Part shown: in pieces, positions 1-64,000 of the stretch | How positions within the stretch are numbered: position 1 is the stretch's first letter | How the letters are laid out: each line of letters begins with the position of its first letter | Origin: a virus | Taxonomy: Duplodnaviria; Caudoviricetes | Virus record (IMG/VR): IMGVR_UViG_3300032233_002382 | Location: 160,001 to 224,000 of that record | DNA length: 64,000 nt | Reading direction: 5' to 3' (one strand) | Translations under genes and position numbers: made by a program | Notes under the pieces: generated by a model | What the model saw: only the letters and a program-made list of their open reading frames with translations | Told to the model about the DNA's origin: nothing | Database searches by the model: none

Positions 1-3000
1 GAACGTCAGATAATACTATGTCACAACCATCGATTTCACATTTGTAACCGACTACTACCACTAAATCTGCACCACCCGCTCCTGGATCAGTTGATCCAGT
101 AGGCGAAGCTCCATATAAGCCCCTGGTTAAACCGTTTAATATCGTCAGGTCGCGAATGGTGTAGTCGTAAACTCCAAATGCGATGTTGCCATCAGATGAA
201 ACATCGATCGCAGTCTTTTCTGTGAACCAGCCGGGCATTTTCCCATAAACCGAATTAGCATCCACATCCACGTACTCGATCGTGTTCGACTTTAGTCTTG
301 CTCTTTTAGCGCCTTGACCAAGAACAAACGGCGAAACTGTAGCCCGTGTTGGTGATGCAGAAGGTAATCTAACCTTAAACAAATTGGTGTCGAGTTCAAA
401 ACTGCCGATTTCAGCGTAGGCTGTAGACGAAGTTCCAGATGATCGGATATCTGAAGAATGCAAATGTAGAAGGATGTTCGTTTCAGATGCAGAAGTCGCT
501 CTTATCTGACTGTTCCGAACAGTGAGACAGTTGATTCTTAAAGGTGAGTTCTTAGAAGTGGCATCTGATGGGTCGAGACTTATCAATCCCGTATTGAAAT
601 TCGCGTATGGTCCCTTCGAATCTCCTGAGAAAATATAATCTATGTTCGCAGAGTACCCGAGTTCAAATTCGCATAGATTAAATTCGACAGAACCAAATGT
701 CTCGTCTCCATTTCCCACGATAGAGATACACTTAATGTTATTTGAGTAATTGCTGTTAAAGTGACAATTTTCAAACGAGATCGGCGCAGCCCAAGAGCCT
801 GCACTGTCGCTCATCCCACCGTTATAACTTAATTGTACTATAGAGTCCCAATTTTCGACCGCATTGTAACTTATTTGGCAATTTATGAATTTCGCACCGA
901 GATTTTGCGTCGAGGTCTCATATCGGAGACCGTTTACCCTGCAATTTTCTAGCGTAACATTGCCAGATACGGACAGTCCCGCTTCAAAAGATAGTCCGCT
1001 TATGTAGACTCCATCAGGCTGCGAGCTTATGGAAACGTGGGTCGTAATTACCGAACCGTCTCCACTGAGCCGCATGAGCGGATCTGTGAAGTCAACGCCC
1101 TCGTAGGTTCCAGATTTTAGGTGGATTGAGAACGGGGTGAATAGAGTTCGTTGATTTACAAGCTGGGCTAAGGAATTAGATCCGTTATAATCGCCGAAAG
1201 TGCTAACTCCATTACCACAGAATATAACATTGCGAGCATTCAACGAACGCAGTATAGAATATCTATCCGAAGTAGGCGTCACGGCCGCATTGGCCTCTTG
1301 GTCGCCGACTCGGAGGAGTGCGTCTCCACTAGTTTCTGAATTACTAGAAAGAGGATAAAAGAGAGGAGTCGAAACTGCGTTCTTGATGTTAAAATCTGAA
1401 AAATTTAACGGTCCATCGGCAGTTGTGAGCACAGACTCACCGGCTAAAGTGAGGCTGTTGATTAGAGGTCCGTAGGCAGTCTCACTTGCCGAAAAACTAA
1501 AAGTTGGATCCCAGCTTTGAACTGACCACTGATCTGCGGGCGTAGGCTTAAAAAATAGCTTGAACGAAGTAGGAAACAATGAAGCGGAAGAAGAAGATAC
1601 GGAACTTACATCTGACTGCCAGTATGCATCGATATCAAAGAACCCTTTTAAGTTATAAGTAAAAGCAACACCATTCTGAGATCCAGAAGCATTTGATGTT
1701 GTAGAAAACCGAACTCCGACATTATCATTTACATTGATAGATTCGATTATCGGGTCAGCAAAATATTTAACTGGAGTAGCTATCTTAGGGACGGCTGAGA
1801 AGACCGAAGGAGAAGAAGTGGTGTACTTCGGAAAGCTTACCGATCCGATTGTGCTGTATCGCTGATTAAAAGGAATGTCATCATTCTGTATACGACCAAT
1901 TTCTGATTTTATGATGTATGAGCCGTATCCGAGATAACCAGGCTGATTTGTTATACCAAACCGCTTTTCGGTTGCTTGAGTGTCTGCTAAACGCTCATTA
2001 GTATCTTGATTATCAGGCACATCACCTACTTCTTCAAGTTCCCCTAGCAGTATCGAAATATAACCTTCTCCCACAAAGCTGTTAAACAACGAGTCGTTTT
2101 CGGGAATGCTAGGAAACCTTGAAGGATGTTCCTTTAAATAAGATGGGACAAAACCGTTTGAATCAAGGAGTGTGCTTAAACCGAATTTCGAAAGCACAGT
2201 GGGACTGGCAAAAAAGTTAAATGAGCACTCGGCAAACGGCACGTCGAACACTAGTTCTGATCCAGATACCGACACGATGTCGTACGATTTATAAATTCCT
2301 TCGGAGAAACCGAGTATTCTCCTAACCTCATCAGTCGCAGCGATAGATATTTGAGAGTCGACACCTTCAATTTCGCTTTCGAGGAAAATTCCTTCGTCAT
2401 CGATCAAAGTGGCTACGGCACCTCCACCATTCGCCATGATCGCATCATTCAGAGAATTCACTAATTGGAGAGGAGTCTTTACATCGGAACTAATTACCCA
2501 GTCGAAGGAAGCATTGCCGTTTAACGACAAATTAACCGACTCATATAAGTAGTATAAACCGCTAGTCCTTAAAAATATGGAAGCTTTCCTGTTACCAGTT
2601 TGTGAGTGCCATGCCGAATTTATAATATTAGCGATCTCACTTAGACTGGCAGGTGTTGAAGCAAAAACCACGTCAAACGATGTGTTATTTTGAGACGAGG
2701 TTTCGGTGACAGAAACCGTCAGAGCGTCGCCGCTCGATAAAGTAGGGAAATTGCTAAGAGTCGTAACGACAGGGCCTGCACGAAACGCCTTGGTGAAAAG
2801 GCTTAAGCGCAAGGTATCATCATTCACAAAGCTGGTGCGCCCAATTAACGGTGCACCAGTGTTTACTGCGGCCCCATATTGAGATTTTGGTCCTATTTCA
2901 AAGGCATCTAACGGGTATCGGTAGTACACCTGTTGGTTCGCTAGAAGCTCATATCCATCCGATTTGGTAAAGAAGGTATACCCTCCCTTCCCGTCCTCAG

Positions 3001-3565
3001 ATGTAGTCACGATTCCGCGTGTAATGTCCAAACCGCTTGAAACATACGGGGCGAGACCAGAAAACCCGAGAGCTGACAAGGCCGCTGCTGTTCCATTAAG
3101 GCTTATACGAGCATTAGAGCCGGTAAGGGGACTGTTTGAAGCCACGGATTTTAACGTAAGTGAACCATCTTCACTTCGGCTTGCTACTTTCTGATTTGTA
3201 TGAATCGCAAACGCATCATTTATGAGCTTGGACAGATATGAAGCCGAAATTCGACTTCCATATGAGTTAAAACCGGAGTCGATCTTAACTGCTACAGGTT
3301 GCGACTGGTTTAACCCAGGGATTGTGATATACAGATAACTATTTAACGGTATAGTGAAAGGTTCAATACTTGGAGTTGTAAGTACCGCAGGTAGAGCAGA
3401 CTCAATTCCGCCAAAGATACCGGTAACGGAACTTGCGGTAACATATGTTAAGTCCGGACCGGCGAAATCAAGCAATGACGAACCAGCAACCGGCACTGAC
3501 TTCAACGGTATTGAAGTGTACCTGGTTTGCGGATCGTTTAGTTGTGCTGCGCGCGGTCTAGTCAT
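1..3565 (-). CDS. Large tail fibre/tailspike-like protein, 3' end beyond the window (>1188 aa); paralog of 3607..8220
   Basis: Absent from the ORF track because no stop falls in the window. ATG at 3565 preceded by GAGGTG. Manual translation starts MTRPRAAQLNDPQTRYTS; spot checks near 2050, 1330 and 60 are in the same frame (ELEEVGDVP, DRYSILRSLNARNVIFCGNGVSTFGDYNG, VVVGYKCEIDGCDIVLSDV). Confidence 0.85.
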   Translation of the reverse strand, partial: MTRPRAAQLNDPQTRYTSIPLKSVPVAGSSLLDFAGPDLTYVTASSVTGIFGGIESALPAVLTTPSIEPFTIPLNSYLYITIPGLNQSQPVAVKIDSGFNSYGSRISASYLSKLINDAFAIHTNQKVASRSEDGSLTLKSVASNSPLTGSNARISLNGTAAALSALGFSGLAPYVSSGLDITRGIVTTSEDGKGGYTFFTKSDGYELLANQQVYYRYPLDAFEIGPKSQYGAAVNTGAPLIGRTSFVNDDTLRLSLFTKAFRAGPVVTTLSNFPTLSSGDALTVSVTETSSQNNTSFDVVFASTPASLSEIANIINSAWHSQTGNRKASIFLRTSGLYYLYESVNLSLNGNASFDWVISSDVKTPLQLVNSLNDAIMANGGGAVATLIDDEGIFLESEIEGVDSQISIAATDEVRRILGFSEGIYKSYDIVSVSGSELVFDVPFAECSFNFFASPTVLSKFGLSTLLDSNGFVPSYLKEHPSRFPSIPENDSLFNSFVGEGYISILLGELEEVGDVPDNQDTNERLADTQATEKRFGITNQPGYLGYGSYIIKSEIGRIQNDDIPFNQRYSTIGSVSFPKYTTSSPSVFSAVPKIATPVKYFADPIIESINVNDNVGVRFSTTSNASGSQNGVAFTYNLKGFFDIDAYWQSDVSSVSSSSASLFPTSFKLFFKPTPADQWSVQSWDPTFSFSASETAYGPLINSLTLAGESVLTTADGPLNFSDFNIKNAVSTPLFYPLSSNSETSGDALLRVGDQEANAAVTPTSDRYSILRSLNARNVIFCGNGVSTFGDYNGSNSLAQLVNQRTLFTPFSIHLKSGTYEGVDFTDPLMRLSGDGSVITTHVSISSQPDGVYISGLSFEAGLSVSGNVTLENCRVNGLRYETSTQNLGAKFINCQISYNAVENWDSIVQLSYNGGMSDSAGSWAAPISFENCHFNSNYSNNIKCISIVGNGDETFGSVEFNLCEFELGYSANIDYIFSGDSKGPYANFNTGLISLDPSDATSKNSPLRINCLTVRNSQIRATSASETNILLHLHSSDIRSSGTSSTAYAEIGSFELDTNLFKVRLPSASPTRATVSPFVLGQGAKRARLKSNTIEYVDVDANSVYGKMPGWFTEKTAIDVSSDGNIAFGVYDYTIRDLTILNGLTRGLYGASPTGSTDPGAGGADLVVVVGYKCEIDGCDIVLSDV

Positions 3566-3606
3566 GGTGACACCTCACTGATGTCACATTACTAGAAGGC
3601 CAGTAT

Positions 3607-6600
3607 CTATGCCGGAGCGCTATAGTTCAGAAGTCTCGAGAAGTTATGTACTGTGTCGGCCCCGTCAGCCAACAAGTTGCTGACAGTTTCGCTGCCTACT
3701 ACGGCATATCCGGTTTCTACACCAACAAGCCCATAACTTGGCAAAATCGGACTAATTACGGGAACGAACGCGTTAGCACTAGCGTCGTATCCAGTTATTG
3801 CAATCCTACCTGTCCAATACTCAGGCCCTGCAAAATAGTTACTCATTACAGAGTTTCCTGAACATATAGCAGTTTCGTTTCCAGAATCTGACGACCCAGG
3901 CCACGGGACCAACCAAATCCCTGGTATCAATCGGGACCCAGCGGCTGTGTCAGTTGTTTTAATCACATTATCTTTAATGATTTTACGAGCATTTTTACGT
4001 GAAAGGGGGTCTACGGAAATACGAGTGGTAATCAGTATACCAGCAGACTCATTGTAATAAGAGCTACCTGATATTGGAGCAGACCCGCTATAGGATAATC
4101 CAGTCGTCTCAATGCTATTGGCGAGTATTTTTAAGCCGCCAAAGCCAACTTGAGTATTCTGCATTATTACCTGAATGCCCTGGGATTTCGTGTTCCCGCT
4201 TCCCGTAGGGAGAGATCTAATTTTGTTGTTAGTTATGCTGATATTCTCGCCAGGAGTCGTCGAAACGTTCGTTACGACGACACCACGATCAAATCCATCG
4301 AAGTTAGACTCAGCAATACTGACATTAGATCCAAGCTGAGCATAGCTGTTAGCAGTATATACATGAATGCCATAGGTAGTACCAGTCACTGAGGCATTTA
4401 AAAATGATTTACACGTCACGTTTCGGTATGTGACATTATTTGCAACATTATATATGATTGCAGAATCTGCCCAGCGCAGAGTAGGAGTCGAGTTCGGACC
4501 GATCAAATTAAGATTTTCTATAACAGCAGTCCCGTTCTCATCATATATGGGGCTACTAACAGTGTAGATTTTTTGAACGGCAACCCGGCACCTGGGACTT
4601 ATTGTGCCATCGCCATTCGATATGGTGCCGTCAGGTTTGGTCCAAGATAAGTTTACGTTATTTACTTTGAGTTTTGTGCCAAATGCCAAGGATAAATCAG
4701 CCCCGTATAATACAGACCTCGTGCTACCAGCAACACAACCTGTTACATCGAAATTTTCGATTATGGTTTGCTTGCTAATGAAGGAAATGTGCCCGAAAGA
4801 CGAAGCAGCTAAATTGGCTCCTGCGAAGGCCATCCAAGTTGGGCGGGCACCATATCCACAATCATTGTTCCCGTTGGTATATGCGATTTTGTTATTCACA
4901 AAAACACATTTTTGGACACTGTGACCAATAACGAATCCAAGAGAATAATTCGATATGGAAGTACTTGATAAGCGCAATCGCATATCCATGTTGTTCATAT
5001 ACAGTTCGTCAACAATCGCATAGTTGGAAGAAGCAGTCACGGTATTGGTCGTTAACCCAGAAGAAAGCTGCATTAGGCAGTTTAATCCCGTGTTTGTAGC
5101 ATCAACCGTGCAACTATCGTATGATAGTCTGCTTATCCTTAAGCCTGAAGCATTACGTATGTTAGTTGCTGGGTTCAGCTCTATGAGACCCACATTAACG
5201 TTCATGCGGTTATCGCCCTGAGCAGTGTAAGACGATAATTTAAACTCGCAGTTATTGAAAGCTATATCCTTAAAGGTCATCGACGCGTAGGCGCCAGCAA
5301 GACCAGATACGATACAAACGCGCTTATCATTTCCGGAATCACGTGGATCGAAATAACATTGATCAAAAATGATTGAATTCGCCAAAACATTCGACGTGGA
5401 CGCTTTAGTGATTTCTACGCATGAGTCATATGATCCGCCCGCTTTAAAAAAGCAATTTTTAGCATATAAAGCGCGTATACCAAGCTGGGAGTAATTTGGG
5501 GTCGTAGACGCAGACGCGGCTAGGTAAATCCCTGAATTAAATGAGCAATCTTCTAAATGAATATACCCATTTTGCGCATTAAGATTATAGTTCGAATTTG
5601 TGGCGAAATTAAGACCATAAATTTTAAGAACGCCTTTCCCGTCCGCCGTATTGGTAAATGTTAGTTGTGCCGCCGATGATCCGGACGCAGATACTGTAGC
5701 TCCATAACCCTCAATTGTGATGTTCGCATTCTGGAAAGCGATCGTATTCAAAGTCGTATAAACGCCTGGCTTAACTATTATATGAGCATCAGAAATCGAA
5801 TTTGAAGTGATGAAATCGGCTATTTCTGATATAGCTACGGGTCCGTTAAAATCTCCGAACGTGGAAATCCCATCACCGCAGGTTATCGTATTCCTTGAGT
5901 TAAGGGATCTGACGATCGAATACCTATCTCCGCTATAGGTCTGTACGTTGGTTACAGCCGGTAGGTTACCGACTCTTAAAACAGAATCGCCATTAGTACC
6001 ATCGATCGATGTCAGCTGAATATTCTTAAGCGCTACGTTTGATTCAGCTTGAGTATTCGCATCGGAGAACTTTAGGCTACTGTCTTTTTGAACAAATACT
6101 CCGCCATCGCTTAACGAGATTGCATGTATAATGCTGATGCCATAAGTGGTGTCTTCGACCTTCTCGAGAGAAATCGAAGGAGTCCAAGAATCGGCATCCC
6201 ATTCAGCAGATGAAGCGTCCTTAAAGTGTACTCCTATCGAGTCATTCGCGATAGATAAGGCGGATGCTGGACTACTGCCGCGATCAAGCGAGTATTTTAA
6301 AATGTTAGAGTCTACACTGGGCTTGGAATTAGTAGAAAGGATTAAACTATTGCGAGGAGAGACATTGTATGTGGATATTCTAGTAAACGATTGATCAGCA
6401 TCTTCTGGGGCTATCTCGGCAAACAATTTATAATTTACGGTAGTTAGACCCTGCTTTGCTATTGCTGAATATACTACTGGGGATGGAAGGTATGTAGCGT
6501 CTGGAAATTCCTGCGCGAACGTCGCTTGACCAACCCGACCGGTCGAGATCGAATATGGAAACAATGATTCGTTCAGATAACCACTGTCAGTGTTGAAGAC

Positions 6601-8220
6601 AGGAGTACCTGAAGTCTCATACAAGCTCGGAATCGTTATCTGCTTGCGTTTATATGGGCTTTGAAAGTCAGTTTCGCGCTCATCTGTGAATTGATCGGCG
6701 GGAACGTCGCCTGCTTCCATCAGTTCCGGAATCTGTATCGTTATATAATTAAGTTCCGACGAGTTCGAGGTGGATCCGGTTAGATTAGGAAATATAGCTC
6801 TCGCTTCTTTGGTGTCTACTGGAAGTGCGACCGATGTTACGTCGGCGTTGGTAATCCCTAAGTTCTTAAGGGTGCTAGGTAATGACGCATTATCAAACGA
6901 CAAGTTGCAATCGAAAGGTAAGCTAAAATATAACTCTGAACCGATTGCGGAGCAGATAATGTATGCTCTATACTGACCGTTTTGAATTCCAAGGGCTCTA
7001 GCAAATTCGCTATCAGATATTTCTGAGATTTCCACCAGCGAACTTGTGCCCGAGCTGCTCTTGATGACGACTCTTCCATTCAGTACGCTAGCTAAACCTT
7101 CAGACGACGCTCCGGCCACGCTGATATCTGCATTGATCTTATCAGCCACCTGCTGAGCATTTCTTAGGGTGGAGTCCAGGCTTACATTTATGTACGTGCC
7201 ACTAAACCGTAGTCTGAACGAACCGCTTAGGAAGAAGGGTTCGGAAACGGTTGATGTCCAATAAGGTGTCGTACAATCGGTGGCAAGACTAAACGAATCG
7301 TTAACGTAAGTAGCCACATCTTCTGAGGTCGGATTATTCGATGTTATGCTAGTAAGAAACGTAACACTTCTGCCAGACACTCTGTTTGTTATAGTGGTTT
7401 CGAAGCTATCGCCGGTCGTAAGTGCTGCACAATTTGCGTTCGTAGTCTTAAAAGGAGCGGCGGAATAAGCCTCAACCCGACAAATCGCGAGCACGTTAGA
7501 TGGGTCGGTTGCGACTAAACGACCATATAAACGTTTGTCTGGCCTTGACGCGGACGTGAAGTTCGGAAGGAACTCATCTTTCGCGGAGAAGTCTGGAAAT
7601 ACTCGATTCGAAACGGCCATGAGATCATAGCCGTCTGCGCGACTAAAGAATACTTTTCCACCAAATAAATCGAAAGCGTTTGTAACAACACCTCTACCGA
7701 GAGGAACCCCGGTAGCACTATTCGTCACGTCAAACCCGAAAAGCGCTAAGAGCGCAATTCGATTTGAAGTAATGGTCACAGATGCGCCAGTCCCGACTAT
7801 GTAACCGCTCGCATTAGCCGATCGAAGTATTAAATATTGATCGAATGTTCGGTCAGCGACGGCGACTGAAACGGACGGAGTTAATGCTAAGAACGCATTG
7901 TTAATGCTATCTATTATTTGCTGAAGTCGAACTGTGGTTCCCTGGACTAAATTTATTGAAGCAGAAGTACCGTCGTTCATCGAGACTGTCAGAGTACCTG
8001 TTACGGGTATCAGAAAACCCGCAGTCGGTTCACCGATAGTAGCTATAAGCGCAGCTGGTAGCGCGGTTTCGGCACCGCCAGTAACCTTTGTTACCGTGAA
8101 ATCAGTAACTGGGTTCGGTAAGAATATCTGCGTAGTTCCAGGATTTGGTGAAACTGGAAGAGTATAACTTGTATATCTGGTAGCCGGGTAGTTAAGCTGT
8201 GCTGAACGCGGACGAGTCAT
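3607..8220 (-). CDS. Large tail fibre/tailspike-like protein with C-terminal parallel beta-helix (pectin-lyase-like) region
   Basis: 1541-aa ORF in the track; more likely start is ATG 8220 (MTRPRS) with GGAGG upstream. C-terminal ~700 aa shows beta-helix-type periodicity (NITIEG, EDCSF, KNCFF, DQCYF, NNCEF, ITNNKI). Confidence 0.7.
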   Translation of the reverse strand: MTRPRSAQLNYPATRYTSYTLPVSPNPGTTQIFLPNPVTDFTVTKVTGGAETALPAALIATIGEPTAGFLIPVTGTLTVSMNDGTSASINLVQGTTVRLQQIIDSINNAFLALTPSVSVAVADRTFDQYLILRSANASGYIVGTGASVTITSNRIALLALFGFDVTNSATGVPLGRGVVTNAFDLFGGKVFFSRADGYDLMAVSNRVFPDFSAKDEFLPNFTSASRPDKRLYGRLVATDPSNVLAICRVEAYSAAPFKTTNANCAALTTGDSFETTITNRVSGRSVTFLTSITSNNPTSEDVATYVNDSFSLATDCTTPYWTSTVSEPFFLSGSFRLRFSGTYINVSLDSTLRNAQQVADKINADISVAGASSEGLASVLNGRVVIKSSSGTSSLVEISEISDSEFARALGIQNGQYRAYIICSAIGSELYFSLPFDCNLSFDNASLPSTLKNLGITNADVTSVALPVDTKEARAIFPNLTGSTSNSSELNYITIQIPELMEAGDVPADQFTDERETDFQSPYKRKQITIPSLYETSGTPVFNTDSGYLNESLFPYSISTGRVGQATFAQEFPDATYLPSPVVYSAIAKQGLTTVNYKLFAEIAPEDADQSFTRISTYNVSPRNSLILSTNSKPSVDSNILKYSLDRGSSPASALSIANDSIGVHFKDASSAEWDADSWTPSISLEKVEDTTYGISIIHAISLSDGGVFVQKDSSLKFSDANTQAESNVALKNIQLTSIDGTNGDSVLRVGNLPAVTNVQTYSGDRYSIVRSLNSRNTITCGDGISTFGDFNGPVAISEIADFITSNSISDAHIIVKPGVYTTLNTIAFQNANITIEGYGATVSASGSSAAQLTFTNTADGKGVLKIYGLNFATNSNYNLNAQNGYIHLEDCSFNSGIYLAASASTTPNYSQLGIRALYAKNCFFKAGGSYDSCVEITKASTSNVLANSIIFDQCYFDPRDSGNDKRVCIVSGLAGAYASMTFKDIAFNNCEFKLSSYTAQGDNRMNVNVGLIELNPATNIRNASGLRISRLSYDSCTVDATNTGLNCLMQLSSGLTTNTVTASSNYAIVDELYMNNMDMRLRLSSTSISNYSLGFVIGHSVQKCVFVNNKIAYTNGNNDCGYGARPTWMAFAGANLAASSFGHISFISKQTIIENFDVTGCVAGSTRSVLYGADLSLAFGTKLKVNNVNLSWTKPDGTISNGDGTISPRCRVAVQKIYTVSSPIYDENGTAVIENLNLIGPNSTPTLRWADSAIIYNVANNVTYRNVTCKSFLNASVTGTTYGIHVYTANSYAQLGSNVSIAESNFDGFDRGVVVTNVSTTPGENISITNNKIRSLPTGSGNTKSQGIQVIMQNTQVGFGGLKILANSIETTGLSYSGSAPISGSSYYNESAGILITTRISVDPLSRKNARKIIKDNVIKTTDTAAGSRLIPGIWLVPWPGSSDSGNETAICSGNSVMSNYFAGPEYWTGRIAITGYDASANAFVPVISPILPSYGLVGVETGYAVVGSETVSNLLADGADTVHNFSRLLNYSAPA

Positions 8221-8244
8221 AGCAACCTCCACAAAATCCCGCTA

Positions 8245-11200
8245 CTAGAATATCACATACCAGAACTCAACCACGTCGGTCGTGACCAACGGTGGATGCA
8301 CCGGAGGATTCGGGAAGTAGGTTACGGTTTGGTTCGTAGCTCCACCGACCACAAAATCTGCGGTTGCTCCATACTGGAGCTTGACGCCGTTCACGAACAT
8401 CTGAACGGTCGTCGGATCAAGCGGTCTAGTGCTTAAACTAAAGACCGTTTGATCGTTGGCCGTTACAGCGACCGTTTCCTGCTTTAAAGATATCAAGGGC
8501 AAGTCGCTTGAACCGTAGAACGCGGGGTTATCGTAAATCTTATTGACGAACAGCGGCTGATTTGCCGGAAGGACGTTTGTATCGACCGTTCCACGACGCT
8601 TCTCAAGCGGCTTACCTAACAGGCGATACCGATCGACCGCAGTATAACCCTCGTTTGTTCCAGCAGCACTATGATTTATTTCACTATCCCTAAAGTATGA
8701 AGGCGCGGCTTGCGTGACTATGACCATCTGAAGTTCGTTTCCTACGTGAACTTCGCGGCCCGCATACGTTTCTGGCTGAGATCTTACCAAATATGCAGTT
8801 GCCGTTAGCACAGACCCTGCGGTGTTGTTTGGTCTAGCCTTAGGGAACCGTGAAGACAAGTTCCCGCCAGGCCATGGGCCGGTGGCCGAATAAGCCGCCC
8901 CACCGCGAGTCGTCTTAAATATAGTGGTGCTTGTGTAAGCACCCGAGCCGTTTCGTGTATCAATACCGTCGACTTTCACTAATGCTTCAGATCCGACGCC
9001 GGATGTATTGCTACTGTTGCCGCAAACGAATTCTCTACCTTCCCAAGTCGAAAGGCCGACGGAGGATGGCGTCGTGGGTGCTTCATACGGGGTAACGCTG
9101 AAGGTGCCGACAGGGATTGAAGCATTACCAGAAGCACTACGCGTCTGGTATAGAGTCTTACCGATAAAATCCTTGTCTCTGAAGTAGACACCTAAAGGAA
9201 GCTGTGTAATGCTTCCTGCTAACTCCGGATGAATGTCTGAATCAAAGACTTCGGACAGAGCGTACGTCTTGATTTCAGGACGTTCGATTATCGTGGCCGG
9301 ATCAACAGGGAATTTTATGTCTTCCCAGTCTTCATAACCCACGCGATTAAGGCTAAACCGTCGATATAAGTCTACACGCGTCCCGGCATAGTCAGGTGGG
9401 TTAGCTGGTGCCTCGAACGTGTTAAGTAACGGGATCGGATTTGAACCAGATAAACGCCCGGTTCCGAGATCTGTGGTGAAAGATATGGCAGTTAGGATCT
9501 CATATCCATTCTTAGCAGGTAGCTGCAAAGTATCAACAGGACCTAACGGGTTGTTAAATATCGAGTAAGACTGAGATGGAGTTAACGGTCCAAGTCGGTA
9601 TATGTCGTCGGTCTGGCCATATTGTGTGCCGAATGGATTTCCTTGATAAGGAGCTCTTGAATAGAAAACGGTAACCTGATTATTTGTACCGAGAACCGCC
9701 AAAGGTGCAGGCGAAATGATACCTATCTTAGAATCAGCGTTTGAAGTCTGTTGATTCGCGACCCGCGTTGTTGAATTCACGACAGAAGGATTCACTACGA
9801 CAAATCGTCCGTTAGTCTGTAGGAACCCACGATCGAAGCCGAATAGAACACACTCAATCAACCACTCCCGATCTTCAAATGTAGCACCTGGAGTAGCTTT
9901 CGTCAGGTCTATGACTTCTGAGTTTAACACGAAAGTCAAATCGCCGTTTTTATCGACCTCTAACAGGAACGTAGGACCATCGAAACTATCTCGTAAACAG
10001 TTAGGCGAAGTGCCTCCAACAAATTCCCGATCACTGTTGAAAGGAGAATTCGTAGGTTCATATGCACCAGAAATTCGTTCGTAAACACCTGTAATACGAG
10101 CTGGGCCGTAGAACTTCGGGAATCTAATACCTGTGAAAACAGTGCCTGTAGCAGAACTTACCGCATTAATACTGGCCTTCTGTCCGAACACAGTATAAGC
10201 GGAGGTACCGGGCTTCGTACCGTAGATTTCACCGGCTTGTGGCGTTGCAATATAATAGCCAGGTCTATCAGGATAAGCAACTATGTTCGGGTTATAAAGT
10301 GCGTTATCTCCAACTACACCCTGGAACGCACTAAGCATGAAGTTAATGCCGCTGCTATAATAAGCAGTAGGCGTAGCGGACATAGGGTAAATCGGGACGT
10401 GGTGGAATCCAGGTTTCGGTAGGAATTCAAGAGGAATTTCTACGTACACGCTCCCAACGTTGCCCTTCTTGAATAAATTAAGAGCGTCCCGATTGGCCGC
10501 ACTCATACCAGAAATCGGATTACCGTTCTGGTCATTGATGGGCATTAGTCCCTGGTACAAAGGAACCGTCGCACTTGGAGTCGTATAGTACCAGTTCGAA
10601 GTATCACCGCTGCGTGCGGTTAACGTAGGGATCGTCTGGTATGTGTAAGGAGCTATGTAGAGAGACTTCGAACCTGGATCTAGCATCACGTCTGAGGTTC
10701 GAGCATAAGTCCGATTATTACCGGTCTGAATGTAAGGGGAGTCCGACAAATAAGTCGGTACCATCGGATTGGTGTTTGAAAGACCCTGACGCAACAACGC
10801 TTTTGAAGTCTGGACCGGATTCCCATCGTATACAACGGAGTGTATCCACTCTGGCTTATGTGAAAGACCTCGACCGGCTCCATAGATAACGGTGAATTCG
10901 ATCCAAGCAGCCACATTAGTGGCATAAGCATCGTTGTTGCCCTGAAGAGCATCTGCCCACTCGTTTAATGGGCTGTCAACTGCACCCGAAAGAAACTTGA
11001 TTTTTAGATCAGAGCCATCGAGAGTTACGACTAATCCATCATTAGGCTTCAAGATCCTCTTTCCAGAGATTGTGATTTGAGGATTCGAAGCAGTCGGTGA
11101 AGTGGTATTCGGGTTTACAGGGATGCCACCATTCGGATCCGAAGTGCCGCCCTCGAATCGAACCAAGATCGACTCCGATAGCTCGTCCGGAAGCACGAAT

Positions 11201-12936
11201 CTGACCTGGTCCGCATCAGAGCCTAGCACAGACTGGAAAGGCTGTAACTTAACAGTTACCTCATCACCGTTCCACCAATATCTTATACCACTGGCGTTAT
11301 TCCGGCTAGGACCATTTGGATGAGCTGGAGCGAATCCGGACCAATTTATGACCGATTCATATGGGGCGATTTTAAAATTACCGGCCAAATCTGTAGGACT
11401 GGTCACCGGGTTCGGATCTGCCGGATTCGGACATCTTATCGGGATGCAGAATCTTTGCATTACCGCGCTATCAGACCACGTACGCCGTAAACCATCTGGT
11501 GCATCAAGCTTAGTGAGCCCTGCGTTCGTCGGATTATTCGTAACGATATCACCGTAAAGGACAACAGCTCCCTGTGAAGCTGCGGCTCCGTATGTCTTCC
11601 AAGTACTACGCAGGTTGCCCTTCAAGAGCTCGACCACGTTAGTCTTCAGGATAGATTCGTAATCGAATTTGTCGGCTACTGAGTGGCGTAAATCGAGAAT
11701 GTCTGTCGAGGTGACCTGATCAGCGAATAAGCCGTCTGGACGGATGGTGTATAGTTTTACGGCGGACCCGGCAACATGTGAACGTGCGGTAGAGCCGAGA
11801 ACTCCACGATCGGTGATGTTTACTATGAAGCTCGTTGGAGACACAGTCGTAACGCTAGAAATTCGGACATATTCGTCATCGATTCGAACATACGCCTCCC
11901 CGAAATTCGACATTTTCGAGAGGAACGTTCCGGATATACTGTTTAGAGTGAACGTTGTGTCGGTATCAGAAATCGCTGCAGGCAACGTGATCTGATTTGC
12001 GTAAGTTGTGTAATCAAGCTTCGAGATGGCAGTTGAATTTCGGTTAAAAGCACCAGCTAAATTAGAAGTGCTGAATCCAGCTGAATTGCGGCGCCATACA
12101 ACGCAGAGTGGTATTGCGTAAACGTAACCGTCTGCGGTTCCGAAAGTGACAGGATCGCCCGTCCCAGCTCTCCAGAGACCTGGATCGCCTAGAGCTTGGC
12201 GCATGTTGGTGAATGGCACGTTCGTGGGAACGGATAAAGCACCCTGCGCGAAAACAGTTGTGGGATCGAATCCTTCCGGATTCGTGCTCAAACCAATGTT
12301 CTGAACATTGCGAATTCGATACTGGAGCTGAACACGCTTGGTGGTCTCATAGTTAATGTCAGGGTCGACTAGCTCGTCAGGTAAATATGAGAAACCACCG
12401 TCGACGTTTCCGAATCGATAAATGAAATTACGAGTGGGCTTGCCAGGCGCTACTGCTGGCGGAGGCGGATCTACATCGATCCGTTGTAACCACACTTCTA
12501 AGAAAATAAATTCCGGTACGTTTCCACTCGCACCAGTTGGCGGTGGATTCAGTATGATTCGGTTCCAGTAGTCTACGTCGTTCGGATTGATCGGAGGGCT
12601 TCCAGTCCTAGTCCCTGTGACCGGGACCATCCAACCATTCACAACAGCCCAAGTTAGATTCCGGACTTCACCGGATTGATTGCGCCCAAAGAAGAAATAG
12701 TTCGAATAAGATGGATCCGTCGAATAATCGGCCCTAGGATTCATTTCATTCATTAGCCATCCGGAGGGCAGACGGCTACGAACTTCCTCCGCTTGGTTCT
12801 CGAGATCGATAAGACTGATAAGATTTAATTCTGAATCGAGAGGTGGTTTAGAAGCTTGAAAGACGACTGAGGTATACTGACGGTCTTTATCCGTTATGTA
12901 ACGGGAGACGCCAGAACCAAGGGGATTTGTGGCCAT
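8245..12936 (-). CDS. Large baseplate-proximal/fibre-attachment virion protein (1563 aa)
   Basis: N-terminal VVFQASKPPLDSELNL resembles the FQxGxPxxDxELN start of baseplate-associated fibre proteins; small C-terminal beta domain (VQMFVNGVKLQYG); GAGGT RBS. Confidence 0.6.
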   Translation of the reverse strand: MATNPLGSGVSRYITDKDRQYTSVVFQASKPPLDSELNLISLIDLENQAEEVRSRLPSGWLMNEMNPRADYSTDPSYSNYFFFGRNQSGEVRNLTWAVVNGWMVPVTGTRTGSPPINPNDVDYWNRIILNPPPTGASGNVPEFIFLEVWLQRIDVDPPPPAVAPGKPTRNFIYRFGNVDGGFSYLPDELVDPDINYETTKRVQLQYRIRNVQNIGLSTNPEGFDPTTVFAQGALSVPTNVPFTNMRQALGDPGLWRAGTGDPVTFGTADGYVYAIPLCVVWRRNSAGFSTSNLAGAFNRNSTAISKLDYTTYANQITLPAAISDTDTTFTLNSISGTFLSKMSNFGEAYVRIDDEYVRISSVTTVSPTSFIVNITDRGVLGSTARSHVAGSAVKLYTIRPDGLFADQVTSTDILDLRHSVADKFDYESILKTNVVELLKGNLRSTWKTYGAAASQGAVVLYGDIVTNNPTNAGLTKLDAPDGLRRTWSDSAVMQRFCIPIRCPNPADPNPVTSPTDLAGNFKIAPYESVINWSGFAPAHPNGPSRNNASGIRYWWNGDEVTVKLQPFQSVLGSDADQVRFVLPDELSESILVRFEGGTSDPNGGIPVNPNTTSPTASNPQITISGKRILKPNDGLVVTLDGSDLKIKFLSGAVDSPLNEWADALQGNNDAYATNVAAWIEFTVIYGAGRGLSHKPEWIHSVVYDGNPVQTSKALLRQGLSNTNPMVPTYLSDSPYIQTGNNRTYARTSDVMLDPGSKSLYIAPYTYQTIPTLTARSGDTSNWYYTTPSATVPLYQGLMPINDQNGNPISGMSAANRDALNLFKKGNVGSVYVEIPLEFLPKPGFHHVPIYPMSATPTAYYSSGINFMLSAFQGVVGDNALYNPNIVAYPDRPGYYIATPQAGEIYGTKPGTSAYTVFGQKASINAVSSATGTVFTGIRFPKFYGPARITGVYERISGAYEPTNSPFNSDREFVGGTSPNCLRDSFDGPTFLLEVDKNGDLTFVLNSEVIDLTKATPGATFEDREWLIECVLFGFDRGFLQTNGRFVVVNPSVVNSTTRVANQQTSNADSKIGIISPAPLAVLGTNNQVTVFYSRAPYQGNPFGTQYGQTDDIYRLGPLTPSQSYSIFNNPLGPVDTLQLPAKNGYEILTAISFTTDLGTGRLSGSNPIPLLNTFEAPANPPDYAGTRVDLYRRFSLNRVGYEDWEDIKFPVDPATIIERPEIKTYALSEVFDSDIHPELAGSITQLPLGVYFRDKDFIGKTLYQTRSASGNASIPVGTFSVTPYEAPTTPSSVGLSTWEGREFVCGNSSNTSGVGSEALVKVDGIDTRNGSGAYTSTTIFKTTRGGAAYSATGPWPGGNLSSRFPKARPNNTAGSVLTATAYLVRSQPETYAGREVHVGNELQMVIVTQAAPSYFRDSEINHSAAGTNEGYTAVDRYRLLGKPLEKRRGTVDTNVLPANQPLFVNKIYDNPAFYGSSDLPLISLKQETVAVTANDQTVFSLSTRPLDPTTVQMFVNGVKLQYGATADFVVGGATNQTVTYFPNPPVHPPLVTTDVVEFWYVIF

Positions 12937-12995
12937 TGATATACCTCAAATAAACCGAGTAGTCAATCCTACTGGCCTATTAGTAACCTATTGAG

Positions 12996-13640
12996 TTAAA
13001 AAGTAAGGCGCCAAGTCCAGTTTAAAACATTTCCTGGGGCTTTGTTTATAACCGGAAATGTTAAATAATTACAAAGCACGTCCTTGCCTTGAATGTCGAC
13101 TGGTGTGTCTGAATTTGGTGGGGTAATAGGATTACGGACGTACATATTATTACCATCCAAATCACCGCCTATCAGTCCCATTTCGACCAAGGGACCAACG
13201 GCTTCAGAAGCACCGAACGTAAAACTAAAATCCACAACGTTTGTGGGGATGGTACTATCGTTACCACTAGGATCTATAAATTTAGCGCTTGCCACTACTT
13301 TTCTAGCTATTTCACCATATAAAGAATGCTGTGTAGGTTCAGCAGGTGGCGGGCTCATCGGGTCCCATCCTGCCTTACCGACACCTACGGCCAAAGCGCG
13401 AATTCCCCATTTGGGAGCACTTGTATTTACGACGCTAGTCCCGCGCATGAAGGATGCTAACAGTATACCAGCGTCCAAGGTGACGACGTTCTTCTTTTTT
13501 CCTGACCCAATGACTTCCCCATTGTGATCGAGGAGAGTCCAGAAGACTTCGCCTTGGAGGTTAAATCGAGTTTCGTTTATTTGATTCGAGAATTCTAGAG
13601 AATTGCCGGATCGCATCATCTTATTTCGATCTAGTATCAT
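12996..13640 (-). CDS. Conserved baseplate/fibre adaptor-like protein (214 aa)
   Basis: Motifs KKNVVT, ALAVGVG, FGASEAVGPLVEMGL and YLTFPVINK...WTWRLTF resemble phage fibre-collar/adaptor proteins; GAGAGG RBS. Confidence 0.55.
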   Translation of the reverse strand: MILDRNKMMRSGNSLEFSNQINETRFNLQGEVFWTLLDHNGEVIGSGKKKNVVTLDAGILLASFMRGTSVVNTSAPKWGIRALAVGVGKAGWDPMSPPPAEPTQHSLYGEIARKVVASAKFIDPSGNDSTIPTNVVDFSFTFGASEAVGPLVEMGLIGGDLDGNNMYVRNPITPPNSDTPVDIQGKDVLCNYLTFPVINKAPGNVLNWTWRLTF

Positions 13641-13655
13641 TTTGGCCTCTCTAAA

Positions 13656-14348
13656 CTATACGTCGTTTAGCGTTCCTCCCTCATCATCCGAGAAAGAGGC
13701 CAACAAATTCGGGATCCCTGTTGATTTTAAATAAACCGAAATACTGTTGTAAAGCGTACGAGCTGGGGCATCGAGACGTATAACAGCGACATTTCCATGT
13801 ACTGAATGTTCTTCTCGGTGCCTATTATACCTTAGTTTGATTTCATTCAATAAAACGATCGCAGAGTCTAAATCTGTTGCATCCGGAGAAGTGACACTAT
13901 TAATAAAGTCACTTTGCATATGTACTCGTTCCTTAACCGGAACGTTATTACGGTATTCCCGAAATACCTCTAGAGCAATATGTTTATTATATGCGGCCTT
14001 GAGGAGATTGGCTAATTTGACCAGATCAACAATTTCTGGGGTTACATCTGGAGTAATAGGGGCATACCGAGAAGGCACCCATGGTGTTGCATCAATCGTA
14101 TACGCCAAAGCCCATTTATACGTCCGGGTCGGCACATATGGATTAACGTCCTGGGGCTTACCTACGGTCCAGTCGTATGTAAATGTGTCCCACCATGGTA
14201 TGTCGATAACATTATAAGCTAAATTCCATAAACATGTTTCTACATCTATCCAGGGGACCCATTCCGGGTCCCCTGGGATATATGCCAACGCAAATAAAGG
14301 TGGGTCTACTTCATACCAGTCATTCGCGTCGACATTAACAGATGCCAT
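13656..14348 (-). CDS. Hypothetical virion protein with aromatic LAY..PW repeats and two His repeats (230 aa)
   Basis: Co-oriented ORF with short spacers; contains ANLLKAAYNKH...VHMQSD and LNEIKLRYNRHREEHSVH. Confidence 0.7.
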   Translation of the reverse strand: MASVNVDANDWYEVDPPLFALAYIPGDPEWVPWIDVETCLWNLAYNVIDIPWWDTFTYDWTVGKPQDVNPYVPTRTYKWALAYTIDATPWVPSRYAPITPDVTPEIVDLVKLANLLKAAYNKHIALEVFREYRNNVPVKERVHMQSDFINSVTSPDATDLDSAIVLLNEIKLRYNRHREEHSVHGNVAVIRLDAPARTLYNSISVYLKSTGIPNLLASFSDDEGGTLNDV

Positions 14349-14358
14349 TTATTGACCA

Positions 14359-15486
14359 TTAGACAGCAGGATTATATTGGAACGGCCAAGGCATCCAGCA
14401 GTCGCCTACCTTAATATAGTCATATTTCGGCGGCACTCCAACCGGCGCAGCTGGACGGGTCGCTAGCTGCGGGATTACCCCGCTTGCGAGTTTAATGTCT
14501 CGCAAGCGACCCTTGAATTGCTGATGCGAATATAGTGTGAATACCGGTATGTGCCACTCGTTGTAATTACCATCACTTTCATTCTGATCGTTCACGTAGC
14601 CATCGTCTATTAGTCCGCTATAACTTCCGTTTATGGCGCAAGATCCTGCAACTACCTGAACGAAGTCATTACCCGGAGTCGCTTGAGTGGAGCGACCTCT
14701 CATAGCGCCGTAGAATTCCGTCCCAGAGTTGGAACTCGAGAAAATGCTGTAGGAAGGAGAAATCTTAAATGAGTCATAATCTTCGAAAGCGGCAGCTGCA
14801 ACCGAGGGCTGATTATCGTTGGCTCGAATATTATCGATGCGGGTAGCTAGGATAGTCGCGTAAAACTTCTCCGCGTTTGCAGGATTGGTGAAGAAATAGA
14901 AACCGCCACGATTTTGAGAGGCGCTTGTGCAGAGTACGAAATGATTGTAATGAGATAGTTCTACATCCCCATTATTTATGGCATTTCCTGCGTAATACAT
15001 GTTTGCATCCAAAAGGCTATAGCCGAACTCGTCTTCGGCCACAGGTCGAGCTGTAGAACTGGCTGCCACGACATCCGGCAGGGACTGAGAGAAGTAAAAA
15101 TCAGCACCGTTAGGATATAACATGTCGATCGTCATGTACAGATTTAAATCATTCGAAGTAGCATGCGGACTATGCAGAACGATCCAGGATCGAGGCAAAG
15201 TCTTATCAGTCCCGTCGGCACAGACTATCTTGGTCGAGTCGAATGTATTTCCCCAGGTATTTGTGCCGGTAATGTCCTTGACCAGCGAGGTCCCGTTATA
15301 ATAGCAAGAGGCTACCACGGTCCATGCAGCAGGGTTGCCCGTCACTGGATTACCGCCCGAGATTAATCCCGTCAAGCTCTCCACCAACCACCAGATCTGA
15401 TTTTTTGTGATGTCGACGGGATCGACGTAGGTGAAAGCGTCAATCTTATAATCCTGAACCCCTACGTACGTCAATTCGGTGGCCAT
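14359..15486 (-). CDS. Hypothetical, probably virion-associated protein (375 aa)
   Basis: Long ORF in the operon, GAGAGG RBS, beta-rich composition; no family recognised. Confidence 0.7.
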   Translation of the reverse strand: MATELTYVGVQDYKIDAFTYVDPVDITKNQIWWLVESLTGLISGGNPVTGNPAAWTVVASCYYNGTSLVKDITGTNTWGNTFDSTKIVCADGTDKTLPRSWIVLHSPHATSNDLNLYMTIDMLYPNGADFYFSQSLPDVVAASSTARPVAEDEFGYSLLDANMYYAGNAINNGDVELSHYNHFVLCTSASQNRGGFYFFTNPANAEKFYATILATRIDNIRANDNQPSVAAAAFEDYDSFKISPSYSIFSSSNSGTEFYGAMRGRSTQATPGNDFVQVVAGSCAINGSYSGLIDDGYVNDQNESDGNYNEWHIPVFTLYSHQQFKGRLRDIKLASGVIPQLATRPAAPVGVPPKYDYIKVGDCWMPWPFQYNPAV

Positions 15487-15496
15487 GCTTATCCTC

Positions 15497-18400
15497 TCAT
15501 TTGGTGATCAGTATCGGTATATCAATGACCTCTAAGTGTGAGGTCTTCTTGTTTACGTGGCTTCCAAAATTTTTAAGAATATCGAAAGCCAAAGATACGG
15601 CGACGTTATAGCTATCCTTGAGATCTGACTGTTCCGGTATATCGACGACATCTCGACTGCCGTGAGCCAAAGCTAACAATCCGGGAGCTCCAACGCCACA
15701 GGGTATGTGACTATCGAAGAGCACACTGCGAGCTTGTAAGACTGCTTGAGCTGAAGTGATCTCATCTGTAGCTACTGTACTATATAAAGCGTCGAAACTT
15801 CTAAAGTCTTCGGTTCGGTGCACCTGCTGACCGTCAAAAGTAGAAAGAGATTTATTTGTGTGTGAGCGTATGTTAGATATTATAGTGTTTATTTCGGATA
15901 TTATGGTGTCTGATTGCGGTTGAGCTAAAACACCAAAGCCTAGTACATAAACCGCAGTCGAAGGTGTATAGGCAAATTGGTCATCAGACGTGTGGAGTGT
16001 TAAATCAGAGAGGTGGGAATTTAGAGAGTCCCTTAATGAATTCATGAGCCTAATGGCAAATTCCCAGTTTTCATAGAAAGCCACGGACGGAATGAAATCA
16101 GTGGGCGAATGGAAATTACCACCCGTGTTGTTGATGTGGCCAGACAACCTAGCTTGCAGAGCGTTTACAAGTGGAATCAAAGATGCCAATGTATTTGTAG
16201 CATTAGCCGGGAGCGAAGTGTTTATGGTATCTGGCAACAGATGTATGGGTGTCGAATTGAACGTTGTTAGTGGAATATGAGCCAGATATGCGGCCTTCAG
16301 GGCGTTCGCTACACTGCATGCCGATAGGATATCTGTTGCATAGCTGTTAATAGCTATGGCGTCATAGACTCCCAGGTGATAGTCGTTACCAGTAGGTTCA
16401 TTCCTTATATGCTCATTGAAAACTGTAACCAGAAAATTCACGGCCGCAATGTAGTCGGGAGTATAATCGATCTGTGTCGGCTTGTAAGCTAAGTGAGCGA
16501 AATCTGAGTTAATATGTGCTTCGACTTTTTTGGCTACGCGGTTATAGTAATCGATGGTGCCTTGCAGAGTGAGCGGGAACTCAGGTTCGATGATGTGAGC
16601 AGTATCAGCTATATTGTGGAATTGCTTTGATCCTGGTGGTGAGTAGTTGCTTAAGTGGCGGTTATACACTTCGATGAAACTATTCAACCAGGATGTGAAG
16701 GTCTCGTAGTCTGGGTAGACTGATCCGACAAAATCGAAAGTATCAGACAGTTTGTGTGTATTGTTAGCGGTCTTCACGATGTGATCGTTATATTTAGATT
16801 CTAGGTTCTTTAGTGTGGCGTTCAATAACTCAACGTTGCCTATAAAGGTCGTAGCTTCCGAGGCCAGAACTGTATTGGTGGTGTCGTCCTCGAGCGACTC
16901 CATGTTGCCACGCGCATCTATCACGTCATTTACGCTTGCTAGAGATCCGACGGGAGTCGCGGATGTAATCAATCCGCCTCTTGACTCCAGATTCTGCGTA
17001 GATATGAACGACGGAGTCCCATCTAAAAGAATTTCTCCGGACGACAACGCATCTTCAGTTAAGAAATCAGTCTCCGGAGTTCCCGAGGAGTAAGCAATCT
17101 TTCCGTTATGCGCATGAGTTAATTTCGATTTCAGATGTTCAGAAGATGTAACCACATTTGCAGCGTTTAGAACGCTGTGTGGCGGAACGAATCCATCCGT
17201 AAGTGTTTCAACACCGATCGAATATTTAATGTCATACCAAACCGTTCTACTAATCTCTAGTGGATTAAACGAACCAAAAGCTATAAATTTACCAGATGGC
17301 ACTACATTCGCCAAAAAGTCCAGGTCATCAATAGGTAGAGATAGAACGTCATAGCTTGCGGAGATAGCGGGGACTTGATCACCGTTAACATATACAGTAA
17401 CGCCTGATATCGGGTCTCTTACAAGACGGTATGTCTTAGGTACTGTCCAGTCTAATTCATGTAAATAATAAGAGGATAAATCGTTTACACTGCCTCCCCG
17501 ATATATACCAATATAGCGGTTAGCATCGAGGTTAGAATAGTGAATTGCGCTGATCGAATCCCATTCTGTGATAGATCTGGAGTACCGAAGATCGCAGTTA
17601 GTGACGGGAGATGAACCAGTTCCAAAGATTACCGATGGTCCATAGAATCCATATTCAAAGGCACTATACGGTACACCAGCGCCTAAGAGAACGCTGTCGG
17701 CCCAGAACGTCACGATCTGTGATGCCTTATCAGTGAAAATGTTGTATGTGTGGAATTCTCCATCGTTCCACCTAAATGGGAACGCAGCGACCTGCTTAAG
17801 TGAAAATTCTGACGTTTCACCATCGACCACGTAAGTCAATATATTAAGATAAGGCTCGTCGTTATTGTCTACTGATAGATGAACTTCAATGTTTTTCCCA
17901 TAGATACCGTAACTTGCAGTTGGTCCTTCATCGATCGAAAATGCAGCGCCACAAAAGTGCAAGTTGGAACCAGATTCGACAATATCGCCCTTGATATAGG
18001 ACTCGACTCTAAGCCTTACATCGAATTTCCAGTCATCCGACGGAAGAATGACTTTGGTCATGATTAACGGGTCGACACATGAATATGACTTGTAGTCCGT
18101 AGTACTATTATCTTCGATACGTAGAATCCGGCCTACCATAAACACTGGCTGATTTCCAGATTCGATCCAGACAGGGTAACTTCTATTCGGGAAGTTCATA
18201 CCCGACCAAGACATCTTCGGTTCGGGTGATGAGTCAGTACCGAATACTTTGCCTTGCATAAATCCGAGCTTCGACCAAAGATTACCGCTAATTAAATTTA
18301 TGGAGCTGCTTGCGCCCTTGGTAGGACTGGTTAGAACTATCGCCTTGCTTCCATACTGATTTGCAACCGTAGTAGCTACGCTTCCGTTTAAACTTGCATT

Positions 18401-21136
18401 AATTAGATCCGCAACTGATTGCGCGGAAGTCAACGGAGAAGGTCCGGTATTGGTTATGGTGATCTGATTAGACCCATCTATCTCAATATAGCCTAAATCG
18501 CCAGGGTTGATACTGAAACTGCCTTCGTAATTAGTTCCTGAAATCGTGGCGGGCTTCGGATTCGCTTGTAAAAAACAGAATTGAGTGCTGTATTGACCAT
18601 CCCCGATGCTAACACTATATGATCTATTATCGATACCGAAGCTGTAATAATTTCCATAAGTCTTAAAATCAACACTTATGAGGTTTTTAGGGGTGGCGGT
18701 TGGTTCAACCCGGAGGTATCCTCTGAATTCTCCCGTTACGTATCCAGTAAAAGGGACATCGACACTTGGAATACTACTGGTTGAGTCTACGACAAGACGA
18801 TTCGGGCTCGTCTTGAGGTATTCAGTACCACCCTGGCCGACGGTGATCCAAGGGTAAGAAGTATCGAATTCAGGTAAGGTCGAAGCTTCATATGTAACTG
18901 TTTTATTCTTACCCACCTGCCTCCGAGCCAGAGGGATGACACTCGCTCTAATAAATTTCCAAGTCGACTGGTTCGTAGCCGCATCCTGCAACGAACCGAA
19001 AAATACTTGGTATAAGTTGTCAAACACAAGGTCTTGGTCGGCAGCGTTAGGTAGATCTTCATATCTTACGACAGAACCTGGAGTAAGACTCCCGCTCAAT
19101 GATAAAGACACATCACCTACTTCATTTCGGAACATCAAATATGAAGTTTCGACACTCCAGTCATACGGAAATAGATTCCAGCTATACTGATTCTCAGAGG
19201 GCCCGCGAGAGGTTAACAACCCTACCTGTTTTACTTGAACCACTGTGTTTGTGGTGTCGTTATTGTAATGAACGTCTGCACGAACAAGATGATGGTTAAA
19301 AGAAGACACGATACTGTTAACGGTAGCGATGGCAGAGTCTTCATCAATCGGAGCCGGGATAAGAATCGAGTCCAAAGCGTCAACGTTTTTGTGAATGTTA
19401 GCAGGACCCTGGATGATATGATTATTGAATTTCGAAATTAAGTCGCCGCAAAGCGTTATAAGGCTGTCTAAATCAACGGCATCGTTGGCCGATAACTGAT
19501 CCTGAACCAAATCATCATTAGGAGCATGAACACCAGTCTCTGCCAAATGGGCGGAATATTTTGATTTAAGCTGATTAGCGATCAAGATCGCGGAGCCTAA
19601 ATTAGTCGCATCAGTGTATAACAGACCCGCAATCGAAGCTTTTTGACCGTCCGTGATACCGAATCCGACGCCCGTGTCATTGCCGTCCGTTATAAAGGAC
19701 TCGCGATCCGCCAAGGAAGAGAGTCTAGCAACTAAATATACATAGCTAGAGTATGTTAAATCAATTGAGTACGAATAAAATGGGCTGCCTAGTGCAATGT
19801 CGACTTCACTACTGTTATCAAGTAAGACAAGTCCTCCGTTGTTAGGAATTAAGCTTGTCTGGCCCACTCCGTTAAACATCCATGGATTGACTTGATTTTC
19901 GGGTAAAACAATCGGATCATACCTGATATAAGTCGGAGGGGTGACATCTTCGAATACGGGAAACATGATCCGATTTGTCGGAACATTGAGCAATAGCGTG
20001 TTGGGATCGTTTAAAGATGCCGTATAACTACGTTCGAAACCCTTGTATTTTATGCTCGTCGTTTTCGGGGAATATGGAGAGATTATGTCAGATGACGCAA
20101 CGACTGGATTCACTAAAAATGATCGCTGTCTATACAGATGATCAGGAAAGCCCGATTTACCACGATTCTTTTCCTGGTTCAGCACGAATTCGAAACTATT
20201 TAGTCGCTCGAATTGACTCGGCGGATTCACCAAGTAACTGTAGTCCAGCTTGACTTGATCTCCTGTGTTCGGTATGTCAGTCAATACAACTGCGCCTAAT
20301 GACCCATAGACTGCGTCTACAGAGGCCGGAACATCATTTACGGTTACAAAAACATCGGCGGCGTCGTCAGCTATCTGGCCTAGTCTCGGGTCGAAAATCG
20401 TATAAGAAAAAGGTCCGGCTTTTACGATGAAATCTGATAGTTTAATCTGAGGAAGCAGGTATAAGTTCGTGTTATCTTCAGAAACATGGAAAGTTAAGTT
20501 CGACCTGTGATCATTATACCTACGAACACATAGATTAAACGTATTTACGATAGGAACTAAATCGACATTATTAAGATCTTGAATTTGAGAGTATATTTTG
20601 TAATTTGGATCAGCAAAATAATGTATGCTTGGATCGTAAGGCGGACCGACTAACGGTCCGTTATTAGCATGTTGCTCCAAAGACGTGAGCAGTTCGACCA
20701 AGACATATTTGTACGAAAATGCGTCTATGGCATCCGAATCTAAATTGTTGTATACATCGGGATTTAAATGGAAATCGGAGCTTAATATATGATCGTTGAA
20801 TAATGATCTTAGTGTCGTTATATTTTGTATTAGAGTCGATTCTAAGCTATCTCGATCTAATAGATCAAAATTAGAGCCGCGAACTCTTAGTCTTCTAGGA
20901 TTGACGATCTCTACAATCTCATATCGACCGGAAAAGGGACCTGAATTGATATTCAAATCCTTACCGAGATAACTATCATCGAATATTTGCGTCGAAATTT
21001 CTACAACGTCATTAGATATGACTGAACAGTTATTTCCGAACAAAACGGGGACCGGCGGTTTAACGATAGTAGCCTTATTCGCAAAAATGGTGCGGTCTAA
21101 CGTAGATGGAGTGCCTATGAAATTGACGTTCGGCAT
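15497..21136 (-). CDS. Giant virion protein (1879 aa) with ~16 His-containing helical repeats flanking beta-rich domains
   Basis: Largest ORF in the window; repeated [YF]NxH...Hx3D motif; start overlaps the upstream gene's stop. Confidence 0.8.
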   Translation of the reverse strand: MPNVNFIGTPSTLDRTIFANKATIVKPPVPVLFGNNCSVISNDVVEISTQIFDDSYLGKDLNINSGPFSGRYEIVEIVNPRRLRVRGSNFDLLDRDSLESTLIQNITTLRSLFNDHILSSDFHLNPDVYNNLDSDAIDAFSYKYVLVELLTSLEQHANNGPLVGPPYDPSIHYFADPNYKIYSQIQDLNNVDLVPIVNTFNLCVRRYNDHRSNLTFHVSEDNTNLYLLPQIKLSDFIVKAGPFSYTIFDPRLGQIADDAADVFVTVNDVPASVDAVYGSLGAVVLTDIPNTGDQVKLDYSYLVNPPSQFERLNSFEFVLNQEKNRGKSGFPDHLYRQRSFLVNPVVASSDIISPYSPKTTSIKYKGFERSYTASLNDPNTLLLNVPTNRIMFPVFEDVTPPTYIRYDPIVLPENQVNPWMFNGVGQTSLIPNNGGLVLLDNSSEVDIALGSPFYSYSIDLTYSSYVYLVARLSSLADRESFITDGNDTGVGFGITDGQKASIAGLLYTDATNLGSAILIANQLKSKYSAHLAETGVHAPNDDLVQDQLSANDAVDLDSLITLCGDLISKFNNHIIQGPANIHKNVDALDSILIPAPIDEDSAIATVNSIVSSFNHHLVRADVHYNNDTTNTVVQVKQVGLLTSRGPSENQYSWNLFPYDWSVETSYLMFRNEVGDVSLSLSGSLTPGSVVRYEDLPNAADQDLVFDNLYQVFFGSLQDAATNQSTWKFIRASVIPLARRQVGKNKTVTYEASTLPEFDTSYPWITVGQGGTEYLKTSPNRLVVDSTSSIPSVDVPFTGYVTGEFRGYLRVEPTATPKNLISVDFKTYGNYYSFGIDNRSYSVSIGDGQYSTQFCFLQANPKPATISGTNYEGSFSINPGDLGYIEIDGSNQITITNTGPSPLTSAQSVADLINASLNGSVATTVANQYGSKAIVLTSPTKGASSSINLISGNLWSKLGFMQGKVFGTDSSPEPKMSWSGMNFPNRSYPVWIESGNQPVFMVGRILRIEDNSTTDYKSYSCVDPLIMTKVILPSDDWKFDVRLRVESYIKGDIVESGSNLHFCGAAFSIDEGPTASYGIYGKNIEVHLSVDNNDEPYLNILTYVVDGETSEFSLKQVAAFPFRWNDGEFHTYNIFTDKASQIVTFWADSVLLGAGVPYSAFEYGFYGPSVIFGTGSSPVTNCDLRYSRSITEWDSISAIHYSNLDANRYIGIYRGGSVNDLSSYYLHELDWTVPKTYRLVRDPISGVTVYVNGDQVPAISASYDVLSLPIDDLDFLANVVPSGKFIAFGSFNPLEISRTVWYDIKYSIGVETLTDGFVPPHSVLNAANVVTSSEHLKSKLTHAHNGKIAYSSGTPETDFLTEDALSSGEILLDGTPSFISTQNLESRGGLITSATPVGSLASVNDVIDARGNMESLEDDTTNTVLASEATTFIGNVELLNATLKNLESKYNDHIVKTANNTHKLSDTFDFVGSVYPDYETFTSWLNSFIEVYNRHLSNYSPPGSKQFHNIADTAHIIEPEFPLTLQGTIDYYNRVAKKVEAHINSDFAHLAYKPTQIDYTPDYIAAVNFLVTVFNEHIRNEPTGNDYHLGVYDAIAINSYATDILSACSVANALKAAYLAHIPLTTFNSTPIHLLPDTINTSLPANATNTLASLIPLVNALQARLSGHINNTGGNFHSPTDFIPSVAFYENWEFAIRLMNSLRDSLNSHLSDLTLHTSDDQFAYTPSTAVYVLGFGVLAQPQSDTIISEINTIISNIRSHTNKSLSTFDGQQVHRTEDFRSFDALYSTVATDEITSAQAVLQARSVLFDSHIPCGVGAPGLLALAHGSRDVVDIPEQSDLKDSYNVAVSLAFDILKNFGSHVNKKTSHLEVIDIPILITK

Positions 21137-23187
21137 TATGGCACCAAATTTCCGACGGTATCTTTTAACCCCGTCAGAGATAACGAATAAGATTTTTGGC
21201 GCATCTTGTTCACGTTAAAGAGCAAGCGAGTTGGAGATGGCCATTTAAAGCTAGTAACTTCCAAAGGCGGAGCCACTGATGTAAATGAATAACTAAAACT
21301 TTGTTTTGTGTCTATGGCTTTTGAAAAGTAGACCTCCACTTCATCGGAACGAATCACTTCACCGTTAAATTCTAATCTTAAACCAGGGACAGGAAGAGCG
21401 ACAGCAACATATGGAGGATAGTCCAAACCGATTATAACATCCGATAAGCCATAGAATATGTCGTTAGTGTTTCCAGTTTCATTGTCTGAAACCAATACAT
21501 TCGCTTTAAATGTTAACTGATAAGGCTGTCCAATGAGCTGATTGGGTTCTGATGTGATGATTTGGTCAGAAAGACCTGCACTCAACCATGATAGCCTTAA
21601 ACCTTGATGGATGAATTCATTCTGTGTATGACGAATGAAGTAATTGGCTAAAGAGCCTATTAAATCGAGTAGAGTCGATAAATCGACGGCATCTGGCGTT
21701 GAAAACACTTGATAATCTGCAACGTTCCCATGGTACTCTGCAGTTGTGCTATGAGTAAGAATCCTTAGTTTAAGTAGATTGGCTGACGATATGAGATCAG
21801 ATAGAGTCGTGCCCGGAATTGTCTCAGAAATCATATTAACGAGGTCTACAGTAGAATGGGACGACGCATTCTTGCGGTGACCATCGAAAGAAGTCCACAA
21901 GTTATTTAATAACCAGTATAAACTATATATGGAGATAGAATTCTCACTTGGTGATTGATGATTTAAGGGATATGATACGCTTGGTGGTGATGACAATACG
22001 AAGCCTACATCATGCCGCGCCAAAAAACCGACAGAAGGAACCGACACCAGTTTTAACGGTTTCGGGATCGAACCGGAAGGTCGTGGACTGGAGGAACCGG
22101 TTGTAGACGGAACAGTCTCAGATAAACCATCCTCGGATTTAATTTTAGCCGAAATCAATATTTTAGGATTTCGAATGCCAGATCGGACCCGTAAGTCTAC
22201 ATGCCAAAAGTACTGCGCATCTGGACACGCAGATTCACTCGATGCATAATCGTAGGATATGTAAGAATTTATCCAGGAAGCGCTAATGTTTATGAATTCA
22301 GCTGGAAGCCCGTCGACTATCATGTTCCAGTTGCTAGTATTCTTCGCCGATGCGATTTGAACTGGAACGTTAAAGAAAGCTCTCACATTTACATATGAAT
22401 TAAATGGATCATTATGATCGTAGAACCAATCGGTAATCCGAGAAAATAATAACCTAATAGACTTTAGTTTAGGAAAATCGATCGGTCTCGGTATTTCTTG
22501 CGGGACAATAAAGGGAACCGACCCATTCGAAGTATTAAGACTCGTATCTTTTATCGCGCTATATGTGACCAGATAATTTGAGTTTGTTGGGTCTATAGCA
22601 TCGATTTTGAACAAAAGGAGGTTCGGTGGAATTAGATCAGTATTTGGCACCCATGTAAGTGGTTTTACCTTAGTTAAATCATCTTGAGGACTTATACTTG
22701 CTGTAGCCGCCGTCGTATATGGGAATACAACACGATCATATTCGATAACTAAGTATCCTTCTTTATGCGAATATGCTCCAATTGCAATCGCATAATCCGG
22801 AACTGTAGCTACAAAGTTATAAGCTCCGACATTGACACCACCAATCCCATCATAAGCAGTAACCCCGAAGATTTCGAGGGAATATGTGGAGTTTAAAGTT
22901 AAGCTTTTCTTAAAGATAAGTTCGTACTGCATATTGTCGAGCTCATATGGTCGAACCGTTTCGATCTCCGGCAAAAAAGATCCTGGCGTAATGACTGAAA
23001 GCCTGTAGCTATCGACACTTAGTGCTAAACCGTCGTTTACTGGTCTCGCATACTTAATTCGAATCGATTTGCTAGTCAGACTATGAAGTATGACGCCGAA
23101 AGCCTGCGTTCCGAACTCATTCACGAGTCCGGGAACTAAAGTTCCGGGTTGAGCGTCTACACTTCCGATCGTTCCAGCGAAAGGCAT
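21136..23187 (-). CDS. Virion protein with Ig-like beta-sandwich segments and three His repeats (683 aa)
   Basis: Ig-like segments at both ends (IRIKYARPV, YSLEIFGVTAYDG; VEVYFSKAI, YSLSLTGLKDTVGN) around LKLRILTH...YH-type repeats. Confidence 0.65.
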   Translation of the reverse strand: MPFAGTIGSVDAQPGTLVPGLVNEFGTQAFGVILHSLTSKSIRIKYARPVNDGLALSVDSYRLSVITPGSFLPEIETVRPYELDNMQYELIFKKSLTLNSTYSLEIFGVTAYDGIGGVNVGAYNFVATVPDYAIAIGAYSHKEGYLVIEYDRVVFPYTTAATASISPQDDLTKVKPLTWVPNTDLIPPNLLLFKIDAIDPTNSNYLVTYSAIKDTSLNTSNGSVPFIVPQEIPRPIDFPKLKSIRLLFSRITDWFYDHNDPFNSYVNVRAFFNVPVQIASAKNTSNWNMIVDGLPAEFINISASWINSYISYDYASSESACPDAQYFWHVDLRVRSGIRNPKILISAKIKSEDGLSETVPSTTGSSSPRPSGSIPKPLKLVSVPSVGFLARHDVGFVLSSPPSVSYPLNHQSPSENSISIYSLYWLLNNLWTSFDGHRKNASSHSTVDLVNMISETIPGTTLSDLISSANLLKLRILTHSTTAEYHGNVADYQVFSTPDAVDLSTLLDLIGSLANYFIRHTQNEFIHQGLRLSWLSAGLSDQIITSEPNQLIGQPYQLTFKANVLVSDNETGNTNDIFYGLSDVIIGLDYPPYVAVALPVPGLRLEFNGEVIRSDEVEVYFSKAIDTKQSFSYSFTSVAPPLEVTSFKWPSPTRLLFNVNKMRQKSYSLSLTGLKDTVGNLVP

Positions 23188-23223
23188 GTTATATTTTACC
23201 TACTAATAATGCTTCAAATATTC

Positions 23224-23258
23224 CGATGGCCTATGAGCTCCGAGCTCATAGGCCATCG
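23224..23258. terminator. Perfect 17-bp inverted repeat, 1-nt spacer (putative terminator/RNA stabiliser)
   Basis: CGATGGCCTATGAGCTC-C-GAGCTCATAGGCCATCG in the gap after 23267..23554. The structure is certain; terminator function is inferred. Confidence 0.55.
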
Positions 23259-23266
23259 AAAAACCG

Positions 23267-23554
23267 TTATTCCTTAACGTTTAGCTCTAAATACTGAGTA
23301 GCGACATCTGCGATATAACAAAAGGCCGAAGAACCAAACGCCATGGCGACTGCGGCGCTAAGACCTGATAAGACGGACCCATAAGAGTGAACCGGAAAAG
23401 TTATTATGAACGTCAAGTATCCAGCATGAAACCCCGTGCAGTAAGAACACTTCAGAAGGTCCTTAAAGAACGGCTTTTTATGTAGGAACGCTATCTTGTT
23501 CATTAGCCCAAAAGCAATGCCGTAAGCCACTAGAAGATCGAATAGTATGTACAT
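23267..23554 (-). CDS. Small membrane protein with CxxC, DUF1360-like (95 aa)
   Basis: Hydrophobic segments flank FFKDLLKCSYCTGFH, resembling the LLxCxxC signature of DUF1360-type proteins. Confidence 0.55.
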   Translation of the reverse strand: MYILFDLLVAYGIAFGLMNKIAFLHKKPFFKDLLKCSYCTGFHAGYLTFIITFPVHSYGSVLSGLSAAVAMAFGSSAFCYIADVATQYLELNVKE

Positions 23555-23875
23555 TTATTCCTCCGTAGTTCTACGCGAAGATGACCGCGTGCGTTTAGTG
23601 GAGTCGATCGGGGCGAGTCTGCAGCAAGAAGTCTTCGCAGACGCTGCGAATATTTTGACGCTGTCGGGAACACCATCGTTGTCGCAGTCAAAGCCTAAAT
23701 CAAGACGCTGAGTATTTAGAGCTTCGACTATTAGATCTCTTTCAGCTGCAGCCTGCGCCGGAACCGCGACAATACCTTTAGTTCGAAGGTGTTCAATCTG
23801 CATAAGCCTCAGTATTGCTTCGCCTAAGCCCATTTGCATGACTTTAGCAAATTTTTTATCTTTAGCAGGTCCCAT
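23555..23875 (-). CDS. Small hypothetical protein (106 aa) with DCDNDGVPD acidic loop
   Basis: ORF abuts the next gene; Dx[DN]xDG-like motif and a CC pair. Confidence 0.65.
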   Translation of the reverse strand: MGPAKDKKFAKVMQMGLGEAILRLMQIEHLRTKGIVAVPAQAAAERDLIVEALNTQRLDLGFDCDNDGVPDSVKIFAASAKTSCCRLAPIDSTKRTRSSSRRTTEE

Positions 23876-23890
23876 TTACACCCCATATAC

Positions 23891-23926
23891 AACACAGCCA
23901 GAGAGATTGCTCTCTCTGGCTGTGTT
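23891..23926. terminator. Perfect 16-bp inverted repeat, 4-nt loop
   Basis: AACACAGCCAGAGAGA-TTGC-TCTCTCTGGCTGTGTT just downstream of the 23938..25626 stop. Confidence 0.55.
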
Positions 23927-23937
23927 AGAATTAAGGT

Positions 23938-25626
23938 TTACAGATCGGTTACAAAGACCGGACGGAATAGAACCGAGCGAGTATCGCTCTGACTGCGGGT
24001 CTCGGCAGTTCCGATTCTCCAAACTCGACCAGTCTCAGGAGGAGTTATGCTGGCGTTACCAGGAGTAGAGGAGAGATAAATGGGAGTGCCGATGGTCGAT
24101 CCAGCGGTGCCACTGGCTCCGAAGAAGACGTCAGTAGCAACGCCAGAGGTAGTAACGACAGCACCAGCAGTATAAGAATCACCGGAGCCACCAGTGAAGC
24201 CAGAAGGCACGAAGAAGCTGGTGATGGTGTCGTAAACGTAGCCGCCGTTATAGTGGTCTATTGGACCGCTACCGGTCGAACCGCCTAGGTAGAAGCCCTC
24301 AGTCGTAATGCCCTTAACCTGCCAACCCTTATTTATATCGTAGTACGGGATATCGCTCTCGATGTTACGTAGAGCAATCCAGTCGTTATTATTGACGCTT
24401 CCGGTAAGGTCATTGGTGAACACGAACCATTCACCATCCGCATTTCCGATCGTGGCAGTAAGACCGATACCGGTCACCGGGCTAATGGACGCAAAACTAG
24501 GTCCGGTAGCCGATACGAAGAACGGAAGCTCTCCGCCAGACTGAGCGATCTGATCATAAAGATCGATGAGCGGGGTTCCGTTACCGTCAGTCACGAAGTT
24601 AAAGATAAAGTTGTTTCCTACTTGATCAGTCTGAAGGAAAGAGCTCTGGTAATTTCCGGAGGTGGCGCCGAAATAAAGACTGCTACCCAAAGTACCAGGA
24701 ACAGTGGCCGTGAAGGCAAGATCGAATCCGGCACCGGTCCAACCAGAGGTGTCTCCAACCGAGGGACCCGAAATAGTCGCGATTCCTACTAACTCCTTGA
24801 GCGCGTTCGTGGAGCTACCCTGTTCGGCAGGACGCAGAAGCCCTTCGAAGAAGGGATCGTGAGCAAGAATACTTCCAGCAGTAGAACCGGCCATGATACT
24901 ATAAACGGAACTCCCGCCGGTCCCAATCTCCGTATAACCGGTGCCGTTCGTGGTTCCGTTAAAATCGCTCAGCTTCGCAGTGGCGTAGAAAGCCGAAACC
25001 ATCTTACCTAAGGTAATCGAAGTACCCATCGAATCTTTAATATAGCTACCATCGGACATCGCAAGAACGCCGAGGTCGATCTGAACTACGGTTCCAGTAA
25101 CCGTGTCATACTGTGGATCGCTAAATGTGACGTCATCCTTAATAAACGGAGCATACCCAGGAACCGACGTTTCTAAATAAAGTACAGTGTTTCCGCCGGA
25201 ATACTCTGTGTTCTGAACAGAGAACAGACCGTTGTTCTCGATTTTGTTCGCGCCTGATACTTGAATTAAAGCGCCGGAAACAAACTCGCTAGTAACGTTG
25301 CCGCTGACGTAAATGCGGGCCTGACCGGAAGACATTGCCTTTGAACGATAGGCAACTGCTGTCATCGTCGACTTGCCGGAGGCCTTCTTAATGTTGAAGG
25401 TAAAGCCGACAGCCGACGCGCTCGAGCTTACGTTCGTGGCGTTAATGTCAAGGAACTTATCGCCGACCATCAAGTCGACGCCACTGCCGCCAACGACTAA
25501 ACTGCCAGCAACCTGTAGGTTACCCCCGACCTTGAGGGTACCGCCCATCGTCAAGTCGTCGGCCGCGCTTATTTTCTGAACTCTTCCATCCACATAGACT
25601 AATATCTGATTATTATAAGTGGCCAT
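23938..25626 (-). CDS. Gly/Ser/Thr-rich fibre or decoration protein (562 aa)
   Basis: N-terminal beta-repeat (LKVGGNLQVAGSLVVGG); C-terminal GTPIYLSSTPG...RIGTA as in phage fibre/cement tips; GGAGG RBS. Confidence 0.55.
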   Translation of the reverse strand: MATYNNQILVYVDGRVQKISAADDLTMGGTLKVGGNLQVAGSLVVGGSGVDLMVGDKFLDINATNVSSSASAVGFTFNIKKASGKSTMTAVAYRSKAMSSGQARIYVSGNVTSEFVSGALIQVSGANKIENNGLFSVQNTEYSGGNTVLYLETSVPGYAPFIKDDVTFSDPQYDTVTGTVVQIDLGVLAMSDGSYIKDSMGTSITLGKMVSAFYATAKLSDFNGTTNGTGYTEIGTGGSSVYSIMAGSTAGSILAHDPFFEGLLRPAEQGSSTNALKELVGIATISGPSVGDTSGWTGAGFDLAFTATVPGTLGSSLYFGATSGNYQSSFLQTDQVGNNFIFNFVTDGNGTPLIDLYDQIAQSGGELPFFVSATGPSFASISPVTGIGLTATIGNADGEWFVFTNDLTGSVNNNDWIALRNIESDIPYYDINKGWQVKGITTEGFYLGGSTGSGPIDHYNGGYVYDTITSFFVPSGFTGGSGDSYTAGAVVTTSGVATDVFFGASGTAGSTIGTPIYLSSTPGNASITPPETGRVWRIGTAETRSQSDTRSVLFRPVFVTDL

Positions 25627-25697
25627 TGACCCTCCGGGTGAAACGAGATCCGTCTCGTCAATTACTCAGGCTCATTAAAAATTCGATTAAGACGAAA

Positions 25698-26582
25698 TCA
25701 GACTTCGACCGAATATAACACTGCCGACCAGTCCGTTCCAGAAACGCCGCTGGCCGTAGTACCCCAGGCTTGAATATACAAACCCGGAATCGAATCGTCT
25801 GAAATGAACGAGGGTCCCGTCACATATCCTGAGAACGAACCAAACGGTGTGACTGTTTCGCTTTCGATAAAAATAGTGCCACCATCATTGAATGCTAGGC
25901 ATTCAATTGTAAACCCTTTAGATCCTAGCGATGTAGTCGACCCGAAGTTTCTAGCCACTAACTCGGCCCGTATCTTACTAGAAGAATTGTAAGGCAATGG
26001 ATATACGTTGCCAGGGACTAGCCCTAAATCGGGGTCAACTAGCAAGTTTACAGAAGTGTTGCCCGAAACGGATCCATAATACCGACTCCCGAATGAAGGG
26101 CCAGTCGGTCCAACTAATCCCGCAGACCCGGTAGGTCCAACTAATCCCGCAGACCCGGTAGGTCCAACTAAACCTACTGCCCCGGCCGGACCAGTAGGAC
26201 CTACAAATCCTGAGTAACCTGTAGGTCCTTTTGGACCCGTTGAACCAGTGGAACCTATGGAACCTGTTGGTCCGATAGGTCCCTGAGCACCAGTATCACC
26301 ACGGATATTATCAAGGCTTCCAGCCGTAACTATCAGGGTAACAAGAGCACCGTAGTTGTGAGGTTGCGGTGAAGTGCCTTCGATGCCTCGATAAACAGTA
26401 AAGACATTACCAGATACATCGACGACGAGTAGTAACTCGTCGTCGATCCTAATCCTAAATTGCCCAGTAGATGTAGGGAAGCGACTGGCATCGGCCACAC
26501 GAATTTTAGAATCTGTCGCGGTTATGCCGCTTAGTTTATTTAGGAAAGTCTGAGCATTATTTGCGAATAACTCGTGAGACAT
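25698..26582 (-). CDS. Collagen-like short fibre protein (294 aa)
   Basis: About 23 Gly-X-Y triplets ([13 protein letters not shown]...) between an N-terminal IRIDDE..RG..GT..H module and a globular C-terminus. Confidence 0.8.
26107..26170. repeat. 27-bp perfect tandem repeat (~2.4 copies) within the collagen tract
   Basis: GGTCCAACTAATCCCGCAGACCCGGTA at 26107 and 26134, partial at 26161; encodes GPTGSAGLV units. Confidence 0.9.
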
Positions 26583-26597
26583 ATTATACCTGCTTTT

Positions 26598-27413
26598 CTA
26601 TGGTGCTACGTGTAATTCATCTACTACCGCGTGGTTTTGCTTTGCACCAAACGGATCGATTCCGAAAACACCCAAAGAAAAACGCCTAAAATCCGCGTAT
26701 CTATACTGGTCTGTAGACACTATAGGCTTATCTAGCACTTTGTTAGGTTCAAATGGGGACCCCACTTCGAAGGTCGTTCTATTGCCTTCATATTCGTCAC
26801 GAAGAATATACTTTAATCGATAAAGAGTATGAGCAGGCTTAATGACCGACAATAAGATTCGAATATTATGGTCAGATAAAATAGTATTCACGCCGCTTTC
26901 TTCATTCAAGTATATGTCGACTGTAAAGGTGAACTCATTAGAGATGTCATAACCGTAAGCACTTTTGCTTAAAGACTGAATGTCTTCTGAAATACGAACC
27001 GTTCCGCTCGTCAGCAGTTCGATTCCTTCTTGGATCGCTTCGGGTGTGCTCCCTTTAAAATAAACCGAAATTATCGAAACCAGGAAGGACCTGAAATCGT
27101 CATCTGTAGACTCTAAATTAGGTGCTGATTCAGGAAAAAGCAAATTTGTGACTACTTGATATAAATACTCAGTGCGAGTAGCCGAGAATTTATTATCGGC
27201 AAGCACATCATCTAAAGCGATTTTTATCTGGCTTAAGCAAATAGAAATCGCTTTCAAGTTTCGAGCGTAGTTAGGTCCATCGACGTTTGATTTCCAGTAC
27301 GAACTCAATAAAGTGAACAACACGCCGAATTCGCGGTTTACTTCATTTTGAAGCCTGGCTAAGTAGACTTCCCCACTCTCATACGCGTTAACATTTTGTT
27401 TTATGATCGCCAT
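26598..27413 (-). CDS. Baseplate wedge protein (P2 gpI / T4 gp7-like) (271 aa)
   Basis: LLSVIKPAHTLY motif and GSTPEAI; directly follows the baseplate J-like gene. Confidence 0.7.
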   Translation of the reverse strand: MAIIKQNVNAYESGEVYLARLQNEVNREFGVLFTLLSSYWKSNVDGPNYARNLKAISICLSQIKIALDDVLADNKFSATRTEYLYQVVTNLLFPESAPNLESTDDDFRSFLVSIISVYFKGSTPEAIQEGIELLTSGTVRISEDIQSLSKSAYGYDISNEFTFTVDIYLNEESGVNTILSDHNIRILLSVIKPAHTLYRLKYILRDEYEGNRTTFEVGSPFEPNKVLDKPIVSTDQYRYADFRRFSLGVFGIDPFGAKQNHAVVDELHVAP

Positions 27414-27415
27414 AA

Positions 27416-30400
27416 CTATCCCTTTTTATAAGTTATGGTCAGATCGCCCGAAGTAAGATATTCTAGGTTACTTACATAAACATCTTTGGCGCTGACGTCA
27501 CCGCTAACGATGTAAGAAGCTGCGAATGAATGATTTGTCGGGACATCTGGAGGCGATTGACCGAAATCGAGAGACACTAAGACTCGATTGGCCGTCAAAT
27601 TTTTTCTCGCATTTAATATCTCAATGGCTGTGTCATAAGATTTCGAAAGCGTCGCATCATCACTGAAACCGGGAATTATGGCGCCATCTGAACCAATTAT
27701 GTACGATTGATTTAAGCCAGAGCTCACATCTTCTATGGATCTAGCGTTAGTCATGGACAGACTATCTTTATAGACGCAATGGAAAATGTTGTTCGGACCA
27801 CCACCATTACTAGTAGCGAAGGGCAGAGGTTGAGTAAGCAGATAAACCGCATTCACTCCGGCGCTAATGGAAGGAAGAAACACGAAATCACTAGCCAATT
27901 CGTCTTTCGCCCTGTATGATCCGTTTGCAAGAGTCATTCGGTTGAAGGGCGTGACTATATAGTCGACGCCTTCCGTATTATCAAAAGACGCTATCACATC
28001 TGAAACGTGAACGTCCTCTCCAACGTTCTTATTATTTATAGCATTTGAATATGAGGTGCGAAGGTTTATATCCACTGTCGATTGAACGGAATTCGGCTTT
28101 AACACAACAGTAGTCTCGATATACAGAGGATTCTCGATCGCTTGCTTCACCAAAATGTCTGCTGTTATGTGACGCTTTGCATCTATCTCGTCATTGACTC
28201 TCTGTAGCACGTCATTCACGACATATGTCACTGCGAAGTTTTCATCATGTTCATAGTCAACTGAAACTGTCGAACCATCAGGTATCGAACTTAGTGCGGT
28301 CCGTACAATCGACAATGGGCTTGTCTGCGTTCCAGGTATGACTAAGTAATCCGGACTTACTCCGTCCGGACCAGCATAGAGGACAGTTCTATCTTCAGAG
28401 TAAACTTTTAGAGTGTAACGGTTTATACCTACCGAGTTTAAGGATTCGTTTATGGTTCCGATAAGAACGTGCGTTTCACCGTTAACCTGAATCGGAGCAC
28501 CACTCGGTTGTCCGAGGTATTGATTTACGCTCACATAATCCGTTGACTGAACGCTTTCGCCTTCGTAGAGCGGATCTTGTAATTTATACAGTGTATAACC
28601 GAAAGTGTTATCCAAAGCGCCACTGACCTGGCCTACAACGCTAGAAACTGAGACGATTGGCTGAACGGTCGGAGTAAACTTATTGTTGCTGCGGAATCGA
28701 TAATCACCTTGAATGAAATCGTCGTAGGCAGTATCAGGTTGTGGTATGGAAGTGTTCAATTTTATTGTACGGTAATCGACATAAACGACGCCTGAAAGAT
28801 CATATGATGATACCGGAATTGTCGAATAGTTGCGTAATCCTTGATCACGACTCGGGTTGTATAGCATTTCAGCTATCGGATTATTTGGCGTTAGACGACT
28901 ATCCAAGGCCACGAATATCAGATTTGTCGGATCAATGACCTGAAACCGCATGCCCGACACAACGTCGAATTCAAAAGCAAACGTTTCGACTACGGTGCGT
29001 TCAATAGTGCCCTTGATGTAAATGTCGACTTTGCCGCCCGTATGTTTACGCCTTATCGGGTCATAATCACGCATCATATACTGATTGCCTGCATCAACCA
29101 CATAATAGCTTAAGACACCTGGAACAGAAGAAACTATTTTTTCGATCCCGTAACGAGTCCCGCTATCAACACCTACCAGCGACTGCATGGCGGAAGTCGC
29201 TAAGTCTAAATTCGACTGATTATCAGACCCACCGATAGCTGCAGATTCATTTATCGTAAGAAATCCATTGGCTCCACTTTCTACTATATCCAGGGTGTTC
29301 GCTGGAACGTTCCCGGCAAGCCCAGGGGTGTCCGCATACATTTGGACTTTGACTTCGTAGCGCTTCTTAGTCGGGTTATAAAACCTAGCGGCTTCCGGCT
29401 GCGGTGGTATGCTATAAAGCCCTTTTGCAATAAATCTCGGGGCAGTCGGAGTAGTGGAAGAACGAACCACAGCATTTTGATTTACATATAGGGTTCTTAC
29501 AGGAGCAGTGGTTGTATAAAATATCTGTTCAATCACACTCCGCTGTGGACCTTTACGGACGATGCCATAATTTGCTGCCAAACTATCGAAAGCAGAATTT
29601 ATGAGAGATTGGACAGTAACATCATCATTCGTGGCTAAAGCAGTACGTAAATTTATCTTATACGCTGAGTCGGAAACGGGGATGCTGGTGCCCGATAAAG
29701 TAGGATCGTCTATAGCTAACAATGCAGGAAAGGACTTCGCTCGATGTACGAAGTCAAGCAAGAAATAAGTCTTTTGGATTTCGTTTGAAAATGGCTCGAC
29801 GTGAACTTCACGAATTGTGGATCCGGGAATCAGAGACAGCTCTGGAGCCACCTGCTGCACTACTTGAATGTAATCACGCGCCACTTGAGATTGATCTCGT
29901 ATCTTGAGACCTTTGATATCCTGAGTTATCGGAAGTGGCGAACCAGGCATTTCTTGAGAGTAACGGGACTCGATGAATGTCCCGCTTTGCTTATTGAAAT
30001 AGCAAGCAGTCACTACGTAATATAAAGGCTGATCGTTCGGGATTAGAGCGAACGTATCACTGTTTAAGATGCCGTTCAACTGGGTGGCATTACGATTATG
30101 AACGAATCTGTATCTGGATGTAGGGCTAGTTCGACTGAACTTTATATCTACTTTGTAATTAGGGCTATATATTAGTGGGTATACATTCCTAACTAACTCA
30201 TTAGTATCATTGTTTACTGAATCAACTGTATTTAGGACTACCTGTAAATTCTGGCTACGTGTCGAAGTAAGACTAAAGTCATAGCTGACCGATTGGCTGT
30301 CTAATTCGATAATGTCGGTGGTCGTAGGATTATCGATCGGGATCATCTGAGCGTTAACGCGCAAGTACCCACTTCCGGCACCACCCGGACCACTTGAAGC

Positions 30401-30850
30401 ATATATATTAAATCCTGAAGCGCTAGAAACGAATTGACCTGACCACTCGATGACGACCGAGTTGGCTGACCTCTGGAGATTCGTCCCAGAGGGAGGAGCA
30501 TAGACAGTGCCAATGGCAGAGTCAGACTTTACGTCGACTACTATGACACTTTCATCACTAAGGCTACCGTTAATGTCAACGGCTTTGAGCTTTATGATGT
30601 TAGTACTATAGTTAAACCTAAATCCATTTGGGTTTGCAGACGAATTAGGGATCGTGAAATATGGCAGATTCAAAGATACCAATGAAGGGTCTGCTACATA
30701 TCCACTATCATTAATATTTATCAGAATGTCGACGGTGCTATCGTCGACTAATCCGGAAAAAACCAGACTCGGGATGTTTGTAGTAATATTTAGGGCAGTC
30801 GTAGTCTCAACCGTGCTGCCTGGATAAAATATTTTAGGTGCGGTAGCCAT
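27416..30850 (-). CDS. Baseplate J-like wedge protein (T4 gp6 / P2 gpJ-like) with N-terminal Ig/FN3-like extension (1144 aa)
   Basis: PGSTIRE, LAANYGIVRK, TPGLAGNVPANTL, SSVPGV, GKVDIYIKG and GEDVHVSDVI...EGVDYI match the gpJ motif order; N-terminal ~310 aa includes LYYVVTA. Confidence 0.8.
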   Translation of the reverse strand: MATAPKIFYPGSTVETTTALNITTNIPSLVFSGLVDDSTVDILININDSGYVADPSLVSLNLPYFTIPNSSANPNGFRFNYSTNIIKLKAVDINGSLSDESVIVVDVKSDSAIGTVYAPPSGTNLQRSANSVVIEWSGQFVSSASGFNIYASSGPGGAGSGYLRVNAQMIPIDNPTTTDIIELDSQSVSYDFSLTSTRSQNLQVVLNTVDSVNNDTNELVRNVYPLIYSPNYKVDIKFSRTSPTSRYRFVHNRNATQLNGILNSDTFALIPNDQPLYYVVTACYFNKQSGTFIESRYSQEMPGSPLPITQDIKGLKIRDQSQVARDYIQVVQQVAPELSLIPGSTIREVHVEPFSNEIQKTYFLLDFVHRAKSFPALLAIDDPTLSGTSIPVSDSAYKINLRTALATNDDVTVQSLINSAFDSLAANYGIVRKGPQRSVIEQIFYTTTAPVRTLYVNQNAVVRSSTTPTAPRFIAKGLYSIPPQPEAARFYNPTKKRYEVKVQMYADTPGLAGNVPANTLDIVESGANGFLTINESAAIGGSDNQSNLDLATSAMQSLVGVDSGTRYGIEKIVSSVPGVLSYYVVDAGNQYMMRDYDPIRRKHTGGKVDIYIKGTIERTVVETFAFEFDVVSGMRFQVIDPTNLIFVALDSRLTPNNPIAEMLYNPSRDQGLRNYSTIPVSSYDLSGVVYVDYRTIKLNTSIPQPDTAYDDFIQGDYRFRSNNKFTPTVQPIVSVSSVVGQVSGALDNTFGYTLYKLQDPLYEGESVQSTDYVSVNQYLGQPSGAPIQVNGETHVLIGTINESLNSVGINRYTLKVYSEDRTVLYAGPDGVSPDYLVIPGTQTSPLSIVRTALSSIPDGSTVSVDYEHDENFAVTYVVNDVLQRVNDEIDAKRHITADILVKQAIENPLYIETTVVLKPNSVQSTVDINLRTSYSNAINNKNVGEDVHVSDVIASFDNTEGVDYIVTPFNRMTLANGSYRAKDELASDFVFLPSISAGVNAVYLLTQPLPFATSNGGGPNNIFHCVYKDSLSMTNARSIEDVSSGLNQSYIIGSDGAIIPGFSDDATLSKSYDTAIEILNARKNLTANRVLVSLDFGQSPPDVPTNHSFAASYIVSGDVSAKDVYVSNLEYLTSGDLTITYKKG

Positions 30851-30873
30851 ACTTACCCCTTTTAATTAACCAT

Positions 30874-32040
30874 TCATCCGCGTAATCCGTACGGGGCGTT
30901 TTGAATATAAGCCGCACCATTCGTCGTTAACGTGAACGGGTCAGGTATCGAGACAATCCGTGTAACCTCAATGGGACCTTGAGACCTGCTCTTTATGGTA
31001 ACATTAGCTAAATATATAGTAGGATCAGATTCGGATGGAGAAGCAGATAAGTCGACAATCGCAGAGGGTGTTTCAGCATCCGTCACCCTTTGAAATGGGA
31101 AATTGTTGAGCTGCTGAACTTTGATATTTTGATATGTGGCGAATGCTTGATTTATATCTAGAGTTATGGAGGCGCTTGAATCCCCGCCATTCACGTTCGC
31201 CTTTGAACCTATCCTCGACAAGATATTGGAACCTAACCAAGGCCACTTCCAGTGACTACCCAATTCGGTAAACAGGAATTTATCGGCCTCTTGAATAAGA
31301 AGATCTGTATTCCGAACTACATCATAGGTGCGTCCAGAGACCGTGTAATCGTATTCTAGTCTCGTACCGCTACATCTACCGCAAAATTGGGATAGCGTCG
31401 TGTATGATATTTTGATATTCGGAAGAAAATTCCGAATAGGCTTTGAGAACAGAATTATGAGTTCTTGCAGAAATGAATTCTGATTTTTAGTTAAAACCCA
31501 AGACGGATAAATCTCCTGGCCTATACCAGATTTACCCGGTACGACTCCGACCGATGCATAAAACGCAAGTATGCGTTTAGTAGACAAAAGAGTACCAGCC
31601 TTGTCAGACCACCGTGGATCTGGTAGAGAAAAAACGAACCCGGCAGCACGGCTAGTAGACCGAAGAACAACGTGGTCATTTACTACTAGAACGTCTAGCT
31701 CGGGTATGGATTGTTGCAACTCGTTTGCAACCTCTGTCGAAGTTCTTTCGAACCCCGGACTTAATTTTATCGTTCGGGTCGTCCCGTTACCTATTTTAAT
31801 CATCATCATATCGGATTTATTATATTCTATCCGGTACGGGGCGGGTTTAGAGAAATTTACTTCAGCGAAACTATATAGTCCCTGTTTCGGAATTTCTAAA
31901 TCGTCTATTTTAACTACTATTTTGTCACTCGCGACTTCCCGACTAGGGTCCACGAAGTTCGAAGAATCCGTATCCAGAGTTTTCAGTTCATCAACTATAT
32001 AGTGGGGACACTGTTTTAATGTGGCAAAATCATAACTCAT
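30874..32040 (-). CDS. gp25-like baseplate/sheath-initiator protein with N-terminal extension (388 aa)
   Basis: C-terminal LLIQEADKFLFTELGSH...LGSNILSRIG resembles gp25/gpW; CPH and CGRC suggest a Zn site; sits before gpJ. Confidence 0.65.
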   Translation of the reverse strand: MSYDFATLKQCPHYIVDELKTLDTDSSNFVDPSREVASDKIVVKIDDLEIPKQGLYSFAEVNFSKPAPYRIEYNKSDMMMIKIGNGTTRTIKLSPGFERTSTEVANELQQSIPELDVLVVNDHVVLRSTSRAAGFVFSLPDPRWSDKAGTLLSTKRILAFYASVGVVPGKSGIGQEIYPSWVLTKNQNSFLQELIILFSKPIRNFLPNIKISYTTLSQFCGRCSGTRLEYDYTVSGRTYDVVRNTDLLIQEADKFLFTELGSHWKWPWLGSNILSRIGSKANVNGGDSSASITLDINQAFATYQNIKVQQLNNFPFQRVTDAETPSAIVDLSASPSESDPTIYLANVTIKSRSQGPIEVTRIVSIPDPFTLTTNGAAYIQNAPYGLRG

Positions 32041-32051
32041 GACGCCTCCTA

Positions 32052-32822
32052 TTACATATCACCAGATTCATTAACCGCTTCTTCCTCGTCCAAAGAAGAA
32101 GGACCTAAGCCATCTTCAGCATTCGCGGCGATAAGATCAGCTTCTCGTGTAACGTCAACCACTTCACCAACTCGCCCCGAAATAGGGTCGCCGGTCTTTG
32201 CTATCAACCCCATCGAACCTAGCATTAGAGCAGTATTTATGATATCCTGCTGTTTGAAGTCTGCGGAACTCAGTGGGTCTACCCGCATTTCTTTAAGCAT
32301 GTCGATTTCAAGCTGGATATTGTCAGAATAATCTATAGTCCTTTTGATTTTGAACTCCAGATATTCTCGTTTCCTCTTAATAATTTCGAGCATCCAACGC
32401 TTGGCGACTTCGGTCCGAACTCCGATATCGCGGTCGAATCTAGCAGATTGCACTCTGGTGCCATCGCTTAGGGTACTCGAATATCCACCGGTTACGTTGT
32501 CGGGATCATTCGTCAATCCGGTGCCAGGAGCAAGAGTTACCGGCTTATCCCTGGTTCTTAGAAAGAAATCCTTTTCCGGTACTCCCCCCATGGCTCTGTA
32601 GGCGGCAAGCAACTTCGCACCGTAGCTGATATCTGGGGAAGCCGAATATTTTGAAGGCAAGCCAGTGTCTGAATCGAAGGTCGTGGTGAATTTTCCGACT
32701 TTCTGTAGCAACATGTTTAAGTATGCTATACGATCTTTAATATCCTGCTCTTGATATTTCGAAAATTTGTTTAGAGCGTTAAGCTGATCAAGTGAGGCGG
32801 TGCCATAAAAGTTAAACGCCAT
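32052..32822 (-). CDS. Hypothetical baseplate-region protein (256 aa)
   Basis: Co-oriented ORF with GGAGG RBS; helical, charged. Confidence 0.7.
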   Translation of the reverse strand: MAFNFYGTASLDQLNALNKFSKYQEQDIKDRIAYLNMLLQKVGKFTTTFDSDTGLPSKYSASPDISYGAKLLAAYRAMGGVPEKDFFLRTRDKPVTLAPGTGLTNDPDNVTGGYSSTLSDGTRVQSARFDRDIGVRTEVAKRWMLEIIKRKREYLEFKIKRTIDYSDNIQLEIDMLKEMRVDPLSSADFKQQDIINTALMLGSMGLIAKTGDPISGRVGEVVDVTREADLIAANAEDGLGPSSLDEEEAVNESGDM

Positions 32823-32824
32823 GG

Positions 32825-35131
32825 TTAACCTCCTCCTGCCTTCAGTAAATTCGCCAGCGCTTTAACCGCATTTACACTAGATGTAACTGATTCCGGTCCT
32901 GGGCCTCCAGCTGTCGCCACGAAACCGAGATACAAACTGTTGGATGAATATCCGGGTAACTTCGAAGGTTTATCTTCCGAGGAACTTAAGCCAGACACTA
33001 AGCCGTCGAGACCATCGTTCGTATCTACGAACAGCAGAGAGGCCGTTAGCGAAATGTCTAGGAGGTTTACTATCGCCACGATCGTCTGTACCACGGTCTC
33101 AAGCTGCTTAATTCGATAAACTAGAGACTGTTTGATTTCATCTATTTTCTTACCGATATCATCAAGAGCCTTCACTAAGTTAAACACGAATTGTTCGAAA
33201 TCTCGCAAGAAGAATGATATGTCGGGAAATAGAGATCCTACCGAAATCGTGCTCCAAGAAAGCCAAGCCTTCTGGGGCGTGACCGGGATAGTGCAAAGCG
33301 CCATCATTTCAGATAGATTTTGGCGCTCCTCAGCAGTGATACAGGATAAAGGGCATTGTTTAGTTATGAAATCCTCGCCTGCCGTGGTATCTAAACTTAC
33401 CGTTCTTCCAGTATCAACATCTGTTTCGACAAAGGATAAAATCGAATCCATGCCAGGCTTACTTAGGCCGTTAACGATTTCGCCCTTAGAAATGTCTGGA
33501 AATCCCCACCGATAATCAGGAATATAGTAACCAGGCTTTTCAGACAAGAAAGTGAGTTCATCACCGTCATCGTCGGGTGCTGGTGTGTAATCATCTCTTT
33601 GCTTGTCGGTGCGAATCACTTTTCTAACTAGTGTCTTAACCCCTCGTTTATTCCAATAATCTGAAAGCCTTTTGTAAAGCCCAGCGTCTGAATACATTCT
33701 TGCGACAATAAGATTTGTTAGCTCCCGGACTGCTGCTCTAGCAAACGGTCCTTCGCAGAAGGATTTACTATCCCCATACGAGCGCTTCCAAGGCAGAAGT
33801 ACGGCGCCTATCTGCGTAGCCTTCCCATATCCAGTTAGCTGCGCGCTACCGTACGCACTTGTTGCAGATACTGACGGTAAGTCCACATTGAGCATCGCGC
33901 CTAGCAAAAGTGTATCGAATATGTCTTCATATGGATTAAATTCGCTAAGACTAAAAATGGGAACGACACCACGAACCACAGAGCTATGCTTGCCAACTAC
34001 CGTGCCTTTTGAGTTCGGATTATAATTCACAACAGGAATAGAGAGATTCTGGATGTCGTACCATCTAGACCCCTCTTTCGTTATGTCGGTGTCTTTGATG
34101 CTTAAGTACGGATCTATTTCGCCGCTATACGCTGACACTCTATAGTAATATGACTGTCCAGCGACGACATCAGTATCTATATATGTGTAGTTATTCGACA
34201 GAAATCCTAACGCTCCGCCTCTAAATGTGTCGTCATATTTTATTCGCTTTTCAAAAAATCGATATTCAGTTGAGTTATCCTTCTCTTTTATGCTTTCCGT
34301 GGCGGGAGGGGACTGTAATCCGTACTGTTCGTATATACTTTCGTTCAGTTTTCCTTGGGCGGCATTATTCACTTTTACCGTCAGTAGTTTTCCTGGGATG
34401 CCGTCGACATTTACTTGTGTACGCTCGATGAGGAAATAAGGATACCTATAAGAGTTTATGATGCTGGCCGTGGAGTTAAAAAACCCAGGTACATTAGATC
34501 CGCTTGAGTCAGCTTGCATCTCCCACTGAAGAACAAGAGAGTTCGACTTTGAACCACTAAAAAGATCTTTGAATGTAGCCAGTAAAGCGCCTGCTTGATC
34601 GACACTCTTGACCGTTAAGTTCACCGGGGAGGGTAAATTCAGCCAAGCACTTGATGGAGTGTTATATAAATAACGAAGCGTATTAATGAATTCATATATT
34701 CTTCTAAAATCGGTCACGCTAATGTAACCGATCAACATAAATGCAGATGAACCCTTCGTATACTTCGGTGCGTTGACGTCTGTTTGATCAGTTAGCTTAT
34801 TTACAACAGTCCTTTCGAACGCATCATATCCGCCATATACGGACGCCAACTGAGCGTTTATGGTAGGCAAACTGGTGTTCGGAATTACGGCTAAAAACGA
34901 AAGACCAGTTGCGTTTATGGTAGCGATGAGCTTTCGAATCAAAGCCAAAAGAAGCAAAAGAACTGCCTTGATTGGGCTGGTAAGCCCAATCAAAAACGTC
35001 TTGACAAAATCAAGGACTAACTCGACGACCTTTTCCGCTAGTTGCAATGCCTGTAATGCAGAAGTAAGTCCATCGCGAATAGGCTCAACGAATTCTTTTG
35101 TGTTTATAGAAGCATTAAGCCATTTCGACAT
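32825..35131 (-). CDS. Baseplate-region protein with helical/hydrophobic termini and FN3-like centre (768 aa)
   Basis: YIDTDVVAGQSYYYRVSAY is FN3-like; amphipathic helices at both ends; GGTGA RBS. Confidence 0.65.
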   Translation of the reverse strand: MSKWLNASINTKEFVEPIRDGLTSALQALQLAEKVVELVLDFVKTFLIGLTSPIKAVLLLLLALIRKLIATINATGLSFLAVIPNTSLPTINAQLASVYGGYDAFERTVVNKLTDQTDVNAPKYTKGSSAFMLIGYISVTDFRRIYEFINTLRYLYNTPSSAWLNLPSPVNLTVKSVDQAGALLATFKDLFSGSKSNSLVLQWEMQADSSGSNVPGFFNSTASIINSYRYPYFLIERTQVNVDGIPGKLLTVKVNNAAQGKLNESIYEQYGLQSPPATESIKEKDNSTEYRFFEKRIKYDDTFRGGALGFLSNNYTYIDTDVVAGQSYYYRVSAYSGEIDPYLSIKDTDITKEGSRWYDIQNLSIPVVNYNPNSKGTVVGKHSSVVRGVVPIFSLSEFNPYEDIFDTLLLGAMLNVDLPSVSATSAYGSAQLTGYGKATQIGAVLLPWKRSYGDSKSFCEGPFARAAVRELTNLIVARMYSDAGLYKRLSDYWNKRGVKTLVRKVIRTDKQRDDYTPAPDDDGDELTFLSEKPGYYIPDYRWGFPDISKGEIVNGLSKPGMDSILSFVETDVDTGRTVSLDTTAGEDFITKQCPLSCITAEERQNLSEMMALCTIPVTPQKAWLSWSTISVGSLFPDISFFLRDFEQFVFNLVKALDDIGKKIDEIKQSLVYRIKQLETVVQTIVAIVNLLDISLTASLLFVDTNDGLDGLVSGLSSSEDKPSKLPGYSSNSLYLGFVATAGGPGPESVTSSVNAVKALANLLKAGGG

Positions 35132-35138
35132 ATATCAC

Positions 35139-35285
35139 CTACAGACCGCGTTTGAGAGATTCTAAATGAGAGAGCTCACGCTTTCTCTCATCAATAACAT
35201 CCCTAAGCACGTCGGCTATTTTGGTTAGCTCACGAGTCACACTCGAGCTATTGAGATTAGAAGGAGCTACCCACTTGAAGTTCAC
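35139..35285 (-). CDS. Small coiled-coil protein (~48 aa)
   Basis: GTG at 35285 overlaps the upstream TGA (GTGA coupling); MNFKW...RELSHLESLKRGL. The 94-aa track version is probably over-extended. Confidence 0.5.
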   Translation of the reverse strand: MNFKWVAPSNLNSSSVTRELTKIADVLRDVIDERKRELSHLESLKRGL

Positions 35286-38200
35286 AGGGATGCCATCGCT
35301 TGAAGCATCAGACGTTTCTGCTGGTTTTCGATGAATTTCTGAGTCGATTCTTCCCGGTTCAAAGTCGACAGGTTCTTCTTCGTTATGAACCCGTTTGTCT
35401 TGTCCGTGCGTTGACTGATCCATAGAAATCTCCTATTATATAAAGAGTCACCGGATTTACACAGATTCTCGATTAATCCTATTAAATCATCCCTGTTTTG
35501 TGATCTCACGCCTAACTGGTTTAATCGAGTAGTCTTATCAGTCAAATCAACGCCGCTTCTCCAGTTAACGGTCTGATCCAAAAATGTATTGGTAGTCGCA
35601 AATGCAGTGGCTAAATATTGCGGAATCAAGTCGGTCATGAAAGTATAACGATTCAGAAGAATGTATGGAGCCGTGTCGAGTGTACTGAACCCATAATATG
35701 GGGAATTGGTCGAAACGGTTAGAATGTTTCCATTCGAGCCAGTGACCTTATAGAATCCCAAGTTAGGACCAGAAGTCACATAGACATACGTTAAATCTGA
35801 TACCGTGAATGTTTGTGTAGAATCAGTTAGTGTATCCCCGTCGAGCATAGCAGTGCTTGAGATTAAATTCTGACCAAAGTATCGAGCTACATAGTCCAAA
35901 ACCGCGAGCTCATTTGCAGGTTTAGGGATCTGAGACGGAGGAGTTATCGGTATGTGTTGATTCGTCGATAAGACTCTGACTAAACTATCTAGAGTAGAAA
36001 GGTAAGACTCATACTCGGAAGATTTTACAAACGACTCTGGAGATGGTGTAGCACTAGTAAAAGGAGCCGTAACAGTGAACTTTGTACTCGAAACGACTTG
36101 GTCTACGGTTCTTGTTTCGCCACTGTTGCTTCCAGAGATAAACGTGATCCGCTCACCAGATTTCAGAGTCGGCAACGAAGGGTTTGTCAGTGTTATTTTA
36201 TCTGGAAATATTGCAGCTTTACCGAAGTTGTTCGAATTGTTCAGATATTCGACTTCGTCTGTAGTGTAGTCCGATTCCGACATAAAATGAACGGGAGGAA
36301 CAGGATAAAAGCCATTGTCGTTGTCCGTTCCACCGAACAATGCCGGGATTTTCTTCGGGGTCGTGCTCACGTTGGTGTAATCGACGCGCGAAGAGAGCAC
36401 TTCGTTTGGGTAAACTACATCTTGGATATCTAAGAATTGCAAAAAATCATATAGATCGTTCTTAATTTCCCCGGTGTCATAATTTATGTCGAAATCTCTT
36501 GAAGGATTATAGAACCGATTATCTTGGTAAAGCGATTCATCATTAGAGTCATTCTTAATTTGATTGTTTAATACTATGCCGCCGACATTGACCGCCACAG
36601 GATCTTGAAGCGTGATAACGCAGGGAGCGTCTCCTGCCACACTAATGATTATATTAGACCCGACAAAAGTGCCATCGTCTGAAAAAATAGATACAGGTGC
36701 TTTTTGCTTAAATGGTGGATTTAGAGCAGTCGAGTCCCCATTCGATCCGATTTGGACTACAGTATCAGAAATGCGTTTGAACCTGAAAGAAGATCTTGCC
36801 GAGACGATAGTTTTAATATCAACGAGGTTCGTCAGACCCACGTTTCCTATAACCTGACCTCGTAGCTCGGAGTCTGCATCTGTTTTATCATTAAACACGA
36901 AGTTCCGATTAGCAGATGTAGGGAATAACCGAGAATACTGTGAATAATCATAAAGAGGCTTGTAAATTTTAACGGATTCGATGTCAAAAAAGGACACTAG
37001 TTGGAATTCATCGTAAACGAATATTCGATCATCAATGTCATTACGAATCGCGGCGGGATTATCGCGGTCTACACCTTCAGATAAGTTAAACTTAAACTTC
37101 CCGGAAAGGCCGCCGATTATTCGGCCATCGTAATTCGCTAGATTGTCTTCAAGGCCATTCGTAAGGTCGTTATAATAAAGCAACAGTCGTTTTGTAACTA
37201 AGTCAAGGTTAGCATAACGTTGCTCATCGAAGTACAGGCTCGGAATTCCTCTAGATTTTAAGTTCAGAGAAACGGAGTATGAAGTAATCGGGCCGGATGA
37301 TGTCTGGTTTGTAGACGAAGAAACGGCCTGACTAACTTCTGGAACATAAGAGAGAACCGTCTCGATTCTGTAATAAAAAGAATCTGGACCATACAAATCG
37401 AATTTTCCTATCAATCTTTGGTCTATGAGGCCATTTGAGTCGTTAGGCGATAAACTGCATGCATAATTCAGATTAATGATCGTGCCTGCGGGAAGGGTCT
37501 TCCGAGCCACATAAAAAGCGAGTAGCGAATGACCTCTCTGAAGAGAACTTGCCAGCTTGATCTGTCCACCATCCGATACGATATAATCAGCCGGAGAGTT
37601 CAGCAATCTAGGGCTATTTGATATTAAAAATAGATTAAATGGACTAGAAGTAATGGCAGATTTCTTGGTCGACAGTAGTGTCGGTGGATCGGTCACTGTA
37701 CCTAAACTAAATCTCACTTCTGGGAAGAGATAATTTCTAGATGCTGCATTCGATACCGATACTGTCGTCTTAAGATCGGCCCCGATTTCCGAAGCTATAA
37801 TTAAGAACAGGTCATCATCAAGCTTTATGAACTGACCAGGCTTCAAATCTAGAGTCGCGTTAATCGTTATCGAAGTTTGATTCTGAGCTACTGTGGCAGT
37901 CGAGAATTCTTGAACATCCGTAAAGGTAATTGGGTCACAGACTTTAAACTCCCCAGCGTAATCGAATTGTATTTCACTGATGAATTCAAGCTTCGTAGTG
38001 TCAGACGTGGAGTCGTAGACTACTGATTGCACGGGAAGTAAATATTTATCTAAATAATAGACTACACCGCCCACTTTAATGCTGTTGGAGAGATCGCCAT
38101 TTAAGACCAGCGAGTTTGTCGTTGCAATAAAAGTAGGCTTATCAAGAATAACTGGGCTATACTGAGTGTTAAAGCTACGATTTCCGCCAGGGCTTTCGGC

Positions 38201-40537
38201 AACATAGTATGTTACGGTTATACGCTGATTCGTGAAAATATTGGGGAGAATTAGTTTATTAGGAGCTTCGAAGTTACTAGAAGTTACTGAATACTCGACT
38301 CCATCCACATATACTGTAAACCCACGCTCTGGTATTACCGTAAGTCCATTCCGGTTAAAGAATACTGTATTAGACCCAGAAGTGTAGGAAGCGGTCTCTA
38401 ACTGAATTTTAGAAGCTAAATACTCTTCAAAGTCTTTCTCTTCGTAGCTAATACCACCTGTCGTCGAGATCGTCGCCGTATATCTAACAAAATAGACGCA
38501 GCCAGGGTCACTAGGTCTTATCAAGCTGACCTGACCGCTAGATGCAATAACTCGATATTCGGATTCTGAAAGCACTTGCAGGGGAGCACTGATAGAGCTG
38601 GCTCTAGATACCACGAATTTCTTCATAGGAGGATTCAAAATCTCCCAGAAGTTATCTGCTATTGTTTCATAAGTAGGTTTAACATCAATAGTCGCCGGAC
38701 CAAGGCTTCGGAATGGTCCATTTATCTTTATGGTTTTCGAATTTGGAACAGATAGGATTTTATAGACGCCAGCATTCAATCCGGCGTTAATTACCGCAAA
38801 CGCATTAGTATCTGAATTTGAAAAGACGTCCGATGTTGCCACAAACGTTCGTTCATCCTGAATGGCACCGTTTATATTACTTTTATTTATGGCTGAGCCT
38901 TCGCCTACGGATTCTAGAAATGTAATTAGACCCGAATTCTTATCGAAAGAATAGTCAGTGCCTTCATCTACCGGCAGACCGTTGAATTTTCCAGATATAC
39001 CTTGAGAAAACACGACAGAATCATCTAGCTTAAGAAAGCTACTAGGAGATGGCAAAGTTTTTGTAACTGTCTTTCGGTTGGAGAATTTAAACTGAGATGA
39101 ATTTATGTCGAGCAAATAACCGAAACCTTGCTGACTAGGGTTCGTGGCATCGACTAAATCTCCGATGAATGTACCACTACCTCCAGCGTTCTGATCAATC
39201 CTGAATCCAATATAGGGAGTTTGCAACGGTTTCGCAGGAATAGGGAGAAATGGGCTTGACCCTAAACCGTCTGAAATCACGGAATCGTTTATACGATAGT
39301 ATTCTATGAAATCAGGAACAACAGGGTTTCCGGGGCCGTTTACGGCGCTACGATACACCTGGACTGTAACACCCTTTTCAATAGACAAGTAAGTGTCAAC
39401 GGCTATGATCTCATATCCGTAAACGTCTCTATCGTTAGTCGCATTAAGCCAGACCTTACCATTCTTACTATTTATGGCAACAACTCCCGAGTCAAGGACC
39501 GGTTCATCTTCTTCGACTATTTCAGTATTAAAATAATAATTCGTTTCGCCAGTTTTCTTCGCGTAAAACACGAACCTTGATGAATCGGTCACATTCCTGA
39601 ATTTAGGATTAATTCCTACATAAACAGCATCTCTTACATTTGTATCAGAAACCAGCCCGACTGGGATCTGAGATAGAGTTAAAGATTGTAGGATTAAGCC
39701 GTCATATACTATCTCAAGTCCCTGGAATTTCGGATCCGACGCTACAAGTACACGTCCTGTATCAAGAGCGACATGAGCTACTTCCGACGACGTCGGAACC
39801 ACCATCTGGGCTTCATTATTAAAATAACTTACGGACAAGTATGGATAGTTCGCGATTTTAAGAAGCACTTTCGAATTTTTCGCGGGTACGGGATTCAAAT
39901 AAGCTACATAATTGTTATTATCATCTATCGTGGCTATGACCCCTTTTTCCTTGCTACGGTCATAGAACGATTGACGCGAGACGTAAACAGACTGACCTTT
40001 AAACCGAGCATCTTCTAAATCAAGAGGATTGAAATTAAACTCACCCGTTCTGGTGCTCACTTGAACACATCCAGCCGGGGGCGGGTTCAACCATCCGTTT
40101 ATTCCGACGTCTACTAGAATTACCTCGAATTTCGATATGACTGGAGATCCGACGGTTACTATATAGGGAGCTGAATCTAAGGAAGCAGAAATTGGAATGG
40201 CTGATTTGATACGCGGTTCGTTGCGTATGGCGCCACATGATATACGCTGAGCGCCTGGGTTGGGGAAAAACCTTCTCCCTACGCTGTCATACCCAAACCG
40301 AATTATCGAATCATTTTTCGTCCAGTTAAATCGTAAATTCGGATCGGATATCTCGAGACCTGAAGATCCGATGCTTTGACCAGAAACCCATATGCAATAA
40401 TCTGATCTTGATGTCGTCTGGTTAAATTCAGACGTATTCGAAGATAAGACTAGATTTCGAGGAGGGTAGAAATATGGATTACAAGATTCAGAATACCTAA
40501 TGCCTTCGAGAATTGCACCACTTGTGTTTAAACCCAT
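35282..40537 (-). CDS. Very large baseplate-associated structural protein (~1750 aa)
   Basis: Beta-rich ORF between spike and wedge genes with recurrent DY/DF..G.I motifs; ATG 40537 with GTAGGT upstream preferred over TTG 40546. Confidence 0.7.
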   Translation of the reverse strand: MGLNTSGAILEGIRYSESCNPYFYPPRNLVLSSNTSEFNQTTSRSDYCIWVSGQSIGSSGLEISDPNLRFNWTKNDSIIRFGYDSVGRRFFPNPGAQRISCGAIRNEPRIKSAIPISASLDSAPYIVTVGSPVISKFEVILVDVGINGWLNPPPAGCVQVSTRTGEFNFNPLDLEDARFKGQSVYVSRQSFYDRSKEKGVIATIDDNNNYVAYLNPVPAKNSKVLLKIANYPYLSVSYFNNEAQMVVPTSSEVAHVALDTGRVLVASDPKFQGLEIVYDGLILQSLTLSQIPVGLVSDTNVRDAVYVGINPKFRNVTDSSRFVFYAKKTGETNYYFNTEIVEEDEPVLDSGVVAINSKNGKVWLNATNDRDVYGYEIIAVDTYLSIEKGVTVQVYRSAVNGPGNPVVPDFIEYYRINDSVISDGLGSSPFLPIPAKPLQTPYIGFRIDQNAGGSGTFIGDLVDATNPSQQGFGYLLDINSSQFKFSNRKTVTKTLPSPSSFLKLDDSVVFSQGISGKFNGLPVDEGTDYSFDKNSGLITFLESVGEGSAINKSNINGAIQDERTFVATSDVFSNSDTNAFAVINAGLNAGVYKILSVPNSKTIKINGPFRSLGPATIDVKPTYETIADNFWEILNPPMKKFVVSRASSISAPLQVLSESEYRVIASSGQVSLIRPSDPGCVYFVRYTATISTTGGISYEEKDFEEYLASKIQLETASYTSGSNTVFFNRNGLTVIPERGFTVYVDGVEYSVTSSNFEAPNKLILPNIFTNQRITVTYYVAESPGGNRSFNTQYSPVILDKPTFIATTNSLVLNGDLSNSIKVGGVVYYLDKYLLPVQSVVYDSTSDTTKLEFISEIQFDYAGEFKVCDPITFTDVQEFSTATVAQNQTSITINATLDLKPGQFIKLDDDLFLIIASEIGADLKTTVSVSNAASRNYLFPEVRFSLGTVTDPPTLLSTKKSAITSSPFNLFLISNSPRLLNSPADYIVSDGGQIKLASSLQRGHSLLAFYVARKTLPAGTIINLNYACSLSPNDSNGLIDQRLIGKFDLYGPDSFYYRIETVLSYVPEVSQAVSSSTNQTSSGPITSYSVSLNLKSRGIPSLYFDEQRYANLDLVTKRLLLYYNDLTNGLEDNLANYDGRIIGGLSGKFKFNLSEGVDRDNPAAIRNDIDDRIFVYDEFQLVSFFDIESVKIYKPLYDYSQYSRLFPTSANRNFVFNDKTDADSELRGQVIGNVGLTNLVDIKTIVSARSSFRFKRISDTVVQIGSNGDSTALNPPFKQKAPVSIFSDDGTFVGSNIIISVAGDAPCVITLQDPVAVNVGGIVLNNQIKNDSNDESLYQDNRFYNPSRDFDINYDTGEIKNDLYDFLQFLDIQDVVYPNEVLSSRVDYTNVSTTPKKIPALFGGTDNDNGFYPVPPVHFMSESDYTTDEVEYLNNSNNFGKAAIFPDKITLTNPSLPTLKSGERITFISGSNSGETRTVDQVVSSTKFTVTAPFTSATPSPESFVKSSEYESYLSTLDSLVRVLSTNQHIPITPPSQIPKPANELAVLDYVARYFGQNLISSTAMLDGDTLTDSTQTFTVSDLTYVYVTSGPNLGFYKVTGSNGNILTVSTNSPYYGFSTLDTAPYILLNRYTFMTDLIPQYLATAFATTNTFLDQTVNWRSGVDLTDKTTRLNQLGVRSQNRDDLIGLIENLCKSGDSLYNRRFLWISQRTDKTNGFITKKNLSTLNREESTQKFIENQQKRLMLQAMASL

Positions 40538-40549
40538 ACAAGACAATAC

Positions 40550-41122
40550 CTACAAAAGCTTTCCAGTTCCTACCATGGCCGAAGGGATGAAAGAACCGGA
40601 ACCGGTTATCACAACTCCTACAATAGCGCTTGGCAGACAGGTATCTATCGCATTACCAACAGCAGTAGCATACTGAGGTATTGCGGTCCCAGTCAGTCCG
40701 CTACTAGCCAGTCCAGTTAGGATAAAGGGTATTGCACCCACTGGAACCAGTACTCCAGCACCGACACCTATCCCGACAGTAGGGGAAGGAACCGAAATAG
40801 TAGCAGTCGCCAAAATGGTACAAAGACTAATGCCAAGTGCAGTCGAAAGGGCTGGGATCATGTTGCCTGTCATGCCAGCTGCCGCGAATCCGGAACTGAA
40901 TGCTGGGATAGCAGTAGCAGGTGTTAATACAACAGTCCCGGTACCCTGTCCTACTCCAAGAATTCCAATGTCTAAAGTGGCCGAAGTCACAACACTTGTA
41001 AGGTAGGTAGCTATACCATTCCCAAGACCATTCGCAAGTTGAACGTTATTCGGACCAGCAACGCCAGTCGACACTAAATTGCCTAATATAATGCCCGATG
41101 CTGAAACAGGAGTTATTGGCAT
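40550..41122 (-). CDS. Extremely hydrophobic Gly/Ala-rich protein, putative spike tip (190 aa)
   Basis: Coupled to the spike gene; only 3 charged residues; three internal repeats. The function is inferred from position. Confidence 0.55.
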   Translation of the reverse strand: MPITPVSASGIILGNLVSTGVAGPNNVQLANGLGNGIATYLTSVVTSATLDIGILGVGQGTGTVVLTPATAIPAFSSGFAAAGMTGNMIPALSTALGISLCTILATATISVPSPTVGIGVGAGVLVPVGAIPFILTGLASSGLTGTAIPQYATAVGNAIDTCLPSAIVGVVITGSGSFIPSAMVGTGKLL

Positions 41123-43371
41123 TATCCTATCGCGATCGTTGGTATGCCAAGAATCGGTATACCGGTTAAATAATCAATGTGAGGTCCTGGTACTGGACTA
41201 GGTATGCCCGCCACTGCGAACCCAACCGTAGCAGTACCGATCGCAGTAGTTGGAGCGGTGAACAGATTCAATGATGTACTAGAAATGGTAGTTGAAGCCG
41301 CCTGGATCGATACCGGACCAACTGGGGCAGCTAGTGACAAAGCACCGGATTTAACTGACACCGAGTAAGAACCAGTCGTAACGGAGGTATCTACCAAACC
41401 AGTAACGACCGACGTTAATATATTTCCGGTGGTAACCGAGTCGTCTATGCCAGTCCCTGCAACCACAGACCTCGTGATGCTCCCGGTCAAAACGGTAGTC
41501 TTATCTACGCCAGCTACAGTCGTTGCTTCTTTGCCGACCGCATAGTTACAAGTGACGCTCTGACCGTGATCATAAGACGCCTCACCAAGAATCACTGTGT
41601 TTGCAGCGCCTAATGACTTGATGCTCATGCCGGATTCACCAGCATTTTGTTCGATAGAACTACCAATAGCTATATTCCGACCACCTGCGCTACTAAGATG
41701 GTTCGCGCCAGCGACAGTCGAGATATTAGATGACGCAGATATGTTAGCGGCACCACCGAGTCGCCAGTCCAGGGTAGGCCTGCTGGTTTCATCATCATCT
41801 CCCAGGAACTTCCAAACTATGGGTCCAAAAAGAGTGATGTTTAACGAATTCCTATTACGATCTCGTCCAATTTCTAAATTCATGCCGCCCTGCAGTCTTA
41901 CATCTGCGCTAAGACCGGTATTATCGTCTCTTCCAATGTTCATTTTTACTAGGCCTGCGATGCTCGCATCAATACTCTGACCTAAGTCTTGACTAGTACG
42001 ACCCGTTGTTGTCTTCGGCACGCTCAGGAATACTTTCCCTTCCTTAGAAACGCCGAAGCTATATACGTTATCGGTGCGCGGAGATTTTATTCGATAGAGT
42101 CTCGCCAGGCCCATGGTGTCTGCGAGCTCGATACCATCCGGAGTCGATAAATCTAAGCTTTGCAGAGAAGCGGGAACCCCGAACGATCCGTCCTTGGGAC
42201 TATCAAACACATTCATACGTAGAATGCGCTTATATAAATCACGTCCTGGGCCAGAATAATCATTACCAACCACTGTTCCGTGAACATCTTCAATGTAGTA
42301 CGGCTTCTGGTCTATCTGAAACCCATCCACTTCCTCGGTAACCGATATAACCCCGTCACTCACATGGTTTAATTCTCGACGATCTTCAATATAGGCATAC
42401 AGAGAGTTAATAGGATTGTTTCCAATATCGCCCTGCATAACGTAGCTGGTTCGAACCCCAGCAGGATCGACTATAGAAGGGTATTCAAGCTCGGCTTGTT
42501 CATAAGAGTGCGTTCTGAAGCCGTCAGCATCTATAAGGTTTTGTTCTTTTAAATAGTCATATGCAGGCGAGGATTTAGGCACTGACTGATTAAACAGCCT
42601 TTTATCACCAGATGAACGAAGATTGTAGGAACTCGGAATGTTGGTTAAAGATGAAAGTGGATATATTTCTTGAGGGAGCGACAGCATTCCTCGTCTAATC
42701 ATACCTCTATAATAAGAACCAGCTGCGTTACTTACGTAATCATTTAGTGTGTTTAGAACGGACGTTTGATCACTATCACGGAGACGAATTTCCATACCAG
42801 ATCGCGATGTTAGCATTACATCGCGATCCAATAGGATGTCCGACCCATCTTTTGAAGTCGCAATATAATCGCCTTCATAAGCCTTACGATTCTTCAGTCG
42901 AACCGTATCCAGGAATAAGTTGGGATCATATTTTAGTTCAGGTCTTTTCGATAACAATGCATCTATTTGATTCTTGTCCGCAACAGCAACTGGATTATAG
43001 GAACGAGCAGGGTATAATCCTGGTGGCAAGCAAGTAATAATGACAGGATGTTGAGTATACATACCAAACGCGCGCCAGCCCAGAATAACCATCGAGCCAC
43101 GTTCGATAATGGAGCCAGAAAACGAACGAGGACCGCCACCAGACATCGGGATTTGAACGTCGTGCCATTGCTCATTTCCCGTTATGGCAGTGATCGAACA
43201 TCGCATCGACTCGACATCGACGTGTACGACGCGACCAATCCAGAGTAATTTCTTTGATTCAATATTACTAGTATCAGTGGCTTTCCGGGTGGCGCTTACT
43301 TTAGGGTTAGCAGCGCTTCTAGTAGGCTTATTCGCAAGCTTGCCTTGGTAGGAATCTTTCTTTTCGCCCAT
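41122..43371 (-). CDS. Central baseplate spike (gp5/gpV/VgrG C-half-like) (749 aa)
   Basis: N-terminal OB-fold pattern (WIGRVVHVD...GSMVILGW) and C-terminal V/T/S/G-rich beta-helix repeats. Confidence 0.75.
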   Translation of the reverse strand: MGEKKDSYQGKLANKPTRSAANPKVSATRKATDTSNIESKKLLWIGRVVHVDVESMRCSITAITGNEQWHDVQIPMSGGGPRSFSGSIIERGSMVILGWRAFGMYTQHPVIITCLPPGLYPARSYNPVAVADKNQIDALLSKRPELKYDPNLFLDTVRLKNRKAYEGDYIATSKDGSDILLDRDVMLTSRSGMEIRLRDSDQTSVLNTLNDYVSNAAGSYYRGMIRRGMLSLPQEIYPLSSLTNIPSSYNLRSSGDKRLFNQSVPKSSPAYDYLKEQNLIDADGFRTHSYEQAELEYPSIVDPAGVRTSYVMQGDIGNNPINSLYAYIEDRRELNHVSDGVISVTEEVDGFQIDQKPYYIEDVHGTVVGNDYSGPGRDLYKRILRMNVFDSPKDGSFGVPASLQSLDLSTPDGIELADTMGLARLYRIKSPRTDNVYSFGVSKEGKVFLSVPKTTTGRTSQDLGQSIDASIAGLVKMNIGRDDNTGLSADVRLQGGMNLEIGRDRNRNSLNITLFGPIVWKFLGDDDETSRPTLDWRLGGAANISASSNISTVAGANHLSSAGGRNIAIGSSIEQNAGESGMSIKSLGAANTVILGEASYDHGQSVTCNYAVGKEATTVAGVDKTTVLTGSITRSVVAGTGIDDSVTTGNILTSVVTGLVDTSVTTGSYSVSVKSGALSLAAPVGPVSIQAASTTISSTSLNLFTAPTTAIGTATVGFAVAGIPSPVPGPHIDYLTGIPILGIPTIAIG

Positions 43372-43378
43372 ATGTCAC

Positions 43379-46300
43379 CTACTTAGGAGTCTTGGAGGGG
43401 TCTATACCTACGGGCGGCACTGACCCACCAGCGGCGTCATAATACCCAGGGTTTATCAATTGCGAGAAAGATGGAGAATCAGGAGTGTTATTCACACTAC
43501 GTTTAAACGCAGTAACAGCATTATCTATGCCCGTTTTCATCTTTTCGAAAGCGGATGGAGTAAGACCAAAATTCCAGTTCGGATTATTATTCAAAGTCTT
43601 TAGCGCCGATATATCACCGTTGGCAGCCGCCTGGAAGAGGCTATACTCTTGAGGAGTGTAATTCTTAAAAGTGGGGTCAACTTCGTTGGTGTTTATTCCA
43701 TTTATTTCTACAGGAACGTTTCCTTGAGTATAACGTTGTTCCCGACCATTATTCGCTTTTAAACGGTCGCTGAAGGACTTACGAAGTTCCGCGTTGAGGG
43801 CGGCAAAGAACTGACCAGAAGTAATATTACCTTTAAATGCAACAGGTTTGGAACCTTCATCTCCAGTACTGGAGAAGAGCTCAGTATTTGATCTTGATTC
43901 ATCGACTGAAACCGAAGAGCTTGACCTGAGGACTTCAGCGATGGGGCTGTTACCTATAGAATCTCTGGCATCTTTGCTTGACTTCGCATATGTGCTGTCA
44001 CTCGAACCATTCACGATGCTTTCGATCACACTAGTCGGCAATACGTTTATCCAGTTAGGTCTGCCTAAGCCACAAGAGCAATCGGCAACGAATTGAGATA
44101 AGCCGCTATTGTCGACGGTTGGCGATAATTCAGTTAGAGCTTTAGCTGAGAGAACGGCGTCTGCTTCTACGAATGCAGTATTACCATTTCCTGATTTCAT
44201 ATCATTAAATGTTTGCCTACTCGTCAGTGTGACAGAAGTAGTATCAATAGTCACTGGTCCTGTCACAGGCAGATTGGTAAACGTAGCGCCCGTTTGCCAA
44301 TCTTCCGTAGTCATTTTCTCGAGAGATTTTGCGAAGTCCGAAGGAGATGAGTCACCAGACGCAGATGTTGGAGTGGATACCGAATCAGTTAGTAAATTTC
44401 CGGTCGGCGCAAATTGAACAGTAAGATTGTTTGTCGGGGAGTCATTTTTAGCCAGTCTATCCAGATCGATCTTTGAGGCTCTACCATATCGATAATGACC
44501 GACTACTTCAAATCCAAACTCATCGCTGACGGGTCTTATGATAAGTTGTAAAGACGGCAGAGATTCAGACACCTCCTGCCGCTTAAGAAGAGCATTTAAG
44601 TTAGCATTAGCCTTTTTTAAAGCCTCTTCTGCTGCCTTCGATTTTGCAGGATCTTCCTTTTTGGTCTTAGCCGCCTCAGCGGATGCAGTTGAGGCCGCAG
44701 CAACCGCCTTCTTGGCAGTGACTATATTCTTTGATAAATTGGCACTAGCTTGCTTACTCGCGGCAGTTTGCGTAATCGGCTCAGCAGAACCGTCAGCAGT
44801 GCTATAAACTATAGACTCAGCCGGAACCATCTGGAATTCCTTAATTAGACCAGATTTATCCCAGGCATAGTCATAGATACCGGCATTCGTGGCTGCAGCT
44901 TCATATCGGTGCTGCCTTATTCGGCCGATTAATTGTTGTCTTTCGGCATTCTGGAGCACATTAACTACATCGGATTGTAACTGGCTCATTCGGGCAGCGC
45001 GATCCTTTGATTTTTTCTGGTCAGTCTTTACTGCTGCAGTTACAGGAGCACCAGCATTCAACAAAGCTTTTGCCAAAGTCTCGCCACTGAGCGTCTTACG
45101 GAATACCATGACAACATTCGGATATCCTAGCAACTTTCCAGTTTTCGGGTGCCTTAGGATCACCGGTTCATTTGGATTCGGCCCAGGGTTTTCACTTTGA
45201 GAGTACGCCTGACCAGTCGTAGTACCGCCACCATCCGGAAATGACACTTTATATGAGGGTATTTTGATAGTGGCTGTCTTTCCGTCTGGATTCGTAGGAG
45301 GTTTCGGGGCACCCTTAGGCTTCGGGCCGTTGAAAACGTATCTGACCGGAACTTCAACGTCTTGACCGCGCTCCATAATACCGATGTTCTTTGGTGCTAT
45401 AAATTTACCACGCTTGCCCGACACAGTAACGGTTGTAGTGGCCGAACCGCCTACTGAATAGGAGTGAGAAATCGCGGTTATATAAAAGAAAGAGTCATAC
45501 TTTTCAACATAGATGGGGAAACCCATTCGAAGCTCGGGTCTCATCGGGATTTGGAAGTTCCCAGTAACACGCTTAGCGTTAATACGATCTAAAAGGTCTA
45601 CGAGATAGAAAAAGAGCTTCTTAGCGTTTGAAGCCCATGCTGACTGCTGCTCATGCTTACGCCATCCGTATCTACGTAGTAAGTGATAGTCAAAAACGCC
45701 AGTATTAGCGGCAGTAATTTCATCATTTAGGCCGACATCCATCAACCCGCCGTACGCGTTGGCTGACCCGGTCATGTGAGTGACGACTTCGGCTTCAGAA
45801 TCAGTAATGCTATCTTCAATTAATTCGAAATTCTGGATCCAAGAAACAGGTTTATTAGGAAGAACGTTTAAGTTAAAGAACGGCGGCTTGAATATTATCT
45901 CTCCAGTCGTGTCGCAATAAAATTCATACCCAATCTGATCGCGGGCTTCAAGCGCTATTTCAAGCTTTGTCTTAGAATTTGTCTGGAAAAAATCAACATC
46001 CGCCGCACGAGAAAGCTCCTGCCTAGCAAAAGCGGTCTCGGCCACGTCTGTTCTAAGTGTGTTCGATTCTTGTGATTGATTCTTGCTAAATTCGAATTCA
46101 GACTCAAAAATCTTCTGACTAAAGGCGATGGGTGATACAGTCGCGCCCAGTGTATTCGTGGTATAAAGCTGACCGGAAGCTCCATAGATTACAAAATTAT
46201 TCCATATCCGACCGAATTTTGCCTGCCAATAGACCATGACATCAGTTAGCGTGCTAGATGTATAGTCTTTTTCAATCCCGTTTTCCGGTGTAAATTTAGG

Positions 46301-46903
46301 ACCAAAGGAACCGGTCGTAAACATAAAATCGCCCATTGCTTCACGTGCTAACTGAATCACAACCGCGATAGGATTCATTGCTGCAAATTGATTGGCATAC
46401 ATCTGCCAGCCCTGCGTGCTCGTTCCGGTGGGGTTCAACCAAGCTGTGCTTAACACAGTTTGAGTAAGCTCCCACCATCTTAGAATGTCTCGACATTGTA
46501 TTGAAATCGAAGTCACACCATTAGACCATGAAGACTGAACGCTGCTGACTAACCCCCAAAACACTTTGTAGTATTGAGGCAACCCACCTACCAAGTAGTA
46601 ACCTTTCGCATATATCTCGACTTCCATCATGGGAATAACCATAAATTGGTTTTCCACGTAAAAATTGTTTACGTCATTATCGGGGATTGTTAGCGATATA
46701 GTCGCGCTTCCAGGCGGAGAATCAACAGATGCTTCAACGCTGACCGACGTGATATAATCGTTTAAATTCACACGCTTTTTACACTCTCCACATCCGATAA
46801 CTGTCGTTTCTCCCTGGATAGCTACATACATGTCTGGAGCAAGCGCTACGAATGGGCGACGATTTGGAGTATATGTACCGGACCAAGCCGAAGTCCTACT
46901 CAT
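43379..46903 (-). CDS. Baseplate hub protein (T4 gp27 / Mu gp44-like) with long C-terminal extension (1174 aa)
   Basis: ITSVSVEASVDSPPGSATISL, GYEFYCDTTGEIIFKPP and RPELRMGFP...FYITAISHSY match hub proteins; located before the spike. Confidence 0.75.
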   Translation of the reverse strand: MSRTSAWSGTYTPNRRPFVALAPDMYVAIQGETTVIGCGECKKRVNLNDYITSVSVEASVDSPPGSATISLTIPDNDVNNFYVENQFMVIPMMEVEIYAKGYYLVGGLPQYYKVFWGLVSSVQSSWSNGVTSISIQCRDILRWWELTQTVLSTAWLNPTGTSTQGWQMYANQFAAMNPIAVVIQLAREAMGDFMFTTGSFGPKFTPENGIEKDYTSSTLTDVMVYWQAKFGRIWNNFVIYGASGQLYTTNTLGATVSPIAFSQKIFESEFEFSKNQSQESNTLRTDVAETAFARQELSRAADVDFFQTNSKTKLEIALEARDQIGYEFYCDTTGEIIFKPPFFNLNVLPNKPVSWIQNFELIEDSITDSEAEVVTHMTGSANAYGGLMDVGLNDEITAANTGVFDYHLLRRYGWRKHEQQSAWASNAKKLFFYLVDLLDRINAKRVTGNFQIPMRPELRMGFPIYVEKYDSFFYITAISHSYSVGGSATTTVTVSGKRGKFIAPKNIGIMERGQDVEVPVRYVFNGPKPKGAPKPPTNPDGKTATIKIPSYKVSFPDGGGTTTGQAYSQSENPGPNPNEPVILRHPKTGKLLGYPNVVMVFRKTLSGETLAKALLNAGAPVTAAVKTDQKKSKDRAARMSQLQSDVVNVLQNAERQQLIGRIRQHRYEAAATNAGIYDYAWDKSGLIKEFQMVPAESIVYSTADGSAEPITQTAASKQASANLSKNIVTAKKAVAAASTASAEAAKTKKEDPAKSKAAEEALKKANANLNALLKRQEVSESLPSLQLIIRPVSDEFGFEVVGHYRYGRASKIDLDRLAKNDSPTNNLTVQFAPTGNLLTDSVSTPTSASGDSSPSDFAKSLEKMTTEDWQTGATFTNLPVTGPVTIDTTSVTLTSRQTFNDMKSGNGNTAFVEADAVLSAKALTELSPTVDNSGLSQFVADCSCGLGRPNWINVLPTSVIESIVNGSSDSTYAKSSKDARDSIGNSPIAEVLRSSSSVSVDESRSNTELFSSTGDEGSKPVAFKGNITSGQFFAALNAELRKSFSDRLKANNGREQRYTQGNVPVEINGINTNEVDPTFKNYTPQEYSLFQAAANGDISALKTLNNNPNWNFGLTPSAFEKMKTGIDNAVTAFKRSVNNTPDSPSFSQLINPGYYDAAGGSVPPVGIDPSKTPK

Positions 46904-48660
46904 TGTTCTACCCCCTGCTCATACGCTTGAACTTCGTACCGACATGTGAAATTGAAATCGTAGCTTAGGTTATGGGGCTTATCTGCCGTATCACTAACCG
47001 TAAAGCTATCAAACGAACCAACGTAAATTCGACCATCATAGTATATGTAGCAGGATAAAGGATAAATCGGAATACCACCGTTACCATTCATTTCAGTCGG
47101 ATCTGTGTACATAATGCCGTTGGTCTTGTAAATTGATACCATTTGCATCAAATTCTGATATGAGACCGAGTAAATGCGATTAATATTCGTTAGTCCTCCT
47201 TGCGGCTTCGATGAACCGTCAACGAAGAACTGAGCCGGAGTAGAACCACTGGCCGAAATACTTAAAGGCTGCTCGTTCCACATGCTCACAATGCTTCCAC
47301 GCCGACCTTTGGCCACATCGACTGTGGCTGCATACGAACGCGAAAAAGAGGCGGGGTTTACTATGAAATAAATCGGACTTAAGTTAGAATAAGCGATAAT
47401 CTGATTGTTTACGCTCTGAATCAAACGCTGAATCGATTTCATCTGACGAGTGGCATCGATCGCATTACTACTACCAAGAGAAGCCGCAGGATTAGTAGCA
47501 TTAAATGTCACATCGGTACCGAAAATAGATGCCGTTCTAAAGCCGTTCGTAGCTGCTTCAGTAAGACCTGTTGTAGCGCTAACACCGGTAGTCAGTTCGA
47601 GTCTCCTGCGATTTATGGCTTCGACTAGATCTTGATAAGCTTTCGTTCCCTTCATCTCTTCTGTTCTAGCGCCCAGGTCACCTACCGTAACGCTTCCTCT
47701 GCGACTCTTGTCTAGACTATTTACGAAGTCATAGGCGCGCTGCTCCAATACTACGGTTTGATCATAACCAGGATCGCCCGGTTTAGCCGGTCTAGCTTGG
47801 TCTGAACGTTGTGTGTAAGTGGAGTCCTGCTTTCTTCCATTCCCGAACAAAGTCCAACCTGTGGAAGTCGACTGACCCACTAATTCATCATTGGGACCAA
47901 AATCGACCTTTCCGGGAGCATTCAATGTATTAGGGATTTCTAATTCACCAGACGGCCTTACTTTGTACTTCGAATCGCCGATTTTATCTGGAGGCACTCC
48001 GGCCGAAGCTGAATACATGTTTTGGGCGCTTAAAGGCCATTCATTGCCATCTACTTGGTTGTACAGGTATTCGGATGCTATGGAAATTTGGTCTGCCGCA
48101 TTACCACTATCAAGCGCCGAAGCCCAACGTTTTCCAGCGGACTCTCCGAGGGTTGCAGCCACTTGACTGGCGGACAATCCCACGATGCCGCCAACCGGTG
48201 CTTCGCCAGCATCTAAGGGTAAATTCAGCATCGAAGATTTTGAATCAGCGCCGGAACTCGCAAGTAAGACCGCAGCCAACTCCTCAGGAGGCAACTTCGA
48301 ATTCAGAATCGCATCTAAAGCTGCCTTATCTTTAGACAACTCATCCACGTTTGCTTCAGCTTTATACTTGAAACCGAATTTAGGATCAGTTGTGTTTACG
48401 GGCTGAATTTGTTTATCGGTAATTTGATTACCAGGCGTATATTTGATAGCCATGAAATCTACGAGCTTTTGCGGCGGGATAACTCCGATGATCATTAAAT
48501 TCCGGTTTTTATCTATATTTTCATTTACGCCCCTGGGTTGATAGGCCCGTAAAACGGTAGGCGTAAAGGACAACTGCTTATTGATAGTATTCGCAAACTT
48601 TTCTAGCTCTTGAGCCTTCGAGTTAGCGACGATCTTCTTCACAGTGTCGTTTAAAGCCAT
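46900..48660 (-). CDS. Tube-initiator-like protein with a degenerate lysozyme-like N-terminal domain (586 aa)
   Basis: C-terminal ~170 aa aligns by eye with 48663..49265; N-terminal LAAVLLASSG...DQISIASEYL...NMYSA segment. Confidence 0.55.
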   Translation of the reverse strand: MALNDTVKKIVANSKAQELEKFANTINKQLSFTPTVLRAYQPRGVNENIDKNRNLMIIGVIPPQKLVDFMAIKYTPGNQITDKQIQPVNTTDPKFGFKYKAEANVDELSKDKAALDAILNSKLPPEELAAVLLASSGADSKSSMLNLPLDAGEAPVGGIVGLSASQVAATLGESAGKRWASALDSGNAADQISIASEYLYNQVDGNEWPLSAQNMYSASAGVPPDKIGDSKYKVRPSGELEIPNTLNAPGKVDFGPNDELVGQSTSTGWTLFGNGRKQDSTYTQRSDQARPAKPGDPGYDQTVVLEQRAYDFVNSLDKSRRGSVTVGDLGARTEEMKGTKAYQDLVEAINRRRLELTTGVSATTGLTEAATNGFRTASIFGTDVTFNATNPAASLGSSNAIDATRQMKSIQRLIQSVNNQIIAYSNLSPIYFIVNPASFSRSYAATVDVAKGRRGSIVSMWNEQPLSISASGSTPAQFFVDGSSKPQGGLTNINRIYSVSYQNLMQMVSIYKTNGIMYTDPTEMNGNGGIPIYPLSCYIYYDGRIYVGSFDSFTVSDTADKPHNLSYDFNFTCRYEVQAYEQGVEQ

Positions 48661-48662
48661 GG

Positions 48663-49265
48663 CTAGCCCACTTTCACGGGGAATTTATAAATGAGACGCT
48701 CGACTTTAAACTCCCAATTTAACTTAAACTGAAAAGGATTTTCCTCTTCTTCCGCGACCTCGAATGTACTAAAGAATCCCCCGAATACTCCTCGATCGTA
48801 AATGCAGATGACTCTGCCACGAATAGCCGGGATACCTTTTGAATCGTAAACCATCCCGTTACTATGAAATAAGTCTAAGAGGTCTTGAAAACGTTCATAA
48901 GCTATCGTGCTGGAACGACCCGGTTCGTATCCAGAAACCGATAGTCCTGGGCGTGCCGAAGTAAGACCCACTTTGGGCGCGATAAATGCTCCGGTTGATG
49001 CAGATGCGGAAATCGAGTCCAATTCATCAGGCCAGTGATATTCGACAAACCCACCATAAGTCATAGTCACGTTCTTAACTTTAGACATTCTCTCTTCTAC
49101 GGAGTTAGGATTTATGTGTAACGCGAGAGCCACGTCATATAAAGGTATGTTCGAGTTCGGCTCCGTCACGGTGAATAAGAATGGTCGACCCTTAGAGGCG
49201 ACCTCATAGTTAAAGGCGTCGCCTATACTTGGATTAGGAATAGAAGGTATCGAAGCTCGTGCCAC
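48663..49265 (-). CDS. Tail tube initiator / baseplate gp48-gp54-like protein (200 aa)
   Basis: LHINPNSV...HWPDELDSISASAST...FFSTFEVAE; canonical position after the tape measure gene. Confidence 0.6.
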   Translation of the reverse strand: MARASIPSIPNPSIGDAFNYEVASKGRPFLFTVTEPNSNIPLYDVALALHINPNSVEERMSKVKNVTMTYGGFVEYHWPDELDSISASASTGAFIAPKVGLTSARPGLSVSGYEPGRSSTIAYERFQDLLDLFHSNGMVYDSKGIPAIRGRVICIYDRGVFGGFFSTFEVAEEEENPFQFKLNWEFKVERLIYKFPVKVG

Positions 49266-49276
49266 GCCAACCCCCT

Positions 49277-52200
49277 CTAGCCAGTAGGCTCACCTGCCTG
49301 AGCTTTCTTTTCGATCGCTTTATTAAACATGTCGGCAAACTGTTCCGGATCACTAATGCTGCCACCATTTATAGTAACATGATAAGTACGAGCGCCAGAT
49401 TTTAAGGACTCGAGCATTTTCTCATTCGTAACGCCTGCACCTCGCATGGTCGCCATCGAGGTGGTCATATCTTTAAATCCACTGAATCCGTATGTTCCTC
49501 CGCCGCCAATACCGGCTGCCATTGTAGCGGCGAAAGCAGGATCAGATTGAGATTTCGCTAGGAGCATGGCATGCCGCACCAAAGGATCTTCGACACCCTC
49601 ACGAACCGATTCAGTAATTATCTTATGCCAAGCAGTCTTGATGGGCGCGGGGACTTTTCTCTGGTTATCCTGTGCGGTTTCCGCGAGAGCTTCGGTACTG
49701 GCTTGAGTAGCCGATGCGGCGGCTGCGGTCATGGTCTGCGCTTCAGCAGCCGTGGCAGTATTAGCGGCGGTTGTCTGAGCGGCGGCTGCAGACGATGCAG
49801 CACTTGGAGCACTTGGAGCAGCACCGGCCGCAGCCTGTGCTGCAGGCAAGGAAGCAAGCACGTCCTGACCAGCCTCATACCTAGTATCACCAAGCGTGTT
49901 GAAAGCTTTGCTACGAGCAGCTAACTTCCGGTGCAATTTGGTTTCTTGGTCCGTAATCAGCTCTTCAGGGCGAGTGCTCGAACCAGCAACTTTCGCTGCC
50001 ATCTTTACTCGTGCAGAAGCTTGAAGATTACCCATTTTCTCCGCATATTCCTGCAAGGCACCTTTTACTATGTCTTCGGATACTCCCGCTTTTTTAGCTT
50101 CCGCTACTGCGCCTTGAATGTCTCCGGATTCTAAGTAAGTTTTAAACGCCTGTCGGTACTCCTCCATTGCTTCCGCATTCGAGGCCATACCTCCAGTACC
50201 ATAAATACCACCACCTGCTTTGGCACTTATGCCCCTGGACATCATGGAAGCCATTGCATCGGCAGCTTCAATCACATAGCCGCTCTTCGATGCTTTGAAA
50301 TCAATCTGTTTTTCCATGATTTCGGCCAAGCTCTCTGTATCATATCCTCTGGCAACCGCTGCGTGTAATTCTTGGCCTCGTATTTTAGCTTCTGATGCAG
50401 TGGACTCAGAAGTACCGGTTTCAGCTCCTTCCATCGCTTTCGTGAAATTCATCAGATTTTCATGCTGTATGCTACCTTCTTTACTATCACTTATCCATTC
50501 GAAGACATCATTTAAGACATCAAGGATTGGCTGGAAAACACCATATATTTTCTCTAATAAGAACGCAATAACGTTGCTGAGTTTATCCGATATGGACATC
50601 GTAGCTTTCGCTTGTTCTTTCGCCATTAGCTTCGCATCATCCATCGGATCTACCAACGCTTCAGTATTCATTAAGGCAGCTTTTACCATTGCTTCCTTAA
50701 CATTTTCTTTTAAGAATTTTCTTAAAGCTTCAGGACCTTCTTTAGCAGCTGCGGCATAACCTGCACCAAGTTTTTTATCGTTTGAGACCATTTTTAACAA
50801 AACAGCGTCAGCCTCTTTCGATCCAGTTCTTAAGTCATCATGCCAGCTCTGCAAAGATGCATTCATGGTGCTGTAATACTGCTTCATGGCTTGAATCTGT
50901 TCCTGCGAATAACCTCTTTGCTCGGCCACATGTTCTTTAATACCTACAAGTTTTCCACCTACGAACGCACCAATTTCCTTACCCATTAATTCAAATGCAG
51001 TTCCTTGTGACACACCTTCTAGGCTGCTAGCGATTTTTGTAGCGTCGCCGCTTGCGGCAAGCACATAATTTTCGAAAATCTTAAGAGTTTCGCCATATTG
51101 AGTCGCGTCCATTTCTCCTGAGGCTTTTAAATCATTCAGTGATTTTACAAATTCCTTACGGCCCGACTCCCCCTTCTTTAAGAGCTCCACCATTCTTGCG
51201 CCGTGCTTTGAATTTGCAGAAAGTTTATTGATCATGTCTTCCTGAACCATCTTACTGGTAGTACCTGCACCAACGATTAGAGTGGTCTGGAGTTTTTGCT
51301 GAAAAGACCTTCCGCGAAACATATTTTTAAACGCCATCATGAATCTCTCGACATCTTTCGGGCTCATGGATTTACTTAAAAATTTCATGGTGCCTATCAG
51401 GTTCTCTATTCGATTTTCAAATAAATCGACATCTGGTATTACCTTGTTAAAAATATTCATGAACTTTTCTACAGGCATACCAGCGTTAGAGACTGTGAAA
51501 ACAATGTCGTTCATGAGTCGTTGAGTATCTTTAGCAGCATATCCCGCTTCACTTCTGAACTTGCCCATCATTTCCGCTACGGCGGTAGATTCCATATTTA
51601 AGGCAGCACCATATACAACCGCTCGCTCAGAGAATTCCTTGATACCACCATCCATGCTTGATAATGTTGCTTGCGTCCTGATCAATGAACCGGTCGTGGC
51701 TCTAGTATAGGCATTAATGACACCTGCCGTGTCCTTTGATGTTTTTCCGTATTGTAATAAAGCACCAGCTGAGTCAATAGAGGCTTGTCGAAGACCCTTG
51801 ATCGCATTTGAGTAGTCGGCACTATCGCCAGTCATATCATTTAGAAAGGCGGTCCCACTAACCAAAGTTTTATTCAACTCCGTCATATGATCGCTTGCGG
51901 CTAGCAAAATCTGAACGAAGGAAGTGATCGCTCCAGCCGCCATCGACATCGCTGGACCAAATTTTGTGACCATTCCGATTACTTTGTCCATACCTCCGAT
52001 GCCCATGCTAGAAGCTGCACCGGCAACCAGTTTTCCTGCACCACCGGCAGCCTGAGCCACTCCACCCAAAGCGCCAGCGCCCTTGGTAGTCAATGCCTTG
52101 CTTATGCCACCAGTAATTCCTTTTACAGTATCAGCACCTTTTCCACCGGCCGAAAATGAAGCTTCCTCTCGAAGATTCTTAATTTTTGATTTTGTTAGAG

Positions 52201-52657
52201 TCTGGAGTTTTTTCTCTTGATCACTTCTTTTCTTTAGTTCGCTACGAGATTTTGTGGTGCTTTTATTTAGATTCGATAAAGACGTGGATAAAGTCTTTGC
52301 ATTTTTCTTTAACTCACCCAGTTTGATCTGATCGCCGGTCGTTCCTACACCAGAAGCTGTTTTGGTAGCAATACGAGATTCCAATTCGGATATTTGCTTC
52401 GCGTTATCTTCAAGTTCGTCTACCACACGACCCATTTTCTTGACATCATCAGTCACAGCTTTTGATACGGCTCCACCAAGATTTTTTGTAGCCTCCTGCA
52501 TCTTGCGAACATTTTTCATCATGGCAGTGGTTGACATACCACTACCCATACTCATCTTGCCGACATTTGCGCCGATCTTCTGAAGATCCTTATAGAACTT
52601 AGATACTGATCGCTTATCTACTTCTACTGGTATTACTACTTTCGCTTTATTAGCCAT
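49277..52657 (-). CDS. Tail tape measure protein (1126 aa)
   Basis: Long helical A/G/K/M-rich protein with hydrophobic stretches, downstream of tube and chaperone genes. Confidence 0.85.
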   Translation of the reverse strand: MANKAKVVIPVEVDKRSVSKFYKDLQKIGANVGKMSMGSGMSTTAMMKNVRKMQEATKNLGGAVSKAVTDDVKKMGRVVDELEDNAKQISELESRIATKTASGVGTTGDQIKLGELKKNAKTLSTSLSNLNKSTTKSRSELKKRSDQEKKLQTLTKSKIKNLREEASFSAGGKGADTVKGITGGISKALTTKGAGALGGVAQAAGGAGKLVAGAASSMGIGGMDKVIGMVTKFGPAMSMAAGAITSFVQILLAASDHMTELNKTLVSGTAFLNDMTGDSADYSNAIKGLRQASIDSAGALLQYGKTSKDTAGVINAYTRATTGSLIRTQATLSSMDGGIKEFSERAVVYGAALNMESTAVAEMMGKFRSEAGYAAKDTQRLMNDIVFTVSNAGMPVEKFMNIFNKVIPDVDLFENRIENLIGTMKFLSKSMSPKDVERFMMAFKNMFRGRSFQQKLQTTLIVGAGTTSKMVQEDMINKLSANSKHGARMVELLKKGESGRKEFVKSLNDLKASGEMDATQYGETLKIFENYVLAASGDATKIASSLEGVSQGTAFELMGKEIGAFVGGKLVGIKEHVAEQRGYSQEQIQAMKQYYSTMNASLQSWHDDLRTGSKEADAVLLKMVSNDKKLGAGYAAAAKEGPEALRKFLKENVKEAMVKAALMNTEALVDPMDDAKLMAKEQAKATMSISDKLSNVIAFLLEKIYGVFQPILDVLNDVFEWISDSKEGSIQHENLMNFTKAMEGAETGTSESTASEAKIRGQELHAAVARGYDTESLAEIMEKQIDFKASKSGYVIEAADAMASMMSRGISAKAGGGIYGTGGMASNAEAMEEYRQAFKTYLESGDIQGAVAEAKKAGVSEDIVKGALQEYAEKMGNLQASARVKMAAKVAGSSTRPEELITDQETKLHRKLAARSKAFNTLGDTRYEAGQDVLASLPAAQAAAGAAPSAPSAASSAAAAQTTAANTATAAEAQTMTAAAASATQASTEALAETAQDNQRKVPAPIKTAWHKIITESVREGVEDPLVRHAMLLAKSQSDPAFAATMAAGIGGGGTYGFSGFKDMTTSMATMRGAGVTNEKMLESLKSGARTYHVTINGGSISDPEQFADMFNKAIEKKAQAGEPTG

Positions 52658-53775
52658 CAGGTATCTCCGTCAACCGCTGGTGTCACCTGAGTGAAATTGT
52701 CTACCATATACTGACGCATACGTTTCACTCGGTCATTCATTTCAGATTCGTTAATAACAGATGAACCAAGCGGGCCGGTCGATATATAGCCAGTCTTACG
52801 CAGCAGCTCTGAGCGTTCTTTTTCGATTTCCAACGATCGTTGAACCATCTGTCTACGATGATTCTCGACGGCTATATCGTGGAAGTCCTTTTCATTGTTC
52901 AAGGCCGATGTTAGCTGCTTGGCAAGATCCTCGGCGGTCTCGGCTCTGAAACGACCGACGACTTCAGCGGTACGCCCGTCGGGTAAGCTAATTTGTTCGG
53001 TATACTTCTCTTCTCCGACCACGCGGTTAAGATAGTTCTTAAGTACCTTCATCTTAAGTTCTTCGCGCTCAGTGCGTTCTCGCTCTAACCTCGATCGGTC
53101 ACGGTCCTCAACACTTCTCATACCTTTGCCGACAAAGCATCCGCCAATGAATTTAGCATTAGCCCAGTCAGCTTCCACTTTTTCTTTATTATCCAGTATG
53201 TTGTTAAGTGCCACCCAAGCATTTTGGCATTGGTTTATACCAAGCTCATTCGTTCCAGGTATTCCGGAAATAGACTGATCATTGATCATTGATTGACGAA
53301 CTTGCAACCATTTATATCTAGATCGAGATTCGTAGGAATATGGCTCGACTAAAGGAAAAAGACGCATGGCCTTACTGTTCAGGGCAGATAGATTTTCAAT
53401 TATCTTATCAGTCAAGCTCGCAGGGAATTTAAGAAATGTCTTTATTAGTTTGTCGATATGCTTGGGTCTTTCAAATATAGCGTTACGCCCGTTTACGTAG
53501 AAGACACTATATGCAATAAAAGCGGCCTTAAACTCCGGAGAGTTGAGGAACTTAGGAGATTTCGGGGGCTTAAGAAAATTAATAAGACGGAGCTCTGACT
53601 GATTCAAAGTCTTGAAAATAAAATGCTGGTTTTGGATCGTAGCGGAAGATATTAAGAACCCAGTAAACAAATACTCCTCAAGCTCTTCCCACACGGTTTC
53701 ATCGGTGGAAAGAGCTGAGTCTGGGACGCGAATGTCAATTCGGCCCCCAATACCTTGCTCAGGGGGAGCTGACAT
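52657..53775 (-). CDS. Tail assembly chaperone-like protein 2 (372 aa)
   Basis: FKTLNQSE...IAYSVFYVNG; lies between tube and TMP; stop overlaps the TMP start. Confidence 0.55.
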   Translation of the reverse strand: MSAPPEQGIGGRIDIRVPDSALSTDETVWEELEEYLFTGFLISSATIQNQHFIFKTLNQSELRLINFLKPPKSPKFLNSPEFKAAFIAYSVFYVNGRNAIFERPKHIDKLIKTFLKFPASLTDKIIENLSALNSKAMRLFPLVEPYSYESRSRYKWLQVRQSMINDQSISGIPGTNELGINQCQNAWVALNNILDNKEKVEADWANAKFIGGCFVGKGMRSVEDRDRSRLERERTEREELKMKVLKNYLNRVVGEEKYTEQISLPDGRTAEVVGRFRAETAEDLAKQLTSALNNEKDFHDIAVENHRRQMVQRSLEIEKERSELLRKTGYISTGPLGSSVINESEMNDRVKRMRQYMVDNFTQVTPAVDGDT

Positions 53776-53778
53776 TGA

Positions 53779-54570
53779 CTATCCTTTCGTCGGCATATAC
53801 CTTGGATTGAGGTTTGCTGCCGGGTTCAAGACAACCTGCGGATCAGGCTGGTTCGACCTCGGTTCAATTACATCATCTGAAGCAGTCGGCGCAGGCGGAA
53901 ATACTGCAGGTTTCACAGATTCAGGCGTTGGTTGAGGCGTCTGAGTAGCAGCGAATTTAGCAAAAGGATCAAATGCTACCTCAGTAACAGGAGCGGTTTT
54001 AGCAGGCTCGGAAATCGGGGGAGTCATAGAAGAAGCGCTGACTTCGGAAGCTTCGACTAGAGGAGGCTTTCCAAGCTGCTCGCGAAGATCCGCAACTCTC
54101 GCCTCAAGCTCCTTTAGTTCTTCGATGCTATCTTTAGCATTTTCGAAAGATATCTCTTTCAAATGCTCTTTTTGTAGCGATTCCATCAAGTCAGCAAGTA
54201 TCGAGAAGCTGTCGTCGATAAATTGAGCGCTCCAACCGGCTAACTTAGAGTGTAAATATTTGTCCAAGGTAAGTTTAGTAGGCTTACCATCCTTACCAAC
54301 ACCCGGTAAGCAAGGGCCTGCATCTCTGTACTCTCTTAAATCGAGATCATTGATGCCGACAATACTATTGGCAAGCGTCATCCTCTTAGTTTCGTGAACT
54401 AAGGCTGTACCGATTTCGTCAGCGTTTGATAGTATTTCGGTGACTCGCTCCTGTCCCATCAGGGTAATAGGAGAAAGCCAGAGCGTCGTGCTACCAATTT
54501 TGCGCTTCCAGATTACGTCGGTGCCGACTTTGTTAATGTTTCTTTCTAATTCTGCGATAAAGTCATCCAT
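53779..54570 (-). CDS. Tail assembly chaperone-like protein 1 (~263 aa) with Pro-rich C-terminal tail
   Basis: LWLSPIT...TLANSIVGIND; first gene after the tube; ATG 54570 preferred over TTG 54585. Confidence 0.55.
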   Translation of the reverse strand: MDDFIAELERNINKVGTDVIWKRKIGSTTLWLSPITLMGQERVTEILSNADEIGTALVHETKRMTLANSIVGINDLDLREYRDAGPCLPGVGKDGKPTKLTLDKYLHSKLAGWSAQFIDDSFSILADLMESLQKEHLKEISFENAKDSIEELKELEARVADLREQLGKPPLVEASEVSASSMTPPISEPAKTAPVTEVAFDPFAKFAATQTPQPTPESVKPAVFPPAPTASDDVIEPRSNQPDPQVVLNPAANLNPRYMPTKG

Positions 54571-54590
54571 ATTCCACAGTACCAAATACG

Positions 54591-54627
54591 AATCGACCCC
54601 AGGAATCTAAGATTCCTGGGGTCGATT
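54591..54627. terminator. Perfect 17-bp inverted repeat, 3-nt loop, after the tube gene
   Basis: AATCGACCCCAGGAATC-TAA-GATTCCTGGGGTCGATT. Confidence 0.6.
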
Positions 54628-54643
54628 GTCATACCGATCTTAA

Positions 54644-55333
54644 TTAACCAGCGGTGGGACCACGGGCGAAGAGTAAGGAGCCTGAACCAGCCGGATCATA
54701 CGGGTTGTTGCCGGAGTTCAGTAGATCGCCGTAGTGGGTCGGGTCGAGCTGGTAGTTAGAACCGTCGGTGACATCGGTCGCCATCGCGGCGGCATCTTCC
54801 ATAACGATCGCCGAATCGCTCGGGAATGAAACGCTATAGCTGTTTAACCAACAGCCTAAGAACACAGTGATGATTGCACGGTTCGTCTGGCTGTAGGTAT
54901 CGAGGGGCAGTGTGACACCAGCACCGATTTGGTTCGCGTCAGCCTGCGTAACCAGCTCTGAAAAGACAAGCTCGGATTGAATGTCGAACGGCCACTTGTG
55001 CTGCCGGAGCGACCGGACGATACCGTCGACACCACCCTTATAGCCTAACTCTTGAACAATGCCAGCGGTGTATAAAAGAGTACGGTTCAGCGTTAAAGAC
55101 ATTGGCTCCGTTACGCCGGGCACCAACTCAGCGATCTTATCACCGAAGCCGACGCCGCGTACGGGATCCAGGCCGCGAGACTCGCTATAGTCGAAAGTCG
55201 ACAAAACGCCGACCTGCTTGAAAGAGGTCGAGCCAGCGGGCTTAGATAATACGCGATTCTTCTGCGAAATCGCAACTCGCGTATTAGGGCTAGAACCAAC
55301 TGTGTATATGTAAGTATCTGAGTTTCTGGCCAT
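54644..55333 (-). CDS. Major tail tube protein (229 aa)
   Basis: VGVLSTF...VRGVG...ELVPG...LTLNRTLLY...PFDI...GCWLNSYS...AIVMED motif order of myovirus tube proteins; GAGGTG RBS. Confidence 0.85.
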   Translation of the reverse strand: MARNSDTYIYTVGSSPNTRVAISQKNRVLSKPAGSTSFKQVGVLSTFDYSESRGLDPVRGVGFGDKIAELVPGVTEPMSLTLNRTLLYTAGIVQELGYKGGVDGIVRSLRQHKWPFDIQSELVFSELVTQADANQIGAGVTLPLDTYSQTNRAIITVFLGCWLNSYSVSFPSDSAIVMEDAAAMATDVTDGSNYQLDPTHYGDLLNSGNNPYDPAGSGSLLFARGPTAG

Positions 55334-55379
55334 TTTGCCACCTCTTCTAAAACTTCAGAATAAAAGACGAATAAACGCG

Positions 55380-55769
55380 CTATGACCTAGAGATCCTGCG
55401 CGCTATCTTAACAAAAGACGCTTGCTTGAATTGCACATCGACTTCTGCCGGTTCGATTTCATCTTCCACAACAGGTTTCATGGCAACGCTATCTTTAAGC
55501 AGAGCGTCTTGAGCCCACTGTGTACCAAGCAGGGATTCATCTTTTAAGGGAACATTGCGAGAAATATAGAATACATTACAAATTCTTTTCTTACCATCTA
55601 CAATAATCTCAAAGACTCCCGGACGAAGTTTGGACATCAAAGCTACTTCGTCCGGGACAATCTCTGTTTGCCAATTCTTTCCAGGGTACTTCACGAACGC
55701 AGCCACTCCGGGGACCAATTTGACTCCAGTTACGTACTGGGAATCTTTTTGGGTCGGAATGTGCGCCAT
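55380..55769 (-). CDS. Hypothetical protein (129 aa)
   Basis: ORF coupled to the upstream gene's stop; no family recognised. Confidence 0.65.
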   Translation of the reverse strand: MAHIPTQKDSQYVTGVKLVPGVAAFVKYPGKNWQTEIVPDEVALMSKLRPGVFEIIVDGKKRICNVFYISRNVPLKDESLLGTQWAQDALLKDSVAMKPVVEDEIEPAEVDVQFKQASFVKIARRISRS

Positions 55770-56266
55770 TACTCTTGCTCTGCCTTAGAGTGATGACCCT
55801 TACCGCGAGCAGAGAAGTTATAAGTGTCGGGATCGTTAAGCTTACCGCCACTGTAGAGCTTGTGGACAGCAGATTCGATCTCCTCGAGCGAATGGGCAGA
55901 AAGCTCATCGGCCGTGTCGCATAGAGAGAAGATACCGGCGACCTTCGTCACAAGTCTAGCGATCTGAGGCCGTAAGGAAGCATAGCGCTCCTGATTCGCG
56001 ATATCGACCGCCTTATTCAGACCGGCCATAATGCTCATCACGCGAGCATAGTTCTTGGCCGGGACGGCGGCAGCCTGGTGCAACCGGGCGATTTCCTTCT
56101 TGACTCCGGAAAGGTCTACATCGCTGGAGGACACTCGAGTCATCGACTCAATGTCTGACACGACTGAAGCGACCTTCGGGTCGAGAGGGTTTAGCTTCGA
56201 AAGGGTGCCGATCGCGGCGGCTAATCTACGGGTATTCATAAAGCTCTCCATGGTTATGACCTTCAT
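55769..56266 (-). CDS. Hypothetical helical protein (165 aa; start may be a downstream Met)
   Basis: Co-oriented ORF, Ala-rich helices. Confidence 0.65.
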   Translation of the reverse strand: MKVITMESFMNTRRLAAAIGTLSKLNPLDPKVASVVSDIESMTRVSSSDVDLSGVKKEIARLHQAAAVPAKNYARVMSIMAGLNKAVDIANQERYASLRPQIARLVTKVAGIFSLCDTADELSAHSLEEIESAVHKLYSGGKLNDPDTYNFSARGKGHHSKAEQE

Positions 56267-56286
56267 GTGGACCGACTATGAAGATC

Positions 56287-56589
56287 TTATTGATCGGACC
56301 TAGACTGTCTAATATATCCTATAGTATTCAGACGACGTGTGATTCGAGACTCTCCTTCAGTCTTCATGAAATTGGAGAATCTAGTCGCACCGTCGATGAA
56401 GGCTTCCTCAGGATATAGTACGCCCTCCGAGTCGTTCGTATTCATTAAAACTAACGACTCCTGGGGTCCTTCCTGCACTTTATGGTCGATCTTCATAACC
56501 AGACTATAACCGAGAGGATTAAGTATCTGTCGATTTATCTCGAAAAGTAGGCCAGATTCCTGGAGCTTCTTTAAAGGCACATGATTCAT
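56287..56589 (-). CDS. Small phage-type hypothetical protein (100 aa)
   Basis: LQESGLLFEINRQILNPLGYSL resembles a recurrent small phage protein family (from memory, not searched). Confidence 0.6.
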   Translation of the reverse strand: MNHVPLKKLQESGLLFEINRQILNPLGYSLVMKIDHKVQEGPQESLVLMNTNDSEGVLYPEEAFIDGATRFSNFMKTEGESRITRRLNTIGYIRQSRSDQ

Positions 56590-56601
56590 ATGGTACTATA
56601 C

Positions 56602-57807
56602 TCAGTACTGGTCTTTGACTACTTCTAGTACGCTATTCGCCAGATTTGTTATTTCCTCTACAGTTTCTTTTCCAAGTCTTCTCTTATAGCGTTTTAGAGT
56701 CGATAAAAGCTCATCATGTGCATCTGCATATGCCGTCACGGAGTCATCCCAGTCGGAAGTATCTTCATTCCGAACCAATGCGGCAATTGAATTGTTATAT
56801 TCTTTTATGGTTTCATCAAGGACAGAACGAATCTTAGTTACGAAATCTTCCGGATCGACATACTTCCCGGCAAGTTTACGGTCTAGATTTTGGAAATTTT
56901 TCCGAAGAACAGTCTCCGAAGGCTTACTACCATCCTTGTAAGCCTTGATGCTATCATTATAGTCTGAAACCACTTCCTTTAGTGGCGATCCGTCGAATTC
57001 ATCATCGTCTTCTTTAGCGTCTTCGCCTTGATCATTTTCAGAATCGCCCCAATCGAAATCGTCAGATTCTATGGATTCCACAATAGCTTTAGTAAATTTT
57101 TCCGGTTTATCGAACACGCTTGAGTCGAGGTTTAGTTCTGCGAATTCCTTCATGGCGGTTTCGGCATGCGTATCTTCTATAGTATCAGCTTTATCAATTA
57201 GTTCCTTTATGTAGCGCTGTATCTCAGGCATTTTGCCTGATAAGGCAGTGTTAAAATTTTTCTTCTTTGCGACGTTTTTCTCTCCTAGGTTAGTATTAGA
57301 AAGCGCCTTGATCGCCGCGTCTGGGTCCATATTTTCTGGATCCGTCCTCATCAATGAGTTCACTCGATCATAGTCAAGGGCTTCAAATACTCCAGGATTA
57401 TCTTTAATATACTTAATTATAATCTTGGCTAATTCGCCGCTACCATCTTGATCAAGCCCATCCTTGATATATTCTGAAGGTCTTTGGAGTTTTTGATTCA
57501 AAGTATTCCAAGCTTTTTCGGCGTTTTTAAGCTGTTTCTTGTACGAATCAATGCGAGCCCGCTTATTTAACCATTCCTGGAATGCTTGCTCTTTATCGCG
57601 ATACCACTCCTTTGCACCACCAGTCAGGTCCTTTTTAAACGCTTTCCCAAGTTTATCTTTTAAACCACCCCAATCAATTGCTTGCTTTTCAATAGATCCG
57701 ATTATAAATTGCAAATCGGAAGCGACAGCATGCCGGGATGGTGCGTCAGAACCATCAATATAATTCGCGAGACGAATACATACCTGGGCAGTATTGATAG
57801 GATCCAT
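56602..57807 (-). CDS. Leader-bearing acidic/charged protein A (401 aa)
   Basis: Starts with the shared 40-aa leader; K/D/E-rich helical body with an acidic linker. Confidence 0.85.
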   Translation of the reverse strand: MDPINTAQVCIRLANYIDGSDAPSRHAVASDLQFIIGSIEKQAIDWGGLKDKLGKAFKKDLTGGAKEWYRDKEQAFQEWLNKRARIDSYKKQLKNAEKAWNTLNQKLQRPSEYIKDGLDQDGSGELAKIIIKYIKDNPGVFEALDYDRVNSLMRTDPENMDPDAAIKALSNTNLGEKNVAKKKNFNTALSGKMPEIQRYIKELIDKADTIEDTHAETAMKEFAELNLDSSVFDKPEKFTKAIVESIESDDFDWGDSENDQGEDAKEDDDEFDGSPLKEVVSDYNDSIKAYKDGSKPSETVLRKNFQNLDRKLAGKYVDPEDFVTKIRSVLDETIKEYNNSIAALVRNEDTSDWDDSVTAYADAHDELLSTLKRYKRRLGKETVEEITNLANSVLEVVKDQY

Positions 57808-57868
57808 ACATATCCTGATATATTCAAAATTTAGAACGGAAATTCTTCTGCGTGTACTTTAACCAAAT

Positions 57869-58201
57869 ATGGATAATATAATTAGACCTTACCGATATTT
57901 CATTCAAAAGGGCGAAGCATACTGCCCGAAATGTGGTAAGGGACTCGGAGAGGAGCGTCGGCTCGAGCGAACAGTATGTCACGGGGGTTGGTTTAGAAAA
58001 TGCCCCAAAGATGAACATTTCCACCACAAATGCCGACATTGTAGTGGTCAATGGCTAGAAAGCACCATGGAGATGCACGAGAGGGAAGTGAAATTTACCA
58101 TAAAGAATATGGTCGAAATAGCTATGAAAAGCTCCATGACATCTGAAGAAATCAAGAATTATATCGACGAACTGGTAGTGAAGTCGGTCATGGAAAGTTA
58201 G
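57869..58201 (+). CDS. Cys/His-rich zinc-finger-like protein (110 aa)
   Basis: CPKC...C-x7-CPKDEHFHHKCRHC; overlaps the convergent stop of 58198..59193 by 4 nt. Confidence 0.7.
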   Translation: MDNIIRPYRYFIQKGEAYCPKCGKGLGEERRLERTVCHGGWFRKCPKDEHFHHKCRHCSGQWLESTMEMHEREVKFTIKNMVEIAMKSSMTSEEIKNYIDELVVKSVMES

Positions 58202-59193
58202 TTATAAGTTCGCTTCTTTAAGCGTACGTAGTCAGGTACGGAGATAAAGAAATCTCCTTTCTTATTGTATCCATAATCTACGTCCATATACCGAAGCACT
58301 TCCACAACCTCATCATCGGGTTTCTTCTTTAATTTCACCCATTCATCTTTATCATCTGGATACGGCGGATTAGCGTTTACATCTAGATATTCTTTAAGAA
58401 TTTCGTCGCGACTCTTCCCCGTTGGTTCTTCATAGTCTTCTTCTGATTCATACCGATCTTCAGTCGGTTCCGGACGCTCGGATCGGTCACTGCGATCGGA
58501 CTCGGAACCACTACCCTCCTGAGGCTCCGGCTCATCGCGGTGCGGAGCCATCTTAGATTCCTCGACGTCTGGCTCCTTATCCAGGCTTTCTAGCTGCTCC
58601 TTGGCATTTTCATACTTATAATAATTTGATTCTAATGCTCTATTGACAGCCTGGTAGTAGTTTTTAATCGTAATGAGTATGCTCTTTAATTCCTTTAGGA
58701 TTTTATCTTTCGTATATTTGTTTTTCTTGTCGGAGATATGAACTACCCATTTCTTCCATCCTGCTTTAAAATCGGCGTCCGATTGCCAGTCTTCCATCTT
58801 ACTTAACAATCCCTTAAGCGGATACAGCCTTTTATAATTTAATTTGGTATTTGCATACAACATAGGTAGGATCTTGAACTGCTCAGCAGGAATATCACCG
58901 AGTTTGTCCCCCTTACCCTCAAGGAACTTCCCCTTAACTAACCAATCAAACAGTTTTTTGAGCTGACCGGGTTGTTTGTTAAGATACTCATATTCACGCT
59001 TCAGCTCGTTTAAGCGTTTCTTTAAACTCTCACGAGAGTCCTCATCGGAAGCATGCTTACGGACCGACCCTGATTCAATACCCTTTATGAGCGATATTAA
59101 CTCGGCAGATACCTTCACACGACTTGGACGATCAGAGCTATCTATGATATTCGCAAGATGTAAGCAATAGCTGGAAACCTGATCAGGCGTCAT
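58198..59193 (-). CDS. Leader-bearing charged protein B (331 aa)
   Basis: Shared leader; KAGWKKW core; acidic low-complexity linker. Confidence 0.85.
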   Translation of the reverse strand: MTPDQVSSYCLHLANIIDSSDRPSRVKVSAELISLIKGIESGSVRKHASDEDSRESLKKRLNELKREYEYLNKQPGQLKKLFDWLVKGKFLEGKGDKLGDIPAEQFKILPMLYANTKLNYKRLYPLKGLLSKMEDWQSDADFKAGWKKWVVHISDKKNKYTKDKILKELKSILITIKNYYQAVNRALESNYYKYENAKEQLESLDKEPDVEESKMAPHRDEPEPQEGSGSESDRSDRSERPEPTEDRYESEEDYEEPTGKSRDEILKEYLDVNANPPYPDDKDEWVKLKKKPDDEVVEVLRYMDVDYGYNKKGDFFISVPDYVRLKKRTYN

Positions 59194-59196
59194 AAT

Positions 59197-60363
59197 TTAG
59201 CCTCTGAGTGTGATAAAACGGCGAGTAAGTCTTCGCTTGCTCGCCCTCTTACCTATATATTTTCCACTCTTATCATACGATTTGGACCACTCCATTTCCT
59301 GCCGAGCCATATCGAAACGCACCCTGAGTCGTCTTATATCGTCGACCCGGAACACATAGTACCGCTGACCATCTATATATTTTAACTTAAATGGACGTCT
59401 GAGATCGTTCATAAATCTGAGGAAATCGTCATCAACATACTCGGCTACATATCTTATTGTCTGGTTATCGCTGCTAATCGCACCAGGCGGATTCTTATCG
59501 GGGTTGAAGAAATCGTTTAATATCGCGAATTGCTTCTTCGTGAATTGCTTAGACGATTCTGAATCTCCGTCATCCCGAGGCTTCTTGGACGGTTTTTGAT
59601 CATATGAATCATCGGGCTTAGAGCGTTCTTGTAATTCAGACTTTTCTTTATTATCCTGGCCAGACGGTTTTTTATTCGTAGGCTCAGGTTCGTCACCTGG
59701 GAATGGTTTTAACTTCGTCTTTTGATCCTTAGTATCCTTTTTCTTTTTTAGCTTCACTCCCTGCGATTTAAGCATTTCTTCCGCTGCCGCCATGTTGTCC
59801 TGGACAAATTCCTCATATAAATCGATAGTGCGGAGTATTGCACTAAACTCCCGCTTAAAGGCTTTGTCTATTGGTTTATTGCCCTCAAAATAATGATTAC
59901 TATCGACATAGTCACACCACTTCTTCCATCCTGCCTTCATCTTTGAGAAAGTATTCCATCTAAAAATATCTTGTAAAGGAGAACCCCAGGACAACGGAAA
60001 GCTTTTAGAGACCGGAGAATTCGAACTATATAGATATACTAGAAAGTTTGCCACATCATCCGGCATGTCACCGTAATCATCTACCCAAGTATAATCAGAG
60101 AGCCACTTCCTGGTCGTATCAACGAGATCGATACGTTTCTCGTACTTCTCGAGAAGATCAATCAGATGCTGCTGTTCGGGTGTAGGCTTACGTTTAAAAA
60201 GATCTCGGAAATTGAAAGCAAAATGGGTGGTCGGAGCCCCAGATTCGAGTAAATATATTATAGCGCGTATATCAGAAGAAATAGATATCCTACTCGGGGA
60301 TGCCGAACCGTCGATTTCATCGGCGATGTATTTTAGCAGTGACGAAACTTCACTTGGATGCAT
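59197..60363 (-). CDS. Leader-bearing charged protein C (388 aa), paralog of B
   Basis: Shared leader; KAGWKKW core; NPP motif shared with B. Confidence 0.85.
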   Translation of the reverse strand: MHPSEVSSLLKYIADEIDGSASPSRISISSDIRAIIYLLESGAPTTHFAFNFRDLFKRKPTPEQQHLIDLLEKYEKRIDLVDTTRKWLSDYTWVDDYGDMPDDVANFLVYLYSSNSPVSKSFPLSWGSPLQDIFRWNTFSKMKAGWKKWCDYVDSNHYFEGNKPIDKAFKREFSAILRTIDLYEEFVQDNMAAAEEMLKSQGVKLKKKKDTKDQKTKLKPFPGDEPEPTNKKPSGQDNKEKSELQERSKPDDSYDQKPSKKPRDDGDSESSKQFTKKQFAILNDFFNPDKNPPGAISSDNQTIRYVAEYVDDDFLRFMNDLRRPFKLKYIDGQRYYVFRVDDIRRLRVRFDMARQEMEWSKSYDKSGKYIGKRASKRRLTRRFITLRG

Positions 60364-60413
60364 GATGTCCCCGGAAATTCCCCGAAACGAACGTAATCAC
60401 ATGGGGATAAGGC

Positions 60414-61331
60414 ATGAAAGCACTAGCGATATCGAATTTTCCCGTACATTTTAACGAGAGTAAAATTCGACCCGAATTCACAAGACGTGGATTCGATGAT
60501 GTGGAATTCATAAGCACCAGCAGAGTCCGGAGTCTTTCCAGAAAGTCTCTGGACGAACGAGACAGAGTCTTTCTATTCTGCGACATGCTGGGACACAGCG
60601 ACTACTACGCCATAAGAGACTACCTTAAAAAATCCGGAAAGAGGCTCGAATTACTTAACCGGAAGTCGTCGTCTTGGGAAATTGAATCAAAGGAGACAGT
60701 CTTGCCACCCGCCAAATCGGTAAATCCAGAGAGTCTTCCCTCATTAATAAGGGACTTCGACCTCTTAATGTCGAAGGGTACGACCGAGAGTGTTATTTTG
60801 AAGACTCTGTCAAAATACTGGACAGCGCGACCTCTTAACAATTTTGCCCAGTTGGTTAACTACGTTGAACGCTATAGACCAACGGTTGAGATTCCGGAAC
60901 TCAAACCGACTGATTTTGATAGAGCGATTAAAGAGGATCAATCGGCAGTAACTAAGGAAGAGCGCGACGAGCCAACTGAATTCCCGGTAGGAGAAGAAAA
61001 ATCATATCAAGAATTACTAGATATGACTAAATTTCTTGAAGAATATAATTCGGAATGCAACGGTAAGCTAAAAAGGGCCGAATCAGACCTGCTGGCGCTG
61101 AGAGCTGAAATCACCGAGTTACGCAAGCAAAATACTGAGCTTACAGGTGAAGTTCTTAAATCAAAACAAAGCTTGGGAATTGGTGGCACCACATCCTTGG
61201 TCGATCTACCGAATCTTGCTAATTCGAAGTCAGCTGCCGTTGCCATAAAGACTTTGGTCGAACTTCGCGTGCTTAGCCCCGAAGAAGGCCTTGAGAAGAT
61301 CATCAAAAGTATTCTTATGGTCGAAGTGTAA
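60414..61331 (+). CDS. Hypothetical protein, DUF2325-like N-terminus plus coiled coil (305 aa)
   Basis: VFLFCDMLGHSDYYAIRDYLKKSGK resembles DUF2325 proteins; heptads in LKRAESDLLALRAEITELRKQNTEL. Confidence 0.55.
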   Translation: MKALAISNFPVHFNESKIRPEFTRRGFDDVEFISTSRVRSLSRKSLDERDRVFLFCDMLGHSDYYAIRDYLKKSGKRLELLNRKSSSWEIESKETVLPPAKSVNPESLPSLIRDFDLLMSKGTTESVILKTLSKYWTARPLNNFAQLVNYVERYRPTVEIPELKPTDFDRAIKEDQSAVTKEERDEPTEFPVGEEKSYQELLDMTKFLEEYNSECNGKLKRAESDLLALRAEITELRKQNTELTGEVLKSKQSLGIGGTTSLVDLPNLANSKSAAVAIKTLVELRVLSPEEGLEKIIKSILMVEV

Positions 61332-61346
61332 ACTAGTGTGGAGGGT

Positions 61347-61877
61347 ATGAACATGATTAACAAGACATTAATAATCACGCACGTTAATTCCGAAACCAAC
61401 CATATCGTAGCTTTAGACGGAGAAGCAAAGACTGCTTACGGTCTTTACGTCGCCGACGCTAAGGACAGCGTTGGAAAGTCAATTACGATTCAAACCGCAA
61501 AGCCTAAATCAATTTCGGAATGCCCTAGCAAGTTCTATAACGCATACAGAATATCAGAAATGTTTGGTCCTTACGAATCTGAATGGAAGTATGCTGAGAT
61601 AGACGAGAACTCAGTGATATTCGTTGGAGAAGTACCCTTTCGGCAGATTCCGCTAAGTGTTCAAGAAAAGCGGGAGTTGCTGCTCGATAAAGTGCAGGTC
61701 GGATCAGTCTGGACGGATGGTAAGAAGCATTGGTGTGTTCGTGATAAATGCGTCGAGACCCTGGCTGGGAATAGCAAGCTCCGGATATGGATTACCGACC
61801 TGCTAGGCAAGCATGGTCAGGCAATTTATGCCACTAGCTTAATCGATAAATACACGATCGTGACATTTCAGCAGTAA
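61347..61877 (+). CDS. Hypothetical protein (~176 aa)
   Basis: ATG 61347 preceded by GGAGG; follows 60414..61331. Confidence 0.7.
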   Translation: MNMINKTLIITHVNSETNHIVALDGEAKTAYGLYVADAKDSVGKSITIQTAKPKSISECPSKFYNAYRISEMFGPYESEWKYAEIDENSVIFVGEVPFRQIPLSVQEKRELLLDKVQVGSVWTDGKKHWCVRDKCVETLAGNSKLRIWITDLLGKHGQAIYATSLIDKYTIVTFQQ

Positions 61878-61925
61878 ATACACATCGGCCCCCATCATTC
61901 AAATGATGGGGGCCGATGTGTATTT
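61876..61925. terminator. Perfect 24-bp inverted repeat between convergent genes (likely bidirectional terminator)
   Basis: AAATACACATCGGCCCCCATCATT-CA-AATGATGGGGGCCGATGTGTATTT fills the gap between the + strand stop at 61877 and the sheath stop at 61929. Confidence 0.7.
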
Positions 61926-61928
61926 GAA

Positions 61929-64000
61929 CTAGGTGCGGATGCGAATGCTAAGGGTCACGACGATGTACTCGAGTGGGAACACCGGAACGTAAATGGCTTC
62001 CACGCGAAGAATGGTCGGGTCCTTCTCATCGACGGTAGCCGCAATCCCAGCGACTTTGTTAACAATCTGAGCCGAAATTAGATTGTTAAAGAGTGCAGTT
62101 ACGGCCTTCTCGACCTGGCCAGGGATGGAGGGGAGGAACTTCTGGCCGATGAACGGGTCGAGAGTAGCGCGGATCTGCTGCTGCACGTACTGGATTGTCA
62201 GCGTCACAGACGGCGTACGGGTGATCACTGAATTCGTGTTAGTGGTTAGACCGTGGCGAACTCGTAGATTTCCGAGATCGAGCTGCTCGACTACCGTCAC
62301 GCCCGATACCGCGACCTGATTTGCAGTGGTCGGGTCTAGATTACGACCGACCTGCTTGAAGCCCGTAATGCTTCGGCGGGTCCAAGGGGTAGCGACATCC
62401 ACGGACGGGGCACAAGTCGAAGCGGCTAGAGCAGCCGCCATATAAACGCCGCTTACCAAACGGTCGGAGACGTTACCGAGATTATCGGAAACGGTCACGA
62501 CGTAGGAGTCCGGGTAGACAACAGACATTAAGCTGCTGTTGATACCCTTTGCAATTGCCTGAACTCCCGTTGGGGTAGTGCCAACCTCAACGCCGACGAG
62601 ACCGGTGCGCTCACCCTCTTGGCGCGGAGTGCTCATGAAGGTGACGTGGTTTGTCAGATAAGCGGCGACCGGTGGGGCTCCGGTGAGTGGAACAATGATG
62701 TCAGGCTTTATGTTTCCACTGATCGGCTTCTTAAGTTCGTCGATAGCAGCTATGTAAGCGGCGTTAGAAGCGACCGGAGAATTCGGAAGCTTTAACACCT
62801 GCTTCAGACCTACGACAACCGCGCCATTGAGAATGGCTAGACGAGCCGCTAAGCTCAGCGGGTTATCAGGGGTCGGATCGCCGAAGTTCGCCTGAATCTT
62901 CTTCAGGTCCGTGTAGAGAGCTGTCGATAGATCTGACTTAAGGTACTCGTAGCTGATGTAGTAGTAATCACCAACGTTCGGTACATTGCCGGTGCTCTTA
63001 TAAGTCTTGACCAGGCCGGTTGTACCGGCGGTGATGCCGACCGTGTTGCTCACGGTCAGCTCAACACCGTTCACCGCGAGAGTCGGAACAGCCGAATCAC
63101 AAAGGAACGTGCTGCTGCAGACTAACGTGAAGCTGCCGCCTGAAGTGTAATCCCCTGTCTGCGGAGCTAAGATCGTGAACCGGAGTCCAGTACGACCGTC
63201 GGTATACGTCTGGCCAACTTGACCAACACCAGAGGAACCAGCATTCAGGTCGGAACTCGACACTGCATAACCGGAGATAGCGTCCTCTCCTTCATCCGCA
63301 GTGTCATTACCAATGCCGATACCGGTATCATCGATGAACACCGTGTCACTAATGGCATCGCTGAAGCTCAGCGAGGAGACGATTCCCGCAGACTTCGAGT
63401 TGATCTTCAGGAACGTGCCCTGACCCGTTACAGTCTCTGGGTAAGCGACTGCTAAACCAGAGAAAGTGGCATCAGCATTCAAAGCCGCTGCGATCTTGCT
63501 GGCGTCGGGTTGAACCCGATTCGTGGTCTTGGCAGTAAGCCCTAAGACTGACAGAGCAGTACTTCCAGAGGCCGCATTCTTAACCGTAACAGCAGACTTC
63601 ACGGTGTTAGTCAGTGAGCTAATTACCACCTTAGCCAAAGTCGGATCAGCGACGTCAGCGTTAGCGCCTGCACCAACGGTAGCTGGCAGACCAGATGTAC
63701 TGGTTAGAGCCACTGAGGTGTTCGTCGTATCATTTCGACCATGGACGTGGAACGGAGTGATTTGCTCATCACGGTGAGCGTTGAAAGCTCCGTTAGTGCT
63801 GAGGTAAGCAAGCGCCTCAGTTAAAGCGATGGTGCTTTCGAACAGAGGACCATTAGATCCGGACGCGTCACTTACTGTGACCGGATTCGTCGTGTCTGAA
63901 ACCACGTGAACCGAAGCCTGGCTTAAGTGGCTATTGAATTTCGCCTTTATCTGGTTCGCTAACGCAGCTCCAGTCGATAAGCTGTCGGTAGTCACCGTGA
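61929..64000 (-). CDS. Tail sheath protein, 5' part outside the window
   Basis: C-terminal sheath signature (RVRHGLTT...YVQQQIRATLDPFIG...DPTILRVEAIYVPVFPLEYIVV); frame is open to 64000, so the GTG at 63995 is probably internal. Confidence 0.9.
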   Translation of the reverse strand, partial: TVTTDSLSTGAALANQIKAKFNSHLSQASVHVVSDTTNPVTVSDASGSNGPLFESTIALTEALAYLSTNGAFNAHRDEQITPFHVHGRNDTTNTSVALTSTSGLPATVGAGANADVADPTLAKVVISSLTNTVKSAVTVKNAASGSTALSVLGLTAKTTNRVQPDASKIAAALNADATFSGLAVAYPETVTGQGTFLKINSKSAGIVSSLSFSDAISDTVFIDDTGIGIGNDTADEGEDAISGYAVSSSDLNAGSSGVGQVGQTYTDGRTGLRFTILAPQTGDYTSGGSFTLVCSSTFLCDSAVPTLAVNGVELTVSNTVGITAGTTGLVKTYKSTGNVPNVGDYYYISYEYLKSDLSTALYTDLKKIQANFGDPTPDNPLSLAARLAILNGAVVVGLKQVLKLPNSPVASNAAYIAAIDELKKPISGNIKPDIIVPLTGAPPVAAYLTNHVTFMSTPRQEGERTGLVGVEVGTTPTGVQAIAKGINSSLMSVVYPDSYVVTVSDNLGNVSDRLVSGVYMAAALAASTCAPSVDVATPWTRRSITGFKQVGRNLDPTTANQVAVSGVTVVEQLDLGNLRVRHGLTTNTNSVITRTPSVTLTIQYVQQQIRATLDPFIGQKFLPSIPGQVEKAVTALFNNLISAQIVNKVAGIAATVDEKDPTILRVEAIYVPVFPLEYIVVTLSIRIRT

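Follow-up and report, generated by a model that had tools for sequence, protein, structure and literature searches.

Why do three proteins encoded between the tail genes of a huge phage begin alike, and where could a common N-terminus take them? The window analysed here, 64,000 nucleotides of a 308-kb phage contig, contains three minus-strand ORFs, A (56602–57807, 401 aa), B (58198–59193, 331 aa) and C (59197–60363, 388 aa), whose residues 1–40 align without gaps (MAFFT). The first-pass annotation had reported these ORFs, the gapless alignment and 11 invariant positions (M1, P3, A14, I17, D18, S20, P23, S24, R25, I36 and E40), all of which we reproduce exactly. It had read the common segment as a modular leader, possibly cleaved after an alanine, that loads variable cargo into the head or tail lumen for injection, an interpretation that is partly supported.

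The three loci and their flanks

Each ORF consists of a 39-residue module and a body. In A the module (residues 1–39, 57691–57807, minus strand) precedes a K/D/E-rich body (residues 40–401, 56602–57690) that has no family match or homolog. The B module lies at 59077–59193 and its body at 58198–59076, and the C module lies at 60247–60363 and its body at 59197–60246, all on the minus strand. The B and C bodies are paralogous (phmmer 2e-10; BLASTP 24.5% over 204 aa, E 7e-7) and no relationship to the A body was found for either, as had been proposed. Apart from the B–C pair, no homolog of either the A or the C body was found among 5.8 billion proteins, and a search of the ESM Atlas gave no usable look-alike for these two. 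The C stop and the B start are separated by 3 nt, which makes a single C–B operon probable. A scan for promoters and terminators across 54.5–62 kb returned counts at chance level.

The flanking genes had been named as sheath and tube. The sheath gene (61929–63995, minus strand) is confirmed by phrog_2839 (E 2e-34) and marks the upstream edge of a variable island, while the tube gene (54644–55333, minus strand, 229 aa), at the downstream edge, is a probable assignment. Its PHROG match is weak, its ortholog in the relative G003 is 68% identical and syntenic, and chaperone-like genes and the tape measure lie downstream of it. The probable tube gene is followed by a terminator-like hairpin (54627–54591; 17-bp stem). 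The three genes had been described as lying between sheath and tube; this interval is hypervariable and holds quite different genes in relatives. Position is therefore no argument for a tail role, and a tail role deduced from position was rejected.

A recurrent module under selection as a peptide

A profile of the N-terminus detected seven further copies in the same contig, for a total of ten, all at E ≤ 1.6e-17 and separated by a clean gap from the next match at 0.13. Only B and C have related bodies among the ten. An external-only profile, for which 111 modules were taken from other metagenomic proteins and none from this genome, was run over 5,120 six-frame ORFs and recovered C at 3.7e-9, B at 2e-6 and A at 8.4e-6, above a next match of 0.85. 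The similarity of A, B and C is therefore not a matter of chance. One of the ten copies is internal, at residues 97–135 of a 255-aa protein. The late/structural block, about 48% of the contig, contains five of the ten module genes, which is no enrichment, and half of the copies lie in a mosaic small-gene region at 0–75 kb. Most copies are far from tail genes; one is directly downstream of the capsid gene and one follows a sigma-factor gene. Five module genes have in common an upstream element, [GA]ATTTCC[GA], that is rare elsewhere and was noticed post hoc.

Identical residues among these copies are encoded by different codons in 500 instances and by the same codon in 255, and the longest nucleotide run common to the copies is 12. 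Selection acts on the peptide rather than on the DNA. An explanation by DNA repeats or a recombination cassette was rejected on account of saturated synonymous sites and the shortness of that run.

The module family, defined by profiles A2 and A4 and without an accession, extends well beyond this genome. A search of 1.84 billion representatives gave at least 1000 matching protein clusters at E ≤ 1e-3, 181 of them at E ≤ 1e-10. In the best 150 of these matches the motif starts at residue 1 in 134 cases, 139 bodies from the same 150 fall into 114 unrelated BLASTP groups, and a Pfam family match is present in just three proteins. The earlier view of a modular leader on varied bodies is thus upheld, as position-1 matches are fused to unrelated bodies and are not confined to one full-length family. 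The module is not strictly N-terminal, however: most members have it there, and internal, C-terminal and tandem copies also occur, mostly without a Met.

Relatives of 193–436 kb, located with a tightened alignment (A3), carry five to six copies each and share a capsid protein that is 89–93% identical. A single clade (about 300–440 kb, with a 295-aa major capsid protein approximately 90% identical) fuses the module to hundreds of otherwise unrelated proteins. The attached bodies are small soluble proteins, mostly acidic, that change quickly. A tblastn search of 50,697 GenBank phages with a canonical module gave chance-level matches only, the module was not found in LR745208.1, the nearest GenBank relative by sheath, and 185,579 prokaryote genomes, scanned with one narrow pattern, yielded no copy. 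Pfam, PHROG and NCBIfam held no family for the module in A, B and C, the seven other copies or the 150 module proteins. Full-text literature searches with motif strings and for huge-phage capsid-targeting signals found no description of it. The module thus appears to be undescribed and confined to one group of uncultured huge phages.

Predicted fold and charge

AlphaFold2 modeling of the B module yielded a helix at residues 3–19, a loop at 20–24 and a second helix at 25–38 (pLDDT 96.4). The module is therefore predicted to be a folded helix-loop-helix, not a disordered signal. The loop between the two antiparallel helices has the conserved pattern D/E-x-S-K-N-P-S-R, and columns average 60% identity over 120 modules. 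The family core comprises P3, L/I10, I13, A14, I17, S20, P23, V/I28, D/E31 and L/I32. A, B and C keep P3, A14, I17, S20, P23, V/I28, D/E31 and L/I32 of this core, and their positions 10 and 13 are hydrophobic except for C10 in A and B. Neither a profile search of PDB sequences (nothing below E 1.5) nor a Foldseek search of the PDB with the 40-residue model (nothing below E 4) identified a structural relative. Polar positions are also kept across unrelated bodies, namely R11, R12, D/E18, K21, N22, R25, D31 and K/R33–34, and a conserved polar surface on unrelated bodies suggests a common partner.

The canonical module has a net charge of +2 to +6. The modules of A, B and C, at −2, 0 and −2, are outliers among 134 modules and do not present the basic surface formed by R11, R12, K21 and K/R33–34. 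They represent a divergent acidic subtype of a basic family and, having no canonical basic surface, may dock elsewhere or pair with basic modules. Acidity is common in the bodies as well; 70% are acidic, and the bodies carry −6.8 per 100 aa versus +0.5 for the small proteins of this genome.

Docking, destination and rival explanations

Several known systems come close to the module. The basic helix-loop-helix of the P22 scaffolding protein binds coat protein and is used in the laboratory to bring foreign cargo into P22 procapsids. Like the module, this coat-binding domain is a basic two-helix hairpin of about 30–40 residues, and it can deliver an unrelated protein to a set place. Compared with the AlphaFold2 model the match is one of fold class only, and the PDB profile search detected no sequence relation between the two. 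In P22 the domain lies at the C-terminus of a single protein, with one copy per genome, and is basic, whereas the module is present in 5–10 copies per genome on unrelated bodies and is acidic in A, B and C.

Cargo signals of PVC-type and other extracellular contractile injection systems (PVC/eCIS) are N-terminal and disordered and serve tailocin-like particles that lack a capsid. As in A, B and C, payloads of different kinds encoded close to sheath and tube genes have an N-terminal region in common. The module, however, is predicted to be folded, most of its copies are far from tail genes, and the contig is that of a tailed phage that encodes capsid, portal and terminase proteins. MIX, LXG and similar domains are handles of bacterial secretion systems with known secretion partners. 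These trafficking domains of polymorphic toxins resemble the module in joining a conserved N-terminal handle to hypervariable C-terminal bodies in many copies per genome, but they are bacterial, while the module is found in phages only and its bodies are tiny acidic proteins without toxin domains.

The reading we favour, to which we give roughly an even chance, is that the hairpin is a docking or address module for one common conserved partner, most likely in the assembling virion. Binding to that partner would bring the variable bodies to the same place, and by analogy with P22 scaffolding or the T4 targeting sequence this place would be the virion under assembly. Virion loading is plausible. 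Hints of a link to the head are the copy directly downstream of the capsid gene, the S/A/G38-x-E40 pattern described below and a short tag, M-N-F-x-K-IASRIAA, that resembles helix 1. In G003 this tag is present on six consecutive genes that directly follow the capsid gene, and in another relative (G001) a single protein combines it with the module. The charge pattern, with basic canonical modules and mostly acidic bodies, also speaks for the docking reading. Since accessory genes collect in variable islands behind both the sheath gene and the capsid gene, adjacency may be of little significance. Other features also count against the favoured reading. Copies are not enriched in the structural block, the internal, C-terminal and tandem copies and the two-module mini-proteins are unlike any known capsid-targeting signal, A, B and C lack the basic residues of the putative binding face, and the T4-type prohead protease was not detected. 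A broader version is tentative and rather unlikely. It proposes clade-wide addressing, in which the 39-residue hairpin and a 12-residue short form resembling its first helix would load more than 1000 families of small, fast-evolving and mostly acidic effectors into the procapsid for co-injection with DNA, and the acidic A, B and C would be adaptors or go to a second place.

Alternatively, the hairpin might do no addressing and simply dimerise or hetero-oligomerise its carriers, two hairpins making a four-helix bundle. Natural mini-proteins composed of a module, a Pro/Ala-rich linker and another module fit this idea. The AlphaFold2 model of one of them has four helices at moderate confidence (pLDDT 75, pTM 0.56), and Foldseek aligned about 90 columns of it to up-and-down four-helix bundles (TM 0.5–0.66). 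The acidic and basic subtypes within one genome would also permit charge-complementary pairing. A complex prediction for two copies of the B module scored 0.02; with controls not run, it speaks neither for nor against pairing. Self-association is nonetheless unlikely, as a dimer handle need not keep a polar surface over more than 100 unrelated families, the tandem model draws on six sequences and has moderate confidence, and restriction to one clade and the near-constant location at residue 1 would go unexplained. Docking to a host target or to nucleic acid (for example RNA polymerase, the ribosome, DNA or RNA), where the acidic bodies would inhibit or mimic and nothing would be packaged, could account for the pairing of basic modules with acidic bodies. 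It would also agree with the half of the copies found at 0–75 kb, a region typical of accessory and early genes, with the copy behind the sigma-factor gene and with the post hoc upstream element. We consider it distinctly unlikely, given that searches of Pfam, NCBIfam, PDB sequences and Foldseek showed no likeness to a DNA-, RNA- or polymerase-binding domain and that the basic surface is missing from A, B and C.

A further possibility is a T4-like removable leader that a head protease would cut behind an alanine, or behind E40, when the cargo has reached the head or tail lumen. The T4 capsid-targeting sequence (CTS) of IPI, IPII, IPIII and Alt has about 10 residues, is strictly N-terminal and is removed by gp21. 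It resembles the module as an N-terminal peptide common to otherwise unrelated phage proteins, and A, B and C (S-I-E, G-I-E and L-L-E), together with 13% of the module family, end in x-x-E, an ending typical of protease-cut leaders. The CTS of these internal proteins and Alt has been reviewed (PMC9958956). Within the family, E40 is a minority feature (17 of 129 members), and residue 38 is S/A/G in 16 of these 17, against 55% overall. Prohead proteases of the phiKZ type have an S/A/G-x-E motif, which we take the S/A/G38-x-E40 pattern to match. A candidate head maturation protease, assigned at PHROG level and with no PDB relative found, is encoded at genome positions 266335–267888. Even so, this explanation is very unlikely. 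The E40 residue is confined to that 13%, no position after residue 39 is conserved family-wide, and the T4-type prohead protease (PF03420, S77) was not detected in the contig. In contrast to the CTS, the module has 39 residues, is predicted to fold and also occurs internally, C-terminally or repeated. The sheath–tube position, moreover, is not conserved in relatives. An alanine had been pointed out 3–9 residues after the leader; it is present (KQA, KHA, HFA), but A, B and C do not have this [KRH]-x-Ala triplet in a constant register, and it is not conserved across the family. The suggested cleavage after it finds no support in conservation, the family having neither a conserved alanine nor another conserved cut site.

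No function has been assigned to most huge-phage genes. As the module is compact and easy to recognise and marks at least 1000 protein clusters and 5–10 genes per genome, it provides a common handle on this fraction, and identifying its single partner would reveal where all module proteins go. Were the hairpin to act through self-pairing or docking to the host, it would still be a new and widespread phage protein building block missing from Pfam, PHROGs and NCBIfam. If, as the docking reading suggests, the destination is the virion, these uncultured phages would possess a large and exchangeable set of injected proteins, and the module would be a naturally occurring tag of 39 residues with which cargo could be brought into large capsids.

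A conserved, mostly N-terminal module

The N-terminus common to A, B and C, three minus-strand proteins of the window, is real and robust. A (401 aa, 56602–57807), B (331 aa, 58198–59193) and C (388 aa, 59197–60363) align without gaps over residues 1–40, and the invariant positions are exactly the eleven listed by the first-pass annotation. None of the three has a match in Pfam, PHROG or NCBIfam. B and C are paralogs, as had been noted, with bodies that match each other (phmmer, 2e-10), and the A body is unrelated to either.

The window covers bases 160001–224000 of one viral contig, 307,777 bp long (CheckV completeness estimate, 72%). When the contig's six-frame ORFs, 5,120 in all, were searched with a profile of residues 1–42 of A, B and C, seven further proteins were retrieved, each match starting exactly at a Met. 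After one iteration the ten copies scored E ≤ 1.6e-17 and the next ORF 0.13. With the module removed, only B and C are alike among these ten proteins. One copy is internal: its ORF runs 96 residues further upstream, and because this extension is conserved in a metagenomic homolog (47% identity over the full length), the module occupies residues 97–135 of a 255-aa protein. An independent profile, for which only modules from other metagenomic proteins (111) were used, recovered all ten copies, seven canonical ones, of the basic majority type, at 1e-20 to 3e-14, and C, B and A at 3.7e-9, 2e-6 and 8.4e-6. This recovery indicates that A, B and C are genuine but divergent members of the module family.

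The module has near-invariant positions M1, P3, L10, I13, A14, I17, S20, P23, V28, D31 and L32, and strongly preferred polar residues R11, R12, D/E18, K21, N22, R25, K/R33 and R/K34. Conservation stops at residue 39, and the composition beyond is linker-like. AlphaFold2 modeling of the B module with a 120-module alignment predicted a helical hairpin (helix 3–19, loop 20–24, helix 25–38; pLDDT 96.4). Canonical modules have a net charge of +2 to +6, with A (−2), B (0) and C (−2) as outliers. Where residues agree between the ten copies, the codon differs in 500 cases and is the same in 255, and the longest nucleotide run in common is 12; this divergence rules out a DNA repeat as the explanation of the copies and shows that selection acts on the peptide.

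Of the ten module genes, five have the sequence [GA]ATTTCC[GA] in the 120 nt upstream; among the 374 other genes, 10 have it (post hoc Fisher p 1e-5). The sites precede A (window ~57844), C (~60379) and genome genes 28309, 35354 and 60879, three of the five having AACGAG a few bases further upstream. It may be a common regulatory element.

Distribution and variable bodies

A ten-copy profile scored against 1.84 billion cluster representatives matched at least 1000 proteins at E ≤ 1e-3 and 181 at E ≤ 1e-10. Among the best-scoring 150 (median length 136 aa), the match lies at residue 1 in 134, and masking of the module left 139 bodies that fell into 114 groups without BLASTP similarity. Together with the ten copies in the contig, these unrelated groups strongly support the earlier proposal of a modular unit on variable cargo. 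The proposal of a strictly N-terminal leader, however, is contradicted by internal and C-terminal modules, which mostly lack an initial Met, and by two-copy proteins. Twenty proteins carry two copies each, and several of 88–103 aa consist solely of a module, a Pro/Ala-rich linker and a second module.

Only three of the best 150 have a Pfam match, two to LRV repeats and one, weak, to Mu-like_Pro. One of these three recognisable bodies, in the 298-aa metagenomic protein P0004, consists of LRV/HEAT-type repeats (PF01816, E 2e-32) between modules at both ends. The bodies are soluble (membrane-like segment in 1 of 130) and acidic, with a net charge of −3 or lower in 70% and a mean of −6.8 per 100 aa, versus +0.5 for small proteins of the contig.

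IMG/VR contigs with the module span 62–436 kb; two are complete with terminal repeats, and the larger ones carry 5–6 dispersed copies each. The module was not found in 50,697 GenBank phage records, in LR745208.1, the nearest GenBank relative by sheath, or, with one narrow peptide pattern, in 185,579 prokaryote genomes. Four strings of its motif are absent as a phage motif from the searchable literature, and two recent surveys of huge-phage protein families make no mention of such a tag. Module phages have in common a 295-aa major capsid protein (genome 263152–264039; locus L014:9152–10039) that is 89–93% identical to that of the contig, whereas sheaths of the same relatives are just 53–56% identical. 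Scaffold-like proteins are 60–64% identical among relatives sharing this capsid protein. Judged by these identities, the capsid protein is under unusually strong constraint relative to both.

Sheath–tube interval and head region

In minus-strand order, the tail sheath gene (61929–63995; phrog_2839, E 2e-34) is followed by C, B, A, three small genes, a probable tube gene (54644–55333), two chaperone-like genes and a 1126-aa tape-measure-like gene. Two plus-strand genes lie between the sheath gene and C. Between A and B is a plus-strand, 110-aa Cys/His-rich zinc-ribbon-like gene (57869–58201) without a family match, its 3′ end overlapping that of B by 4 nt. A terminator-like hairpin with a 17-bp stem (54591–54627, minus) lies directly 3′ of the tube gene. 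The interval 55334–61928 is a hypervariable island in which only a 165-aa (55769–56266) and a 100-aa (56287–56589) gene are conserved. In the relative huge-phage genomes G002 and G003, its 11–12 kb of small genes are quite different and unrelated, and neither the module nor a homolog of A, B or C is among them. The suggested association with the tail, read from position between sheath and tube, is thus not supported.

The head region encodes, in transcription order, a sigma factor, a module protein, five genes with no assigned function, the large terminase, two small ORFs, the portal, several genes with no assigned function, a protease-like protein, a 444-aa protein, a 228-aa scaffold-like protein, the major capsid protein and a module protein, so that one copy lies directly 3′ of the capsid gene. 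Between these last two genes is a terminator-like hairpin (genome ~263100–263150), GC-rich with a T-rich tail, directly 3′ of the capsid gene. In G004, another relative, the distance from the capsid gene to a module gene downstream of it is 3.4 kb. In G003, the capsid gene is directly followed by a run of six small genes whose products all start with a short tag similar to module helix 1, M-(M)-N-F/L-x-K/R-IASRIAA, and one G001 protein has this tag N-terminally and a full module at residues 267–304. In 13 proteins of the contig, the pattern M-x(3-5)-[KRHN]-IAS-[RH]-I-[AS] falls within the N-terminal 16 residues, with ~1.3 expected from its density elsewhere. Four are module proteins; the other nine are at genome 11351–11938, 12529–13191, 18717–19424, 31875–32147, 63650–63970, 84446–85372, 152343–152696, 233102–233755 and 246215–247051. 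The tag is also found at locus L023:4299–6591.

The capsid-side module and the short-tag neighbours are hints of a virion role, not proof, because the regions 3′ of the capsid and sheath genes are variable islands, the sheath–tube interval differs in G002 and G003, and the late block, ~48% of the contig, holds five of the ten copies and so is not enriched. Genome 160–307 kb is a long minus-strand block, contrasting with the mosaic at 0–75 kb, where ~20 small genes per 10 kb alternate between strands and five are module genes.

Possible cleavage, pairing and docking

Cleavage after an Ala beyond the leader, also proposed earlier, is not borne out: the Ala of A, B and C have no fixed register, and no position past 39 is conserved. 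Across the family, enrichment of the [KRH]-x-Ala triplet is confined to 38–40, within helix 2. A T4-like cleavable leader is accordingly improbable, with the T4-type protease family PF03420 not detectable in the contig, although E40, invariant in A, B and C and present in 17 of 129 family members, is accompanied by S/A/G at residue 38 in 16 of the 17, versus 55% overall. Prohead proteases of the phiKZ type have an S/A/G-x-E motif, which we take residues 38–40 to resemble, and by this analogy a subset of module proteins may be cleavable. The candidate head maturation protease (phrog_18299, E 4e-9) belongs to a group common to Tunturiibacter phage Tunturi_5, Bacillus phage G and cluster C mycobacteriophages.

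That the module is a generic self-pairing handle is unlikely but stays alive through modeling of a natural two-module mini-protein. AlphaFold2 predicted four helices (pLDDT 75, pTM 0.56, six-sequence alignment) with the hairpins packed on each other, and four-helix bundles of the up-and-down type matched the whole model in Foldseek (TM 0.5–0.66). A handle for binding host or nucleic acid is somewhat less probable again. Our preferred reading, held with about even confidence, is that the module is a docking or address domain recognising one conserved partner. Loading of module proteins into the virion is a tentative analogy, and the assembling head, though at a low overall probability, is their most likely destination.
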